Below, piece after piece: positions 1 to 64,000 of a DNA stretch of 64,000 nt (positions within the stretch are counted from its first letter, which is position 1; each line of letters begins with the position of its first letter). The notes below the pieces were generated by a model, which saw nothing but the letters and a program-made list of their open reading frames with translations, was not told the DNA's origin and made no database searches. The stretch lies in NCBI GenBank assembly GCA_052168235.1, contig JBQLZK010000020.1:33333-97332 (forward strand), in the 5' to 3' direction. Position numbers and translations under genes: made by a program. Source of the stretch: Thainema sp. GTDB lineage: Bacteria; Cyanobacteriota; Cyanobacteriia; Phormidesmidales; Phormidesmidaceae.

Positions 1-7
1 TCAGGGC

Positions 8-1399
8 TTGGCCCTACCTGTCGATTCACCTCCAGCAGCGGTAGAGCTAGAACCAGCGGCAACAGTCACCTCCGACCGAGCCGAGACCGCGTCAAGCGTT
101 GATCTGCCTGCTGAGCCAAGCGCCTCCAGCCAAGTTGAGAACGTTGAGAACGCCGATGCAGCGGCTCCGATGGAAATTGCTGTGCCGGAACCACCTCCGT
201 CTTCTGTGGCAACTGAAGCTGTGGCAGCAGAGGATGAGGCCGAAGAAAATATTGCTGATATTCCAACACCGACTTTAGATGCGTCCGACACTGATACTCC
301 GACGACCGATGCGCCATCGACAACTGCGCGAGTGACGGTGCCGGATTTACCCGTTTTAGAGGCAGAGGAAACTGCATCTGAAAATGTACCTGTAGCGCCA
401 GTACCGCAACCGCCCGTACAGACATCGGAGAGATCCGAGCCACCCGAGAGATCGAGTGCGATCGCACAGCAACCGACTAGTCTACCCGATGCTAGTGACC
501 TACCTTCTGTGACTTTCCCAACACCTAACCTACCAAGTGGGAATGGCCAGGTGCGAGTGCCTGCGCCTGCTGCGCCACGAGTTCGACCGACACCTGCTCC
601 AGCCGCTAGTCTCGATACCACCGAGGCAACAGGTAGCGCTGCCGATCTGGTGTTGCCACCGACAGGTATTTCGACGCAGCGACCAAGTGGATTTTCTCCT
701 CAATCCATCACGCAATCGCCTGTAGCAGGTACAGAAGTGGTTCGCGTTCCGGCTCCCCCTCCGTTGCCAACGGCAACTCCTCCGCCAGCAGCATCGAGTT
801 CTGCAAATTCGACGACTGCACAGGTTAATAATGGCTCTGTCACCTTTGGGCAGTCGCTACCTAACGAATCCTCAGGACAAACTGTTTCGACCATTGACGC
901 GAATATCTGGCTTCCGGCTGATACCGTTTTGAAGCTGCAGTATCCCCGTGAACAAGAATTGACCCTCGATCCGCAGTTGAACTGGCAAGAGGTTTTGGTG
1001 TTGAGTCACGATGTCGTGCATCCGCAGACGGGGCAGGTGATCTTGCCGACGGGAACGCAGGTGGTGGGACGGTTTGAAACAGGTCGGCAGGGGAGCCGCT
1101 TTATTGCCCAGGCTGTATCGGTCGGCAACCGCAATGTGAAATTGGCGGCGGAATCGGCATCGATTGATGGCGATCGCGATATTTCTGATCAAGATCTGCT
1201 GCTTAATTCCGGTATTGGTGCGGCGGCAGCTACCGTGATCGGTGGCTTGTCCGGGATTGGACTACTAGCGGGTATCGCTGCTGGAGCCGCGACAACCTAC
1301 GTGACGGCTCCGCAGCCAGCGGTGATTCAGCCGTATCAGATGATTGAAGTGCGCGTTCTGGAAGACGTGACGCATTCAGAAATTGCTCAAATTCAGTAA
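8..1399 (+). CDS. Hypothetical protein with Pro/Ala/Ser/Thr-rich N-terminal region and conserved-looking C-terminal domain with Gly/Ala-rich hydrophobic segment; probably starts upstream of window
   Basis: Long ORF; low-complexity N-terminal half; C-terminal beta-rich region followed by GIGAAAATVIGGLSGIGLLAGIAAGAA glycine-zipper-like stretch. Confidence 0.6.
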   Translation: MALPVDSPPAAVELEPAATVTSDRAETASSVDLPAEPSASSQVENVENADAAAPMEIAVPEPPPSSVATEAVAAEDEAEENIADIPTPTLDASDTDTPTTDAPSTTARVTVPDLPVLEAEETASENVPVAPVPQPPVQTSERSEPPERSSAIAQQPTSLPDASDLPSVTFPTPNLPSGNGQVRVPAPAAPRVRPTPAPAASLDTTEATGSAADLVLPPTGISTQRPSGFSPQSITQSPVAGTEVVRVPAPPPLPTATPPPAASSSANSTTAQVNNGSVTFGQSLPNESSGQTVSTIDANIWLPADTVLKLQYPREQELTLDPQLNWQEVLVLSHDVVHPQTGQVILPTGTQVVGRFETGRQGSRFIAQAVSVGNRNVKLAAESASIDGDRDISDQDLLLNSGIGAAAATVIGGLSGIGLLAGIAAGAATTYVTAPQPAVIQPYQMIEVRVLEDVTHSEIAQIQ

Positions 1400-1424
1400 C
1401 GTTGATTCGTCGAATACTACAGAA

Positions 1425-1444
1425 CAAGGGGTTTAAGCCCCTTG
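1425..1444. repeat. Short palindromic repeat / possible terminator hairpin (CAAGGGGTTTAAGCCCCTTG)
   Basis: Inverted repeat just downstream of the stop codon. Confidence 0.5.
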
Positions 1445-1482
1445 CCTCGTGAACACAATTTGTATTCTCACTTTGATCACGT

Positions 1483-2991
1483 ATGGTTCTTGATCAAACT
1501 CGTGCGCCGTTGGTGACTGCTCTGCACAGTAGCGCCAACTGGCTCCATGCGCCGTTTTACACGCCTGGACATAAGCAGGGACGCGGCGCAGCCGATGTCT
1601 TAGTTGAATTACTCGGCCCAACTGCAATACAGGCAGACATTCCTGAAATTCCGGGACTCGATAATTTCTTTGCGCCCAAAAGCGTCATTGCAGAGGCTTT
1701 GGATCTAGCAGCAGAGGCATTTGGAGCCGAGCGCACTTGGTTTCTGATCAACGGCTCCACCTGTGGCGTGGAAGCAGCGATTCTGGCGACCTGTCAGCCA
1801 GGAGACAAGATTATCGTGCCGCGCAATGCTCATCGTTCGGTGATTTCGGGGCTGATCCTCTCCGGCGCGATCCCGGTGTTTGTTCCACCCGATTACGATA
1901 CCGACTTGGAACTGGCGCATGGATTGACAGTGGCGGGCGTGGCTCAAGCCTTGCAGAATCATGCTGATGCCAAAGCGGTGTTAATCGTGTCACCCACCTA
2001 TTACGGCGTGTGCAGCGACGTAGCTGCGATCGCAACTCTGACCCATGACCACAACATGCCACTGATTGTCGATGAAGCCCACGGGCCGCACTTTTCCTTT
2101 CATCCAGATTTACCCATGCCTGCTCTGGCATTAGGTGCTGATCTGGTCATCCAGTCCACGCATAAAGTGCTGTCATCCTTAACACAATCCGCCATGCTGC
2201 ACGTGCAGGGCGACCGAATTGACCGCGATCGCATATCTCAAGCATGGGCGCTGGTGCAGTCCACCAGTCCCAGCTACTTACTGCTTGCCTCTCTAGACGC
2301 GGCGCGGCAGCAAATGGCAACGGTGGGACGAGATTTGCTGGAGCGCACATTGGATCTATCGCGACAGGCACGCCAGCGGTTGCAGGAGATTCCAGGCATC
2401 AGCGTGATTAGTCCGGCCCAAATCCAATCTTGGACAGAACCCTATGCGCTAGATTTGACGCGGATTACCGTCGATTTACGCCAGCTCGGCGTTACGGGCT
2501 TTGCTGCCGACGAATTTTTCTGCGATCGCGCTCAAGTGGTGGCCGAACTGCCTGGTTTCCACCACATGACGTTCATCGTCAGCATCGGCAACACCGCAGC
2601 CGACATTGACCGCCTCGTCGCAGGTTTTGAACAGCTCAGCCAAGCGGTTCAGCGCGGAGAAATCGAAGCAGACGCAGGTGCGATCGCATCTCCTGATCCC
2701 TTGACTCAACCTGTCTCGACTGTACCCGTGTCACCCCGGCAAGCCTTCTTTTCACCCACTGTTCAGTTATCACCATCGGACGCCATCGGCCAGATCAGCG
2801 CCGAAACCATCTGTCCCTATCCGCCCGGTATCCCCACCCTACTACCCGGTGAACAAATCAGCGCCGCTGCGATCGCACAGCTCCAGCAAGTGCTAGCCGC
2901 TGGCGGCATCATTACGGGCTGCTCTGATCCAACCCTGCAAACTCTTAAAGTTGTGAAAAATCCAATCCAAAATCTAAAATCCAAAATCTAA
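1483..2991 (+). CDS. PLP-dependent Orn/Lys/Arg decarboxylase family protein
   Basis: TPGHKQG, NGST, DEAHG, QSTHK (PLP lysine), STSPSY and C-terminal CPYPPGIP motifs. Confidence 0.9.
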   Translation: MVLDQTRAPLVTALHSSANWLHAPFYTPGHKQGRGAADVLVELLGPTAIQADIPEIPGLDNFFAPKSVIAEALDLAAEAFGAERTWFLINGSTCGVEAAILATCQPGDKIIVPRNAHRSVISGLILSGAIPVFVPPDYDTDLELAHGLTVAGVAQALQNHADAKAVLIVSPTYYGVCSDVAAIATLTHDHNMPLIVDEAHGPHFSFHPDLPMPALALGADLVIQSTHKVLSSLTQSAMLHVQGDRIDRDRISQAWALVQSTSPSYLLLASLDAARQQMATVGRDLLERTLDLSRQARQRLQEIPGISVISPAQIQSWTEPYALDLTRITVDLRQLGVTGFAADEFFCDRAQVVAELPGFHHMTFIVSIGNTAADIDRLVAGFEQLSQAVQRGEIEADAGAIASPDPLTQPVSTVPVSPRQAFFSPTVQLSPSDAIGQISAETICPYPPGIPTLLPGEQISAAAIAQLQQVLAAGGIITGCSDPTLQTLKVVKNPIQNLKSKI

Positions 2992-2997
2992 AATCCA
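2957..2997 (+). repeat. Short tandem heptamer repeats (AAAATCC/AAAATCT), STRR type, overlapping the decarboxylase 3' end
   Basis: aaaatccaatccaaaatctaaaatccaaaatctaaaatcca; encodes the last residues NPIQNLKSKI. Confidence 0.7.
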
Positions 2998-3033
2998 TGT
3001 GCGACAATAGCTGCGATCGCATCTGGATACATC

Positions 3034-3636
3034 ATGCCTTCTGATTTGTGGCCATACGTGACCCCCGGCATCCCGGATCATCTGTTTGAGCAGTTGCCCG
3101 GCATTCCCATGAGTAAGCGCGAAACTCGCCTGCTGCTGCTGGCCCATTTGCAGCTCCGCGCCCACTCCATCCTGTGGGATATTGGCGCAGGCACCGGCAC
3201 CGTCGCTGTCGAAGCCGCACTGCTCTGTCCGCAGGGTACAGTGATTGCGATTGAGCGGGATGAAGATGTGGCCAATCTGATTCGCACCAACTGCGATCGC
3301 TTTGGCGTCAATAACATCACTGTCGTGGAGGGCAGCGCCCCAGAGTGCTTGAACGACCTACCCAAACGACCGGACTGCATTTTTGTGGAAGGTGGCCGTT
3401 CGCTGAGTGAGATCCTCAAAGCCGCCTGGCACCATTTAGAACCGGGCGGTCGAATCGTCGTTACGGCAGGCAATCTCGAAAATCTCTACGTAGCCTCCGA
3501 AAGTTTTGCCGATCTGCAAGTGCGCAATATTGACGTGGTGCAGTCTGCCACCAATCGGCTCGAAAATCGCGGCGTCAGTCAGGTCTTTGTAGCCGTTGAT
3601 CCCGTTTTTGTCTTGAGTGGCACCAAGGTTGAATAG
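3034..3636 (+). CDS. cbiT: Precorrin-6B C15-methyltransferase (decarboxylating) CbiT
   Basis: PGIPD...PMSKRETR N-terminus; WDIGAGTG SAM-binding motif. Confidence 0.9.
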   Translation: MPSDLWPYVTPGIPDHLFEQLPGIPMSKRETRLLLLAHLQLRAHSILWDIGAGTGTVAVEAALLCPQGTVIAIERDEDVANLIRTNCDRFGVNNITVVEGSAPECLNDLPKRPDCIFVEGGRSLSEILKAAWHHLEPGGRIVVTAGNLENLYVASESFADLQVRNIDVVQSATNRLENRGVSQVFVAVDPVFVLSGTKVE

Positions 3637-3712
3637 CCTCAATTTCTATCATTGGAGTCTATCAAGCAAACAGCCGAGACGGCTATTCTACAGGGGATTT
3701 TGATTTGAGCCT

Positions 3713-4384
3713 ATGACGACTGAGCCGTTTGACATCGACATTGCCTTCAACCATCTGCGTGTGTTTATGCAGGACTATCCCAAAGCGGCCATGTTTCAAC
3801 TGGCGGATGAGGGTTACAATTCCCCCTTTGAGCAGCTCATCTCCTGCATCATTTCGATTCGTACCTATGATGAAACCAGTCTGCCCGTCTCGCGCCGACT
3901 ATTTGCCCAAGCCAAAACGCCCCAAGCGATCAGTCAGCTCAGCGTAGCCGAAATTGAAGGGCTGATTAAAGAAAGTACCTACTCAGAGCGCAAGGCCGAA
4001 CAGATTCATGCGATCGCAACTACGCTAGTCAACGACTACAGCGGCGAACTGCCTTGTGATCTCAACGTAATGATTGGCTTTAAAGGCGTTGGCCCCAAAT
4101 GTGCCCACTTAGCCTTGGGAATTGCCTGCCAGCAGCCCTACATCAGCGTCGATGTGCATGTGCATCGCGTCGTCAATCGCTGGGGCTATGTGACCACTAA
4201 AACGCCAGAAAAAACGACTCAAGCTCTGGAAGCCCGATTGCCCAAAGACTACTGGATTGAAACCAACCAGCTCCTGATGCCCTTTGGCAAGTACATCTGC
4301 AAACAGCGGCCCAAGTGCTCCATTTGCCCGGTGGAATCGATGTGTCCCAAAATCGGCGTGACTGATCAACAAACATCCCCGTAG
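3713..4384 (+). CDS. nth: Endonuclease III family HhH-GPD DNA glycosylase
   Basis: PFEQLISCIISIRT, KGVGPKCA HhH motif, VDVHVHR, C-terminal 4-Cys Fe-S motif. Confidence 0.85.
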   Translation: MTTEPFDIDIAFNHLRVFMQDYPKAAMFQLADEGYNSPFEQLISCIISIRTYDETSLPVSRRLFAQAKTPQAISQLSVAEIEGLIKESTYSERKAEQIHAIATTLVNDYSGELPCDLNVMIGFKGVGPKCAHLALGIACQQPYISVDVHVHRVVNRWGYVTTKTPEKTTQALEARLPKDYWIETNQLLMPFGKYICKQRPKCSICPVESMCPKIGVTDQQTSP

Positions 4385-4481
4385 GGGCGAATGGCCATTC
4401 GCCCTCTACACATGTTGAACGCGGAAAGAATTGGTTGATTAACCATGCATTGCGATCAGGGCGAATGCCATTTGTCCCTAC
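4381..4481. repeat. Inverted pair of GTAG-type REP sequences (REPIN-like) between convergent genes
   Basis: GTAGGGGCGAATGGCCATTCGCCC ... AGGGCGAATGCCATTTGTCCCTAC; the GTAG supplies the nth TAG stop. Confidence 0.75.
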
Positions 4482-4506
4482 GATTGTGTGTGGTCAATCG
4501 CCCAAA

Positions 4507-7500
4507 TTAAGCCGCATTGGAGGATTGTCCCAGTTCAGTCAGGAACTGGAGCGCTTTGGCGACGCTGCTGGCCACGCGATAGGGTGAGCTTTCATAGAAG
4601 CTGTTCCAGGCAGTGGCCTTGTCTTCGTCGTAGCGGTCGCCTCGCTCAGGATACTGCTCTAACCACGACAGGCGGACGGCATGACCAATCAGTACGTCGA
4701 GGGTGATATATTCCTCGATTTGTAAATCCGGGTTGCGATCGCAAATCTCTGCCAGTTCTAGCAGCGTCTCAATATTGAGCTGGCGGTATTCTGGTGCGGG
4801 AATTTTATTCAGTAAATGCTCAATCCGCAGCGCCAGATTCTTTTCGCCAGGAGTCATTTCGGAGCGAATCAGGTCGCTATCCAGCCGATTACGGCGCTCC
4901 AGCTTATCGCCAATCACCACGCCCCGACAGTGCTTCAGCACTCGCCAAATCCGGGCATAGAAGTCAGTGGGAACGCGAGTAATGGCACCGTCCAGATGGC
5001 GCTGCTGCCGCCAGCCGCCTTCGGGGGAAAGCTGGTCGTCTTGCGGTAAGACCACCCATTCCACCTGCTGTTTCTGCTTCAGGTGCAGCGATTCGCGCTG
5101 GAAGAAGGACTGGTTTAAGCCTGCGTAACCCGTCAGCACCTGCTTCAGCCGCAGCTTGAGCTGGAAGGGACTGAGCTGCATCAACTGCTCATAGGTTTCA
5201 TCGGAGGACAGGTTTAGCTCCCGCGCCAGATCCGTCACCAGGAGCAGGATCAGGTAATTGATCCGCAGCGTCAGCAGTCCTTCAAACAGCTGCGGCTCGG
5301 ATTTGATCAGGATGCTGAGGTAGATCAGTAGCTCCTGGGTCAAAACGCGATCGCGCATGTCTTCGCCGCAAAACTCACGGATTTTGTCCATGATTTCGTA
5401 GTGGGACATCGGTTCAGTAATCAGCGAGTCCTCACTGTAGGCTTTGCCGACGGCGATTTGCTTTTGGCGCACCAGAATGTCCGTGACGGCATCGGACAGA
5501 CCAATATCGACTTTGTCGAGCAGACCAGCGGCGCGACGGACAATCGCCCAGAGTTCCAGCGCTCCGGCCCGTTCATAGACTTCGTTGAGCAATGTCGCCA
5601 CCGTGATCGGCTGTCCATCCTGATGAAACGGCGTCTTGAAGTCCCGCCCCTTCAGGTGATGCAGCGTACTCAGCAGCTCAATCTGCTCATAGAGATTGCG
5701 CGACTGGCGTAGCTGCTCCAGCACAGTGTCAACACTGGTTTCAAACTCCAAGCGAAATTCCTGGGTGTAGCTCAGCGGCCAGTTATGGTTTAAGTCGAAC
5801 AGGAGGATGTTGCGATCGCAAGGATCAACGATCTCCTGCATCGGTTTTGTGAGGAACTGTAAATCATGCACATTATCAATCCGCTCAACACCCGCCGTCG
5901 GCACAAGCTGCTGCAGTGTGCCTAAACGGACAGGTACAGCACCACAGCGACCATCCTGCATTTCTTTAATCAACTGCAAGAGCGGCGACTGCTCAATCGA
6001 CGCGCCGGGAATTTGACCAATTTCAAACATCGTATGGGTGAGCCGCAGTGTCACCGTTGGGCGGCCCTTCTGATCCCAGTGGGTGTGAATATAGGCAATC
6101 TCGCTCTGGATTTGCGACACCAGGAAGTGATAGTCCAGCGTTAAATAGAACTGCTGCTGATCCACAAACGAGGGCAGGAATGCCATAATCGTGCCGCCAA
6201 CGCGGAACACTTTGGCCGTCGTCAAGCTGCGCAGCCGCCGCACGGGTCGTCCCGTTAGCCCCAATTTTTCATTGCGGCCAATCTGCTGATAAACCGCCGA
6301 CAGCTCTCCAGACTGACGCACCTGCATCGGCTCAATCTGGGCAGGGGTTTGGGTATCGATGCCATAGGTCGCTAATTCAGCCTGTAAGTCCCCATCTTCG
6401 GCAATTAGCGCCACCTGCACCAGCGCCCGCCGCAGGGGACGTAGCCGCAGGTGCCGTCCCAGTGGGTCAACTTCACCCAGCGTCAGCAGTCCTTCCCGCA
6501 GCATTTCACCCAGGTAGTACAAACTCTGTGCCCAAACCAGCGGCACGTTGTCGTTCGGCAGTCGCGTTTGGCTCTGGGGTGCTTGTCGTTCCGCTTCAAG
6601 CTTGTCGGCAGGCACGTAGTAAACCTCTGGCAGCAGTTCCATGCCGTCTTGAGAGACAAGTAGCGATCGCAGTTTTTGATGATAGTCATCGGTCATCGCC
6701 TGATCCTGCCGAAACAGGCCGTCCAGCATCAGATAGGTGAAAAACAGCGGCCACTCGCACTCAATATGCTCGAACTGCTTCAGTTCCCACGGCTCGTAGT
6801 GCAGACGGCTGGTGTCTTCAATCATGGTTTGGTGGCCGTCCCGCAGGAAGCGCTTGCAGCCGTAGCGGCCTTGCAGCTTATCGACAATCTTGTCACGAGT
6901 TTTTTGCACAACATCGGGATTTTCCACTGCAAAGGCCGGGAAGCCAATCACGCTCAGCACTGCCGCGTCTACTTCCTTGGAACCCGATTCGCGCGGCAGC
7001 AGCGATTCCAGCGTAATGCGGGCGCGGGCAATTTCGTCGGGCAGAACGTGAATCACCGACGATTGACCGCCTTTCACGCCAAACAGGTTGAAGCCGTTCA
7101 TCGCTTCCAGTGCCGCTTTGGCCATGCCGACGGAACTGACGTTTAGCTCTGGCTTACCATGATTGATCTTGTTGCCCCGCTCCCAAATGCCGTAATCCGG
7201 GGTGCGATAGGCGCGACCAATGTAGTAGACCAGGTTTTGAATAAAGTTCACCTCGTCGGTGGTGTAGATAATTTGCAGCCCAGAGGCAATCATCTGAGCC
7301 AGCATCAGTAGAAAGATGGAGGTGGCATCAATTTGCAGGTGGCCCCACTCATCGTCGCGCACAACCGCCTGTCCGGTATGAGTGTCATACTTGGCGTGCA
7401 GCGCATCCATCAGATCCTGGGTTTCTTTAAAGCGCTCCACTTTATCCGACTGCCGCATCATGCAGAGCAGCAGTCCCCGCATCAGCTTGACGACGCTTTG

Positions 7501-7794
7501 CTCTAGCTCATAGCCGCGTCCCTGCTGGTCTTCGTCTACCTTGCGATAGGCCAGTGCTAGTCCCCAAACCGCTAAGATGCTGTAGACGTTGTCTCTCACC
7601 CAGGCATCTCGATAGTCGCCATGCTCATTGACGGCTGTACTGGCGGGCAGCAGCCCGGTGACTGGATTTTGTCGTGCCAAAATGACGGTGTGAATCTGCT
7701 GATAGTAAAAGTCGAGGCGAGTCTTCAGCGTGGACAGTTCAGACAGTTCAATTTGGGTAGACATCTCGGACGAGAGAGAAAAAAGTTGCGTCAT
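4507..7794 (-). CDS. Glycoside hydrolase family 15 / phosphorylase kinase alpha-beta-like protein
   Basis: GLLPASTA, DAWVRDNVYSI, WGHLQIDATS, PDYGIWERG, GCKRFLRDG, ECEWPLF motifs. Confidence 0.85.
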   Translation of the reverse strand: MTQLFSLSSEMSTQIELSELSTLKTRLDFYYQQIHTVILARQNPVTGLLPASTAVNEHGDYRDAWVRDNVYSILAVWGLALAYRKVDEDQQGRGYELEQSVVKLMRGLLLCMMRQSDKVERFKETQDLMDALHAKYDTHTGQAVVRDDEWGHLQIDATSIFLLMLAQMIASGLQIIYTTDEVNFIQNLVYYIGRAYRTPDYGIWERGNKINHGKPELNVSSVGMAKAALEAMNGFNLFGVKGGQSSVIHVLPDEIARARITLESLLPRESGSKEVDAAVLSVIGFPAFAVENPDVVQKTRDKIVDKLQGRYGCKRFLRDGHQTMIEDTSRLHYEPWELKQFEHIECEWPLFFTYLMLDGLFRQDQAMTDDYHQKLRSLLVSQDGMELLPEVYYVPADKLEAERQAPQSQTRLPNDNVPLVWAQSLYYLGEMLREGLLTLGEVDPLGRHLRLRPLRRALVQVALIAEDGDLQAELATYGIDTQTPAQIEPMQVRQSGELSAVYQQIGRNEKLGLTGRPVRRLRSLTTAKVFRVGGTIMAFLPSFVDQQQFYLTLDYHFLVSQIQSEIAYIHTHWDQKGRPTVTLRLTHTMFEIGQIPGASIEQSPLLQLIKEMQDGRCGAVPVRLGTLQQLVPTAGVERIDNVHDLQFLTKPMQEIVDPCDRNILLFDLNHNWPLSYTQEFRLEFETSVDTVLEQLRQSRNLYEQIELLSTLHHLKGRDFKTPFHQDGQPITVATLLNEVYERAGALELWAIVRRAAGLLDKVDIGLSDAVTDILVRQKQIAVGKAYSEDSLITEPMSHYEIMDKIREFCGEDMRDRVLTQELLIYLSILIKSEPQLFEGLLTLRINYLILLLVTDLARELNLSSDETYEQLMQLSPFQLKLRLKQVLTGYAGLNQSFFQRESLHLKQKQQVEWVVLPQDDQLSPEGGWRQQRHLDGAITRVPTDFYARIWRVLKHCRGVVIGDKLERRNRLDSDLIRSEMTPGEKNLALRIEHLLNKIPAPEYRQLNIETLLELAEICDRNPDLQIEEYITLDVLIGHAVRLSWLEQYPERGDRYDEDKATAWNSFYESSPYRVASSVAKALQFLTELGQSSNAA

Positions 7795-8040
7795 GGGAAT
7801 CGCGTGTCTCTACATTCAACGCAAGAGCATCGTAACAATCGTCAACAATTGGCAAGCCGCTGCTTGCCAGTGTAACGATTCAGGTCTGGGTAAATTGCAC
7901 CCAAACCATCATAACTGTTCATGATTTCTTAACTTTTGCTTTAGGCATCAAAACAGTTTTGGGTGAAATACGGACTGTGCCTGCATTTCACCCAAAACTA
8001 TTATCCAGTAACCGTATACGTATGTTGACCCCATACCTGT

Positions 8041-8071
8041 GTTGGGTTTCGCGTTGCTTAACCCAACCTAC
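8041..8071 (-). repeat. GTAG-type REP hairpin (GTAGGTTGGGTTAAGCAACGCGAAACCCAAC)
   Basis: GTAG tetranucleotide followed by an imperfect palindrome on the minus strand. Confidence 0.7.
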
Positions 8072-8075
8072 GTGG

Positions 8076-8209
8076 CGGGGTCGTTTTATTGTCACCAGAA
8101 AAATATTTCAAAGCCGCAATTTTACGTGTCTGGTAGGGGCGAATGGCCATTCGCCCCTACGTAACGTCAACGGTTTCAGATATTTTTTGATAAACATGAA
8201 ACAACCCTG
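8076..8209. mobile_element. 134-bp MITE with imperfect terminal inverted repeats, central REP palindrome and 10-bp target-site duplication
   Basis: TIRs CGGGGTCGTTTTAT / ATGAAACAACCCTG; flanking direct repeat ACCTACGTGG at 8066-8075 and 8210-8219; partial second copy at 50555-50654. Confidence 0.8.
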
Positions 8210-8223
8210 ACCTACGTGGTCAC

Positions 8224-9681
8224 TTACAGCTTGGGTTTCCGCTTGTGCCAGTCGGTGGTTTGCTCGTAGGCGTGGGCCACCTCAAACAGCAAGCCTTCCC
8301 GCAGCACGTTGCCGATGAGCTGGAGACCAATGGGTTTACCCTGGTCGTCAAAGCCGCAGGGGATGCTGATCCCCGGCAGTCCAGCCAAGTTGACTGGAAT
8401 CGTCATCAAGTCTGACAGGTACATGCTGAGCGGATCATCCGTTTTTTCACCCGCTTTGAACGCAGTGGTCGGAGAGGTGGGGCAAACTAGGACATCGACT
8501 TTAGCGAAAGCTTTCTCAAAATCCTCTTTAATTAATGTCCGCACCTTCTGCGCTTTCAGGTAGTAAGCATCGTAGTAGCCCGCTGACAAGGCATAGGTGC
8601 CAATCATGATTCGGCGCTTGACTTCAGAACCAAATCCAGCCGCGCGGGTTTGCTGATACATGTCGAGCAGATTTTCCGGATTTTCGGCCCGATAGCCATA
8701 CTTGACACCGTCATAGCGAGCCAGGTTTGACGACGCTTCTGAGGGCGCAATGATGTAGTACGTAGGTAATCCGTAGCGGAATTTAGGACAGGAAATCACC
8801 TCGATTTCAGCGCCCAGTTCTTGTAAATGGGCCACTGCTTTTTCGACTGTCGCTTCCACGACGGGATCTAAGCCTTCGCCAAAGGTTTCCTTAATCACGC
8901 CGATGCGGATTTGGCCGCGCCGCCGCAGGTCGGGGGCCAGTGCTTTGGCGTAGTCAGGAATGTCAACTTTCAGGCTGGTGGAATCTTTGGGGTCATACCC
9001 TGCAATTTCCCGCAGCAAAATGGCGGCATCTTCCACCGTGCGGGCAAAGGGGCCAATCTGATCCAGCGACGAGGCGTAGGCAACCAGTCCGTAACGAGAG
9101 ACAAGGCCATAGGTCGGCTTCATGCCCACCACGCCGCAGAGAGCAGCCGGCTGACGAATGGAGCCACCCGTGTCTGATCCCAGCGCAACGACGCACTCCT
9201 CAGCGGCTACAGCGGCAGCGGAACCACCGGAGGAACCACCGGGGACGCATTCGAGATCCCAGGGGTTTGCCGTCACCTGGTAGGCCGAGTTTTCCGTCGA
9301 GCTGCCCATCGCGAACTCGTCCATATTGGTTTTGCCAATCATCACCGCGCCCGCATCCTTCAGTTTCTGCGTGACGGTGGACTCGTAGGGCGGCACGAAG
9401 TTTTGCAGCACTTTGGAGCCGCAGGTGGTGCGTACCCCTTTAGTACACATGTTGTCCTTAATGCCGATGGGAATCCCAGCCAGCGGGGAGATGTCTTCAC
9501 CTGCGGCAATTTTTTCGTCTACCCGACGGGCCTGTTCCAGGGCCTGATCGGCGGTGATGCTCAAAAAGCTCTTGACGTTGGGTTCTAGCGCTTGCGCATG
9601 CTCAAGGGCCGCCTCAGTGATTTCAACAGCGGAACGTTCTTTCGTAATGAGCTGATGGTGCAACTCGCGGATGAATCCCAT
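8224..9681 (-). CDS. gatA: Asp/Glu-tRNA amidotransferase subunit A
   Basis: [47 protein letters not shown] amidase signature. Confidence 0.97.
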
Positions 9682-10116
9682 GAAAACCTCTTGCCTGATG
9701 TCGATGTGCGATCGCGTTTACAAATCTCCAGTATACGGGGCGAATTCCCGATCAAAATCATCAAATCTGGTCAAAAATTTTGCAAAATTTTCTTAAGAAA
9801 TAGCTTTATAGTAGTCCTCAATGTTAATGATTGGCAGCATCTTTAGTCCGTGTTGCTGATTTAACTGACTGAGCTGATCGATACGATCAGGGTAAGAATG
9901 CCTCATGATCCGAGATCCAGTGATACAATCTCCAGACCCGTTTTGGAATTTGGGGTCGTTCCCAGCAGTCGTGCTTCTTGTTGTTGTCGTGCTTCTTGTT
10001 GATCTAACCTGAAGCTCACACCGCAAAAAATCACGATTTGAGGGCCACGAACGGAACTTTGATGCAGGATATGAGGAATTCGAGTTGACTGTTTCCTTTT
10101 GGTGTGAGGCTCGTGC

Positions 10117-11451
10117 ATGTACTGGTTTCTGCAACTGTCATTAATCGCGTTCAATGCGGCTGGCTTAACCCTGAGTTTTGCTTTCCTGCGAACGCCGATT
10201 GCCTTAGCTCCTGCCACTGAGATTGAGTCACCGGCTCTGCCTGATTTAGATCAAGCGGCATCCATTGAGGAACTATATACACTGCGGGATGAGCTGATTG
10301 CTCAAGTCAATGATGCCCATGCGCAGGATGAGGACGACAGCTCTTCATCCGGAAAAGTGTCCCATCAATTGCTGATGGAGCAGGCCATCCAAACTGCTCA
10401 AATTAAAATCCGCGTGGAAGAACGGGCTGAAACGCGCCTACATCAGGCGGGCCGACTTGCGCTTCAGGCGGTTGAAAAAGCGGGTGTTGAAGAACCAACT
10501 CTAGAGGATTTTCAGGCTGCCGAGGCACTTTGGAATGATGCGATCGCAAAGTTAGAGGCTATTCCCAACGAAGAAACCTTTGTCTCGCAACAGGCGCTGA
10601 AAAAGCTGACCGAATATCAAGGCCACCGAGACACAATTGCCTATCGGGTTGACGAGCAGCAGTCAGACTTCCTCAAAACAATTGCTGAAGAATTGGGTCG
10701 CCCCGATAGCATCCGTATTGCCGTTTGTGAGGTGGCGGAGAATCCAGAATGCCGCTACTGGAAGGGCAATGAACCGCCTGCCAGCCCAGCCAGCTTAATT
10801 AAAGTACCCGTCGCGGTGGCTCTGATGCAAAAAGTGACCACTGAGCAGACGGATCTGGAAAGCAAAATCATGGTCAGCCCCGGTAACTGGACAGAAGATC
10901 CGGACGGCTCCAAAATCTGGACGGGGCAGGAGCATTCGCTCAAAGAACTGCTGTACCGCATGATTGACCACAGCAGCAACATCGCCACTAATCAGCTTAT
11001 CGACTACGTTGGCTTTGACTACATTAATCAGGTGATGCAGGAGCGGGGCTACACGGGCACCAAAGTCGGCTATAAGCTGGTCGGCGAATCCACCTATCCC
11101 AGCAATTTGGGCAGTTTCCCAAACCAGATAACGGCCTCTGACCTGACTCACATGATGGTCGAAATTTACAACCAGGAAAATTCTGGTGATGATGTGCTGC
11201 TCGATGCCTTAGTCAGCCAGTACGACTGGGATTTCGGCTACAAGGCGCTGCAAAAGTCGCCCGGTAACTGGGCCGGAGAGAAAACGGGTCAAAACTCCAA
11301 GGTGATTGGTACAACCGTCGGCGTCAATATCGGCGGCGTAGGCGGCGATCGCTATATCATTACGTTTACGATTGACTACTCAGCCAACCAAAACACGCTG
11401 CGTCAGGGAATTCGGCAGGTCGTAGAGCATATTGCTGATAATGGTCTGTAA
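10117..11451 (+). CDS. Serine hydrolase (class A beta-lactamase/PBP-like) with N-terminal signal/anchor and helical domain
   Basis: PASLIK (SxxK), SSN (SxN), EKTG (KTG); hydrophobic N-terminus. Confidence 0.8.
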   Translation: MYWFLQLSLIAFNAAGLTLSFAFLRTPIALAPATEIESPALPDLDQAASIEELYTLRDELIAQVNDAHAQDEDDSSSSGKVSHQLLMEQAIQTAQIKIRVEERAETRLHQAGRLALQAVEKAGVEEPTLEDFQAAEALWNDAIAKLEAIPNEETFVSQQALKKLTEYQGHRDTIAYRVDEQQSDFLKTIAEELGRPDSIRIAVCEVAENPECRYWKGNEPPASPASLIKVPVAVALMQKVTTEQTDLESKIMVSPGNWTEDPDGSKIWTGQEHSLKELLYRMIDHSSNIATNQLIDYVGFDYINQVMQERGYTGTKVGYKLVGESTYPSNLGSFPNQITASDLTHMMVEIYNQENSGDDVLLDALVSQYDWDFGYKALQKSPGNWAGEKTGQNSKVIGTTVGVNIGGVGGDRYIITFTIDYSANQNTLRQGIRQVVEHIADNGL

Positions 11452-11487
11452 TGGGCATTGGCCCCGTAGATTCATTAAGCAACTATC

Positions 11488-12318
11488 ATGTCGAGTTCGA
11501 CTGCGATCGCACTTTCCACAGAAATTCAAGGGCAAGGTTTCCCGATTCTCTGTCTGCACGGACATCCGGGGCGCGGTTCCTCAATGTCGGTCTTCACTAG
11601 TCACCTCGCGCGGCGATTTAGGACAATTGCGCCGGATCTGCGTGGCTATGGCGATAGTCGGGTTGAGCGTCCGTTTCAGATGGCTGATCACTTACAGGAT
11701 CTTGAAGCCCTGCTGGAGCGGCAAACGATTGACCAGTGCCTCGTTTTGGGTTGGTCGCTGGGCGGCATTTTGGCGATGGAATTGGCACTCCAACGACCGG
11801 ATCTGGTACAGGGTTTAATCTTAGTCGCAACGGCAGCCTATCCCCGCAGCAGTCATCCGCCGATTTTCTGGCAGGACAATCTCTACACCGGACTGGCTGC
11901 ACTAATTAACCTCGTCTCTCCTGGCTGGCAGTGGAATATTGATGCCTTCGGTCAGCGGTCACTCTTCCGCTATTTGGTGCAGCAGCAAACGCCTTCAACC
12001 TACCGCTATCTGGCCAGTGAAGCCGTTCCAGCTTACCTACGCACGTCTAAGTGGGCGGAGCAAGCTCTGACTCAAGCCATGCGCGATCGCTATAATCGCC
12101 TCGCGGATTTGCACCAGATTCAAGTCCCCTGCCTGATGCTCTGCGGTGAACAGGATCGGCACATCACGGCTCAATCGAGTATCGAAACAGGCGAAGCGCT
12201 CCCAGACTGCAAGATTCACTGCTACCCCGACACCGCTCACCTTTTTCCCTGGGAAATTCCGCAGCAGGTTTTAGCTGATATCGATCAGTGGCTTACGATT
12301 TACCGGAATCCAACATAA
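11488..12318 (+). CDS. Alpha/beta fold hydrolase
   Basis: LCLHGHPG, APDLRGYG, GWSLGG nucleophile elbow, C-terminal His (TAHLFP). Confidence 0.9.
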   Translation: MSSSTAIALSTEIQGQGFPILCLHGHPGRGSSMSVFTSHLARRFRTIAPDLRGYGDSRVERPFQMADHLQDLEALLERQTIDQCLVLGWSLGGILAMELALQRPDLVQGLILVATAAYPRSSHPPIFWQDNLYTGLAALINLVSPGWQWNIDAFGQRSLFRYLVQQQTPSTYRYLASEAVPAYLRTSKWAEQALTQAMRDRYNRLADLHQIQVPCLMLCGEQDRHITAQSSIETGEALPDCKIHCYPDTAHLFPWEIPQQVLADIDQWLTIYRNPT

Positions 12319-12383
12319 ATATCCAGCAGTAGATTTTGGTAGCACCGTCTACACCACTTGAACAGTCAAATCCAGAATCGACT

Positions 12384-12911
12384 TTATCCGATCATCTGCT
12401 TAAAATACTCTTTCTCGCTCATCAAATTCTGGGTGCTTTCTACACGGTCGAGAAAGACCTTGCCGTTGAGGTGATCCAGTTCGTGCTGAATGATGCGAGC
12501 AACAAAATCGGTGAACTCTTGGTGCTGGCAATTGCCGAAACGATCAGTATATTCAACTGCGATCGCACTATAGCGTGGCACCAAACCTCGAATTCCCGGC
12601 ACGCTGAGGCAGCCTTCCCAACCTTTCATCTGTTCATCAGAGTGATCGACGATTTCAGGATTAATCATTGCCGTTGGTTCCATCGTTGGCGCGTGGGGAT
12701 AGCGCAGATTGGGGCGCGAGGCGACAATAATCAGGCGCTCTGACGCGGCAACTTGCGGAGCCGCAATGCCCACACCGTTCGTTTCTACTGCGGTTGCAAT
12801 CAAGTCGTCGATCAGGGATTGTGTGCGATCGCACATTACCTGATCAACGGGCTGGGCAATTTGCCGCAATACGGGATGACCCAACTCAATTACAGAACGA
12901 ATATTAGCCAT
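12384..12911 (-). CDS. def: Peptide deformylase (second paralog)
   Basis: GVGIAAPQV, EGCLSV, QHELDHL; start taken at MANIRS. Confidence 0.9.
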   Translation of the reverse strand: MANIRSVIELGHPVLRQIAQPVDQVMCDRTQSLIDDLIATAVETNGVGIAAPQVAASERLIIVASRPNLRYPHAPTMEPTAMINPEIVDHSDEQMKGWEGCLSVPGIRGLVPRYSAIAVEYTDRFGNCQHQEFTDFVARIIQHELDHLNGKVFLDRVESTQNLMSEKEYFKQMIG

Positions 12912-12967
12912 AGTTACTAACTTATAAATCAACAAATCAGGTAATTTAGCCGTTAATCAGCCACAAT

Positions 12968-13354
12968 TTACCAAATGGTTTTGACTGGATAAGCTGCAAA
13001 CGCCGCGTCAGTACTAACCAGTAAAGCTTGCTCACAGATGGCTTGGGCAATCAAAATTCGGTCAAATGGATCTTTATGATGAGGTGGTAGTTGATCAAGC
13101 GCGAGTACATGTTCTGAGACGATGGGTAAAACGACTAAATTATTCGTCAATTGTTGCTGAACCAGAATTTCAGAAAGTGGTGAATGTAAGCGTAATTTCC
13201 CTAATTGGTATTTGATTTGGATCTCCCAAAGGCTTGCGACGCTGAGAATGAACTCGTTAGTAACGTCAGTCAATAAATCTAGAGCTTGGTCTGATAGCTG
13301 TTCCGGCTGACTGTCCCACCAGATAAACGTATGGGTATCTAAAAGTAGTTTCAC
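12968..13354 (-). CDS. vapC: PIN-domain VapC-family toxin
   Basis: LLLDTHTFIW, ASLWEIQIK, HHKDPFDRILIAQA. Confidence 0.9.
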   Translation of the reverse strand: MKLLLDTHTFIWWDSQPEQLSDQALDLLTDVTNEFILSVASLWEIQIKYQLGKLRLHSPLSEILVQQQLTNNLVVLPIVSEHVLALDQLPPHHKDPFDRILIAQAICEQALLVSTDAAFAAYPVKTIW

Positions 13355-13358
13355 AGCG

Positions 13359-13598
13359 TTAATCTTGCTGATTTAGCCAAAATTCATCGGGTAGTGGATC
13401 ATCAAAGTCTGCATCAATAATTATGCTATTTCGGTGCAGGCCTGGAACTCGCTTGGTTGAAGATGCTTGTATTGGCAATAACCGAGCTTGAGGAATTTGT
13501 CGATCGGTCAAAATAATTTCAATGCCAGTTGCTGCTTGGGCAATCAGTTCGGCCAATTGACTTTGAGCTTCAGCAATATCAACGATTTTAGTAGTCAT
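13359..13598 (-). CDS. Antitoxin (Phd/YefM-like N-terminus)
   Basis: Small gene 4 bp upstream of vapC; VDIAEAQSQLAELI N-terminus; DFDDPLPDEFW C-terminus. Confidence 0.8.
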   Translation of the reverse strand: MTTKIVDIAEAQSQLAELIAQAATGIEIILTDRQIPQARLLPIQASSTKRVPGLHRNSIIIDADFDDPLPDEFWLNQQD

Positions 13599-13659
13599 CT
13601 GACCTTCCCTATTTTTGTGATGACATTAAGTGAGCTTTGCTGTTAAAAGCCTGTGGTTC

Positions 13660-13700
13660 TGAATGAGAATTGGAGTACTTAGCACTCCAATTCTCATTCA
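13660..13700. terminator. Hairpin downstream of gor
   Basis: TGAATGAGAATTGGAGT...ACTCCAATTCTCATTCA, 17-bp arms. Confidence 0.6.
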
Positions 13701-13709
13701 TAGAAAAAA

Positions 13710-15116
13710 CTAGCGCATGGTGACGAATTCCTCGGCAGAGCTGGGATGGATGCCGACGGTGGCGTCGAAATCGGCTTTGGTTGCGCCCATCTTGACTGCG
13801 ATCGCAACGCCTTGAATAATTTCAGCCGCATGATCGCCGACCATATGGGCACCGAGTACCTTGTTGGTGGCCTCCTCGACAATCAACTTCATCATCGTCT
13901 TTTCTTGCTTATCCGGCAGCGTATAGTACATGGCCCGGAACCGGCTGCGATAGATCTTGATGCCATCGCAACCATACTGTTGAACAGCTTCGTCCTCGGT
14001 AAGCCCAACCGTTGCCGCTTCCGGCGTTGTGAATACAGCAGTGGGAATATTCTCGTAGCTCATCTGGCGCGACTTACCGCCAAACATGGTGTCAGCAAAC
14101 GCCCGACCTTCGTTAATCGCCACTGGCGTGAGATTAATGTTATCGGTGCAGTCGCCCACCGCATAGATGTGATCCACCGACGTTTTGCTGTAGGGATCAA
14201 CTGCGATCGCATCTCCATTCATCTCCACACCCGTATTTTCTAAGCCCAGGTTTTGAGTATTGGGTTTGCGCCCAGTCGCCGCTAAACTCACTGCGTCGGT
14301 GATAATCTCTTCCGGATTTTCGGTCGGAACAAGCTGCGTCTCCACTAAGTCGCCACAGTCACGCTTGAGTTTAATCTTCAGCCCAGTTTCCGCTTTTTCA
14401 ATCGAAACGATTTGAGTCTCCGTCAGCAGGTTGACGCCATGATGAATCATGCCGTCTTGAATGCTCGTGCGGATATCTTCATCAAAGCCCCGCAAAATCT
14501 TGTTGCCCCGAATCACCTGAGTCACTTCAGTACCCAGACCGTTCATGATCGAGGCAAATTCACAGCCGATGTAGCCACCGCCCAGAATCACAATCCGCTT
14601 GGGTTGCTCTTTGAGGTGGAAGATATCGTCGGAGGTCATGGCATGTTCAATGCCTTTGATATGCGGCTTCACCGGATAGCCACCGACGGCGATTAGAATC
14701 TTGTCGGCAGTGACCTTTTCATCGCCAACTTCTAGGGTGTGTTCGTCGATAAATTTCGCCCGTGCCGGAAAGAGCTTCACATTGGATTTATCCAACATAC
14801 TCTGATAGATGCCGTTGAGCCGAATCACTTCGTTGTTGACGGCGGTAATCATTTTGTGCCAATCAAGCTGGCCCTTCACTTCGCTCCAGCCGTAGCCCTG
14901 AGCATCTTCAAATAAGCTAGGGAAATGGGAGGCATAGACCATCAGTTTTTTGGGAACACAACCGCGATTAACGCAGGTGCCACCCAGGCGATCGTATTCG
15001 GCGACGCCCACTTTGGCTCCGTATTCGGCAGCGCGTCGGGCCGTTGCAATTCCGCCAGAACCACCACCAATTACAAATAAATCAAAGTCGTAACTCACAA
15101 ATGCCTCCTTTTGCAT
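13710..15116 (-). CDS. gor: Glutathione-disulfide reductase
   Basis: GGGSGG FAD motif, GGTCVNRGCVPKK redox disulfide, GGGYIG, HPSSAEE; true start may be the GTG at 15098. Confidence 0.95.
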   Translation of the reverse strand: MQKEAFVSYDFDLFVIGGGSGGIATARRAAEYGAKVGVAEYDRLGGTCVNRGCVPKKLMVYASHFPSLFEDAQGYGWSEVKGQLDWHKMITAVNNEVIRLNGIYQSMLDKSNVKLFPARAKFIDEHTLEVGDEKVTADKILIAVGGYPVKPHIKGIEHAMTSDDIFHLKEQPKRIVILGGGYIGCEFASIMNGLGTEVTQVIRGNKILRGFDEDIRTSIQDGMIHHGVNLLTETQIVSIEKAETGLKIKLKRDCGDLVETQLVPTENPEEIITDAVSLAATGRKPNTQNLGLENTGVEMNGDAIAVDPYSKTSVDHIYAVGDCTDNINLTPVAINEGRAFADTMFGGKSRQMSYENIPTAVFTTPEAATVGLTEDEAVQQYGCDGIKIYRSRFRAMYYTLPDKQEKTMMKLIVEEATNKVLGAHMVGDHAAEIIQGVAIAVKMGATKADFDATVGIHPSSAEEFVTMR

Positions 15117-15315
15117 TAACCATTGCGTTGATCAACACGGCGGCCTTGCCAATTCGGGGCTGAATTGCGAGATAGGAGCAGTGCCTCACCTCGCAATTTA
15201 GACTTAAAATCAGCAATCCCACACGGCTGTTTTGATCACGCTATCGCTATCATCAGCCTAACGTTTTCCTGATTATTTCGCGTCCCGAGTTTGGTGACAT
15301 GGACGTGATGTTGTG

Positions 15316-16107
15316 CTAACTCGCTTTCTCGGCGGCGTTTACCCAAACGGTCATGTTTTTCAGCGTTAATGGCCCAAACTGGGTCGCAAGCGCAACATCA
15401 GCGGCGTCACGACCATATGCGATCGCAATTCGATTTCCCTTCGGATCTTTCTGGGTCGCATCAAAGGTGTACCAGCGGTGGCCGACATAGGCTTCAAACC
15501 AGGCGTGCAGATCCATCGGCTCTAGTTCATGCAGATAGCCCACCACCATGCGAGCCGGAATGCTGAGGTTACGACAGAGCGAGATGCCCAGATGAGTAAA
15601 GTCGCGACACACTCCCACTCGCTGTTCAACCGTGTCTAAGACGGTTGTGGATGTATCACTCGTGCCGTACTGATATTCAATATTGGTCTGAATCCATTGA
15701 CGAATCGCTTCCACCTGCGCGTAACCGGGCTGAGCCTCGGCGGTGATTTCAAGCGCCAAATCGCCGACCTGCTCGGGCAAACAGTAGCGGCTGGGCAGCA
15801 GATATTGCAGCAAACCTGTCGGTAAATTTTGCACTTCGATGAAGGGTGCGGTGCGGTCTACGTCGATGCGATCGCTGGTTTCCACATAGGCTTCGGTATG
15901 AATTCGAAACTCGCCTTCTGGAACGACCAAACGCTGACATAGGTTGCCGTAGCTATCGGTGTATTCTTCCACAAACACCATCGGCTGCAAGTCATATTCT
16001 TCGCGCACCACCCACTGACCCTGACCACTGCGAGGACGCAGCATGAGGATGACTGGCGTAGGAGCATCGGCTTCATAAATTAGTTCACAGCCTGCGTTGA
16101 GTCTCAT
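15316..16107 (-). CDS. Transglutaminase-like family protein
   Basis: YLLPSRYC, GVCRDFTHL, DLHAWFEAY, WYTFDAT (Cys-His-Asp triad). Confidence 0.9.
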   Translation of the reverse strand: MRLNAGCELIYEADAPTPVILMLRPRSGQGQWVVREEYDLQPMVFVEEYTDSYGNLCQRLVVPEGEFRIHTEAYVETSDRIDVDRTAPFIEVQNLPTGLLQYLLPSRYCLPEQVGDLALEITAEAQPGYAQVEAIRQWIQTNIEYQYGTSDTSTTVLDTVEQRVGVCRDFTHLGISLCRNLSIPARMVVGYLHELEPMDLHAWFEAYVGHRWYTFDATQKDPKGNRIAIAYGRDAADVALATQFGPLTLKNMTVWVNAAEKAS

Positions 16108-16303
16108 GTTTTTCCTTCATTCACTGGGACGATACGCTACAGCGGCGGCACTAGAAAGTCTGTAAACAACCTTACATTGAAACTATAGCGAGACTCTGAA
16201 GTCGTTCGTAAAGCTCATCAGGCAAGTTTTCAATCTGAAGAATAGCCATTGCGATCGCAGAACTGCTAGAAGGTTATATTCCAAGTCTAATGGAATCGAC
16301 TAA

Positions 16304-16324
16304 GGTGGGCGATGCCCACCCTAC
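16304..16324 (-). repeat. GTAG-type REP hairpin (GTAGGGTGGGCATCGCCCACC)
   Basis: GTAG plus palindrome 11 bp after the stop of the upstream minus-strand gene. Confidence 0.65.
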
Positions 16325-16335
16325 AGGATAGATAT

Positions 16336-17295
16336 CTACTGAATTTTGCCGATTTCGCGACCGACGGCTTCAATTTTGTCGTAGTTGGCGTTTTCGGTTT
16401 CGATGAATTGCTCTGCGCCGAAGAGTTCTAAGATTTCCTGATGCTCTGGATTGCTGGGATCAAGGTTGAGTAGCGCCTGCTGTACTTTTTCCGTAAAGCC
16501 TTCACCGTAGCGCTCTTCGACTTCTGGGCTGATCACCCAGTGATAGTCGTAATAAGTGGGCGTGCGCCACAGCACCTCCACGCGATCGCGGTTGACGGCA
16601 CCTTCTGCTAAGCGGGATTCCCAGACCTGCTCATTCAGGAAGCCTGTCTCGTAGCTGCCTGCTTCCACTAGCTTAATCGTCGTGTCGTGATTACCGGAAA
16701 AGCCAACTTCACCGTTCAAATCCGATAGTTCAACACCTGCTTCTTTCATAAAATACTGCGGCATCAGACGACCAGAGGTAGACGATTCGCTGCCAAAGGT
16801 GAGGCTGCGCCCCTTGAGCTGTTCTAAACCGCTGGCATCTTCAAACGGTTCTAAATTAGCGCTGGTGTTGGCAATCAAAACGCTGCGGAAATTCTCGTCG
16901 ATGTCCCGCTGTGCGATCGCAGTTGCTCCATCCACCTGTAACCGCGCCTGCACCCCGGTTAGACCGCCAAACCACACCATGTCGAGGTCGCCCACTTTAA
17001 ACGCAGTCACGGCAGCGGCATAGTCAGTGACAGGCTGATACTCAACCGGAACGCCTAACTCTTGCTCTAGATAGTCGGTCAGCGCCCCATAAAGCCGCTG
17101 GAGTTCTTCGGGATCTTGATCAGGAATAGCCCCTGTTACGAACGGTTCCACATTCTCGGTATTTTCAGAAACCGAATCACTTGCCGTACTGTCGCCTGGG
17201 GTGGCGGAATTTTGGGTATCTGGTGAACAGGCGGCTAGGGGCAACATCAGAGCAGCCAAACCTGTAACCAGCGAACGTTTAAGTCGAAGCACCAT
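16336..17295 (-). CDS. PhnD-family ABC transporter substrate-binding lipoprotein (phosphate/phosphonate/putative selenate type)
   Basis: Lipobox LAAC; GAIPDQDP, WFGGLTGVQAR, GSESSTSGRLMP, FSGNHD, PTYYDYHW. Confidence 0.85.
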   Translation of the reverse strand: MVLRLKRSLVTGLAALMLPLAACSPDTQNSATPGDSTASDSVSENTENVEPFVTGAIPDQDPEELQRLYGALTDYLEQELGVPVEYQPVTDYAAAVTAFKVGDLDMVWFGGLTGVQARLQVDGATAIAQRDIDENFRSVLIANTSANLEPFEDASGLEQLKGRSLTFGSESSTSGRLMPQYFMKEAGVELSDLNGEVGFSGNHDTTIKLVEAGSYETGFLNEQVWESRLAEGAVNRDRVEVLWRTPTYYDYHWVISPEVEERYGEGFTEKVQQALLNLDPSNPEHQEILELFGAEQFIETENANYDKIEAVGREIGKIQ

Positions 17296-17432
17296 TGAAT
17301 TTTCCCTGGGAAACAACTAATAGAAATCCTCTCATTCTGCACCCAAACAACCGCTTCGGGTTCTCAAAGTGCAAGGTGCAAGACGTGAGAATCTACACTA
17401 TAAGAATAGAGCCATTGCTAGCACCTCAAGCT

Positions 17433-17996
17433 ATGACGACTGTTCTGAACTTAGAACCGCTTACTCGCAGCCTGTCACGGGAACAGTTTGTGCAACTTTG
17501 CCACAGTAATCCTGACCTACAGCTTGAGCGTTCAGCCCAAGGAGAATTAGTGATTGTGAGCCCAGTCGGCGGCATCAGCGGTAATCAAGAAGCGGATTTG
17601 ATTACGAAGGTTGGTATTTGGAATGTCGAAACTCAGTTGGGCTATGTGTTTAGCTCATCAACGATCTTTAGCTTGCCGAATGGGGGGGATCGCTCTCCGG
17701 ATGTAGCGTGGGTAGCCAAGCGGCGCTGGGAAGCGCTGACACCAGAAGCACAAAGCGCTTTTCCGCCGATTTGTCCAGACTTTGTGATTGAACTGCGATC
17801 GCGCAGTGATCGATTGCTGCCGCTGCAAGCCAAAATGCAGGAGTATATCGCTAGCGGATTGCGGCTGGGATGGCTGATTAATCCACAAGATCGGCAAGTG
17901 GAAATCTATCGTCCTGAGCAAGAGGTTGAGGTGATTCAGTTACCTGCAAAGCTATCGGGTGAAACGGTGCTGCCAGGTTTTGAGTTGAGTCTTTGA
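17433..17996 (+). CDS. Uma2 family putative restriction endonuclease
   Basis: LERSAQGELVIVSP, RSPDVAW, PDFVIELRS, KMQEY, GLRLGWLINP. Confidence 0.92.
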   Translation: MTTVLNLEPLTRSLSREQFVQLCHSNPDLQLERSAQGELVIVSPVGGISGNQEADLITKVGIWNVETQLGYVFSSSTIFSLPNGGDRSPDVAWVAKRRWEALTPEAQSAFPPICPDFVIELRSRSDRLLPLQAKMQEYIASGLRLGWLINPQDRQVEIYRPEQEVEVIQLPAKLSGETVLPGFELSL

Positions 17997-18074
17997 ACAG
18001 GGAGGTAAATGCGATCGCACGTTTAAGATTTCGTAGATCGCTGGCTTTAATCATTTCTGCAACAATTCTAGCGT

Positions 18075-18115
18075 TGCCAGAGACCCGGCTTCTCTAAGAA
18101 GCCGAATCTCTGGCA
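18075..18115. repeat. Imperfect palindrome between convergent genes (possible terminator)
   Basis: TGCCAGAGACCCGGCTTCT CTA AGAAGCCGAATCTCTGGCA. Confidence 0.55.
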
Positions 18116-18172
18116 CCCGTGGTTCAGCCAAATGGGAGCCGAGTGCAGCATTATTCTGGCTGATGAACTTGA

Positions 18173-18925
18173 TTAAACCGATGCCCGTTGGCGGCGGGTG
18201 ACTTGGTGCGGCTCAATTTGGGTGACAGCTTCTTCAAAGGGGCGTACCCGCAGCCGCTGCTGATGGACATTGAACTGATAGACCTGATTTTGGTCGAGAT
18301 CTAGAGCTGTGAGCCAACCGCTCTTGGGATGATAGGCTCCGGTATCAATATCGAGCCAGCCAATGCCTTGGACAATCTGCCCTGGCTTAACTTGGGGCAG
18401 CGTGAACGTAATCGTATGTCCCGTAATAATCAGCTTATCGGTGAAGTAGGGACGGGGACTGCTGTGAAAGCGATCGCGGATCCAGCAGAGTTCTTGGCTG
18501 GTTTGTTTTTCAATCGGCAAATCGGGATGTAGCCCAGCATGAACTAACCATACATCCCCCAAATCGATGAATAGGGGCAGTTGGCGAATCCAAGCTAAGT
18601 GGTCAAACAGCCGCTCAATGTCGCCATAGCTCGTCAGGGTTGACTGACCACCGCTAAACAACCAGCCCTGTAAGGCGGGCATATGTACCTGGCCATTCGG
18701 AAACGCATCTAGTAAAAGCTGCTCGTGATTGCCCAATACGCACTGGTGAGGACTTTGGCGAACAAAATCAACGACCTGGGCACTCTGAGGGCCGCGATCG
18801 ATCAGGTCGCCAACAAAATATATTTTATGGTCAGAGTCCGGTGAAACTGCCTCCAGCAGTCGCATAAGACCATCGTAGTGACCATGTACATCACCTATAA
18901 AAATGCGTCGGCGCGTCTCAGTCAT
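18173..18925 (-). CDS. Metallophosphoesterase, PPP/PrpA-like Ser/Thr protein phosphatase
   Basis: GDVHG, GDLIDRG, GNHE, VHAG, GHT, DIDTGA. Confidence 0.9.
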   Translation of the reverse strand: MTETRRRIFIGDVHGHYDGLMRLLEAVSPDSDHKIYFVGDLIDRGPQSAQVVDFVRQSPHQCVLGNHEQLLLDAFPNGQVHMPALQGWLFSGGQSTLTSYGDIERLFDHLAWIRQLPLFIDLGDVWLVHAGLHPDLPIEKQTSQELCWIRDRFHSSPRPYFTDKLIITGHTITFTLPQVKPGQIVQGIGWLDIDTGAYHPKSGWLTALDLDQNQVYQFNVHQQRLRVRPFEEAVTQIEPHQVTRRQRASV

Positions 18926-19270
18926 CCAAAATTTCCTGCTATGTGAAGCTGCTTTAGGGGATGAAACGTTAGTGCTGCAAGGGTAAATACATCACTATGA
19001 ATTCGAACGTTTTGATGGACAAACCACCACTATCTCCATATTGCCCATCAAGCTGACAAATGCACCTTTTTCAGGTGCGCCTTTTATGAAAGGACACATT
19101 TTACTTCTTTTTAAAGAAGTTTACGTTAGTACTGTCTTGATTATGCCCTGCTATCGGCATATCATTGGGCCAGCTGAACTCAAATGTATTAAATATTACA
19201 TAAGTTTTCTGAAATATAAAAAAACTTATTAAGATGAATCTGCTTGCATGAAAAGATGTTGAACTTGCGT

Positions 19271-20857
19271 TTATCGAGTCCACGATCGGCGAAAGCTAAA
19301 CCAGGTTTCTCGTAGCTCTCGTCGCCAGTTGGCGTGGTCACGTCGCGCTTGCCACTGCTGTGCCAATTGCGACAAAAGCGAACCCCAGGTAAAGGGCAAG
19401 TTGGGGATCTGTGCCATCTGAGCAACCGTTATTCCCTGCCGCATAGCCAGCGCGATCGCAGTTACAGCCTCCTGTGCGTCAATGCCAATCACATGCAGTC
19501 CCAACACGAATCCGCGCCGATGGGTAATGAGCTTCACCATGCCGATCGAGGGCTGCGATCGCACCTGTTCCCGCTCCGCTAAAGATTGGCAAAAGACCCA
19601 AACGTCTTCTCCGTAGCGCTGGCGGGCCTGCTGTTCTGTTAAGCCAACGCGCACCAAGGCTGGACGAGTTGCGATCGCATAGGGAATACCCCAGTAGTTT
19701 ACGGAATGGTTGGAGAAGAACAGCGCATTCCGCACCGCCAGTTCCGCTTCATACTGAGCGACATGGGGTAGCATATAGCCTCCCAACGCTGCCCCACAGG
19801 CATAAATACGGCGATGGGTTGTGCGTAGCTGCGGACTCACCACCAGGCGATGATGGCGGCGTCGCAGCTTCATAATCGGCGCAATGCCACTAAAGTCCGG
19901 CCTTTGCCCTGCTGCCACGATTAGGATATCGGCTTGGAGAGTGGTGGCCGTGTCTAAGTTGGGCACGGTCTGAACCGCTTGAGTAGCCAAGAGATGGGTG
20001 GATTCTGGCCTGTCATGAGCTGATTTATCAGCAGCCAATCCGCCAGTTGTCATTTGAGCTAGCCAATCGGGATGTAAGTTGACCTGCACCTGTGGCTGCT
20101 CTGTTTGAATAGGCTGGGCCGGTTGAATAGACTGAATAGCTGTCATTGGCATTATCTGAATGCCATCTGCTTCCAGCCACGCCTGATAAGCTTGGGCAAT
20201 TTCCCGATCTTCCCGATGCAGGATGGGCAACTGTGAGGTCAATAGTGTGACTTGACTGCCTAAATTCACGAAAGCCTGTGCTAGTTCTAATCCGCTCGGA
20301 TCATCGCCCAGGATAATCACGGATTGGGGATGAGACTGCTGCATCAACTGAGGCAGCGTATCCAGCGTCAGATGGGGCACCGTGGCTAAACCGGGCACAT
20401 CTGGAATGAATGCCTGTCCACCATCCGCAATTAAGTACGCCCGCGATCGCAAGACACGCCCCTGATCGGGTGAACGGAGAAGAGGAACGGGATCGTCACT
20501 TTGACTAGCCTGAATGGCGGCAGGACTGTGGTTGACCAGCACCGAAAGGCGGGGCGATGGCACAAACTCCGGTACACCCGTGATGATGTCTACTCCGGTG
20601 GCGATAAGGGAAGCGTGCGATCGCAACTCCATCAGCGAGTCAACGGTCGTGCGTAACTGCTGCTGCATCCAGTTATACTCTGGCGCTTGATGAAACCGCT
20701 GACTGGCTGAGACGAACGCTGGTCGATACAGTTCTGCCTCAATCATTTGAACATGCGGCTCAATCAGCGCCACGCGTGCGTCTAGTGCAGCTGCCACCTG
20801 CGCGGCATGGCGTCCGGCCAAGGTGCCCCCTAAAATCACCAAGTCGTAGTCCACCAT
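19271..20857 (-). CDS. Degenerate pyridine nucleotide-disulfide oxidoreductase (MerA/LpdA-like fold)
   Basis: YDLVILGGTLAG; dimerisation domain (VGLTEQQAR, ALAMRQGI); no redox CxxxxC. Confidence 0.75.
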   Translation of the reverse strand: MVDYDLVILGGTLAGRHAAQVAAALDARVALIEPHVQMIEAELYRPAFVSASQRFHQAPEYNWMQQQLRTTVDSLMELRSHASLIATGVDIITGVPEFVPSPRLSVLVNHSPAAIQASQSDDPVPLLRSPDQGRVLRSRAYLIADGGQAFIPDVPGLATVPHLTLDTLPQLMQQSHPQSVIILGDDPSGLELAQAFVNLGSQVTLLTSQLPILHREDREIAQAYQAWLEADGIQIMPMTAIQSIQPAQPIQTEQPQVQVNLHPDWLAQMTTGGLAADKSAHDRPESTHLLATQAVQTVPNLDTATTLQADILIVAAGQRPDFSGIAPIMKLRRRHHRLVVSPQLRTTHRRIYACGAALGGYMLPHVAQYEAELAVRNALFFSNHSVNYWGIPYAIATRPALVRVGLTEQQARQRYGEDVWVFCQSLAEREQVRSQPSIGMVKLITHRRGFVLGLHVIGIDAQEAVTAIALAMRQGITVAQMAQIPNLPFTWGSLLSQLAQQWQARRDHANWRRELRETWFSFRRSWTR

Positions 20858-20866
20858 GCTGGTTGC

Positions 20867-22294
20867 TTATGACTCCCCTGAATGATTGTTATCTTGGTTC
20901 GACAGATTGGCTTGACTATTATGCAGCGTTTCGTTGAGTCCTGGCGGTGCATTGCGGAAAAGCAGCGTATAAATTTCGGTTGGCATATCTACCTCTGCTC
21001 GCTGCAACGCTTCTTTTACGGCTTGGGCAACTGCCGATGTTGTTCCTAAAAATTCACCCCGACGCGAATCAACCCAGAAGCGAATCTCTAAATTGACGGT
21101 ACTAGCCGCTAGTTCTTGCACCAGCACTTCAATTGGGCTGTTGGGCGTGCGACCACTAACGCTCCGTACCGCCTGTTCAATGACGCGCTTCGCAGTTGAA
21201 ATATCAGCATCGTAATCAATACCAACCGTGATGGCACTGCGGCGCTGGGTTGAAGCCGTGTTGTTAATGATGCTAGCCTGAAACACTTCCTGATTTGGGA
21301 TATAAACCAAGCGGCCATCGTAGGTTTGCATGGTGGTGGCCCGCAGTTGAATCTGAGTAATCGTGCCTTCATAATCTTTAATCACCACCTGATCCCCTAA
21401 TCGAAATGGCCGCGCTGCTAGCAAAATGACGCCCGAGATATAGTTACTCAATACATCTTTGAGACTAAAACCAATGGCAACGCTGGTCAGTCCCAATGCT
21501 CCCAGAAGCGCTCCAAGATTCAATCCGAGTAAACCGAGGGCAATGACGGAACCAACGACCCAAACCGCACCATACCCCAGTCGGCCAATCAGTACCTCGG
21601 TACTGTGATCCCCCTCGGTCTTTTGCGCCCAAGTGAAAGCACCATAGCGAACAATACTGGCGACGATCCAAGTCAAGAGCACAACAATCAGTGCTCCAAT
21701 TAAGGCGGGCAAGCGGTCGATTGTATCTTGTAAGAGCGATCGCAATGTTGTCTGCAGCCGTTGAGCCACGTCAATTGCTAAGGGTGGCCGATCAAAGGCT
21801 TCGGTTAGCTGTTCGGCCCATCGCTGCGCCAGTTCCTCAACCGAAACGCCAAAATCCTCTGCATCCTGCTGCGTTACCGTCATAATCACTCGATTACGCA
21901 GCCGCAGGGTGGCCGTCTGCCCATTTGCCTGCAACTGCACCTCTACAGCCCCTGGATTCTCAGATTGCGCCAGAATGCTGGCGATTCGTCGGTTAATAAT
22001 TTCCGTGCGAGCTTGAGCGTCAATCGTCGCTAATCCCCCCAATTGAAATAAGGGGCGTCCTCGTACCTCCACATCGGCAAAGTAAACCCCCTCTCTGGAT
22101 TCACCCTCTGCTGGGGCTGATCCCGCTGGAGCCGTTAAGGCGGGCGCTAATGCATCACCACCTGTGGCTGGGGCAGCATCTTGAGCGATGACGTTTGGGG
22201 ATATAACGCAGAGTAGGGCTGATAAAACTGCGATCGCACAATAGAATTTCAGCGAAGCAAAATGGGAAACGAAATGTCGGTGAGCCAGAAACAC
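20867..22294 (-). CDS. MscS-family mechanosensitive channel with periplasmic N-terminal domain
   Basis: AIGFSLKDVLSNYISG, PFRLGD, EGTITQIQLRAT, IPNQEV. Confidence 0.9.
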   Translation of the reverse strand: MFLAHRHFVSHFASLKFYCAIAVLSALLCVISPNVIAQDAAPATGGDALAPALTAPAGSAPAEGESREGVYFADVEVRGRPLFQLGGLATIDAQARTEIINRRIASILAQSENPGAVEVQLQANGQTATLRLRNRVIMTVTQQDAEDFGVSVEELAQRWAEQLTEAFDRPPLAIDVAQRLQTTLRSLLQDTIDRLPALIGALIVVLLTWIVASIVRYGAFTWAQKTEGDHSTEVLIGRLGYGAVWVVGSVIALGLLGLNLGALLGALGLTSVAIGFSLKDVLSNYISGVILLAARPFRLGDQVVIKDYEGTITQIQLRATTMQTYDGRLVYIPNQEVFQASIINNTASTQRRSAITVGIDYDADISTAKRVIEQAVRSVSGRTPNSPIEVLVQELAASTVNLEIRFWVDSRRGEFLGTTSAVAQAVKEALQRAEVDMPTEIYTLLFRNAPPGLNETLHNSQANLSNQDNNHSGES

Positions 22295-22758
22295 CTTTTA
22301 TGACTTGAGTGACAACAAAATCGGTTCTTAAATTTAATCAGATTATTGGAAAGATAAACAACTAAAATAAGCGACTAAAATCAAATTCTAGCGCAGAAAA
22401 AACCAGCTCAACTGCAAATTTGAGCACTAACTACAACAGCATTTTGCCTCAAAAGTGCGATTAGCTTAAGCTAAAGTCAGAAAATAAAAATAGAAATTCA
22501 TGCACCTACTCAGTGCATGATTAAAAATGCTAATTTGTTGATGGCTTGGATGATAGAGTGCCTTGATGATTAAAAAATGATGAATCTCAGGACTATTCTT
22601 AAGCTGCAATTTCAAAGTTGCAATCAAAATAGTATTCGAAATTAGCTTTATCTTCTTGATCTTGATTTTCAAAAACATCCAGTGCCCAAGAGAAGATCTC
22701 TCAGGCACTGAACCGAAGATTGAAAGAAAAAGTCAATCAAGCGTAGCTAAATTAGCTT

Positions 22759-22935
22759 TTACTTATTTTTCATGTTTTCTTTTACATCTTCTTTAGCGTG
22801 TCGTGCAGAGGCTTCAGTCTGCTTGGCTTTACCTGCTGCTTTATCTTCTGGGTCGCCAGTTACTTTACCGACAGCCTCTTGTGCTTTACCTTCAACGTTT
22901 TTAGCGGTAGCTTTCATTCTTTCTTCATTAGACAT
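22759..22935 (-). CDS. csbD: CsbD family stress-response protein (58 aa, below the ORF track cutoff)
   Basis: Manual translation MSNEERMKATAKNVEGKAQEAVGKVTGDPEDKAAGKAKQTEASARHAKEDVKENMKNK; GAGG upstream. Confidence 0.9.
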   Translation of the reverse strand: MSNEERMKATAKNVEGKAQEAVGKVTGDPEDKAAGKAKQTEASARHAKEDVKENMKNK

Positions 22936-23335
22936 AATGAATTGCCTCTTTGATTTCTCTACTTCCTAGATTAGTTGCTATGTGTTGAGTGCAACATCCA
23001 CCATCTGATGGATCAGATTGGATACATAGTTAGAAACTCTGTTGATGGATGAAGGATTTGATTTCCAGTGAAAAGCTAAATCAGTATCGACTGGACTATT
23101 GCCCAGTCTGCTCTTATAAAGGTCAAGTAAGTACAATATTTTATTTGTTTTGGAAAGTTAAATTCGCAATAACAGCAGTAATACAATTCTGTTAAGCAGA
23201 TCATTGAATCAGCTAGCTCCCTTTGCCCCTGCATCAGCTCTAGATAATTCGAGATGCTAGTTTTCTGAGTTAGTGGAGCGACTAGTTTATTGACTTAACT
23301 TGATTAAGTGAGGCATTAAATTTATGCTCTGGCAT

Positions 23336-23398
23336 AAGGTATAAGTTAATTTTTGGAAGCCGCGCTCAGCGCGGCTTCCAAAAATTAACTTATACCTT
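23336..23398. repeat. Perfect palindrome, 31-bp arms
   Basis: AAGGTATAAGTTAATTTTTGGAAGCCGCGCT-C-AGCGCGGCTTCCAAAAATTAACTTATACCTT. Confidence 0.9.
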
Positions 23399-23577
23399 GA
23401 TTAGCGCAAGAAGCGCTATAAGCAGATTCCGGATATTCTACAGACAGAGGCTGGCGACGTAATGATGGTGACGCTAATGATTCAGCGTAAATGTGGGAAT
23501 GAGCAAATCAAAAGAATTGCGATCGCAGTATTATCCACGAAGTGCCAAAATTAGATTGCGTATGCGACACTGCTGTC

Positions 23578-24156
23578 ATGCTGTATGACGTTTCCACCAT
23601 AGTGCAAGGATATGCTCAGGGCTACTTCCTAATGGCGGATGAGCAGGGCAAAAATCTCAGTTGGTACTCCAGCCGTCAGCGCACGCTCATTCCACTGGAT
23701 CATCGTTTCCGCTATCCCAAGTCCCTGCGCCGAGTTCTAAACCAAGATCGATTCAGTGTCGCCGTTAATCGGGACTACGAAGGGGTACTGGCTGGCTGTG
23801 CCAATCGTGATACGACCTGGATCTCAGATGAACTTAAAGAAATTTATCGTGAGCTGTACCGCACGGGGTGGAGCTGCAGCTTTGAAACCTGGCAAGGAGA
23901 TCACCTGGCAGGTGGCATTTTGGGAATTGTGATCGGGGGAGCCTTCGTCGGTGAATCAATGTTTTACAACATTCCCGAAGGTTCTAAGGTGGCAATGGTT
24001 AAGTTGGTCGAACGATTGCGCGATCGCAACTTTCTCCTATTCGATGCTCAAATGATGAATCCTCATCTAGCGCGATTCGGAGCCTATGTTGTAGATGACA
24101 ATGACTACCAAGCACTGCTCAGCCGCGCCATTCGCCGCACCTGTCACTTAGATTAG
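23578..24156 (+). CDS. aat: Leucyl/phenylalanyl-tRNA--protein transferase
   Basis: GYAQGYFLMA, TWIS, SFETW, GGAFVGESMF, GSKVAMVKL, FDAQMMNPHL. Confidence 0.92.
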   Translation: MLYDVSTIVQGYAQGYFLMADEQGKNLSWYSSRQRTLIPLDHRFRYPKSLRRVLNQDRFSVAVNRDYEGVLAGCANRDTTWISDELKEIYRELYRTGWSCSFETWQGDHLAGGILGIVIGGAFVGESMFYNIPEGSKVAMVKLVERLRDRNFLLFDAQMMNPHLARFGAYVVDDNDYQALLSRAIRRTCHLD

Positions 24157-24243
24157 ACTTTATTGGAAATAAAGTTTTTGGGGTCGGAAATTGTTTTGTA
24201 GCGCGGCGAAGCTGCGCTACAAAACAATTTCCGATAAAGTCTA
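24154..24243. mobile_element. 90-bp MITE-like element with 17-bp TIRs and internal hairpin
   Basis: TAGACTTTATTGGAAAT / ATTTCCGATAAAGTCTA; inner stem with GCGAAGC apex; left end overlaps the aat stop. Confidence 0.7.
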
Positions 24244-24268
24244 TTGAAAACCAGATTAAAACAAAAAT

Positions 24269-24323
24269 AAAAACTGAATGTGCGGCAGGCTCACGCCGTG
24301 AGCCTGCCGCACATTCAGTTTTT
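24269..24323. terminator. Perfect palindrome (27-bp arms), likely bidirectional terminator between aat and ftsX
   Basis: AAAAACTGAATGTGCGGCAGGCTCACG-C-CGTGAGCCTGCCGCACATTCAGTTTTT. Confidence 0.7.
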
Positions 24324-24331
24324 GTAAAGAT

Positions 24332-25234
24332 TTAGCGGAGTGAAAATCGGCGAACGGCAAACAGGCTGCCGATCAAGCCGACGAAGCTGCCCAAGCCCAA
24401 AAGCGAAATTGGTAAGAGAATCATATGCTCCGGCTGTGTTTGTAGACCGTTTGCTAAAAATCTGACGAAATCGGGCTGATCCGTCAAAATTTGATTGATG
24501 ATTCGCTGTATACCCAAGATCAAGCCCCAGGAAAGGGCTGCACCCACGATACCAAACGTAATCCCTTGCAGGATAAACGGTAAATAAATCCAGCTATTGG
24601 TTGCTCCAACCAGCTGCATCACCTCAATTTCGCGCCGCCGCGCCATCACGATCAGACGAATCGTGGTGGTAATAACTGCGATCGCAGTACAGCTCAGCAC
24701 CGTCGTCACGAGTAAGCTAACCAAACTTAGTCCTTCATTCAACTGACTAATCCGCTCAACGGCTTCTGATACGTAGAGGACTTCATCCACCCCTTGAATC
24801 TGGCGCAGTTTATCGGCCAGTGAAGGAACTTCCTCAGATGAACGGGCTTTCACCTTCAGCTCATCCACCAGCGGATTGCCGTTTAGGTGCTCCGTCACCC
24901 CTTCGATATCAGAGATGCCCATCTCGGCAACAAGCTGGTTCCAGGCCAGTTCTTTGGACACTGGCTCAATCGCAGTGGCTTCTGGAAACGTATCAATCAT
25001 AGGCACAAGCGTATCGGCCTGCACACCGGATTCCAGATAAACCGAAACCTCTAACTGGCTACCAAATTGGTTTAGCAAGCCTTCCAGTTGCCAGGAGGTC
25101 TGTAAACTGGTGCCAAACAGAAACAGCAGTACTGTTGTGGTACTGATTGCTGCCCAGTTCATCCAGCCGCCGCGCTGTAGTCCTAAAAACGTTTCGCGCA
25201 GCAGGTAATCAAATTTGGTCAGCCACTTGAACAT
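24332..25234 (-). CDS. ftsX: Cell division permease FtsX
   Basis: NPL periplasmic motif, TTIRLIVMARRREIEVMQLVGAT, PFILQG; 4 TM segments. Confidence 0.9.
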   Translation of the reverse strand: MFKWLTKFDYLLRETFLGLQRGGWMNWAAISTTTVLLFLFGTSLQTSWQLEGLLNQFGSQLEVSVYLESGVQADTLVPMIDTFPEATAIEPVSKELAWNQLVAEMGISDIEGVTEHLNGNPLVDELKVKARSSEEVPSLADKLRQIQGVDEVLYVSEAVERISQLNEGLSLVSLLVTTVLSCTAIAVITTTIRLIVMARRREIEVMQLVGATNSWIYLPFILQGITFGIVGAALSWGLILGIQRIINQILTDQPDFVRFLANGLQTQPEHMILLPISLLGLGSFVGLIGSLFAVRRFSLR

Positions 25235-25411
25235 ACTTCAATCCTTCGTGAACCTGACATATGGTTATAGCGCTCTTTGAGGGGTCTGATACGTTCTGAT
25301 TCGTAATTTTTCAGGTGTAGCTTACCGATCATGAAACCGAAAGCCAACTGAATCCAAGGATTGTTAACATAAGAATGAAGTCTGTCATTTGCCGTCATAC
25401 CCGCTATTTCT

Positions 25412-25975
25412 ATGACATCTGTAGTCCAAGTCGAAAAAAAGAAGCTCAAGCAACCGCCATTAGAAATTCATCATTTAGGTGATCGCGTGCTGCGGCAGCC
25501 TGCCAAGCGCGTTTCAAAAATTGATGATGAACTGCGCACTTTGGTTCGGGACATGCTCCAAACCATGTACAGTGCCGATGGCATCGGTTTAGCTGCTCCC
25601 CAAGTTGGTGTGCAGAAACAGCTTATTGTCATCGATTGCGAGCCTGATGATCCGCTCAATCCGCCCCTAGTTCTCATCAATCCCAGCATCAAGAAATCTA
25701 GCCAAGAGCTTTGTACGGGCCAAGAAGGCTGCCTCAGCATTCCGGGCGTCTATCTTGACGTTGTTCGGCCTGAGACCATTGTTGTGTCTTACAAAGACGA
25801 AAACGGTCGTCCCCAGAAAATTAAGGCCTCCGGTTTACTGGCTCGCGTGATTCAGCATGAAATGGATCACCTAACTGGCGTCATGTTCGTTGATCGGGTA
25901 GATAATGAACTCGCTCTCACTCAAGAGCTAGACAAGTACGGCTTTTCTAAGAGCGACGTACAAAAGGTTCAGTAG
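25412..25975 (+). CDS. def: Peptide deformylase (canonical cyanobacterial type)
   Basis: GIGLAAPQVG, EGCLSIPG, QHEMDHL. Confidence 0.95.
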   Translation: MTSVVQVEKKKLKQPPLEIHHLGDRVLRQPAKRVSKIDDELRTLVRDMLQTMYSADGIGLAAPQVGVQKQLIVIDCEPDDPLNPPLVLINPSIKKSSQELCTGQEGCLSIPGVYLDVVRPETIVVSYKDENGRPQKIKASGLLARVIQHEMDHLTGVMFVDRVDNELALTQELDKYGFSKSDVQKVQ

Positions 25976-26029
25976 GTGTTCAGCGGGTTGCGACACTCTG
26001 GCATGTATGAACAAGATGTATGACTAATC

Positions 26030-26127
26030 TCAAGTCTGGTTGAAAATCCATCATTTATTTTTTGCGAAACGTTTGCTCCGCGAACGTTTCACAAAAAATA
26101 AGATCGGCTTCTTATACGCAGACTTGA
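26030..26127. mobile_element. ~100-bp MITE family A copy (TIR TCAAGTCTG, central hairpin)
   Basis: Aligns by eye with 27424-27525 (reverse complement) and 58785-58881. Confidence 0.8.
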
Positions 26128-26293
26128 TATAAACCTCAACAGGGTTAAGACGTGAGTTGAGTGTAGTCAAAATCTACGTCTTGATGATTAATCAAATCCT
26201 AGCCTTTCCTCAAGGTAAGGCTAGGATTTATGCTGTATTGTGTTCTGCGTTGAAATTTCGTTTAAATTTTCGTTTAGAGAGCGAGTATAAACC

Positions 26294-26491
26294 GTGACTC
26301 CAAAAAGTGGTGCGTTTTTAGGTCTGTCCTGCGTATCTGCGATCGCAGCAATTGGTTCCATTTTTGAACTCTCTTCCGGGATGCCAGATTTGGGCACTCC
26401 AGTCACCAGCGCTATCCTAGCGCTCAGCGTCCCGTTGGCCGTCTTTGCGTTTTATCTGGCAATCAAAGACGCGAAAGCCAATCAGCAATAG
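26294..26491 (+). CDS. Small two-TM membrane protein
   Basis: 65-aa ORF with two hydrophobic helices; GTG start after GAG-rich sequence. Confidence 0.7.
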   Translation: MTPKSGAFLGLSCVSAIAAIGSIFELSSGMPDLGTPVTSAILALSVPLAVFAFYLAIKDAKANQQ

Positions 26492-26531
26492 TCAAGTTTC
26501 AATTATTGGCCGCGTAAAGCCATTCCAGTGC

Positions 26532-27146
26532 ATGATTGCTGAGCCAGCCACCACATTGACCGATTATGCGATCGCAGTTGAGAGTCTGCTGTTTGCGCTG
26601 CTTTTGCTGCGCTTTGGTCGCGTTGAGGAGTTTTGGTCAGCCGCGTTTTGCAGCGTTAGTTTTGCGGCTGTCTGCGGTGGCACCTATCACGGCTTTCGGG
26701 AAATGTTGCCTCCAGCTAGTTTGGACTATCTCTGGCGGGGAGTCGTGCTGGCCTTAGCGAGCGCCAGTTTTTGGACGGTTGTCGCTGCCGCTTGGAAAAG
26801 TGTCCCCGCTTGGCGATGGGGATTACTGGGCTTGGCAGCGCTGAAGCTGGTGGTGGCTCTGGCATTGAATCAAACAAAATCAGATTTTATTGTGAGTGTG
26901 ATCGACTATCTCAGTGCATTAGCGATCGCACTTCTTCTATATTTCTGGCAATCTCGCAAACGCTATCTGGCCGGACTGGGTTGGATTATGTCTGGTATCA
27001 CAACGTCTGGCATTGCCGGGGCTGCCCTGATCGTTCCTTGGCCGCAGTGGATTCACTTCAGTGCTGAGGCTGGATATCATCTGATTCAAATGGTGGGCCT
27101 CTATTTTCTCTATCAAGGGATTTGGCGGAACGCTCAGTATCGCTGA
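26532..27146 (+). CDS. Multi-pass membrane protein (DUF6962-like; conserved His in GGTYHG and YHLIQM)
   Basis: EPATTLTDYAIA start; about 7 TM segments. Confidence 0.7.
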   Translation: MIAEPATTLTDYAIAVESLLFALLLLRFGRVEEFWSAAFCSVSFAAVCGGTYHGFREMLPPASLDYLWRGVVLALASASFWTVVAAAWKSVPAWRWGLLGLAALKLVVALALNQTKSDFIVSVIDYLSALAIALLLYFWQSRKRYLAGLGWIMSGITTSGIAGAALIVPWPQWIHFSAEAGYHLIQMVGLYFLYQGIWRNAQYR

Positions 27147-27423
27147 TTGTCCAAAATATTGTTCAAAATTCGGATGTATCAGTTTCCGCAACGTCCTACG
27201 ATTTCACCCATTTTTCGAAGAAGATACATATAGTTTCAGATAGAACAGGTTTACGAAAAGCCGGCCTGATTCGCTGAAGTTACGCAAGCGCAGTCTAGTC
27301 CTCAATCATTTCAGACTCATCGTCTCAGGAACGAGGTTTGGGCTTCGGACAGTTAACCCCCGCTGAGTTTTGGGCATTGTCAATCAACCTGCCATCCGAT
27401 GGCTGATTTTCGGCTGGCCATAA

Positions 27424-27525
27424 TATTAAGTCGGTGTATAAGACCCCAATTTATTTTTTGCGAAACCTTTGCAGAGCAAAGGTTTCGCAAAAAATAAATT
27501 ATGGGTTCTCAACCAGACTTGAATA
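27424..27525. mobile_element. ~100-bp MITE family A copy, inverted relative to 26030
   Basis: TATTAAGTC...GACTTGAATA ends; 25-bp perfect inner arms AATTTATTTTTTGCGAAACCTTTGC-AGA-GCAAAGGTTTCGCAAAAAATAAATT. Confidence 0.8.
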
Positions 27526-27580
27526 TAAACTCTACTGCCCAATCTCCGCATTTTGAATAACAGAACAGAATTGGCTATCC

Positions 27581-28228
27581 ATGAAAATCAATGCACTGGC
27601 CCCCTCTTTAGTCGCTGCGGCTTTATTGCTCACCACGCTCAACGCCTGTGGTCAAGACTCCCAGCAGCCCCTCCCGTCTGATTCCTCTGTGACGGATTCC
27701 ACCAATGCCGTGACTGCTCCCGTTTTGGATTGGCAGACGATTTTAGGAGATACCTCAGCTCCGGCCAACTGGCAGGTTGAACCCTGTGATGTCCCGACGA
27801 TGCTTTGTGTGGAAGCCAATGGTGAACAGGTTGGTACCGTTGAGCGGTTTGTCACACCCGTGTCAGAACTGGACATACCGCTCAATGGCTCAGCCGATGT
27901 CCTGCTGCGGAGCTGGGTAGAGAATCACTATGAAACCATTCAGCAAGACCGCGAAACGGGTGATAACACCCTGACCTTTACAACGCAACCGCCTACGGAT
28001 GTTTCAGTCGGTAGCCTGCCGGGATTGCGCTACGGCTTCACGACGACGCAGGCAGAAGGCACACTGTTCGATCGCACGTTGGGCTATGTCGCAACCGACG
28101 GTGAATTTTTCTATGTGTTCTCCACCAGCGTGATCAACGGCGATCCGACAGGCGGATTTTCGAGCGATGCTGCTCTGATCGAATTTGAACCTCACTTCGC
28201 TGCAATTGTTGAAGGTCTGAACCTATGA
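27581..28228 (+). CDS. Hypothetical lipoprotein
   Basis: Signal peptide with lipobox LNAC; acidic. Confidence 0.75.
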   Translation: MKINALAPSLVAAALLLTTLNACGQDSQQPLPSDSSVTDSTNAVTAPVLDWQTILGDTSAPANWQVEPCDVPTMLCVEANGEQVGTVERFVTPVSELDIPLNGSADVLLRSWVENHYETIQQDRETGDNTLTFTTQPPTDVSVGSLPGLRYGFTTTQAEGTLFDRTLGYVATDGEFFYVFSTSVINGDPTGGFSSDAALIEFEPHFAAIVEGLNL

Positions 28229-30189
28229 ATCGTGCATTTTATGTGAGTCGTCCTCTCATCGGACTGATGCTGTTTAGTTCAGGACTGTTTACGCCTGTGG
28301 CGGATGCTGTGCCGTCTGTTTCTGCAAAATCGGAGCAGACAGCACAGGAGCAGGTGCGATCGCAACTTTCTGCACAACTACCAGTCCTAGAAGCCCAAGC
28401 TTCTACCATTGCTCAATCGAATACCGTTGATCTGAGCGCTTTACAAAATCATCTGGCAGTTGAAGATTGGCAAGCCGCAGATGCTGAAACGCGCCGCATT
28501 CTAAAACCCTGGGTTGATCCCAGCACCAGCTTGTCGAGTACGCCAGTGGCGAGAAACATTCCACCGGACGTGCTGCGAGAGATTGATCAGCTCTGGTTAC
28601 AAGCCAGTCGTGGACGATTTGGCTTCAGTGTTCAGCGGTCAATTTGGCAGGAGGCGAAAGCCCAACATCCTGATGATCCGAGTGCGACTGCCGATACCTT
28701 TGGCAAATGGGTGGGCTGGCGGCGTCCTGTGCCTGATGGCAATAACTTTGTCGCACCTGACTGGTTTACTGAACCGGAACTGAATTATTCGCTCGATGCC
28801 CCAGTTGGTCATCTCCCTTGGCCAGGGCCAGAGTGGCAGTCGATTTCAAATATGCTGAATGTGCAAAGCTGCGGCAGCTGCATGATCGACGCGATGGATC
28901 TCCAGGGTGCGCTATTTAACCGCTACATTCCTGTTCTGCTTGACTATGCAACGACCGTCCTGAGCAATCCCTCCGTTACAACCGGAGGATCATGGCAACA
29001 GCCGGATCTTGCCCGCTCGATTGATCTGCGATCGCTGTATCCAGATAATTCCTGCCCCATTCGCACCCAAGCTTCTGCCATCAGTCCCGACAGCAAAATC
29101 ATTGCCGTCAGCAGCTATAGCTATGAGCGAGCCTGTGGTGGCGACCCCAATAACAGCACCTTGGCACTCTGGAATGCGGAACGGGGCAACCGGATTATCA
29201 CCTTGGTACGGGGACAGGCAACAGAAGCGTTTTCGGCTCCCAGTTTGAACCAGGAGCCTGAAACCGAGGGAACACGCATGGTTGGCGATGTCGTCAATGC
29301 CGTGGCCTTCACCCCTGATAGCCGTTTAGTAGTCGCCGGATTATCAAACGGTAACATCCAGATCTGGACAACCGATAAGGGTGAAGCGGTACGTACTCTA
29401 AGTGGACATCGTTATGCCGTACGTGCGATCGCAATTAGTGCTGACGGGCGAACCTTAGCTAGCGCTAGTTCTGATCAGACGATTCGCATCTGGAATCTAC
29501 AAACGGGGCAATTGTTACGCACCATTGATCAGATTCATGCGGCTGATGGCGTCGTTCATACGTTACAAATTAGTCCCAATGGACAGCGGGTTGCCGTTGC
29601 TACTGCGGACAATACCCTTCAGCTTTTGAACACTCAAAATGGCAATTGGGAGAGGACGTTTGTTATTAGGGCGACCAATCTGTACTCACCGCTGCCGATT
29701 GTCTTCAGTCCTGATGGTCGAATCGTCGCAACAGCGGATATAGACAACAGCGTCAAACTCTGGAATGCCACCACTGGCGCACGAATCATCACGCTGAGAG
29801 GTCATGCCGAAACCGTCCAGCATTTGGCATTTAGTCCCGATAGCCAACGTCTCGCCAGCAGCGACAGCAAAACGGCTCGCCTGTGGAACTTGCAAACCTA
29901 TCAGCCGATCCATGCCTTGGATTTAGTTCAGTCAGCAGGCCACCCAATCATGCCCGATAACCTGGGCTACGTCAGCTTCAGTCCCAATGGCCAGATTCTG
30001 GCAACGAGTTCACTGCTGCTGCCGCTGGTGCATAGCGAACCGATTCCCGGTCAAGGTTTGGCACTTTGGGATGCCAACACCGGACAAGTGATTACCCATA
30101 TTCATGACGTTGCCCAGTTTCAGTTCAGTCCCAATGGTCAATATCTGATGGCCAACGGCCAAACTATTCAAATTTGGGAGCGTCGATGA
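28225..30189 (+). CDS. Exported GUN4-domain + WD40-repeat protein
   Basis: WQAADAET, LREIDQLWLQASRGRFGFSVQRSIW, APVGHLP (GUN4 domain); repeated GH...FSPDG...WN WD40 units; N-terminal signal peptide. Confidence 0.85.
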   Translation: MNRAFYVSRPLIGLMLFSSGLFTPVADAVPSVSAKSEQTAQEQVRSQLSAQLPVLEAQASTIAQSNTVDLSALQNHLAVEDWQAADAETRRILKPWVDPSTSLSSTPVARNIPPDVLREIDQLWLQASRGRFGFSVQRSIWQEAKAQHPDDPSATADTFGKWVGWRRPVPDGNNFVAPDWFTEPELNYSLDAPVGHLPWPGPEWQSISNMLNVQSCGSCMIDAMDLQGALFNRYIPVLLDYATTVLSNPSVTTGGSWQQPDLARSIDLRSLYPDNSCPIRTQASAISPDSKIIAVSSYSYERACGGDPNNSTLALWNAERGNRIITLVRGQATEAFSAPSLNQEPETEGTRMVGDVVNAVAFTPDSRLVVAGLSNGNIQIWTTDKGEAVRTLSGHRYAVRAIAISADGRTLASASSDQTIRIWNLQTGQLLRTIDQIHAADGVVHTLQISPNGQRVAVATADNTLQLLNTQNGNWERTFVIRATNLYSPLPIVFSPDGRIVATADIDNSVKLWNATTGARIITLRGHAETVQHLAFSPDSQRLASSDSKTARLWNLQTYQPIHALDLVQSAGHPIMPDNLGYVSFSPNGQILATSSLLLPLVHSEPIPGQGLALWDANTGQVITHIHDVAQFQFSPNGQYLMANGQTIQIWERR

Positions 30190-30704
30190 TGAAAATTTTG
30201 GCCAGTTTAGCGGTTGCGATCTCACTCACGAGCTGTAGTTTATCGGGTGAACTATCGACTAATTCAGGCTCTACTAACGCTCCAGCAGATCAGCCGACTT
30301 TTGACTCAACCACTCTGATGGATATGGAACCCAATGTCCAGTTTGAGGTGACGGCTGAATCCGGTACTTGTCCCGATACAGTTGGTTTGTGGGAGTTTGG
30401 CTTGGGCTTTGAAGGTGGAGCCGATCATACCGTTGTTGTCGATACATCTGCGATCTCATCTCAACCCGCTCAATTAACAGTATCTGAAGCGAAGCGTGTT
30501 GTCTATGAAGCACCGTTGAAAGATGAATTTGCGTCTTGTGTGGGTACCGCGAACTCTGAATACCTCAGCATGTACGATCTCAGCTTTGCCGATGGCAAGG
30601 TGCAGTTTGATTTGAATTTGACCAATGATGACGGATTCCGCGAAATTCGCTACGCCGATATTTCTGCCAATCGTCCCTACGTTCACTGGCGAGCCGCTGA
30701 ATAA
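30186..30704 (+). CDS. Hypothetical lipoprotein
   Basis: Lipobox LTSC; ATGA overlap with the upstream gene. Confidence 0.75.
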   Translation: MMKILASLAVAISLTSCSLSGELSTNSGSTNAPADQPTFDSTTLMDMEPNVQFEVTAESGTCPDTVGLWEFGLGFEGGADHTVVVDTSAISSQPAQLTVSEAKRVVYEAPLKDEFASCVGTANSEYLSMYDLSFADGKVQFDLNLTNDDGFREIRYADISANRPYVHWRAAE

Positions 30705-30714
30705 GTGACCAGCG

Positions 30715-30759
30715 CAAAAACCAGGAGAGCGCCCCGACGGGGCGCTCTCCTGGTTTTTG
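30715..30759. terminator. Perfect palindrome (21-bp arms), likely bidirectional terminator
   Basis: CAAAAACCAGGAGAGCGCCCC-GAC-GGGGCGCTCTCCTGGTTTTTG between convergent genes. Confidence 0.75.
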
Positions 30760-30780
30760 TTAGCTATACGTACAACTCAA

Positions 30781-31977
<1,197 letters not shown>

Positions 31978-32128
31978 TCACGCAGTGCAAGTTTTGAGAA
32001 ACTTGCCTAAAAATATTCCACAGAAGAACGTGCCAAATCTTTGGGGTAGGTTTAGCCCTAGATAATGATGCTTAATCAATATGGGTTAATCAAACCTGCC
32101 CGTACCAAGCCTTTCCAGGTCAGACCTG

Positions 32129-32587
32129 CTAAAAAGAGAAATTATCGTCGTCGTCGATGCAAACATCCCAGTTTGCCGAGAGGACTTCGGCCACGACTGC
32201 TTCTAATGCGGCAGTGTTGATGTCACGATTAGCGTGATCTTGTATGGGGTTAGAAAGGGGAATCAGCTTCAGTCGGCGCTGGTCTTGAACGAGGTCGAAA
32301 CAGCATTGCCCAGTTTCTGAACGGGTTAGCTCTAGGTAGTCGAAGCTATGGACGTTAATGTAGAGCGTCTGATTTGCTACCAGAGTGGATTGACAGGGAT
32401 CAGCATAGACATCTAGGATAAAGCCCTCACCTTTGCTGAGGGTTGTGTCCTCTTCTAGATAAGCGTACTGCACTCGGCTGAGATCCGATAGGAGTCGCTG
32501 CATATCTCGTTTGCTGACAACGACGCCAGAATCAACAATACAGGGAGCTGGGAATGATCGATTGGTTGGGAAACGATTATAGCTCAT
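32129..32587 (-). CDS. Hypothetical protein
   Basis: 152-aa ORF with plausible composition; no recognisable motif. Confidence 0.7.
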   Translation of the reverse strand: MSYNRFPTNRSFPAPCIVDSGVVVSKRDMQRLLSDLSRVQYAYLEEDTTLSKGEGFILDVYADPCQSTLVANQTLYINVHSFDYLELTRSETGQCCFDLVQDQRRLKLIPLSNPIQDHANRDINTAALEAVVAEVLSANWDVCIDDDDNFSF

Positions 32588-33153
32588 AGAAGAGGCCCTA
32601 ATAAGTGAGGCTTCGATTTACGCCGAAGGTACAGTCAACAGGTTCATAACCGCCACACGAAAGCAAGCAGCTTTCATGCAATATCTTATGCACTACATTC
32701 ATCATGTGTAGATTCATCTACAATTCTGGCAGCTAATGAGTCTATGCGCCAACCGAAGTCAGAATATGCTGCACAGCAGTTGGCCATCGGCTCTGCTATA
32801 TCTGCCAAGCGATAAGCAATGCTCTGAACTGAACAACGGCGGTAATAGACCACGCTTGATGGGCATAAATGCTCACCGCTTTCAGTCTAGGCATGCTGCG
32901 CGAATCAACCAGACGTAAATCAGGATTGAATAACTCATTCTTTCTAGTTCTAGCCTAACCTAGTTCAGGAAGAATGAATCAAGCAGAATGATTTACTCTC
33001 AATCAGCCTCACTAGAGGATTGATTTGAATCGTGGTTGTGCAGCGCAAAAGTGTCACATAAAATACATTCCTCTATCATAGTTGGATCTGTTGGCTGTTG
33101 GCGAGTCTATAATTCCAGGTCTAGATCTTGCAAAAATCTGAATATTCAAGGTT

Positions 33154-33990
33154 GTGTTGACTATGAGTAGCCGATTGCCACCGGGCGAACGTAAGATGCT
33201 GCAACTTCGGCAGATGTGGATAGTGGTTCAGATCTGGCTGCTGCAATTGCTGGCTACTTTCCTGGGTGCGATCGCATTTTATACCTGCATTCCCATTCCC
33301 GCTAAATGGCCGATTTTATTTCAGGGAATTGCCCGATTTGCGCCTTTAGTTGGGACTTTGATTGGTGGTGGATTGGCGGGATTGAATTGGCTCTTGATTC
33401 GCTGGGGAATTCCAGATCTGACGCGCTGCGTGATGCTGGTGTTATTGTGGCTGGCGGTGACGGGAGGACTGCACTTGGATGGTGCAATGGATACGGCTGA
33501 TGGCTTAGCAGTACAAGATCCCAATCGTCGGCTTCCGGTGATGAGCGATAGCGCCACGGGCGCATTTGGTGCAATGGCCGCTGTTGCAATTCTGCTCCTC
33601 AAAGTTGCTGCACTGTCGGATTTGCATCTATCAGCTAACTTTGCCTTAATTGTGGCGGCTGGCTGGGGTCGCTGGGGGCAACTGGTTGCGATCGCACGCT
33701 TTCCCTACTTAAAAGCAGAGGGCAAAGGGGCATTTCACAAAGCGGCAATCCGCTCGGTTTGGGACATTGTGCCGGGATTTTTGCTGCTAATCACTATCAG
33801 TGGTGTGCAGATCTGGCTTGATCCGTTCCTCTGGCGTGAGGCTGTGGGAGCGGCTCTAGCAGGATTTGCGATCGCAATTTTGACCGGAGCCTGGTTCAAT
33901 CGCCAACTGAGTGGTCACACCGGGGATACCTACGGAGCGGTCGTTGAATGGACAGAAGCCCTGCTCTTAGGTGCGCTGACCGTATTTTAG
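33154..33990 (+). CDS. cobS: Adenosylcobinamide-GDP ribazoletransferase (cobalamin synthase)
   Basis: TGGLHLDGAMDTADG, MSDSATGAFG, GHTGDTYGA; start uncertain. Confidence 0.93.
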   Translation: MLTMSSRLPPGERKMLQLRQMWIVVQIWLLQLLATFLGAIAFYTCIPIPAKWPILFQGIARFAPLVGTLIGGGLAGLNWLLIRWGIPDLTRCVMLVLLWLAVTGGLHLDGAMDTADGLAVQDPNRRLPVMSDSATGAFGAMAAVAILLLKVAALSDLHLSANFALIVAAGWGRWGQLVAIARFPYLKAEGKGAFHKAAIRSVWDIVPGFLLLITISGVQIWLDPFLWREAVGAALAGFAIAILTGAWFNRQLSGHTGDTYGAVVEWTEALLLGALTVF

Positions 33991-34126
33991 ACAGTTAACA
34001 AGTTGAGACATGAGGGGTCGAGACATTCACGAGATCCAACATTGGAACGTTTAAATGTTTGAACGTTCCAACGTCTAAACAGCTAGATCTCGTCCTTTTG
34101 CGCCCTACGCCTCACCACCAAATTTC

Positions 34127-35116
34127 TTAAAACTCCGACACAATCTGATCCCGTTCGGCATCGCAGTCTCGCGCTTGACCGTCCACATTACGCTGAGCCC
34201 GACAATATTCCCAAGCTAGTTGTCGAGCCGTTGCATAGGGCAGTTGATTGAGCTTCTCTATTGCGGTGGCAAAGTACTGGAGACTTTCGGGATAGTTGTT
34301 CTGCCGCACCAGGATTTGAGCTTTGAGATAGTGCAATTCTGGATTATCTGGAGCCAGTTCTAAAGCCCGATTGATTGCGGTCATAGCCTTGTCCTGTTGA
34401 CCCAAGTCGCGATAGCCCACAGCAATTCCGCGCTGAGCTAGATAAGCAGGTGAGGCATAGTTTTCTAGACGTGCGATCGCATCATTGGGATCGGAAAACG
34501 GCAAGTTAACCGCCAGCATCAAATCCATGTAGCCCCGCAGCAAATTCAGTTCTGGATCGTTAAGGTCAATCCGTTCTGCTTCATCGAGATGATTAAACAC
34601 CCGCTGCAGTTTAGACAACGCGACAGGTGTGCCACGCACGGCCCCCTGCGTCACAAACGCATGGGCTCCTTCTAGAAAATGTCCGGCAGCGACGTAAATA
34701 TTGCCCCGCAGCGGATCGGTTTCAAGCATGGCCTCGGCGGTTGTCCGCGTTTTGGTTGCCTGTTCTGCCATTGCGTCCCAGTCTTCGCTCAGGTAGGCAA
34801 ATGCCGCTTTCATGGCGTGGGATAGCGGTTCGCTCTCATCTGCAGACTGGAGTGCCTCGCGAGCAGCCCGATAATCGCCGTCTTGAAATAGAGCATTAAA
34901 GGCTGCCTCCGTCCCCGCATCAATATTGCGTGGGGCATCCGTTCGAAAGGGATCGGCTGACCAACCTGCCCCAGCAATCGCGGTAACTGCGATCGCAGAA
35001 GTTGCGATCGCAGCAATGGATCGTCGTACTCTTTGGTACCAGCGCTGGCGTGACTGAAAACTGTGGATCGGCGGAGTTGATACTGGCTGAGCGGAACGAA
35101 CCGAATGTAAAACCAT
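34127..35116 (-). CDS. Sll0314/Alr1548-like exported TPR protein
   Basis: Signal peptide then ADPFR; DPLRGNIY, DPELNLLRGYMDLMLAVNLPF; TPR helices; start uncertain. Confidence 0.8.
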   Translation of the reverse strand: MVLHSVRSAQPVSTPPIHSFQSRQRWYQRVRRSIAAIATSAIAVTAIAGAGWSADPFRTDAPRNIDAGTEAAFNALFQDGDYRAAREALQSADESEPLSHAMKAAFAYLSEDWDAMAEQATKTRTTAEAMLETDPLRGNIYVAAGHFLEGAHAFVTQGAVRGTPVALSKLQRVFNHLDEAERIDLNDPELNLLRGYMDLMLAVNLPFSDPNDAIARLENYASPAYLAQRGIAVGYRDLGQQDKAMTAINRALELAPDNPELHYLKAQILVRQNNYPESLQYFATAIEKLNQLPYATARQLAWEYCRAQRNVDGQARDCDAERDQIVSEF

Positions 35117-35389
35117 GATTGAAAATCGCCTCTGAATATCGAACAAGGACAATTTGTGCTTTGCCGTTTGACGGATCGCTTTCATATGGAGTTCCAAGCG
35201 TTCCAGAACCATTGTGCCAAACTCTCCACGTGCTACCCAGTGATACTCATACTGATGATGGGTTTGAGATCAGCATGCACAGAAGAAATTAACCAACCTG
35301 GTAGTTTTCCAACTGGATTGCGGCACTATAAAAACAGGCACCAATCAATTTTTGACGCTCAACCTGCTTTTTAACTCTGAACTTGCTGA

Positions 35390-36052
35390 ATGCTACACCT
35401 CAAAAATGTTTCCTATCATCCAACGGCTACCCCAAATCCAATTCTCAAATCTATCAGCTTAGATTTGGCTCCACAGCAAATGGGATTAATCGTCGGGCCA
35501 AGTGGATCAGGTAAAAGCACGCTGTTAGAAATATTATCTGGGTTGGCCAACCGCTCTTCCGGCGATATTCTTTGGCGTAGCCAGGAACTTGATAGCGAAC
35601 ATTTACAGCAATTAGCTGGATTAGTCTTTCAATTTCCAGAACGGCACTTTTGTGGTGGCACGATTCTAGAGGAACTGCGGCTTGGTCATCCAGAACTCAA
35701 GTCCGAGCAAATTTATCAAGCCCTGCGCGAAGTCAGCCTCGATCACCTATCGTTACAAACGCCACCCCATCTTTTAAGCGGTGGACAACAGCGGCGACTA
35801 GCACTTGCTGTCCAACTCATTCGCCAACCCTACCTGCTGCTGCTGGATGAACCAACCGCTGGCTTAGACTGGTCAATTCGCCGTCAGCTCATTCGCTTGC
35901 TTGCCAAGTTAAAGAAAAACTGGAGCCTGCTGGTGGTTTCTCATGATCCAGAAGAACTCGTTGGCATCGCCGATCGCTACTGGCGGCTCAATCACGGCGT
36001 TCTCACCGAGGCCAGCGAAGGTTTGCCCACATCACCCCAGACAGTTGCATAG
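35390..36052 (+). CDS. ABC transporter ATP-binding protein (ECF A/CbiO-like)
   Basis: GPSGSGKST, VFQFPE, LSGGQQRR, LLDEPTAGLD, SHD. Confidence 0.9.
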   Translation: MLHLKNVSYHPTATPNPILKSISLDLAPQQMGLIVGPSGSGKSTLLEILSGLANRSSGDILWRSQELDSEHLQQLAGLVFQFPERHFCGGTILEELRLGHPELKSEQIYQALREVSLDHLSLQTPPHLLSGGQQRRLALAVQLIRQPYLLLLDEPTAGLDWSIRRQLIRLLAKLKKNWSLLVVSHDPEELVGIADRYWRLNHGVLTEASEGLPTSPQTVA

Positions 36053-36104
36053 AGTTCCTGCCACTCGTAAAGCACTTGGCAATCTTGCACTGTTTTGCAC
36101 GTCC

Positions 36105-36209
36105 TATTGCACTTGAAGGGTTAGTTAGGATATCAGCTATTTTTGAAACCCTTGCTGTGCAAGGGTTTCAAAAATAGCTTCCTACTCAACCATCTCGTTT
36201 GCTGCAATA
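36105..36209. mobile_element. ~105-bp MITE-like element (TATTGCA/TGCAATA ends, 21-bp-arm inner palindrome at 36135-36179)
   Basis: AGCTATTTTTGAAACCCTTGC-TGT-GCAAGGGTTTCAAAAATAGCT. Confidence 0.65.
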
Positions 36210-36225
36210 TACTGCACTGCATAAC

Positions 36226-36282
36226 TGGAAACACTAATAGAGGTGTCACCGTACTGCGATCGCACCTCTATTAGTGTTTCCA
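36226..36282. repeat. Inverted repeat (20-bp arms) with HIP1 at the loop/arm junction
   Basis: TGGAAACACTAATAGAGGTG...CACCTCTATTAGTGTTTCCA. Confidence 0.8.
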
Positions 36283-37051
36283 TAGCCTCTCTACATGAGT
36301 CGCTTTACATGAATGCTTTACAAAAGAGCATGAAATGATACGCGGCACCGCTGCACAACAATTCACGCAGGCAGCTCAATCCAAACGTGAAAAATACGGA
36401 TTTTTTGAAAAACAAAGGCGACTTATTTACATTTGTTCATGAAATTAATCTTCCTTCCCCACGTGATGGCGAGCTTAGAGATCCGCCTAGAGTGATTGAT
36501 GAGAGGTGCATTGACGACTTCTTATGATCTGAACAGCGTTTTGACAGCAGCTTGACCAATTCTCTAATGTAAAGAATATGTTACAAGACAAGACATGCTC
36601 TAAGCTGCCAAAAGCCTTATGTGCAAACGTGCTTGAGCTTTCGCTACACCGCTTGATACAACTTAATAACTCGTAATGGATAAAGGCTGTATCGCATTGT
36701 ATAAAGATTAGCGAAGGGTACAAATGGCAGGCAAAGCCTAAATAAAATGCTGTTTTACCTGGGGTTCCGGCCTTCTCATAAAAATGTTAATTTTTCTCAG
36801 GTTTTTTAAGAAAAGAGTCTTTACCTCTGTTCTAATAGTCAAAGTGCTGAGACCTGAGCCAATTTCAAAGAGATAGGTTATCGGAGTCTCCAGCGTTAAG
36901 GGTAGGAGTGGATGCCTACCCGAGCCTTCCACCAAACTTAACGACAGATCCTTTTATGAGAATCTGTTTAACGATAAGTTTGGATTTTCAGCTCAGCTAG
37001 ATTCTGATTTATTAAAAGCACACTCAACCAAGCAAGTAGGAGATTGAGTTC

Positions 37052-37570
37052 ATGTTAGATGCATTCGCCAAGGTTGTTTCCCAGGCTGACGCAAAAGGTG
37101 AATTCCTCAGCGGTGCTCAGTTTGATGCACTTCAGAACATGGTCAAGGAAGGCAGCAAGCGCCTTGACGTTGTTAACCGTGTAACCAGCAATGCTTCCAC
37201 GATCGTTGCTGATGCAGCTCGTGCATTGTTTGCTGAGCAGCCCCAACTAATCCAGCCCGGTGGTAACGCTTATACCAACCGCCGCATGGCTGCTTGTCTG
37301 CGTGACATGGAAATCATCTTGCGTTATGTGACCTACGCCATGATGGCTGGTGATGCAAGCGTGCTTGATGATCGTTGCCTCAATGGTCTACGTGAGACCT
37401 ACCAAGCTCTAGGTGTTCCTGGTGGTTCTGTTGCAACTGGCGTCAGCAAGATGAAAGATTCTGCTGTTGCAATTGCTAACGATCCCGCTGGTATCACTCC
37501 TGGTGATTGCAGCGCGCTGATGTCCGAATTGGCTAGCTACTTCGATCGCGCAGCTTCTGCTGTTGCATAG
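37052..37570 (+). CDS. cpcB: C-phycocyanin beta subunit
   Basis: [46 protein letters not shown]. Confidence 0.99.
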
Positions 37571-37708
37571 TAGTCACGTCGTTCCGGCTCAAATTAGTCT
37601 GAACGAGCTTTATTGCCCTACTTATATATAGATACGTATAAGCAGGCAATAATCTCAACACCTTTTTGCACTAGGTCAAAATTCAAGCACTAGGGAGATT
37701 TTTAAACA

Positions 37709-38197
37709 ATGAAGACCCCGATTACTGAAGCAATTGCTGCTGCGGATACTCAAGGTCGTTTCTTGGGTAACACCGAGCTACAAGCTGTTAATGGTCGTTT
37801 TGAGCGTGCTGCTGCTAGCATGGAAGCTGCTCGTGCTCTGACCAACAACGCACAGAGCCTGATTGATGGTGCAGCAAATGCTGTTTACCAAAAGTTCCCT
37901 TACACCACCTCCATGCAGGGTTCTCAGTACGCTTCTAGCCCAGAAGGTAAGTCCAAGTGCTCTCGTGACATCGGTTACTACCTGCGCATGGTTACCTACT
38001 GCCTAGTAGCTGGTGGCACTGGCCCCATGGATGAGTACTTGATTGCTGGTCTCGATGAGATCAACCGCACCTTCGACCTATCTCCTAGCTGGTATGTTGA
38101 AGCTCTGAAGCACGTCAAGGCTAACCACGGTCTAAGCGGCCAGGCTGCTAACGAAGCTAACACCTACATCGACTACGCGATCAACGCACTCAGCTAG
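37709..38197 (+). CDS. cpcA: C-phycocyanin alpha subunit
   Basis: [38 protein letters not shown]. Confidence 0.99.
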
Positions 38198-38365
38198 TTG
38201 ATGTTCTAGCCCGGGAGGGTAGGCAAGTGCTGGCAAGTGGGTCGCAGTTGCTTATCTTTCCGGGCATTGTTGTATCTATTCGTTGGCGATTCGCTGTGGG
38301 CGGCTGCGCTTGGAGCGAGATCGTCATTTGACTGGTACCTTGCTGTGTTTAGAGGGAGTAGGTAG

Positions 38366-39226
38366 ATGGCCGTTACAGCAGCAGCTTCCCGATTAGGCAT
38401 TTCTGCGTTTGATAGTGCCGCGCGGATTGAGCTTCGCCCGAATGCTACGGTTGAACAAAAAGAAGGCGTGATTCGGGCCGTATACCGTCAGGTGCTCGGC
38501 AATGACTATCTGATGAAATCGGAACGCCTGGTTAGTGCAGAATCGCTTCTGCGCGATGGCAGTATCACGGTACGAGAGTTTGTTCGTGCCGTGGCCAAAT
38601 CGGAGCTATACAAAACTAAGTTTTTCTATAACAGTTTTCAAACTCGCCTAATTGAGCTGAACTATAAGCATCTATTAGGACGGGCTCCTCATAGTGAGGC
38701 TGAGGTGATCTTCCACCTTGACCTGTATGAGACCCAAGGATATGACGCTGAAATCGATTCCTACATTGATTCAGAAGAGTATCGTAACGCATTTGGCGAA
38801 AATGTCGTGCCCTTCTATCGGGGATTTGAGTTCCACACTGGTGCTCAAACCACTGAGTTTAGCCGGATGTTCCGGCTCTATCGGGGATATGCGACGAGTT
38901 CCCGTGCGCAAGCAGAGCGCAATAATTCTCGCTTGGCTCGGGAATTAGCAAGCAACACTGCTTCCAGCATTGTTAACCCAACTCAAGGCGGTAGTGGTGC
39001 GTATTATCGTGCTACTAACGATGTACCGCCGGTTAAGGCTTTAGGTGGTTCCTATGGTCAGAGCGGTCGGGTATATCGGATTGAGGTTGCAGGTATTCGT
39101 CAGCCGGGTTATCCGGGCGTTCGTCGGAGCAGCACGGCTTTTATCGTGCCTTACGAGCAACTTTTGCCGAAGCTGCAGCAAGTTAAGCGGGCAGGCGGTA
39201 CGGTTGTAAGCGTTAATCCTGCTTAA
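38366..39226 (+). CDS. cpcC: Phycocyanin rod linker
   Basis: [14 protein letters not shown] linker domain, C-terminal CpcD-like domain. Confidence 0.95.
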
Positions 39227-39466
39227 TCATTTTTCGTCTATCGGCAGTGAGCTAGCAAGGGCTCGCTGCCGATTCATGCATCAAGAAATCCCTAAAACTT
39301 ATTTACTTCAGCGCAGCGTGGCTGATTCAGATTCACCGATTGGCTACGGTCGTATTTCCACGGCAGGTCTAAAGACTTGCTCTGAGTGCATTGGTGGGTA
39401 TACATCGGTGGGCAAAGTTGATGGTTGATAGTTGGCTGCGCCAAAGAGTACGCAAAGGAGAAATGT

Positions 39467-39748
39467 ATGTTTGGTCAAACTGCTGTAGGACGGACTGCAA
39501 ATACGTCGTCTGGTGCGCGGATGTTTCGCTATGAAGTGCAAGGCCTCCGTCAAAGTGATGAAACGGATCAAAATGCTTATCCGATTCGTCGCAGTGGCAG
39601 TATTTTCTTGACGGTTCCCTATAACCGGATGAATGAAGAGATGCAGCGCATTAATCGGATGGGCGGCACGATTGTGAATATCACGCCGTTGGCTGGTGCA
39701 GCCGCGGCTCCTGCTAAATCGTCTAAGTCTAAATCTTCTGACGAATAG
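39467..39748 (+). CDS. cpcD: Rod-capping linker
   Basis: MFGQTA, FRYEVQGL, VPYNRMNEEMQRINRMGGTIVNI; AAGGAG RBS. Confidence 0.95.
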   Translation: MFGQTAVGRTANTSSGARMFRYEVQGLRQSDETDQNAYPIRRSGSIFLTVPYNRMNEEMQRINRMGGTIVNITPLAGAAAAPAKSSKSKSSDE

Positions 39749-39783
39749 TTTTTTTGGTGACTCGTTAAGCATTGGATTTCTTC

Positions 39784-40626
39784 ATGTCGGATATGGAATC
39801 TTCAACTGATCGTCCTATGGATACGGCGGCTGAACAGCTGACGGTTGAACAAGCGATCGCAAATCTCCGACATGAGGATACGAGTCTCCGCTACTATGCA
39901 GCGTGGTGGCTGGGCCGATTTCGAGTTCAGGAGTCTGCGGCAGTTGAGGCGCTGATTCAGGCCTTGGGTGACAAAGACGATCGAACTGAATTGGGCGGCT
40001 ATCCCCTGCGGCGCAATGCCGCGCGGGCGTTGGGCAAGCTTGGGGATCAGCGGGCAGTAACTGGTCTGATTGAGTGCTTGAGTTGCGAAGATTTTTATGT
40101 GCGTGAGGCAGCGGCCCAGTCTTTGGGGGCATTGGGTGATCGGCAGGCTGTTGCGCCGCTAATGGCGATAATTGCTGATGGTTTAGCGGTTGCCGAGCGA
40201 GTTCCTGGACAGCCTCATCTGGTTCAGCCTTGTGAAGCGGTACTCGAAGCCCTGGGTGCTTTGAAGGCGACCGAAGCTGTTAATTTGCTGCGCCCATTTT
40301 TGGATGCGCCAACGGAACGGGTTCGCTATGCTGCAACTCGATCGATGTATCAGCTGACGGGTGAGGCTGAGTATGGTGAGCAATTGGTGGAGGCGCTGAA
40401 CGGTCGTGACTTGCAATTGCGGCGGGTAGCTCTATCTGATTTGGGGGCGGTAGGCTACATGCCTGCTGCCGATGCGATCGCACAGGCGGCAGTGGAAAGC
40501 AGCTTTAAGCTATTTTCGCTCAAAGGTTTGCTAGATGCCGATTTGCGGCGTAGTGGCTTTGTGCAGCAGCGCCAACTGTCAGATGATGCCCGTCGGGTGA
40601 TGTCGCTGATGGATGATTTGCTCTAG
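39784..40626 (+). CDS. cpcE: Phycocyanin alpha-84 lyase subunit E
   Basis: RYYAAWWLG, GGYPLRRNAARALG HEAT repeats. Confidence 0.95.
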   Translation: MSDMESSTDRPMDTAAEQLTVEQAIANLRHEDTSLRYYAAWWLGRFRVQESAAVEALIQALGDKDDRTELGGYPLRRNAARALGKLGDQRAVTGLIECLSCEDFYVREAAAQSLGALGDRQAVAPLMAIIADGLAVAERVPGQPHLVQPCEAVLEALGALKATEAVNLLRPFLDAPTERVRYAATRSMYQLTGEAEYGEQLVEALNGRDLQLRRVALSDLGAVGYMPAADAIAQAAVESSFKLFSLKGLLDADLRRSGFVQQRQLSDDARRVMSLMDDLL

Positions 40627-40805
40627 GTGCTATTGGTACCTGGTTTTGGAGCACAAGGTAACTGACTGGGTTGGTAAGTGATTAGTTGATGGGGGCGATG
40701 TTTAGAGTGCGATCGCACCTGTCACCTAATCAATCCAACACCAGACGAATGCAAACCCTCGCTTTTTCTCTCATTTCTGATTGCTGCAAACTGTTTGGCT
40801 AACGA

Positions 40806-41447
40806 ATGGATACTCAAACCCCTAATCAGCTGATTCGTGCGGTTGATGAGGCCGATTCTCCCGAACGGCTCATTGCGGCGGTGAAAGCGCTGGCAGATGC
40901 TCAGCTTGAATCGGGCGTGGAAACGCTGATTCGGGCACTCGGATTTAATAATCCGGGAGCGGCTGTCATGGCAATGAAGGGATTGATTCGCATGGGGCCA
41001 CCCGTTGTGCCGCATCTGCTGGCGCAGATTGATGACTACAACTATGGTGCTCGCTCCTATTCCATTCGTGCTTTAGCTGCGATCTCAGATCCACGCGCCT
41101 TGGATATTTTGCAAAAAGCGGCGGCTACCGACTTTGCACCCAGCGTTCGGCGGGCCGCCTCAAAGGGATTAGGCTTAATCACTTGGTCGAGCCTGCTGCC
41201 GGAGCAGATTGCCGATCGTCAGCAGCAGACGTGGGAAACGCTGCAGCAGGTGATTCAGGATGCTGATTGGTCAATCCGCTATGCAGCCCTATGCGGCATG
41301 ACTGGACTTGCGATCGCAGCTCATGCACCGCAGTTGAGAACTGCAATTTGCCAAGCTCTAGCGGAAACCACGGCTCAAGACAATGAGTTGGCGGTGCAGG
41401 CCCGTGCTCAGTTTGCCAAAGAGATGATCGAGTCGGCACAGGAATAA
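40806..41447 (+). CDS. cpcF: Phycocyanin alpha-84 lyase subunit F
   Basis: LGFNNPGAAV, YNYGAR, DFAPSVRRAA. Confidence 0.95.
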   Translation: MDTQTPNQLIRAVDEADSPERLIAAVKALADAQLESGVETLIRALGFNNPGAAVMAMKGLIRMGPPVVPHLLAQIDDYNYGARSYSIRALAAISDPRALDILQKAAATDFAPSVRRAASKGLGLITWSSLLPEQIADRQQQTWETLQQVIQDADWSIRYAALCGMTGLAIAAHAPQLRTAICQALAETTAQDNELAVQARAQFAKEMIESAQE

Positions 41448-41579
41448 CTGCTGAACCGCTGCTACTAAACCTAGCTCTCAACAGCAGAAGCTGCATGACA
41501 TCAGCTAAATCGCCTAGTTTTCCATCGGCCCAGTTTCTCCATCGATTGATTCGTTGATTTACAGGATTTTAAAGACTAT

Positions 41580-42419
41580 ATGGCTATTCCTCTACTTAAC
41601 AACGTACCGACAACCCAGAACCATCGGGTCTCGGGTTACGAAGTACCCGATGAAGATACTCCCTTGGTCTATCGTCTGACCGACGTGAGTTCTGAATCCG
41701 AGGTAAACGATCTGATCTGGGCGGCCTATCGGCAAATTTTCGGTGAGCATCTCATTCTAGAAAGCAATCGCCAAGTTGCACTGGAATCTCAGCTCCGCAA
41801 CCGCTCTATCTCCGTTCGCGAATTCATTCGCGGCTTAGGTAAGTCAGATGTGTATCGGGAACTGGTGAGCGACACCAACTCCAACTATCGCCTGGTCGAT
41901 GTAACGTTTAAGCGCTTTCTAGGTCGGGCAACCTACGGTCAAGATGAGCGCATTTCTTGGTCAATTGTGATCGCAACCCAGGGGCTGCACGGCTTCATTG
42001 ATGCCGTAGTAGACAGTGATGAATATCGGCAAAATTTTGGTAACAACATCCTGCCCTATCAGCGGCGGCGGTTTGATGGTCGTCCCTTCAACCTTGTGAC
42101 TCCCCGCTACAGCGACTACTGGCGCAACAAAGAGCTCCAGAATGCGGGTCGTTCCTACTACCAGGCGCGTCAATATCGGTCTGGGGATCTGGATCGAGCC
42201 GTGGTTCGTCAAGCCATTCCGGCTAACTTCTTGGCGATGGCTAGCCGTGTGCTACCCCAAGAGCGTAACTATCAGCGCACGATTGCCAGTGTCACATCCC
42301 AGATTAAGACCCTCAGTATTCCGGATACCAGCCATACCAATCAGCAAGGACAGCGCCGTATTCAGCCGACCCGCACATCGCTGCCCTACGACTATATTCC
42401 AGGTGTGGAAAAAGTTTAA
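41580..42419 (+). CDS. cpcG1: Rod-core linker CpcG1
   Basis: MAIPLL...TQNHRV, PBS linker domain, [10 protein letters not shown]; number assigned by gene order. Confidence 0.9.
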   Translation: MAIPLLNNVPTTQNHRVSGYEVPDEDTPLVYRLTDVSSESEVNDLIWAAYRQIFGEHLILESNRQVALESQLRNRSISVREFIRGLGKSDVYRELVSDTNSNYRLVDVTFKRFLGRATYGQDERISWSIVIATQGLHGFIDAVVDSDEYRQNFGNNILPYQRRRFDGRPFNLVTPRYSDYWRNKELQNAGRSYYQARQYRSGDLDRAVVRQAIPANFLAMASRVLPQERNYQRTIASVTSQIKTLSIPDTSHTNQQGQRRIQPTRTSLPYDYIPGVEKV

Positions 42420-42487
42420 GTTTGCTAGCTCGATGCAGTCATCGAGCTGTATCTCGATGTTTTAAGGAAGATTAGAGGAATATCTGT

Positions 42488-43231
42488 ATGACACTGCCCC
42501 TTTTAGCCTATAGCCAAACAACCCAGAACCAGCGGGTTGATGGCTACGAAGTGCCCAACGAGGATAGTCCCTGGATCTATCGCTTAGAAGACTGCACGGA
42601 TAACTCCGATGTAGAAGCGTTAATCTGGACGGCGTATCGTCAAGTGTTCAGCGAACATGTCATTCTTAAGAGCAGCCGCCTGCCGGATCTAGAGTCTCAG
42701 CTTAAGAATAATGCGATTACGGTGCGCGACTTTGTCCGTGGCTTAGCGAAGTCGGATGTTTTTCATCGGCTGGTGGTAGAGACAAACTCCAACTATCGAG
42801 TGGTTGAGATTTGCCTGAAGCGTCTTTTGGGTCGTGCGCCCTATGGCAACGACGAGAAAATTTCCTGGTCGATTGTGATTGCCACCCAGGGTCTGGACGG
42901 TTTCATAGATGCGCTGTTGGATAGCGACGAATATCTCAGCAACTTTGGTGAGAACACCGTTCCCTATCAGCGGCGGCGGTTCAACGAGCGCCCATTTAAT
43001 TTGGTCACGCCTCGCTATAGCGACTACTGGCGCGATCGCTTAGAAGCGTCTCGCTACAAGTGGGGCGACGTGCGCAACTTCCTCGACATGGCCAAGGATG
43101 TTTATGTGAAGCCTGTTACTTATCAAACGGTTCGCACTGACAACATCAAGATTCCTGATACCACACGGGAAACCAAACCCGAAGGTGTTTTGGCATCGAT
43201 TAGCTCCTCTGCGAGTTTCCCAGTGCGCTAA
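42488..43231 (+). CDS. cpcG2: Rod-core linker CpcG2
   Basis: MTLPLL...TQNQRV, linker domain; number assigned by gene order. Confidence 0.9.
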   Translation: MTLPLLAYSQTTQNQRVDGYEVPNEDSPWIYRLEDCTDNSDVEALIWTAYRQVFSEHVILKSSRLPDLESQLKNNAITVRDFVRGLAKSDVFHRLVVETNSNYRVVEICLKRLLGRAPYGNDEKISWSIVIATQGLDGFIDALLDSDEYLSNFGENTVPYQRRRFNERPFNLVTPRYSDYWRDRLEASRYKWGDVRNFLDMAKDVYVKPVTYQTVRTDNIKIPDTTRETKPEGVLASISSSASFPVR

Positions 43232-43444
43232 TCACACGCTTAATGTTGGGCAGTTTTCAAAAGACAGCCATGTTTCGTTCTGTGATTTTAATCACAGAAC
43301 GAAACATGACTTACTACCCTTACTTAGCACTGCCAAACTAGCGAATTTGGCCCAAATCGTGGCCCAGTTTAAGTACAGCCAACGTAGATTGATCTCATAA
43401 ATTGACAGCTCCGGAATTTTATATTCAAACGAAGGAGAGTCAGT

Positions 43445-44200
43445 ATGACTATACCCGTATTGGAGTACAAGCCTGCTACTCAAAATCAGCGCGTTGACAG
43501 TTTTGGCACTGTCGATACTCATGGGGATGTCCCTGTTGTTTATCGACTCGATGATGCGAAGCATGTAGATGAGGTGGATGCCCTGATTCGGGCTGCCTAT
43601 CGGCAGGTCTTCAATGAGCAGGAAATGCTGCATTTTAATCGTCAAATTGCGTTAGAAACTCAGCTCCGCAATCGCGCGATTTCAGTGCGCGATTTCATTC
43701 GGGGATTGGCAAAATCTGAGCGGTTTTATGAGCTGGTCGTTGCGCCCAATAATAACTATCGCTTAGTAGAAATATGCTGTAAGCGTCTGCTGGGGCGGGA
43801 ACCGTATGGGCGGGATGAGGAAATTGCCTGGTCAATTCAAATCGCATCGTTGGGCTGGGCAGCTTTTGTGGATTGGCTACTGGATAGCGAGGAATATATC
43901 CGCACCTTTGGCAAAGATACGGTGCCGTATCAGCGGAAGCGATTTGCTGAGCGCCCGTTTAGCTTTACACCACGCTATGGGGCTGACTACCGAGATCGCA
44001 TGCCAAAACCAGATCCGCGTCGATTACAATCGCTGAATCGTGCTGGCTTTGAGCCGTTTGGCCAATTTGAACCTTATGATTGGCAAACGATTTTGCAGCG
44101 TACCAATGGGTCTCGGTTGGCGGCTGTTTTGGTATCGGTGGTTGGCATCATCACCGGATTGCTGGTGCTAGCCTCGGTAACAGGCAGTTTGGGCGGCTAA
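43445..44200 (+). CDS. cpcL: Rod-membrane linker CpcL (CpcG3)
   Basis: CpcG-type linker domain plus C-terminal hydrophobic tail [21 protein letters not shown]. Confidence 0.88.
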
Positions 44201-44390
44201 TTTGTCTAATTTGAACGTGCGATCGCACCAAAGACACGCGATAATAAGCCCAAAGCTATTTTGAACACTAGTTTTTATCCGTTGCTGTTTCAGATAATCA
44301 GAATTAGAGACATCCACAACAGTCACTAGTGTTCCTCTTTTTTACCTGAGGTTGTTAACTCATCGTTCATTTATAAGGGAGAAAAATCGC

Positions 44391-45146
44391 ATGGCATTGC
44401 CACTGCTTCAATATCGTCCAACGACTCAAAACCAAAGGGTAGAGAGCTTCGGCAAGGCGGATCTGAACGAAGATACCCCCTATATCTATCGGCTCGAAGA
44501 TATGCCGAATAATGATCGCATTGAAGAAGTGATTTGGGCATCCTATCGCCAAGTCTTCAGCGAGCATGAAACCCTGAAGTTCAACCGTCAAATCACCCTA
44601 GAGTCACAGCTCCGGAATCGTGCAGTCTCTGTGCGGGACTTCATCCGTGGACTCGCCAAGTCTGAGCGTTTCTACGAAACCGTTGTTGCCGTGAACGACA
44701 ACTACCGCTTAGTTGACGTATGCCTGCGCCGCTTCTTGGGTCGTGCAGCTTACAACCAAGATGAGAAAATCGCTTGGTCGATCAAAATTGGGACGCTGGG
44801 CTTCCACGGTTTTGTTGATGCTCTGCTCGATAGCGACGAGTACACCGAAGCGTTTGGTGAGAATACTGTTCCTTATCAGCGCAAGCGGATGGAAGGCCGT
44901 CCCTTCAATCTCGTCACTCCTCGTTATGGTGAAGACTACCGCGAGATTGCAGGTACCACCAAGACCGATTGGCGCTTTGTTATCGAGAAGTTCTACTCCG
45001 CTAAGTACCAAGAGCGGATGATGAGCGAAGGCGATCCGCGCAAGTTCAAGGCGATGGCATCTTCCATCGGCGCACGCGGTAACTATGGTTCTCGTGTATC
45101 GGCCTATCAGATTGATTATCTGAACAAGGTGCCCAAGCGGCGCTAA
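44391..45146 (+). CDS. cpcG4: Rod-core linker CpcG4
   Basis: MALPLLQY...TQNQRV; EGDPRKF; C-terminal IDYLNKVP. Confidence 0.9.
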
Positions 45147-45231
45147 ACCGCTAACTCACAGCTATGTTATCTATGACTCGTTCTGCTCTGGGAGCTGGTT
45201 CATGGATTCATAGAATAGCGTGAATTTAATG

Positions 45232-45318
45232 AATCGCTGGGTTTAGATTTTGTCTGGTAAAACTGCGTGAGGCTCTGGCTTTACCTTGTTTTTCAGGTTT
45301 GATCCAAACCCAGCGATT
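45232..45318 (+). terminator. Long stem-loop followed by T-tract at the end of the cpc operon
   Basis: AATCGCTGGGTTTAGAT...ATCCAAACCCAGCGATT then GTTTTT. Confidence 0.55.
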
Positions 45319-45345
45319 GTTTTTGAAAGCTAACCTCTGTGGATA

Positions 45346-45374
45346 AAAAGAAGCGACCATTGGTCGCTTCTTTT
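45346..45374. terminator. Bidirectional intrinsic terminator
   Basis: AAAAGAAGCGACCA-T-TGGTCGCTTCTTTT between convergent genes. Confidence 0.75.
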
Positions 45375-45375
45375 G

Positions 45376-46017
45376 CTAGGTGACACGGCTCCAGATAGCC
45401 AATCCGCCCCCGCGACCTCTGGCGGCAAGTAGGGTGTCGCTGATGTAGAAGAAGTTAAAAAACGGCAGCTTGGCAATGGGCTGTTGGGCAAACGGCTGAT
45501 CGGAGCGCGCTTTGTTTTGCATGTTGCCCTGGTACAGCGACTGTCCGAAGAGCTGAAGCTGCATTTGGGTAAAGTCAAAGGCGACAAGATTTTTGCGATC
45601 GCGCCTGGCAGGGCCATTCACCTTAAACGCCAGTGGGCCAAGTCGGAGCTGATTGCCAATTGCGATCGCAGACTGTTCTGAAGCTGAACTAGCTAAACTC
45701 TGAGTCTCAGACGGTTGAAACTGAATCTGCGCGGTCACGAATTTGGGCACATAAAATCCTCGCCCTTGTATTGTGCCTGCCTGCCTGCGAGATTTTTGGT
45801 TCGCGACAAACCGCAGCCGCCATTTGCCCAAAATGTCTGCTGATTCATAGGTGGTGGACTGTTTCTTGGCCACTTTCTCAAGCTGGACAAGCGCTTGCAC
45901 CACGGCTTTCGCGGGTGGTCGAGAGCGGGACTGGTTAGTGTAATAGGCCGCGACCTGGTTGAGAACTGCGATCGCAGCATCAGTCGGCGCGACTTGCGGA
46001 TCATGCGATTGAATCAT
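45376..46017 (-). CDS. PAP/fibrillin-like protein
   Basis: ILGKWRLRF lipocalin-like start; C-terminal FFYISDTLLAARGRGGGLAIW. Confidence 0.6.
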   Translation of the reverse strand: MIQSHDPQVAPTDAAIAVLNQVAAYYTNQSRSRPPAKAVVQALVQLEKVAKKQSTTYESADILGKWRLRFVANQKSRRQAGTIQGRGFYVPKFVTAQIQFQPSETQSLASSASEQSAIAIGNQLRLGPLAFKVNGPARRDRKNLVAFDFTQMQLQLFGQSLYQGNMQNKARSDQPFAQQPIAKLPFFNFFYISDTLLAARGRGGGLAIWSRVT

Positions 46018-46100
46018 GTTGCTCTGTTACTCAAATATTTAGCTATTTTCAATCCGGTAGCCTTCCATAGGCTATTGGTTTGTCAACGTCGTTTTGGTGG

Positions 46101-46151
46101 GTTTTGATGGTTGACGTGTCGCACTTTGCGCGACATGTCAACCATCAAAAC
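46101..46151. repeat. Near-perfect palindrome, possibly the core of a MITE-like element (~46073-46169)
   Basis: GTTTTGATGGTTGACGTGTCGCAC-TTT-GCGCGACATGTCAACCATCAAAAC. Confidence 0.75.
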
Positions 46152-46200
46152 TGATTTGATACAGCACCATGGTTTAAGGTGATGTAGCCTAGTAAATCCC

Positions 46201-48384
46201 CTATTCGTCCCAAAAGTCGTCGAGATTAAAGCTATTGGCGGCAGCTTGAATTTCCCGAAAATAATCTGTTTGGGTAATTTGCGCTACGTCCCGTTCCCGT
46301 TTCTGATGGTCGATTTCGATTTGCAATTCTTCCAGTTGGCGCTTGAGGTCACGCTCTTTGCGTTTGCGTTCGGTGATGTCCTGCACGATGCCTTCATAGT
46401 AGAGCAACGTCCCGCTATCGTCATAGACGGCGCGGGCATTTTCTGATAGCCAAATGATGACTCCATCGGCACAGTAGGCTTGATATTCAAACCCTTCAAC
46501 CTGTCCGGCAGTTTCGATCTGCTGGCGAAACTGCTGATATGCGATCGCATCGACGTAGATCTGTTTGCTGATGTCAGTGATCTGCTCCACCATGTCGAGC
46601 GGTGAGGAATAGCCGTGAATACGGGCCATTGCTGGGTTAACGCTGATATAGCGGTGAGCGGGACTGGACTGAAAAATCCCTTCTAGTGCATTTTCGTAAA
46701 TGCTGCGATATTTTTCCTCGGCAATCTGTAGCGCCTGCTCAACTTCCTTTCGCTCAGTAATGTTGCGCACAATGATGAGCACTTCGCTCTCGCACAGGGC
46801 AACCATGCGAACTTCTTCAATCCGGCGGCCTTGAGCGGCTTGAAGCCGCTGTTCATAAACTTGAATTTTTCCGGTGGTGAGCGCTTGCTGAACATAATGC
46901 ATCCACTCATTGGCCAGTTCCGTCGGTAGACATTCATGCACAGAGCTGCCGACTTTGAAATGATTAGCATTATGGATTTGAGTGCGGCCTTCGCCTTGAA
47001 TATCGAGATACAGACCGTCCTGGCGGACTCGAAGCAACAGGTCAGGCATTGCCTGCACCAGAGCCCGATTGGTCGCTTCACTGTCCTGCAAATTGGTAAA
47101 CGATCGCTGGAGCTGCTGTGCCATGCTGTTAAATGAATTGGCGAGAGCTTCTAGCTCATCCACACCTTTGACCGTGACCGTTTGATCCAGGTTGCCATTG
47201 GCAATCTGCCGAGACGCTTGGTCAAGCTTGAGAATTGGTCTTGCCAGCCAGCGGGAGGTGTGTAGCCCTAACCAGATGGCAACCAAAAGTGCGATCGCAC
47301 ATAGAACAATCGTAATGCGGGTGTTTTGGTGGATCTGCGCCATGAAGTCGGCTTCGGGCACCACCACCACAATCAGCCAGTCCAGCCCCCGACCGTCCCT
47401 GAAGGGTAAGACCTGCAAGAACTGGCGTTTGCCATCAACAGTAAACTCTAACTGGTGCGATCGCTGAATATTGTTGAGATTCCCAAACCGCTGATTGAGA
47501 TACTCAGCGGCACCTTGAACTAAGGGATTTTCGCTTTCCACAGCCTCGCGCCGCCGAGCGGCATCGTCATGACCCGCAATCAAGAGATCTTCTGCGGTAG
47601 ACGTGGAGACTAGCGTTCCCGAACGTTCGACAATAAACGTTTTGCCCGATTCACCGACCTTCAGCGTCCGCAAAAAGCGGCTCATCTCTTCCGGCAGAAT
47701 AAAGTCCGTCGCACAGACGCCGATGAAGCCATTGCCAAATTCTTCATAGATGGGCAGACTGGCCGTAATTGTCGGCAGTTGCGTGTCGAAGTCCAGATAG
47801 ATATCGCTCCAGGTTGGCCCACCTGCGGCTTTGGCGGCTGTGTACCACGGGCGCACTCGCGGATCAAAGGGACGGTCGCCTGTGCTGAGCAGATAGGTGC
47901 GATCGCCCGTAATATTCATCCCGTAGTAGTTGGCGATATGATTGGTCGAATCGTTGTAAATCACCAACTGGAGCGATTGATCCGCCTCGTTGCGCCCCAC
48001 ACCCAGAAAGGAACCGTCAATGTCCGTCGCGCAGTAAATCAGATTGGTATAGGAAAAAATCTTGGCTTGCTGCCAAAACTGATGTTCTCCGGTGGCGCGA
48101 CTGATATCAATGTCGCCCTTGAAGACAGAGTTGCCGTTGATCCGATTAATCGAATGGGGGATTTCAATATAGGACTGGAGCTGCTGCTTAATTCGCTCTA
48201 CGATTTCTGTTCGTAACTGCGAAGACAGATTGTAAACCGCTTGCTGACCATTGCGAAATGAGATGTAGCCGACTAGCCCAACCGCCGCCACGATTTGCAG
48301 CACAAAGGGGACGATTAATGCTCGCTGTAGCGGAACTGTTCGTCCCGTTTGCCAAGGCGGCAACCAATCCAGCAAGTGGCGCAT
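46201..48384 (-). CDS. Membrane sensor: Cache-HAMP-PAS-PAS with short C-terminal coiled coil, no catalytic output domain
   Basis: Two TM segments, FDPRVRPWY Cache motif, HAMP (ELEALANSFNSMA), PAS units ending RNITERK and QDITERK. Confidence 0.85.
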   Translation of the reverse strand: MRHLLDWLPPWQTGRTVPLQRALIVPFVLQIVAAVGLVGYISFRNGQQAVYNLSSQLRTEIVERIKQQLQSYIEIPHSINRINGNSVFKGDIDISRATGEHQFWQQAKIFSYTNLIYCATDIDGSFLGVGRNEADQSLQLVIYNDSTNHIANYYGMNITGDRTYLLSTGDRPFDPRVRPWYTAAKAAGGPTWSDIYLDFDTQLPTITASLPIYEEFGNGFIGVCATDFILPEEMSRFLRTLKVGESGKTFIVERSGTLVSTSTAEDLLIAGHDDAARRREAVESENPLVQGAAEYLNQRFGNLNNIQRSHQLEFTVDGKRQFLQVLPFRDGRGLDWLIVVVVPEADFMAQIHQNTRITIVLCAIALLVAIWLGLHTSRWLARPILKLDQASRQIANGNLDQTVTVKGVDELEALANSFNSMAQQLQRSFTNLQDSEATNRALVQAMPDLLLRVRQDGLYLDIQGEGRTQIHNANHFKVGSSVHECLPTELANEWMHYVQQALTTGKIQVYEQRLQAAQGRRIEEVRMVALCESEVLIIVRNITERKEVEQALQIAEEKYRSIYENALEGIFQSSPAHRYISVNPAMARIHGYSSPLDMVEQITDISKQIYVDAIAYQQFRQQIETAGQVEGFEYQAYCADGVIIWLSENARAVYDDSGTLLYYEGIVQDITERKRKERDLKRQLEELQIEIDHQKRERDVAQITQTDYFREIQAAANSFNLDDFWDE

Positions 48385-48467
48385 TCTCAGGTCTTTTAGT
48401 CTCCTCTACCCTGATCAATTCCTATAATACGTCCAGTTGAAAATCCATCAGGCTTTTTATGAAGCCC

Positions 48468-49499
48468 TTACCACTCATCTGCCGTTGCACTGCCAGCAAT
48501 CCAGTCGTGAATATTGCGCTCAGCGCCCGCCACGTTGAACAGGTGGAGACCAAAATCTCGCGACAGGTCTTCACAGACGCGAATGCCTCGAACGCTATTG
48601 CCTTTGGCATCCAGCGGTGGCGAAAATGTACCGATGCCAAGCGTGTTCGGCACGACGGCAGTGATGCCGCCGCCCACGCCGCTCTTGGCGGGCATGCCGA
48701 CTCTGTAGACCCACTCGCCGGAATAATCGTACATGCCGCAGGTGAGCATGACGCTGATCACATCCTGCACGTAGCGCTCATCCAGCGCCCGCACGCCTGT
48801 GACCGGATTGATGCCTTTATTGGCCAGGGTGGCGGCCATCATCGCTAAATCTTTGGCATTGACCAGAATGGAACACTGCTGGAAGTAGAGATCCAGCGTT
48901 TCTTCAATTCGATCCGTCACCATGCCAAAGTTCAACATCAAATATGCGATCGCACGATTGCGAAAGCCAGTGGATTTTTCCGACAAAAAAACCGGCACGT
49001 TCACATCCAGTTCCCGTCCGGTATAGCGGCCAAACATGTCTAATAAGCGCTTGAGCCGTTCGGTGGCATTGTTGCCTTTGACTAAATCGGCAGTTGCGAT
49101 CGCACCTGCGTTGACCATTGGGTTATAGGGGCGATTGGTTTCCTCATCCAGCACAATCGCGTTAAAGGCTTCACCAGAGGGTTCGACGCTGACTTTGCTG
49201 TTGACGTATTCTCGCCCATGATCCTCTAGCGCTAAACCGTAGACAAATGCTTTTGAAATAGATTGAATCGTGAACAGTTGGTCGCAATCCCCCACGTCGA
49301 ACACTTGACCATCTGTACTCACTACGCAAATGCCAAACCAGGTAGGGTCTGCCGTCGCCAGTTCAGGGATATAATCGGCAACTGCTCCGTCCGTCAGTGC
49401 CTGATACTGCTCATGCAAATCGTTCAGGTATTGCCGAAAGGGAGACGTTGCAGCCTGAATAGAACTGGCTAAAGACTGCATACCGGGTTTTTGAGTCAT
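48468..49499 (-). CDS. glsA: Glutaminase A
   Basis: [53 protein letters not shown]. Confidence 0.95.
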
Positions 49500-49656
49500 G
49501 ATGTCCTCGGTCGTTCGCGTTCGCGTTTGGGCTGGACTGCTAAGGATTATCGAAACCGCAGGATAGCCGTCTGGGCCGTCCCGATCAGGCGTGATGCCTG
49601 ATCTACCGTTGGATTACTCGATGACTCCAGTAACCCGTTCTGAATCAATTCGCCAA

Positions 49657-50415
49657 TCAATTCGCCATGATTTGAGCTGCCACTTTTTGGAACTCTTGGC
49701 TAATTGGATGATCGCGATATTTTGTGCAAAACACGCCTTCACTGGCGAGCTGCACCACATCTTCCGACAGCGGAAAAATGCCCGCGACGGGAACGTCGTA
49801 GGTTTCTTCTGCCTTTTGCTTGAGCGCTTCAAAGTTGAGTTTGCTCAAGGCCTTGTTAATCGCCAGCAGCATCTTGCGCACCTTGAGCTGCCTCGCTACA
49901 TCGATGGTGACTGCTGTGCCCTGATAGTCCTGCTTGTCGGGCCGCAGAATTAAAATCAACACGTGGGAGATGGCAATCGACAGAAACGTTTCCTTCGAGA
50001 GTCCCGGATGGGTGTCAATAAATAGATAATCGAGTTCTAAGCCTTTCACCAGCTTACGAAAGCCGTCATTCAGAAGCTTGACATCGTAGCCTTCCTGCAA
50101 GATTTTAGCGATATCGTCGGCTTTGATGCTGGAGGGTACCAGAAAGAGCTGACCCGCGCCCGTTAAACCAATGTTGGAGCTGACATCGTAGGCTGCTTCC
50201 TCAATCGTGCTTTCGCCCCACAGAAAGCTGTTGAGCGTATTCTGAATTTGCTCTGGCTCTAAACAAAACAGGTTATGGATACCGGGTGACGGCACATCTG
50301 TATCTACCACGCCCACCCGATGTCCCTGCATGGCAATGGTGGCGGCTAAGTTGGCCGTAAAGTTCGATTTACCCGTACCACCACGATAGGAATGAATAGA
50401 GACAACTCTGGGCAT
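49657..50415 (-). CDS. MinD/ParA-family ATPase (atypical, RGGTGKS)
   Basis: SIHSYRGGTGKS deviant Walker A, VDTD, IDTHPG, INK. Confidence 0.88.
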   Translation of the reverse strand: MPRVVSIHSYRGGTGKSNFTANLAATIAMQGHRVGVVDTDVPSPGIHNLFCLEPEQIQNTLNSFLWGESTIEEAAYDVSSNIGLTGAGQLFLVPSSIKADDIAKILQEGYDVKLLNDGFRKLVKGLELDYLFIDTHPGLSKETFLSIAISHVLILILRPDKQDYQGTAVTIDVARQLKVRKMLLAINKALSKLNFEALKQKAEETYDVPVAGIFPLSEDVVQLASEGVFCTKYRDHPISQEFQKVAAQIMAN

Positions 50416-50476
50416 GGTGAGGCAAGACCACTATCTAAAGAAAGAATTTCTCTCAAGCCTACATGGTAGGTAGAGA

Positions 50477-50506
50477 TTGTGTAAAACGATTTTGTGTAAA
50501 ACGATT
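50477..50506. promoter_or_regulatory. 15-bp perfect tandem repeat upstream of the MinD-like gene
   Basis: TTGTGTAAAACGATT x2; regulatory role is inferred. Confidence 0.4.
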
Positions 50507-50554
50507 TAAATGGTTACGGAAGATCAACGTCTGTCGTCTTCGCAACAAAAAATT

Positions 50555-50654
50555 AAAGCCGCAATTTTACGTGGCTGGTAGGGGCGAATGGCCATTCGCC
50601 CCTACGTAACATCAATGGTTTCAGATATTCTTTGGCAAACATGAAACGACCCTG
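50555..50654. mobile_element. Partial second copy of the REP-containing MITE at 8076-8209
   Basis: 100-bp colinear near-identical match to 8110-8209, including GTAGGGGCGAATGGCCATTCGCCCCTAC and the right TIR. Confidence 0.85.
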
Positions 50655-50669
50655 GATTATAGCCATGCA

Positions 50670-53363
50670 TCAGTGTAAAGATTCAGAGTTAGTCGCTGCA
50701 ACGACGCGATCGCGGCCTTGATTTTTGGCGTGATACAGCGCCATATCGGCCTGGTGAATCAACTCGTCTGACTTTTGATCAGAAGCCGGAATCAGGGTGG
50801 CGACGCCCAGGCTGAGGGTAATACAAGGCGCGATCGCAGAATCGGCATGAGGAATTCCTAAATCGCGAATGGCCTGTTGAATTTGTTGCGCAACTGCGAT
50901 CGCACCTTCGAGATGAGTATTGGGCAAAATCACCGCAAATTCTTCGCCCCCGTAGCGGGCCAGCAGATCCGCTGGCCGCCGAATACAGTCTTTCGCTGTC
51001 TGCGCGACTTCCACTAAGGCTTCATCCCCCATTAAATGCCCGTAGTGGTCGTTGTACTTTTTGAAAAAATCAATGTCAAACATAATCAGAGAAATCGGTT
51101 GCTGATCGCGCATCAGCCGCCGCCACTCCTGGGCCAGATAATCATCAAAGCGCCGTCGATTGGCCACCTGGGTGAGGCCATCCAGGGAGGCTAGCAGAGA
51201 CAGCTCAGAATTGGCCTGACGCAGCGCCTCTTCCATCTGTTTGCGTTCTGTAATGTCAAAGAAGAAGAGATAGTATCCCCGAATTGTGCCATCCGCATCC
51301 TGATCCGGGGTCATTGTTGCGTGTAAAATCCGCTCGCCCTTGGGCTGATAGACAAACGAAAACTCAAAGTCAGTTTGTTCGCCCGCTAGCGTCCGGTCAA
51401 TATACGGTTTGGCTCGCTGATAGTTTTCCTCACCGACAATATCCCAGATGTGGCGACCCAGAATTTCAGTTGGCGATAGACCCAGCCGCACTTCATAGTA
51501 GCGGTTGACGAACTGATAGCGCCGTTCGGCATTAATATAGGCGATGCCCGCCTGGATGGAATCGGTGATCGACTCCAGCTCATTGCGGCTGCGGGTCAGC
51601 TCTTGCTCAATCAACTGCCGCTCTTGAATTTCGCTTTCCAGAGCTTGAGTGCGTTCTGCCACCTCTTGTTCCAAGTGCTGGCTGTAATCCTGCAAAATTT
51701 GCTGGGCCTGCCGCTGCATGGTGATGTCTTCAAACACCACAACCGCATATTCAATCTCGCCCGTTGCCGCAAAGATTGGCTTGGCATGGACTCTCAAGGG
51801 GATAGATCGGCCTTGATCACGAACTTCGATATCCTCTGTGGCCACTTCTTCGCCAGTGAGTGCTCGGGCCGAGGGCAACTGTTCAACTGGATAGAGCTGA
51901 TTGGTGCCAGCACGATAAATTCCGTAGGTGTTGTTCAAGGCGTTCTGCTGGGTTGGTTGCATGTCATGCTGCTGGAGCAGGCTCAGCCCAGACTGATTAA
52001 CGTAGTGAATGCTGCCATCGGCATGGTGGATCGCAACCCCAATTGGGATCGTTTCTAGAAAGCGAGTGAGCCGCTGCTCATCCCGTTTCAGCGCTTGCAC
52101 GGTTGTGATCAGCTGCGCTGCCATTTGGTCAAAGGATTGGGTGAGCTGATTCAGTTCATAAATGTTTTGGCTGAGCGTCCCTGCTTCTAGAGGTGTCCAG
52201 GAATCAAAGGCACCGTCTGCTAGTTGTTTGGCGACGCGATTGAGATCTAGAATCGGCTGGCTCAGCCAGTACGCCATGATACTGCTACTTGCGATCGCAA
52301 CCAATAGCGCTAAGCCGCAGAGCAAAACGGAACGGCGGGTATTGGCATAAATTTGGGCCATAAAATCCGACTTTGGCACCAAAATGACGACCAACCAATC
52401 CAAACCATGCTCATCTTGAAACGGCATCAGGTACGAAAAATAGGCTTCACGCTCCAGCTTTAAATCAAAAAATTGAGCTGTATCGATTGCCGCCAGGGAG
52501 TCAAACTTCTCCGTCAGTCTGTTCATACTGTCGCGAATGAGCGGCTCTTGGCTGTCCAACGCATTCAGCCGTCGCACCATTTGCTCCCCATCTGTCAAAA
52601 AGGGCGGCTCCGGCAGCGAACTGGCCACCAACCAACCCGAGGGCTCAACGATGTAGACTTGCCCCGTGGGGCTGACTGAAAGCGTCTGCAAAAACTGATT
52701 AATACTCTCGATGGACACGCCCGTACTGAAAATGCCGTGCAGGTTCTCTGCTTCGTCATAGAGCGGCAAGGTCGCCGTCAGCTGCATTGGATATTTAGCT
52801 GTCCTCCAGACTTGCACTGGATTCCATGCCGCTACGCCAGCAGGCGGAATATCCGCATACCAGGGATAGCTAAACCAACTGGAATCCGTCGTTTGGGACG
52901 GGTCATGCCGATTGCCTGCGGCATCCAGTTCATAGAGCGTAAATCGATTGGCCGCTCCCGATTCACCCACATAAAACCGCTCGTTGGCTTGGCGCTGTAC
53001 CTCCAAAAGAACGCTTGTTTGGCGATTTTCAAAGCTTGTTGTTGAAAGCGTGTCAAAGCTCTGGAGCTGTGCATAAAAATAGCGCTGCAGTGCTTCTCGG
53101 TCATTGACATCTACGTAACCATTCTGGATTGCACTGACATGTAAGCGGTTCAAACGGTGGGGCGTTTCCAGATAAACATCGAGCTTAGCTGTAATGCGCT
53201 GCCCGACCTGAATCATGAGCTGATGGGCCAGATTCTGCACCCCTTGCTGACCGTTGCGAAAGGAAAAGTATCCCACCAGGGCAACCACACCAACCACATG
53301 CAGAATCAGCGGGACTGCGAGTACCGTTCGGAGTCGAACTGGATGGGGTAATTTGAACTTCAC
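50670..53363 (-). CDS. Diguanylate cyclase (Cache-HAMP-PAS-PAS-GGDEF)
   Basis: DGLTQVANRR, DIDFFKKYNDHYGH, RPAD I-site, ARYGGEEF. Confidence 0.93.
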   Translation of the reverse strand: MKFKLPHPVRLRTVLAVPLILHVVGVVALVGYFSFRNGQQGVQNLAHQLMIQVGQRITAKLDVYLETPHRLNRLHVSAIQNGYVDVNDREALQRYFYAQLQSFDTLSTTSFENRQTSVLLEVQRQANERFYVGESGAANRFTLYELDAAGNRHDPSQTTDSSWFSYPWYADIPPAGVAAWNPVQVWRTAKYPMQLTATLPLYDEAENLHGIFSTGVSIESINQFLQTLSVSPTGQVYIVEPSGWLVASSLPEPPFLTDGEQMVRRLNALDSQEPLIRDSMNRLTEKFDSLAAIDTAQFFDLKLEREAYFSYLMPFQDEHGLDWLVVILVPKSDFMAQIYANTRRSVLLCGLALLVAIASSSIMAYWLSQPILDLNRVAKQLADGAFDSWTPLEAGTLSQNIYELNQLTQSFDQMAAQLITTVQALKRDEQRLTRFLETIPIGVAIHHADGSIHYVNQSGLSLLQQHDMQPTQQNALNNTYGIYRAGTNQLYPVEQLPSARALTGEEVATEDIEVRDQGRSIPLRVHAKPIFAATGEIEYAVVVFEDITMQRQAQQILQDYSQHLEQEVAERTQALESEIQERQLIEQELTRSRNELESITDSIQAGIAYINAERRYQFVNRYYEVRLGLSPTEILGRHIWDIVGEENYQRAKPYIDRTLAGEQTDFEFSFVYQPKGERILHATMTPDQDADGTIRGYYLFFFDITERKQMEEALRQANSELSLLASLDGLTQVANRRRFDDYLAQEWRRLMRDQQPISLIMFDIDFFKKYNDHYGHLMGDEALVEVAQTAKDCIRRPADLLARYGGEEFAVILPNTHLEGAIAVAQQIQQAIRDLGIPHADSAIAPCITLSLGVATLIPASDQKSDELIHQADMALYHAKNQGRDRVVAATNSESLH

Positions 53364-53383
53364 ATCATCAATTTAGATTGGCC

Positions 53384-55324
53384 TTAACAGCGTTGGGAAC
53401 TGGCTGAGATCGCTTCTCGTGCTTCAAACAACAAACGGGCCGCACCTTGGATTTGCTCTAATGGTGTCACGGCACAGGGCAAGCTTGGTAGGCGGACTAG
53501 GGTGTGTTCAGGAAAAACGGCATCTGATAGTTCATGGCTCGTTTCGCAGCGATTATGTACGATGTACCGCTGATGAATGTTCATCATTTGCAAGGAAGCT
53601 GTTAATCGCTGAGCCTCCGCCAACACGGCTGATTGATTTTGTATGACGCCAATAAATTCAGTGTAGGCCGGATCTTGTAATTTTTTCTGTGCTTGAACGA
53701 CCCGCTGCCGCAGATTGCGCAGTCGTCCCATAAAGTCCACCCGACCGACGACGTCCTGATATTTGATCCACAGCTTGAAGATCCAGGCTAGCCAGTCGCT
53801 CAGGGCGGTAGGCATTTCTAGAAATCGCAGTAGATGTCCGGTGGGTGCCGTATCGAGAATGATTAAATCCTGCGCCTGGGTTTCCAGCAGTTCCATGATG
53901 CCAATCAGCGCCAGCATCTCATCGATTCCCGGCAAAGCTTGCGAAACAATCTGTCGCCACGCTTCTGGGCCGTAGGCGATTTGAATCTCGCCGAGTCCAT
54001 TATCGCCGCTCATCATTTCGGCCAGTTCCCAGAGATAGTCTTCCCGAAACTGATCCAGCAGGTTTTTTGCATCCATCTCCTGACCGCTGAGATTAGGTGT
54101 GAGGGTAACTGGATTGTGGCCTAAGGACTGCCCTAACGCGTCTCCCAGAGAATGGGCTGGGTCAATGGAAATAACTCGAATTTGCTTTTGGGGATGACTC
54201 TGGGCGATGCCCCATGCGATCGCAGCTGAAACCGTGGTCTTTCCGACCCCCCCTTTGCCACCCACCAAAATTAGGCGACGACCTTCCTCCAAAAAGTCTG
54301 GAAACCCAGGTGGGATAGGTTCCGGCCAGCGAATGTTAAGCTGACGAGTTTCTGAAACCGCTGATGGATTTGGCGAAAACGAGGTGGCGTGTTGAAAGAG
54401 CTGATCGAGTTCAGTAACCCCTACAGGTTCTTTGGCCTGCTGTAGCGCAATCCAGACCGAGTGAGGCTGAGCAATCTCCACAAATTGCTTGAGCAACGCC
54501 TGTTCAGACACATAGCGCTGATAGTCATCGGGATGAGCTAAAACATGATTCACCCAAACACCACCAATTGGAATTTGCAGCTCATTAAGCGCATCAATAA
54601 AGCGCTGGCTCTCTAGCCAGCTCATCGGTTCGGGAATGGCGACGACCATGCAGGCTGTGCGCTCCGGATCTTGCAGCATGGCCCGCCCCTGAGCCAAGTC
54701 CTGCTTCATATCCTGCAAGAACTGGTCGGCTTCATCGGGTTGATACTTACCTTTGAACCGCTGCACTATGAAGCGGTGCTTTTCCTGAAACAGATCCAGC
54801 GCGGCCAGGAACTGATCGAGAAAGTCCATCAGGCCAAATAGATTGAGCGTATGCCCACTGGGAGCCATGTCTACGACAACCCGATCGGCATCGCCCTCCC
54901 GCAAAATCCGCTGAATTTCCAGGATGCCCATCAGTTCATCCAGTCCCGGCCAACTCAGATCCCACACGGGGCTGAGGTCATCACCTTCGACAAAGCTGCC
55001 GCGTTCGACGAGTAACTCCAGCACGTGGCCGTACTGCTGGCGAAACGATTGCAGGAGCTGCTGTGCGTCCAGTGCCCGCACCTGTAGATTCGGCAGATCG
55101 GCCATCAGACTTGGCGTGTCGTCCACCGCTATTTGCAGCACATCGCCAACCGAGTGGGCTGGATCGGTGGAGATTAACAAAATTTGCTCTTGGGGATACT
55201 GTTGCGCCCAATGGCGGGCAAATCCACAGGACAGCGTCGTCTTGCCGACGCCACCTTTGCCGCTGAACATGGCGAGATTAAGGGCGTTATCAAACTTCAT
55301 AGGACGATCCTGCAATTGCATCAT
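53384..55324 (-). CDS. Tandem-duplicated ArsA/Get3-family ATPase
   Basis: Two GKGGVGKTT motifs, STDPAHS/SIDPAHS, PGLDE/PGIDE, DMAPSGH/DTAPTGH. Confidence 0.9.
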   Translation of the reverse strand: MMQLQDRPMKFDNALNLAMFSGKGGVGKTTLSCGFARHWAQQYPQEQILLISTDPAHSVGDVLQIAVDDTPSLMADLPNLQVRALDAQQLLQSFRQQYGHVLELLVERGSFVEGDDLSPVWDLSWPGLDELMGILEIQRILREGDADRVVVDMAPSGHTLNLFGLMDFLDQFLAALDLFQEKHRFIVQRFKGKYQPDEADQFLQDMKQDLAQGRAMLQDPERTACMVVAIPEPMSWLESQRFIDALNELQIPIGGVWVNHVLAHPDDYQRYVSEQALLKQFVEIAQPHSVWIALQQAKEPVGVTELDQLFQHATSFSPNPSAVSETRQLNIRWPEPIPPGFPDFLEEGRRLILVGGKGGVGKTTVSAAIAWGIAQSHPQKQIRVISIDPAHSLGDALGQSLGHNPVTLTPNLSGQEMDAKNLLDQFREDYLWELAEMMSGDNGLGEIQIAYGPEAWRQIVSQALPGIDEMLALIGIMELLETQAQDLIILDTAPTGHLLRFLEMPTALSDWLAWIFKLWIKYQDVVGRVDFMGRLRNLRQRVVQAQKKLQDPAYTEFIGVIQNQSAVLAEAQRLTASLQMMNIHQRYIVHNRCETSHELSDAVFPEHTLVRLPSLPCAVTPLEQIQGAARLLFEAREAISASSQRC

Positions 55325-55384
55325 GCGATTCGGGAACGCTAAAAACGTCTAGCTATACTGGATGCACCGACGAGGGCAAAGCCG

Positions 55385-57271
55385 ATGAGTGACCTGTTTA
55401 AGGGATTTGAGCAACTGCTAGAGCTGGCCAAAACCCTGGAAGAAAAAGCCGAAAAGGGTGAGCTGAAAGCCGATGTGCGAATCAACTCGCGCACTATGAG
55501 TAGTATTCCCAGACAAGGCAACATTCCCAACGATATCGGTACGGTCAAAATGCGATCGCGCCCAAATGCTACTTCACCAGGCTCCCATCATACTGATGAC
55601 ACGGTGATCGTCACCCCACCCCCAGCGGGTAATCGTAATCAAGCACCTGCTAGCGATTTCAGCTCTGCTCCTTCTGATGCTGAGCCCGATACGCCATCGT
55701 TAAGAGATGTCGGTGGTCTGAGCGAAGTGTTACAGGAACTGCGGGAGCTGATTGAAATTCCGCTCAAGCGTCCCGACTTATTGGCACGACTGGGTTTGGA
55801 ACCGACCCGTGGCGTGTTACTCGTTGGCCCACCGGGAACAGGTAAAACGCTGGCGGCTCGCTCTCTGGCAGAAGAACTGGGCGTGAACTACATTGCGATC
55901 GTCGGCCCGGAAGTGATGGGCAAATATTACGGTGAAGCCGAAGGTAAGCTGCGCAGCATTTTTGAAAAAGCGACTAAAGCGGCACCTTGCCTAGTGTTTA
56001 TTGACGAAATTGACAGCTTGGCCCCCGATCGCAGCAAGGTGGAAGGTGAAGTTGAAAAGCGGCTGGTCGCGCAGTTACTGAGCCTAATGGATGGTTTCGC
56101 TCAAAACAATGGCGTGATTGTCCTGGCGGCGACCAATCGGCCTGATCACCTCGATCCAGCGCTGCGTCGTCCCGGTAGACTCGACCGCGAAGTGCAGTTT
56201 CGCGTCCCCGATCGCAACGGTCGCCTAGAAATTTTGCACATCCTCACCCGCAAAATGCCGCTGGCTCAGGATGTCAGCCTAGATGAAATTGCTGACTTGT
56301 CTGTTGGGCTAGTCGGTGCTGATCTAAAAGCACTCTGTCAGAAAGCGGCTTACTTGGCTCTGCGTCGTCAGGTGCCGTCACTCAACAGCCCAATTCCTGA
56401 TGTCATGACCGTTACGCAGGCGGAATTTCTCGAAGCAATCAAGGCAATTAAACCTTCTGCGCTGCGGGCAGTCGAAGTCGAAACGCCCCATGTGAAATGG
56501 GAGGATATCGGCGGTCTAGACGATACGAAGCAAGTGCTTCAGGAGTCTGTGGAAGGGGCACTGCTCTATCCCGATCTGTATCGTTCGACCGGGGCAAAGG
56601 CACCGAAAGGCATCCTCCTCTGGGGGCCACCCGGAACGGGCAAAACGCTGCTGGCCAAAGCGGTCGCCGCTCAAGCTCGTGCTAACTTCATTTCCGTCAA
56701 AGGCCCAGAGCTGATGAGTCGCTGGGTGGGTGCTGCCGAACAGGCCGTGCGGGAACTGTTTACCAAAGCGCGGCAGGCGTCTCCCTGCGTGGTGTTTATC
56801 GACGAAATTGACACGCTAGCCCCCGCACGGGGACAGGCCAATGGCGATTCTGGCGTGAGCGATCGCGTTGTAGGTCAGCTGCTAACCGAACTTGACGGTA
56901 TGCAGGATTGCCCCAATCTTATCCTGATTGGCACGACGAATCGCCGTGATGCCCTCGATCCAGCCCTACTACGAGCTGGACGCCTAGATTTGCAACTCAA
57001 AGTGGATTTGCCTAATCAAGATAGCCGCTTGGCGATTCTCAACGTCCATAACCAAGACCGTCCGTTGCAGGCTGTGGACCTAGCGCTCTGGGCAGAACGA
57101 ACAGAAGGCTGGAATGGTGCAGATTTGGCACTGTTGAGCAATCAAGCAGCACTAGAAGCCGTTCGTCGCTACCGTGCACTAGGCCAAGACGATCCAAGCC
57201 AAATTTACATTGACGCCAACGATTTTGAACAAGCATATCAAGCGCTACGTGCACACCGCTCAGGACTCTAA
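55385..57271 (+). CDS. Cdc48/VCP-like double AAA+ ATPase with short atypical N-terminus
   Basis: Two GPPGTGKT and two FIDEID motifs; DPALRRPGRLD and DPALLRAGRLD. Confidence 0.92.
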   Translation: MSDLFKGFEQLLELAKTLEEKAEKGELKADVRINSRTMSSIPRQGNIPNDIGTVKMRSRPNATSPGSHHTDDTVIVTPPPAGNRNQAPASDFSSAPSDAEPDTPSLRDVGGLSEVLQELRELIEIPLKRPDLLARLGLEPTRGVLLVGPPGTGKTLAARSLAEELGVNYIAIVGPEVMGKYYGEAEGKLRSIFEKATKAAPCLVFIDEIDSLAPDRSKVEGEVEKRLVAQLLSLMDGFAQNNGVIVLAATNRPDHLDPALRRPGRLDREVQFRVPDRNGRLEILHILTRKMPLAQDVSLDEIADLSVGLVGADLKALCQKAAYLALRRQVPSLNSPIPDVMTVTQAEFLEAIKAIKPSALRAVEVETPHVKWEDIGGLDDTKQVLQESVEGALLYPDLYRSTGAKAPKGILLWGPPGTGKTLLAKAVAAQARANFISVKGPELMSRWVGAAEQAVRELFTKARQASPCVVFIDEIDTLAPARGQANGDSGVSDRVVGQLLTELDGMQDCPNLILIGTTNRRDALDPALLRAGRLDLQLKVDLPNQDSRLAILNVHNQDRPLQAVDLALWAERTEGWNGADLALLSNQAALEAVRRYRALGQDDPSQIYIDANDFEQAYQALRAHRSGL

Positions 57272-57295
57272 ATTATTGATAATTAGTTAGCTTGG

Positions 57296-57327
57296 CAGGT
57301 TGGATTTCGCATTTGAAACCCAACCTG
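57296..57327. repeat. REP-like hairpin between convergent genes
   Basis: CAGGTTGGATTTC...GAAACCCAACCTG, related to the 8041 REP. Confidence 0.55.
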
Positions 57328-57339
57328 TTGATTGCCATA

Positions 57340-58758
57340 TTATGTTCCAAAGAGTTGATCCTGTGTCACCTGCTTAGACCTGGAGAAAATTCGATACTGC
57401 TCTAATTCACTTAGAGGAATTAAATGATTTAATTGTTTGCTAGTTGCGGCTTTTTTAGTGTGTACAACGCTATATTCAATGTTGCCTGTATGGATCGTAA
57501 AAACAATATTAAATACCTCAAAGAAGCTAATCGGATTTTTAATTTCTGAACCGTCGCTTCTTTCTTCTAGCTTTTCATAAAACTGAACCAGCTTACCAAT
57601 TCGGGACTCTAGCTGTGATGCAGTATTACGGCAAATTAGATGTATTTTCAATAACAGTGTGATTAGGGCAAAGGGATGCTGATGTGACAGCAGCTTAAAA
57701 AGAGTAGATGGGCTTTTCCGATCTTCTACTGTGAGATAGTCAATCAATCGATTACAAGTACGCAGCAGCAACGCATCGTCAATCAGGTTTTCATGATGAC
57801 TGGTGTATAGTACACCCAATTTTGCTTCAATATCTGCGATCGCTTGTTCCACTAGCGCTACTTGAGGCAAACCAAATGTTAAGTACTTGATCAAGCTAGT
57901 TTTAAAGTTTTTATATTTGAACTGAGTAGTTTGCTTCAAGAAAATATTGGCTAAGTTTTCATGACTGAATGTACCGCGCCGCAGAGTGATGAGTTTAATT
58001 AAGCGCAGAACTTCATCGCCCATTCCGGTTGGATTTCTAGGAACAGCGCATTCCAATTTAGAAGAGGCTTGAGATTTAGCAATGTACATGGCCAGATCAA
58101 ATCGAAACTGATTTTTCAACATTAATGCTCTGTTGCGAGCAGCTTCCTGCTGCTCAATCGGATTATCTAAATCAGTAGACTGGGCCATTAACCGATAGAA
58201 GGCATAGCGGTCTGCCCAATGCTGGTTCTGTGCATCAGCTTGATTGTCCTGCTTGAGACGACGCGATACAAACGTCTGTAAATCCTGATAGTCTTGACTA
58301 TTGATAAAGTTGAACAGCCATGTTCGGAGACGTTGCAGTGAACCCGCGATCGCAGGGCGTAAAATTACTGGATCTTGAAACAAATCGACTAGCTGCTGAA
58401 TGGCCTGATGCTGCCGTTTTGTTTCCCAATTATTAATCAAGATATAGCAAGAGCGCTTTAGCGTGTACCGAAACTGGTGCTCTTGATTGGCAAATATAAT
58501 TTCATGTACAGCAGCCGAAACCTCGGAGCTTTCATTACAGCCGCCAGTATAGATAAAAATTCGCTTAAACTCATCGAGAGTAACATCAGGAGAGTTGGCT
58601 TTAACTGAATTCAATAGGAACCGATAGATCAATTCTTGAGCTTTATTGAGATTGATAATTCTAGGGTTTTGTGGCTGTGCTTCAGTTATGAACGCTGTAC
58701 TGTCTTCTAGGGTGGTATTGCTCTGAATAATCGTTGTATCGTTTTGACCTGCAACCAT
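57340..58758 (-). CDS. Hypothetical helical protein
   Basis: 472-aa ORF in AT-richer DNA; no recognisable catalytic motif. Confidence 0.75.
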   Translation of the reverse strand: MVAGQNDTTIIQSNTTLEDSTAFITEAQPQNPRIINLNKAQELIYRFLLNSVKANSPDVTLDEFKRIFIYTGGCNESSEVSAAVHEIIFANQEHQFRYTLKRSCYILINNWETKRQHQAIQQLVDLFQDPVILRPAIAGSLQRLRTWLFNFINSQDYQDLQTFVSRRLKQDNQADAQNQHWADRYAFYRLMAQSTDLDNPIEQQEAARNRALMLKNQFRFDLAMYIAKSQASSKLECAVPRNPTGMGDEVLRLIKLITLRRGTFSHENLANIFLKQTTQFKYKNFKTSLIKYLTFGLPQVALVEQAIADIEAKLGVLYTSHHENLIDDALLLRTCNRLIDYLTVEDRKSPSTLFKLLSHQHPFALITLLLKIHLICRNTASQLESRIGKLVQFYEKLEERSDGSEIKNPISFFEVFNIVFTIHTGNIEYSVVHTKKAATSKQLNHLIPLSELEQYRIFSRSKQVTQDQLFGT

Positions 58759-58784
58759 TTTTGCACCTTCATGTACAAATTACA

Positions 58785-58881
58785 TGAAATCCGGTAGAAA
58801 ACCCATTATTAATTTTTTGTGAAACGCTTGCCAAGCAAGCGTTTCACAAAAAATTAATCGGGTTCTCATACACGGATTTGA
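58785..58881. mobile_element. ~100-bp MITE family A copy (diverged)
   Basis: AAATCCG/CGGATTT ends; 24-bp perfect inner arms ATTAATTTTTTGTGAAACGCTTGC-CAA-GCAAGCGTTTCACAAAAAATTAAT. Confidence 0.75.
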
Positions 58882-59240
58882 TATATTCCTGATTGACGGA
58901 CTCGACATCAGAGCTATTGTATCCTTGGCGTATTTCTATAGCACTTATAAATACTCAGGGTTCCGTCCTAGTTTAGCCTAACCATACAAGGTGACTCATC
59001 TAGCCTATAGTCGAAAATTTTGATAGTTAGTTTATATTTTCAAGCACGATTTGAAATTATTACTAATATTCTTTGACCCGGTTTCTTAGCTCAATTTTTC
59101 GCTAATTTTTCAGCATTCTTACGTAAGAAGCTGTGGAAAATTAGGTGATTTTCGGCAAATTATTTAATGTTGAAAATGTTAAGCATCACAAGAATTGCGT
59201 AGGGCTAAATACTTATTGCGATCGCAGTTTTTCAGCACCT

Positions 59241-59284
59241 AAAAAGCGAGAGGCCCGACGGGTCTCACCCATCAGCCCTCTCAC
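59241..59284 (-). terminator. Intrinsic terminator of leuA
   Basis: Minus strand GTGAGAGGGCTGATGGGT-GAG-ACCCGTCGGGCCTCTCGC-TTTTT. Confidence 0.75.
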
Positions 59285-59339
59285 CCATCTTTAAAGTTGC
59301 TGTTAGGAAAAAACAGCTTGAATTCACGAATCAGTGAAA

Positions 59340-61001
59340 TTACTGCTTGGGTACAGCCGCTAACCCTCGGTTAACTGCGCTCAGTACAGCCAGTAAGGAT
59401 GCCGTAACGATGCTGCTGTGGATACCGACACCGTGAATCGTGCTCTCCAGCCAGTCCGCCGCGATTTCGACCATTGCGATCGCATTGGCATTACTGCCGT
59501 GACCGATGGCGCGTTCTTCGTAGTTATGCACTCGGATATCCAGATCAAGCGCAGCGACAAAGGCGTCAATTGGGCCATTGCCCGTACCCGTTAACGTGAG
59601 GGATTTGAGATCGCGGATCACCGTTGCCAGCATCGTTGGCACGTCCTCATCATCGCGCCAGTGATGCGACACATACTTGTAGGGCGTCGTCGCACTGAGA
59701 TATTCCCGCTCAAACAGTTCCCACAGCATGGGCGCGGTCATTTCCCGACCGCTGTTGTCCATTTCCCGCTGTACAGTCCGGCTAAACTCAATCTGCAAGC
59801 GGCGCGGCAGGCTCAAGTTGTAGTCGCGCTCCAGCAAAAAGGCAATGCCGCCTTTACCGGACTGGCTGTTGACCCGCACCACGGACTCGTAGGAGCGGCC
59901 CAAGTCGGCTGGATCGACAGGCAAGTAGGGCATGTTCCAGATTTCGTCGGGATTGCGAGCCACAAAGCCCTTGCGAATGGCGTCTTGGTGCGAACCAGAG
60001 AAGGCGGTAAAGACCAGATCGCCCACGTAGGGATGACGAGGATGAATCGGCAACTGGGTACAGTCTTCAACCGTACGTGCCACTTCGTTAATTTGCGAGA
60101 AATCCAAGCCGGGATGAATCCCCTGCGTATACAAATTCAGCGCTAGTGTCACAATATCGACGTTACCTGTGCGCTCGCCGTTGCCAAACAGACAGCCCTC
60201 AACCCGGTCAGCGCCAGCCATTTGGGCTAATTCTGCGGCTGCGATCGCACATCCCCGGTCGTTGTGATTATGCACGCTCAAGGCCACACTGTCCCGATAG
60301 ATCAGCTCACGGTGCATCCACTCCACCTGATCGGCAAACACATTCGGCGTTGAACCTTCCACCGTGGCAGGCAGGTTGATAATTGCCTTCCGATCCGGCG
60401 TTGGCTGCCACACCTCCAGCACCGCATTGCAGATATCGCGGGCAAACTCCAGCTCCGTCTGCGAAAATACCTCCGGCGAATACTGCAAGCGCCACTCGGT
60501 TTCCGGCTGCTCTGCCGCCAACTCACGAATCAGCTTGGCTGCATTGACTGCCAACTCAATCGTCTCCTGCGGATTCTTGCGAAACACCACCCGCCGAAAC
60601 ACCGGAGCCGTCGCGTTGTACACATGCACAATCGCTCGTTTTGCACCGCGTAACGACTCGAACGTGCGCCGAATCAGGTCTTCCCGCGCCTGGGTAAGTA
60701 CCTGAATCTCCACATCATCCGGCACACGCTCTTCTTCAATTAGCGTCCGCACAAACTGAAAGTCGGTCTCCGATGCCGCCGGAAATGCCACTTCAATTTC
60801 CTTGAAGCCAATGGCCACCAGCATCTCGAACATACGCAGCTTTTGCTCCACCGACATTGGCTCAATCAGCGCCTGATTGCCGTCCCGCAAGTCAGTGCTG
60901 AGCCAAATCGGCGGCTGAGTAATGGTGCGATTTGGCCAAGTGCGATCGCGCAATTCGACCGGAGCAAAGGCACGATATTTTTGATTGGGATGAGTCAACA
61001 T
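59340..61001 (-). CDS. leuA: 2-isopropylmalate synthase (LeuA type 2, yeast/actinobacterial-like)
   Basis: [60 protein letters not shown]; start at MLTHPNQKY. Confidence 0.95.
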
Positions 61002-61065
61002 AGTCACAATCTCTATGAGTTTTCTAGTTATTTGGGATATTTGTGGGTGCTTTAGGGTTACTGAG

Positions 61066-61131
61066 GGGAGGGGAGCAGGGGAGAAAGGGAGAAATAGGCT
61101 CCGTTGCCCCGTCGCCCCCCTGCCCCGTCGC
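61066..61131. repeat. Facing G-rich and C-rich short tandem repeats in the leuA leader (can pair)
   Basis: GGGAGGGGAGCAGGGGAGAAAGGGAGAAA ... GCCCCGTCGCCCCCCTGCCCCGTCGC. Confidence 0.55.
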
Positions 61132-61238
61132 ACTAGTCTCCACTAACGGAAACCACTGCTACAGGCCAGCGCAAAAGCAACAGGTATCTCAGCACCAGCT
61201 CAACAACTATTCAGGGCAGTTTGCCTTTATGTCAAAAA

Positions 61239-61322
61239 TTATTTGCGCCCAAGGCGCAGCAGCAGCCCCAGACCCAGCAATAGGTTGGTTAGGGTGGAGA
61301 GAAGTAGCTGCTGAAATTGCAT
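61239..61322 (-). CDS. Putative leuA leader peptide (27 aa, 12 Leu)
   Basis: Manual translation MQFQQLLLSTLTNLLLGLGLLLRLGRK*; same strand, ~240 bp upstream of leuA. Confidence 0.75.
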   Translation of the reverse strand: MQFQQLLLSTLTNLLLGLGLLLRLGRK

Positions 61323-61399
61323 GAAGGTTGAGTGCAACGTTGAATTCGTTACTGCAATGCTACGCATCGTAACACAAAAAATAAGCCTGTCGAATCGGA

Positions 61400-61603
61400 T
61401 TATTCTTTCGCAGCAATCACCTGCACATCGGCAAAGTCTTCTGCATGGCTGGGTGGAACTAGCTTTACGTCTTGGATTCTAAAATTTGTGGCCATGATCT
61501 CCTGCAAAATCTCGTTGGAATCTCCGATATAGCGAGTTGCAATGCCGTCATCGTGTCGTTTGCGCTGGTAAGCCTGATCCTGCAAGAGATAGTCAGTTTT
61601 CAC
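61400..61603 (-). pseudogene. Short ORF, possibly an internally deleted remnant of a SAM methyltransferase-like gene
   Basis: GTG start with AGGGG RBS; looks like an N-terminus fused to a C-terminal segment (RYIGDSNEILQEIMATNFRI); parent family recalled, not verified. Confidence 0.4.
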
Positions 61604-61659
61604 GCCCCTAATTCCCCTGATCTAATTGGCAACGAGAACTGCGATCGCAGATATTGGAC

Positions 61660-61893
61660 TCAATCTTCAACAATAACGCCTAGATAAAGCCGCACAAATT
61701 CCTTTGCTGCTACGGGATTCAGCATTTTGAGTGCCTGAGTAATCTCAACAATTGTTTCTGAAGACGGTTCTCGTTGATCATGTACCCACTTAAAAACGGC
61801 GGAGCGATCAATTTCGAGCGCAACCGCCAACTTATTTTGGCTGATGCCGTAAGTATCTAGAACCTGTTTTAGCGCTTGACTTGCCCTTCCCAT
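61660..61893 (-). CDS. XRE-family HTH transcriptional regulator
   Basis: MGRASQALKQVL...ISQNKLAVALEIDRSAVFKWVHDQREP. Confidence 0.88.
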   Translation of the reverse strand: MGRASQALKQVLDTYGISQNKLAVALEIDRSAVFKWVHDQREPSSETIVEITQALKMLNPVAAKEFVRLYLGVIVED

Positions 61894-61928
61894 GCCTTTG
61901 ATCGTCGCAAAGGATGGCGAGTGGGTAA

Positions 61929-61987
61929 ATGTTGTCTGAATCGACAACATCAGCTATAGTTCTTTTTGTGGTCGTAAAAGACAACAT
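61929..61987. promoter_or_regulatory. Two palindromic operators flanking a TATAGT -10-like hexamer in the divergent promoter
   Basis: ATGTTGTC-N6-GACAACAT (61929-61950) and TTGTGGTC-N6-GACAACAT (61966-61987). Confidence 0.65.
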
Positions 61988-62002
61988 CAAGGACACACTT
62001 CA

Positions 62003-62242
62003 ATGCAAGAATTCATTCCCAACACAGAAGTCTATTCTGCTCCTCCTGGTAGCTCTGCCCCTGCTGCACCAACGCGTGAACCTGTGTTAATCACAATCGT
62101 CGGCACAGCCACAGGCATCGATTTAGTGGTCAAAATTCTGCATCGTCTCGGCTTTGCCGAAGCCAGAGCCTGGAGCAAACCGCAAATCGATCCCCAAAGC
62201 GGCAAACCCATGCGAGTTCTCACTAAATGGATTCGGTATTAG
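62003..62242 (+). CDS. Small hypothetical protein divergent from the XRE regulator
   Basis: 79 aa; LHRLGFAEARAWSKP motif; AAGGA RBS. Confidence 0.75.
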   Translation: MQEFIPNTEVYSAPPGSSAPAAPTREPVLITIVGTATGIDLVVKILHRLGFAEARAWSKPQIDPQSGKPMRVLTKWIRY

Positions 62243-62445
62243 TCAATGAAGCTGTTTAGATTGGATGTGCGATCGCACTTATCAGCAATTCAGTCGAGGT
62301 TACAGAGTTGTTAGCTGGCTGCTACGGAGATTTGGGTTTGACTTCAAACTCCATCTTGGAACGGTAGAAGCAAACATCAAATTCAAGAAAGAAGTTCGTC
62401 TGACCCGAAATCAATGGGGTGTTTGGGCGCTGTACCTATCATCAA

Positions 62446-62658
62446 TCACTGACTAACATCCGGCTGTTTGAGAGCTTCCATCAAAGCTGCACCTGCTCCA
62501 AAACAATCATATGGAGTGGGTAAGTCATAAGTTTTGAAGGGTTCCAGTGGTGCAATATCCTGAGCCATATCCAAATCCTCAGCCAGAATTCGGATCAGTT
62601 TCAGCTTTTCTATCGCAGAGAGTTGTCGGGCAGCCGGAAGCACTTCAGCAAGCGTCAT
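62446..62658 (-). CDS. Small hypothetical protein (possibly addiction-module-associated)
   Basis: MTLAEVLPAARQLSAIEKLKLIRILAEDL; AAGGA RBS. Confidence 0.7.
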   Translation of the reverse strand: MTLAEVLPAARQLSAIEKLKLIRILAEDLDMAQDIAPLEPFKTYDLPTPYDCFGAGAALMEALKQPDVSQ

Positions 62659-62741
62659 GATTCCTTATCCTCTTCTCAAGAAGTCTACTCTACACCTAGC
62701 TCATCAGGCTTAAAGCAGTTTAGTTCGCTATATCAGCTTTT

Positions 62742-62967
62742 GCGATCGCAGTGATGAGATCGCAGTTATCAGCCATTCACAGGATGCTGATTTGTAGGGA
62801 ATGAAGGTGCGATCGCAATTATTAGCCATTCACAAAATGCTGATTGTAGGGAATGTAAGGTGCGATCGCGGTTTTAGGATGAGATCGCACTTATCAGCCA
62901 TTCAATCAAGCGAGACGCTGGTTTGGAGAGTAATGTGGTTGCGATCGCGGTTCTAGGATGCGATCTC
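62742..62967. repeat. Cluster of HIP1-bounded imperfect ~53-80-bp repeats
   Basis: GATCGCA(G/A/C)TTAT(C/T)AGCCATTCA x3; GTAGGGAATG(T)AAGGTGCGATCGC x2; outlier copy at ~62269. Confidence 0.75.
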
Positions 62968-63023
62968 AAACCTTAACCCAGCAACACCTTCACCATTGCA
63001 CTCGACAGCAACGGTTGTGGTTC

Positions 63024-63109
63024 TCCTAACTTCGAAGTGCAGCGGTGGCGAGTCCCTTTGAACTAAGCACCAGTATCTTTCGACCGTCCGCTGCCACGCA
63101 GTGTTAGGT
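63024..63109 (-). mobile_element. attC-like integron cassette recombination site
   Basis: Minus strand ACCTAAC(R'')-actgcgt-GGCAGCGG ... CCGCTGC-acttcgaa-GTTAGGA(R'); 86 bp. Confidence 0.65.
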
Positions 63110-63324
63110 TATACCTCCACTCAACAGTGAACAAATATCAGAATCTGTAAGCCATAACAGCATCATACTTTTGCAGACGTATATTTCAATCTGGGAAGTC
63201 TTATGGACAGTCTTTTCAAGCCTGCAGGGGTTTCAGCCATTTCCAGTGGTTCCTTTTTTCCCGGCTTAAGTTATACCCTCTTTTGCTGCTTGATAGAACC
63301 AATCAGAGAAGAGCATAAATAACA

Positions 63325-63957
63325 TTAAAATCTTGGCTGTATGAGTTTTCGCTGTTGGGCAATTACGTCTTTGTATTCAGAACGGAGGAAGTAATCAACA
63401 GCGATGATTTGACCACCTTTAATACTATTAATACTCTCAGGAGTGAAGTTAATCCACTTGTTGTTGAAAGTTACATCTTCATAAGATGGATTAATTATTG
63501 AATTGTGAGATGCGATAATATTGCCTGACTCATAATCTTTCAATTCGGCGCAACAAACTATAGATCTACCTCTCAATCCCCTGACACGAACTGATCGCTC
63601 AATATTCAAGAATTGCTGACTTGAGTGAACTCCTCTTGAGTTCTTTGAACCAAATATCTTATCGACGAAATTCAGTGGATTTTTGTTGGATTTCTCCCAC
63701 GTCCAGTCAGATTCTGGAGTCCAAATATGTGCTTGACCTATTTCATACGTTTTTGAGTTAAACGTAAAATCACACGCATTTGTAAACTGTGTCACTTTGC
63801 AATGACAGTTTGAACACGATATATTATTTTCCTGAATATTACCTATTGTTTGATCGTCTTTTTGTCCGCACTCACTGCATCCTGTAATGACGTCAAGAAT
63901 CTGTCCAACACCCCAACCAACTGCTGATTCAAGAATCATTGAAAATACAGCGATCAC
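63325..63957 (-). CDS. AT-rich hypothetical protein with two CxxC motifs (possible Zn ribbon)
   Basis: CSEC and CSNC motifs; markedly lower GC than the core genes. Confidence 0.65.
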   Translation of the reverse strand: MIAVFSMILESAVGWGVGQILDVITGCSECGQKDDQTIGNIQENNISCSNCHCKVTQFTNACDFTFNSKTYEIGQAHIWTPESDWTWEKSNKNPLNFVDKIFGSKNSRGVHSSQQFLNIERSVRVRGLRGRSIVCCAELKDYESGNIIASHNSIINPSYEDVTFNNKWINFTPESINSIKGGQIIAVDYFLRSEYKDVIAQQRKLIQPRF

Positions 63958-64000
63958 AAATAGGTAATGAACGGGGGAGAATAGAATAAAGGGTACCCCT

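Follow-up and report, generated by a model that had tools for sequence, protein, structure and literature searches.

A candidate signalling module linking the conserved tail of output-less sensors to an arginine-variant MinD-like ATPase

How does a membrane sensor pass on its signal when it carries no output domain? The question is raised by a locus of the cyanobacterium Thainema sp., where such a sensor is encoded together with a glutaminase and with a MinD/ParA-like ATPase that has an arginine in place of the signature lysine of MinD (here, the R-ATPase). We analyzed the 64,000-nucleotide stretch of DNA around this locus, which we call the window and to which all coordinates refer. The answer that we find most likely, based on sequence comparisons, is that the C-terminal tail of the sensor would be a detachable transmitter docking on the R-ATPase, which would in turn act on a variable effector, in this case the glutaminase.

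The locus and its output-less sensor

The genes for the ATPase, the glutaminase, and the sensor are co-oriented on the minus strand of a cyanobacterial chromosome, with gaps of 157 bp (ATPase to glutaminase) and 83 bp (glutaminase to sensor); here the ORF list and the coordinates agree with a first-pass annotation of this DNA. Both gaps are wider than those found at other loci. The features discussed below are as follows.

46201..48384, minus strand: membrane sensor, dCache_1-HAMP-PAS-PAS, 727 aa (Pfam)
46204..46368, minus strand: 55-aa C-terminal tail of the sensor, residues 673-727, proposed transmitter/docking module (alignment, family searches)
46258..46326, minus strand: tail core LQIEID...ITQTDYF, residues 687-709, LQIEIDHQKRERDVAQITQTDYF
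46204..46230, minus strand: acidic-aromatic tail end FNLDDFWDE (class-I signature NLDEFW)
48468..49499, minus strand: glutaminase A, 343 aa (PF04960, TIGR03814)
48471..48533, minus strand: C-terminal extension of the glutaminase, 21 aa that follow the solved catalytic domain
49657..50415, minus strand: Arg-variant MinD/ParA-like ATPase, 252 aa (Pfam, PDB matches)
50365..50391, minus strand: deviant Walker A SYRGGTGKS, residues 9-17, Arg for the MinD signature Lys
49999..50022, minus strand: Walker B region FIDTHPGL, followed by K141, a residue peculiar to the chromosomal class
50477..50506: 15-nt direct repeat in two tandem copies (plus strand, TTGTGTAAAACGATT), 62-91 bp before the start codon of the ATPase gene
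50578..50605: perfect palindrome of 28 nt, located after the stop codon of the diguanylate cyclase gene and ahead of the ATPase gene
53363-50670: diguanylate cyclase gene, dCache-HAMP-PAS-PAS-GGDEF, upstream of the ATPase gene

We refer to the three genes as a putative operon, a term that rests on gene order. The tandem repeat is a possible regulatory site, and the palindrome, at which a terminator scan made no call, is a possible transcript boundary.

In the sensor, Pfam places dCache_1 at residues 152-341, HAMP at 377-426, PAS_4 at 445-547, and PAS_9 at 568-672, and a second hydrophobic stretch occupies residues 357-374. These are the only families reported at E <= 0.01; HisKA, HATPase_c, GGDEF, MCPsignal, and cyclase domains are absent, and residues 673-727 have no Pfam match. 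The NCBIfam kinase and phosphodiesterase models match the input part only, and far under their cut-offs. Orthologues of the same architecture form 29 clusters. Because the sensor is colinear with the upstream diguanylate cyclase (29% identity, residues 17-689 vs. 9-723), its tail sits in the place of the GGDEF domain. The earlier description of the sensor, as having the input architecture of its neighbouring cyclase but no kinase, GGDEF, or MCP domain, thus stands.

A conserved tail and its gene-order link to the ATPase

Is the tail what is left of a truncated kinase or cyclase? No Pfam or NCBIfam model reaches its cut-off on the tail, and no PDB relative was found. The tail matches 29 protein clusters with E <= 1.8e-7 in a search of 5.8 billion sequences, and 279 representative proteins with E <= 1e-3 in a search of 1.84 billion, so that its conservation is far above chance. 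The consensus (alignment A1) is RExxLxRQxxELRIEIDxxKRxRQVAEITETDYFxELQxxAxxLR, with E, I, D, V, I, T, Y, and F in invariant or near-invariant columns. The tail is followed by no more than 15 residues in 145 of 149 representatives. The domains that precede it, assigned by Pfam in 35 of the 149, are PAS, REC-PAS, Amt-PAS (the ammonium transporter-PAS-tail protein P0189), dCache/sCache/CHASE4-HAMP, GAF, REC-GAF, HisKA-REC-GAF, and nSTAND1, and no kinase ATPase, GGDEF, cyclase, or MCP domain is reported by Pfam for any of these 35. These data show the tail to be a conserved module, placed at the very C-terminus of many sensor architectures that otherwise have no output, and not the simple truncation that the first-pass annotation had named as the case against its proposal.

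Using the sensor alignment, we fetched 79 loci by sensor similarity, 25 of which have a tail-bearing gene. In 14 of these 25, all cyanobacterial loci other than the window, the ATPase, the glutaminase, and the tail gene lie on one strand, usually with gaps of -4 to about 90 bp, and in the same 14 the glutaminase (72-82% identity) adjoins the ATPase. The third gene of these loci encodes 405 to 765 aa with a varying N-terminus, but PAS and tail are kept. Elsewhere, the sensor is directly followed by the ATPase (L007), a tail protein overlaps by 4 bp a 56%-identical paralogue of the ATPase (L024), or the glutaminase is found at a contig edge (L008, L017). None of the 54 tail-less loci has the ATPase or the glutaminase; among them are 9 full-length dCache homologues, and in 6 of these the C-terminal end is cyclase-like. 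Within the sequence examined, six loci with a tail gene (L005, L012, L018, L019, L026, and L042) lack an ATPase. Since the 79 loci were picked by sensor similarity, the 14 syntenic loci are largely orthologues and not independent events.

A test based on the ATPase approaches the pairing from the other side. A tblastn search against 72,556 plasmids gives 14 records, 9 of them at >=52% identity, from Cyanobacteria, Deinococcus, and Rhizobium. In 7 of these 9 loci, a search with the tail HMM locates a tail gene no more than 12 kb from the ATPase, and the gene is directly upstream in Rhizobium jaguaris, Kovacikia, Nostoc UHCC 0926, and N. punctiforme pNPUN02; the other two (L085 and L087) have no tail gene within 10 kb. 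All four plasmid records matched by the tail of the window contain the ATPase. Given the six tail loci without ATPase and the two plasmid loci without tail, the pairing is not obligatorily local.

Fusions provide a third line of evidence. Out of 50 longer ATPase homologues, 39 are natural fusions in which sensor domains (cNMP-binding, HisKA-REC, dCache, or PAS) are followed by the tail and then by the ATPase, with the tail 13-78 residues before the Walker A motif. A quick tree places them in several distinct clades, each supported at 95-100% SH-aLRT. In the AlphaFold2 model of one fusion (P0301), pLDDT is 85-90 over the tail core (residues 201-230), 58-67 over the preceding helix, and 44 over the following linker; as a sign that the tail helix packs, the high value is weak evidence. 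Conserved order, plasmid loci of three phyla, and the fusions support a specific association of the tail with the RGGTGKS ATPase family. The first-pass annotation had suggested that the tail recurs near such ATPases, and tail HMM and gene order bear it out; for the glutaminase, the link appears in the 14 loci and in one fusion.

The R-ATPase and the glutaminase

The R-ATPase belongs to the ParA/MinD (SIMIBI) superfamily: GGTGKS, VDTD, and DTHPG are conserved, the Pfam ParA/NUBPL model matches with 64 bits, and AAA_31 and CbiA are above their cut-offs. It is not a canonical MinD. The MinD signature xKGGxGK[ST] is replaced by SYRGGTGKS, and the MinD models stay under their cut-offs (TIGR01969, 85.9 vs. 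201.75; TIGR01968, 44.1 vs. 212.9). The best solved relative is the archaeal MinD 1HYQ (E 8e-18), and the AlphaFold2 model of the paralogue P0301 has TM 0.89 to it, normalised to the target. Residues 1-248 of 252 align to the MinD of P. horikoshii, and because the alignments to archaeal MinD run to the last residues, the R-ATPase has no C-terminal extension, and it shows no evident membrane-targeting helix. Both the arginine and the missing amphipathic helix had been pointed out in the first-pass annotation.

Homologues number at least 7999; with the best 120 of them the protein shares 79-97% identity, and these 120 all carry cyanobacterial source names, including one from Gloeobacterales. R11 is kept in >=95% of the class-I proteins (n = 121) and in >=90% of the rest of the family compared (n = 56), and it is present in all plasmid paralogues, including those of Deinococcus, Rhizobium, and Streptomyces. 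The family signature is xHS[YF]RGGTGKS, and in the window an ATPase with this signature and the tail module, the defining pair, lie 1.3 kb apart. At residue 141, all 13 class-I pairs have K, and 18 class-II pairs have E. The net charge of the tail end is -3 to -6 with K141 (13 pairs) and -2 to +6 with E141 (18 pairs), in a count that left out 27 of the 39 fusions and L086, whose core the search motif missed; since this pattern splits only two clades, it amounts to about one evolutionary event. NLDEFW-type tail ends are found beside the chromosomal ATPase-glutaminase pair, and basic ends beside paralogous ATPases.

Family models (PF04960, 415 bits, cut-off 27; TIGR03814, 366 bits, cut-off 255) and the catalytic Ser-x-x-Lys motif, already noted in the first-pass annotation and located as QSISK at residues 79-83 (window 49251-49265), both assign the predicted enzyme to glutaminase A. 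A glutamine amidotransferase of the CobQ/CobB type was considered and rejected: the glutamine-hydrolysing partner is PF04960, not a class-I (triad) GATase. Residues 20-322 align to solved glutaminases, and the bacterial chains 1U60, 2PBY, and 1MKI stop 0-2 residues past the aligned core. The extension beyond it retains the pattern ...PERNLQEWIAGGDGINDW across the 15 locus glutaminases picked up by our script, and its end resembles the ...NLDEFW end of the sensor.

How the signal may pass, and what else the locus could be

We propose that the last ~45-55 residues of the sensor may be a transmitter that binds a dedicated R-ATPase, and that would consist of a coiled-coil lead-in, LxIEID, KR, V-x-x-I-T-x-T/S-D-Y-F, and a further helix. 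The sensor should dimerise via HAMP and PAS, and two parallel tails would then hold two ATPase protomers. A periplasmic dCache ligand, or cytoplasmic signals at the PAS domains, would change the ATP-dependent dimerisation or turnover of the ATPase, which would relay the change onto a variable effector encoded beside it. Here, the effector would most likely be glutaminase A, possibly contacted via its 21-aa extension, in which case an external signal would tune glutamine hydrolysis. That glutamine or nitrogen status is what is sensed, we can only infer. We give this module as a whole (docking, relay, and glutaminase as effector) a probability of about 0.6. Paralogous ATPases adjoin DUF7005 plus a cNMP-binding protein, CHAT, AAA_35, and GlgX clusters, and with neighbours this unlike one another, the glutaminase would be only one of many possible targets.

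Could the ATPase instead position the sensor? In classical ParA/MinD positioning, membrane or nucleoid gradients would place sensor clusters, the tail would be a stimulating peptide of the MinE/ParB/TlpT type, and the glutaminase a passenger. The closest folds and structures are indeed MinD, FlhG/FleN, and Soj, the conserved K-R pair of the tail could be the stimulating element, and short partner peptides that stimulate ATPases of the superfamily are established, according to the review PMC11407121. Yet the signature lysine is replaced throughout the R-ATPase family, the membrane-targeting helix is missing, 39 of the 50 long forms are covalently tethered to a sensor, unlike a freely diffusing gradient-former, and the neighbours are enzymes and signalling proteins, not cargo structures. 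We consider this explanation unlikely. The first-pass annotation had joined a conserved tail tied to the ATPase with a role in spatial organisation; the former stands, the latter finds no support here, and the cis-fusions, the missing helix, and the variable neighbouring enzymes and effectors indicate a regulatory switch instead. Nor are MinC, MinE, or ParB families found among the scanned window ORFs of >= 80 aa, as the annotation had said of the neighbourhood.

Quite improbable, in our assessment, is that ATPase and glutaminase are two subunits of a glutamine-dependent amidoligase, the ATPase activating a carboxylate (like CobQ/CobB or CTP synthase), the glutaminase supplying ammonia, and the sensor only regulating. 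Such an enzyme would agree with the PF01656 match (CobQ/CobB/MinD/ParA nucleotide-binding domain, 46 bits), with the tight conserved adjacency of two unusually conserved proteins, and with the fusion P0299, in which an ATPase (2-249) precedes a glutaminase (312-595); P0299 is a single cluster on one contig of 9.7 kb, and may be spurious, through misassembly or a frameshift. But the nearest sequences and structures are MinD/FlhG and not dethiobiotin synthetase or CobQ, the same ATPase family is found elsewhere without glutaminase and beside unrelated effectors, and we know of no serine-lysine glutaminase of the PF04960 type, as this one is, acting as an amidotransferase subunit.

We see just as little chance for the tail being a generic coiled-coil or dimerisation end left by gene fission, with the ATPase adjacent by shared descent and the sensor signalling otherwise, for instance as a heterodimer with its cyclase paralogue. 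Sensor and cyclase are colinear paralogues, the synteny sample is mostly orthologous, and coiled-coil models give weak hits below threshold (HAUS2 in 18 of 27 tails). Against it, the most conserved part is the non-coiled ITxTDYF and onward, down to the last residue, the ATPase linkage is kept in distant paralogous pairs of three phyla and in several fusion clades, and the cyclase neighbour is not kept at other loci. Finally, a BY-kinase-like protein kinase activated by the tail, or phosphorylating its conserved tyrosine as in CapA-CapB, is very improbable: the CapA-tail/CapB chimera 4JLV (E 9e-6) and, by fold, Wzc are among the matches and the tyrosine is kept in >=90% of tails, but it is F or H in a number of them (TDFF, SEMF, NEHF), the ATPase has no C-terminal tyrosine cluster, and it is much closer to MinD (67.8 vs. 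28.4 bits).

Returning to the tail as a transmitter for the R-ATPase, we found no published description of this pair in the literature, and several known systems resemble parts of it. MinD-MinE and ParA-ParB/McdA-McdB share the MinD-fold ATPase with deviant Walker A and the short conserved partner peptide; here the partner peptide is the C-terminus of a sensory protein, often fused ahead of the ATPase, next to the differences in signature, helix, and neighbours given above. In FlhG/FleN, the nucleotide state decides which partner (FliM, FlrA, FleQ) is bound, a case of regulation and not of cargo positioning, as described in PMC11407121. That is the precedent for a MinD-like ATPase as regulatory switch, but in our case the signature is another, the inputs would be sensor tails, the likely targets are the glutaminase and other effectors, and there are no flagellar genes. 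In CapA-CapB, a membrane protein uses its C-terminal tail to activate a separate P-loop protein related to MinD; the similarity is distant (28 bits), the tails are unrelated, and polysaccharide genes are absent here. As for SiaABCD of Pseudomonas aeruginosa, SiaA-like (dCache-HAMP-PP2C), SiaB-like, and SiaC-like genes are followed by those for a tail protein and an R-ATPase, which replace the diguanylate cyclase SiaD, in L016, L020, L024, and the Rhizobium locus L082. The N-terminus of the window sensor matches the SiaA model with 64 bits, under its cut-off, and the window has no SiaB or SiaC genes.

A bolder version, which we hold tentatively and somewhat below even odds, is a widespread one-step route. 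Dozens of sensor architectures (dCache/CHASE-HAMP, PAS, GAF, REC, cNMP, ammonium transporter, STAND NTPase) would share a ~45-aa C-terminal plug docking into an R-ATPase hub, whose ATP-dependent dimer state would switch metabolic enzymes as well as other effectors; for most cyanobacteria, the effector would be the glutaminase. The sensor tail and the glutaminase extension end almost identically (NLDEFW and NLQEWI...DDW, respectively), and these ends would be ligands competing for one site on the hub.

If true, glutamine breakdown would be a signal-controlled step in most cyanobacteria, with the glutaminase linking the R-ATPase to nitrogen metabolism. A role is thereby proposed for a highly conserved, uncharacterised cyanobacterial P-loop protein, ~80% identical across several orders including Gloeobacterales (among the best 120 of at least 7999 homologues). 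Genome censuses turn up many output-less sensors, whose mode of signalling is usually obscure; the tail and its R-ATPase are a concrete candidate answer for a large group of them. The compact peptide-ATPase pair may be reusable as a synthetic signalling part, and the MinD/ParA family would extend from positioning into plain signal relay.

The trio and the tail of its sensor

The window comes from an unremarkable part of a cyanobacterial chromosome, with housekeeping genes outside its phycobilisome region. The features discussed here are the following.

37-45 kb: cpcBA, phycobilisome linkers and lyase-like HEAT proteins
55324-53384 (-): double ArsA/Get3-like ATPase, 646 aa, two ArsA/Get3-type halves
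53363-50670 (-): dCache-HAMP-PAS-PAS-GGDEF diguanylate cyclase
50578-50605: 28-nt perfect palindrome, in the 254-bp spacer from the cyclase to the ATPase gene
50477-50506: tandem 15-nt direct repeat, in the same spacer
50415-49657 (-): MinD-like ATPase, 252 aa
49499-48468 (-): glutaminase A, 343 aa
48384-46201 (-): dCache-HAMP-PAS-PAS sensor, 727 aa

The last three genes form the trio, and the first-pass annotation described them accurately. The three genes are 157 and 83 bp apart, the ATPase has the motif SYRGGTGKS (residues 9-17), the glutaminase keeps its SxxK motif as QSISK (residues 79-83), and there is no MinC, MinE or ParB among the window ORFs scanned. The sensor indeed carries no output domain, and ends in a 55-aa tail (residues 673-727) for which there is no Pfam or NCBIfam model. 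The sensor and the neighboring cyclase are colinear at 29% identity through the end of the last PAS domain; past that point GGDEF follows in the cyclase, and the tail in the sensor.

The cyclase lies directly upstream of the trio, and none of the other loci examined has it at the matching position. The double ATPase lies 20 bp from the cyclase, on its upstream side, which gives this gene row a second ATPase of the SIMIBI class; none of the fetched loci holds a homolog of the double ATPase. The row after cpcBA has five phycobilisome-linker-like genes (286, 279, 247, 251 and 264 aa; 38366-45146, +), the first separated from the other four by two HEAT-repeat lyase-like genes. In the spacer ahead of the ATPase, the 15-nt repeat may be an operator and the palindrome may be a transcript boundary. 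There is no NtcA-type site (GTAN8TAC) upstream of the ATPase (8 in the window vs. 4.6 expected), and a scan for operon promoters and terminators reported nothing above chance.

Its conservation shows that the tail is a genuine module with a wide distribution. When limited to the tail, a word-indexed search reports 29 clusters at E <= 1.8e-7, the window's own protein included, and every named source is cyanobacterial (Arthrospira, Calothrix, Leptolyngbya, Kaiparowitsia, Egbenema). The 29 clusters are all without an output domain, and conservation of the tail extends through the final residue, as ...QLEELQIEIDHxKRxxEVAxxTxSxYFQEVQxExxxVNLDEFWS. An exhaustive phmmer search with a 60-aa tail against 1.84 billion representatives gives 279 matches at E <= 1e-3; of the 149 newly listed proteins, 145 end no more than 15 residues after the module. 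We scanned 35 of these 149 proteins with Pfam, and observe that the tail is preceded by PAS, REC-PAS, ammonium transporter-PAS, dCache/sCache/CHASE4-HAMP, GAF, REC-GAF, HisKA-REC-GAF or STAND NTPase domains; four of the 35 have no domain, and none has a conventional output domain. Aligned, 27 diverse tails give the consensus RExxLxRQxxELRIEIDxxKRxRQVAEITETDYFxELQxxAxxLR.

Searched against Pfam and NCBIfam, the tails match nothing at gathering level, and neither database has a curated family for them. A match to HAUS2 in 18 of the 27 tails (best E 4e-4) was read as a coiled-coil artifact. Seven of the 27 have weak, sub-threshold matches to HalX (best E 0.077), which we take to be the C-terminal domain of haloarchaeal response regulators; this likeness could be remote kinship or another coiled-coil artifact. 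We set it beside the observation that the closest relatives of the window ATPase are archaeal MinD proteins. The PDB holds no relative of the tail by sequence (best E 0.048) or by profile (best E 0.33), and the best score of an ESM Atlas look-up is 0.78. In the full-text literature outside subscription journals, we found no description of the tail, of the Arg-variant ATPase clade, or of its pairing with sensors or glutaminase.

Co-occurrence of the tail and the ATPase

The first-pass annotation had proposed that the tail recurs near such ATPases, and docks on or activates the MinD-like ATPase. Checked with a tail HMM, the co-occurrence with Arg-variant MinD-like ATPases (R-ATPases, signature xHS[YF]RGGTGKS) is borne out, both in loci found through the sensor and in seven of nine plasmid loci found through the ATPase.

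The sensor loci come from a genome scan with the full-length sensor alignment, a query that favors PAS-containing relatives among the 79 loci; for the broad, non-cyanobacterial tails, genomic context comes from plasmids only. The tail HMM finds 28 tail-bearing ORFs in 25 of the 79 loci. Using tblastn with the window proteins, ATPase and glutaminase are each found in 16 loci, all within the 25 that bear a tail; the 54 loci without a tail have neither. Nine loci have full-length dCache homologs without the tail, none with an ATPase or glutaminase nearby, and in six of these nine the ends are, presumably, class III cyclase sequence.

ATPase, glutaminase and tail gene are co-oriented in 14 loci, which are mostly orthologs since the loci were selected by likeness to the sensor.

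Loci with the full trio: L001, L002, L003, L006, L010, L011, L013, L014, L015, L016, L020, L021, L025, L064

By record title, their genera include Halomicronema, Leptolyngbya, Arthrospira, Limnospira, Limnoraphis, Microseira, Scytonematopsis, Rivularia and Nostoc. Small gaps or overlaps between the genes are usual, and in L016 partner-switch genes stand between the ATPase-glutaminase pair and the tail gene. The tail-bearing third gene ranges from 405 to 765 aa and has variable N-terminal domains, with the last PAS and the tail always kept. The sequence of L002 includes Ns. In L003 (Arthrospira platensis, 8396-8740) the ATPase is cut to its last ~81 residues, adjoining an opposite-strand ORF, and in L021 (a Rivularia MAG, 8140-8649 and 9977-11798) ATPase and sensor are both interrupted; these defects reflect either a decaying module or faulty assembly. 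L064, titled as an Acidovorax caeni MAG, carries a full trio, 72-74% identical to its cyanobacterial counterparts, and is likely to be a mis-binned contig or a transfer.

Among the other tail-bearing loci, L007 has the sensor and then directly the ATPase, and in L024 a PAS-tail protein overlaps a 56%-identical ATPase paralog by 4 bp. The glutaminase lies at the contig edge in L008 and L017. L004 is left unscored, and L005, L012, L018, L019, L026 and L042 show no pairing within the fetched sequence.

A tblastn search with the ATPase against 72,556 plasmids reports 14 records: nine at 52-61% identity (Kovacikia, five Nostoc, Pseudanabaena, Deinococcus and Rhizobium jaguaris), and five from Streptomyces at 35%. 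All 14 ATPases have S[FY]RGGTGKS. In seven of the nine loci a tail-bearing gene lies at most 12 kb from the ATPase, and it is immediately upstream in Rhizobium, Kovacikia, Nostoc UHCC 0926 and N. punctiforme pNPUN02. The Rhizobium tail protein has just 145 aa, its ORF overlapping that of the ATPase by 4 bp; that of pNPUN02 is annotated as a 'cache and HAMP domain-containing protein'. The two loci with no tail gene within 12 kb are L085 and L087, and the L087 plasmid has a CHASE2-tail gene 21 kb from the ATPase. In the converse search, all four plasmid records that match the window tail fall among the 14 ATPase records. The 16.7 kb examined around the Streptomyces gene hold no tail.

The ATPase family, its fusions and the ends of the tails

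The closest relative of the window ATPase is an archaeal MinD (1HYQ, E 8e-18). The window protein retains an intact Walker A, switch I (VDTD) and Walker B (DTHPG), with the signature Lys of Walker A replaced by Arg, and it has no C-terminal extension. Its conservation is exceptional, with 79-97% identity in the best 120 of at least 7999 homologs, whose named sources span many cyanobacterial orders, including Gloeobacterales. Comparing 121 window-type ATPases with 56 paralogs and fusion domains, the residues kept in both groups are H8, S9, R11, GGTGKS, N18, D38-T39-D40, S43-P44-G45, H47 and D134-T135-H136-P137-G138. The signature does vary: two dCache-tail-ATPase fusions (P0322 and P0323) have SYQGGTGKT, and an ATPase-glutaminase fusion (P0299) has SYRAGTGKS.

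We collected 50 long ATPase homologs (each >441 aa, E <= 1e-20), and in 39 of them the tail stands 13-78 residues ahead of the ATPase Walker A, itself preceded by cNMP-binding, HisKA-REC, dCache(-HAMP) or HTH-PAS domains. The fusion clades are separate and well supported by SH-aLRT (cNMP 95%, HisKA-REC 100%, dCache 99%), as is the chromosomal clade of 17 rows that includes the window ATPase (100%), in a tree from a quick search, the careful one not having finished. Effector-like domains are fused on the side of the ATPase opposite the tail, in P0299 (ATPase, 2-249; glutaminase, 312-595) and in P0340 (ATPase-protein kinase-FHA-GON). Because inputs lie on the tail side and effector-like domains on the other, we read a polarity of input, tail, ATPase, output.

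An AlphaFold2 model of the fusion P0301, using a 46-row alignment, has a pTM of 0.60. The pLDDT is 85-95 for the ATPase domain and 85-90 for the tail core (residues 201-230, DEKKRQRHVAEITETDYFKGLAERANRLRQ), in comparison with 58-67 for the helix before the core and 44 for the linker. The tail is modeled as a non-helical LxIxID, then helix, kink and helix, and the best PDB matches of the model are MinD, FlhG, Soj and FleN. By its confidence values, as opposed to contacts, the model is consistent with a tail packed on the ATPase. Most likely, tail and R-ATPase form a detachable transmitter-receiver pair.

The catalytic domain of the glutaminase is canonical (residues 20-322). Residues 323-343 (48471-48533, -) are an extension absent from the solved bacterial enzymes, and conserved across the syntenic loci as ...PERNLQEWIAGGDGINDW. 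Its NLQEW resembles NLDEFW, the class-specific end of the adjacent sensor tails; spelled out for the window and the L001-L064 glutaminase ends, the glutaminase has ...RNLQEWIAGG...DDW and the sensor tail ...VNLDEFWS. The two ends may compete as ligands of a single site, or they may be alike by chance, the motif being short.

Tails beside paralogous ATPases, without glutaminase, have basic ends. At ATPase residue 141, all 13 chromosomal pairs have K, and their tail ends carry a net charge of -3 to -6; 18 pairs that are paralogous or fused have E there, with a tail-end net charge of -2 to +6. This pattern is only suggestive, because the split is essentially one between two clades, and because 27 fusions and L086, where the motif used did not find the core, are left out.

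A predicted relay and its other contexts

Other R-ATPases have other neighbors. An R-ATPase paralog beside Nif11/NHLP RiPP precursor and export genes is repeatedly joined by DUF7005 (about 400 aa) and a protein with two cNMP domains, and CHAT or AAA_35 proteins neighbor other paralogs. In a second arrangement, the gene of a tail-bearing protein comes after SiaA-like dCache-HAMP-PP2C, SiaB-like HATPase and SiaC/STAS-like genes. The R-ATPase comes directly after that protein in L024 and L082, and the ATPase-glutaminase pair is upstream of the Sia-like genes in L016 and L020. In comparison with the Pseudomonas Sia system, the place of SiaD is taken here by the tail protein and the ATPase.

In a third, plasmids of Streptomyces and Deinococcus have icfG-like STAS-GlgX-STAS-PP2C clusters ending in an R-ATPase. 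The common row is DJ-1, AGE epimerase, STAS, GlgX, STAS, (anti-sigma kinase), SpoIIE phosphatase, R-ATPase; a Nostoc NIES-3756 plasmid has a shorter one, with one STAS and no PP2C/phosphatase. These rows resemble the Synechocystis icfG cluster, its composition confirmed in PMC12329169, with an ATPase added.

DUF7005/cNMP/R-ATPase rows: L080 10001-13334; L084 10001-13101; L088 9983-13239; L086 9801-14756
Sia-like rows: L016 8314-11233; L020 8660-13066; L024 194-5756; L082 6206-10771
icfG-like rows: L089 954-8768; L081 2200-10750; L087 4611-10762

The first-pass annotation ended its proposal in spatial organization, and that last step is without support. In the relay that we propose, the tail would pass the state of the sensor to the R-ATPase, and the R-ATPase would in turn relay it to the effector encoded next door, which in the window is predicted to be the glutaminase. 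The other genomic contexts suggest other effectors and other inputs.
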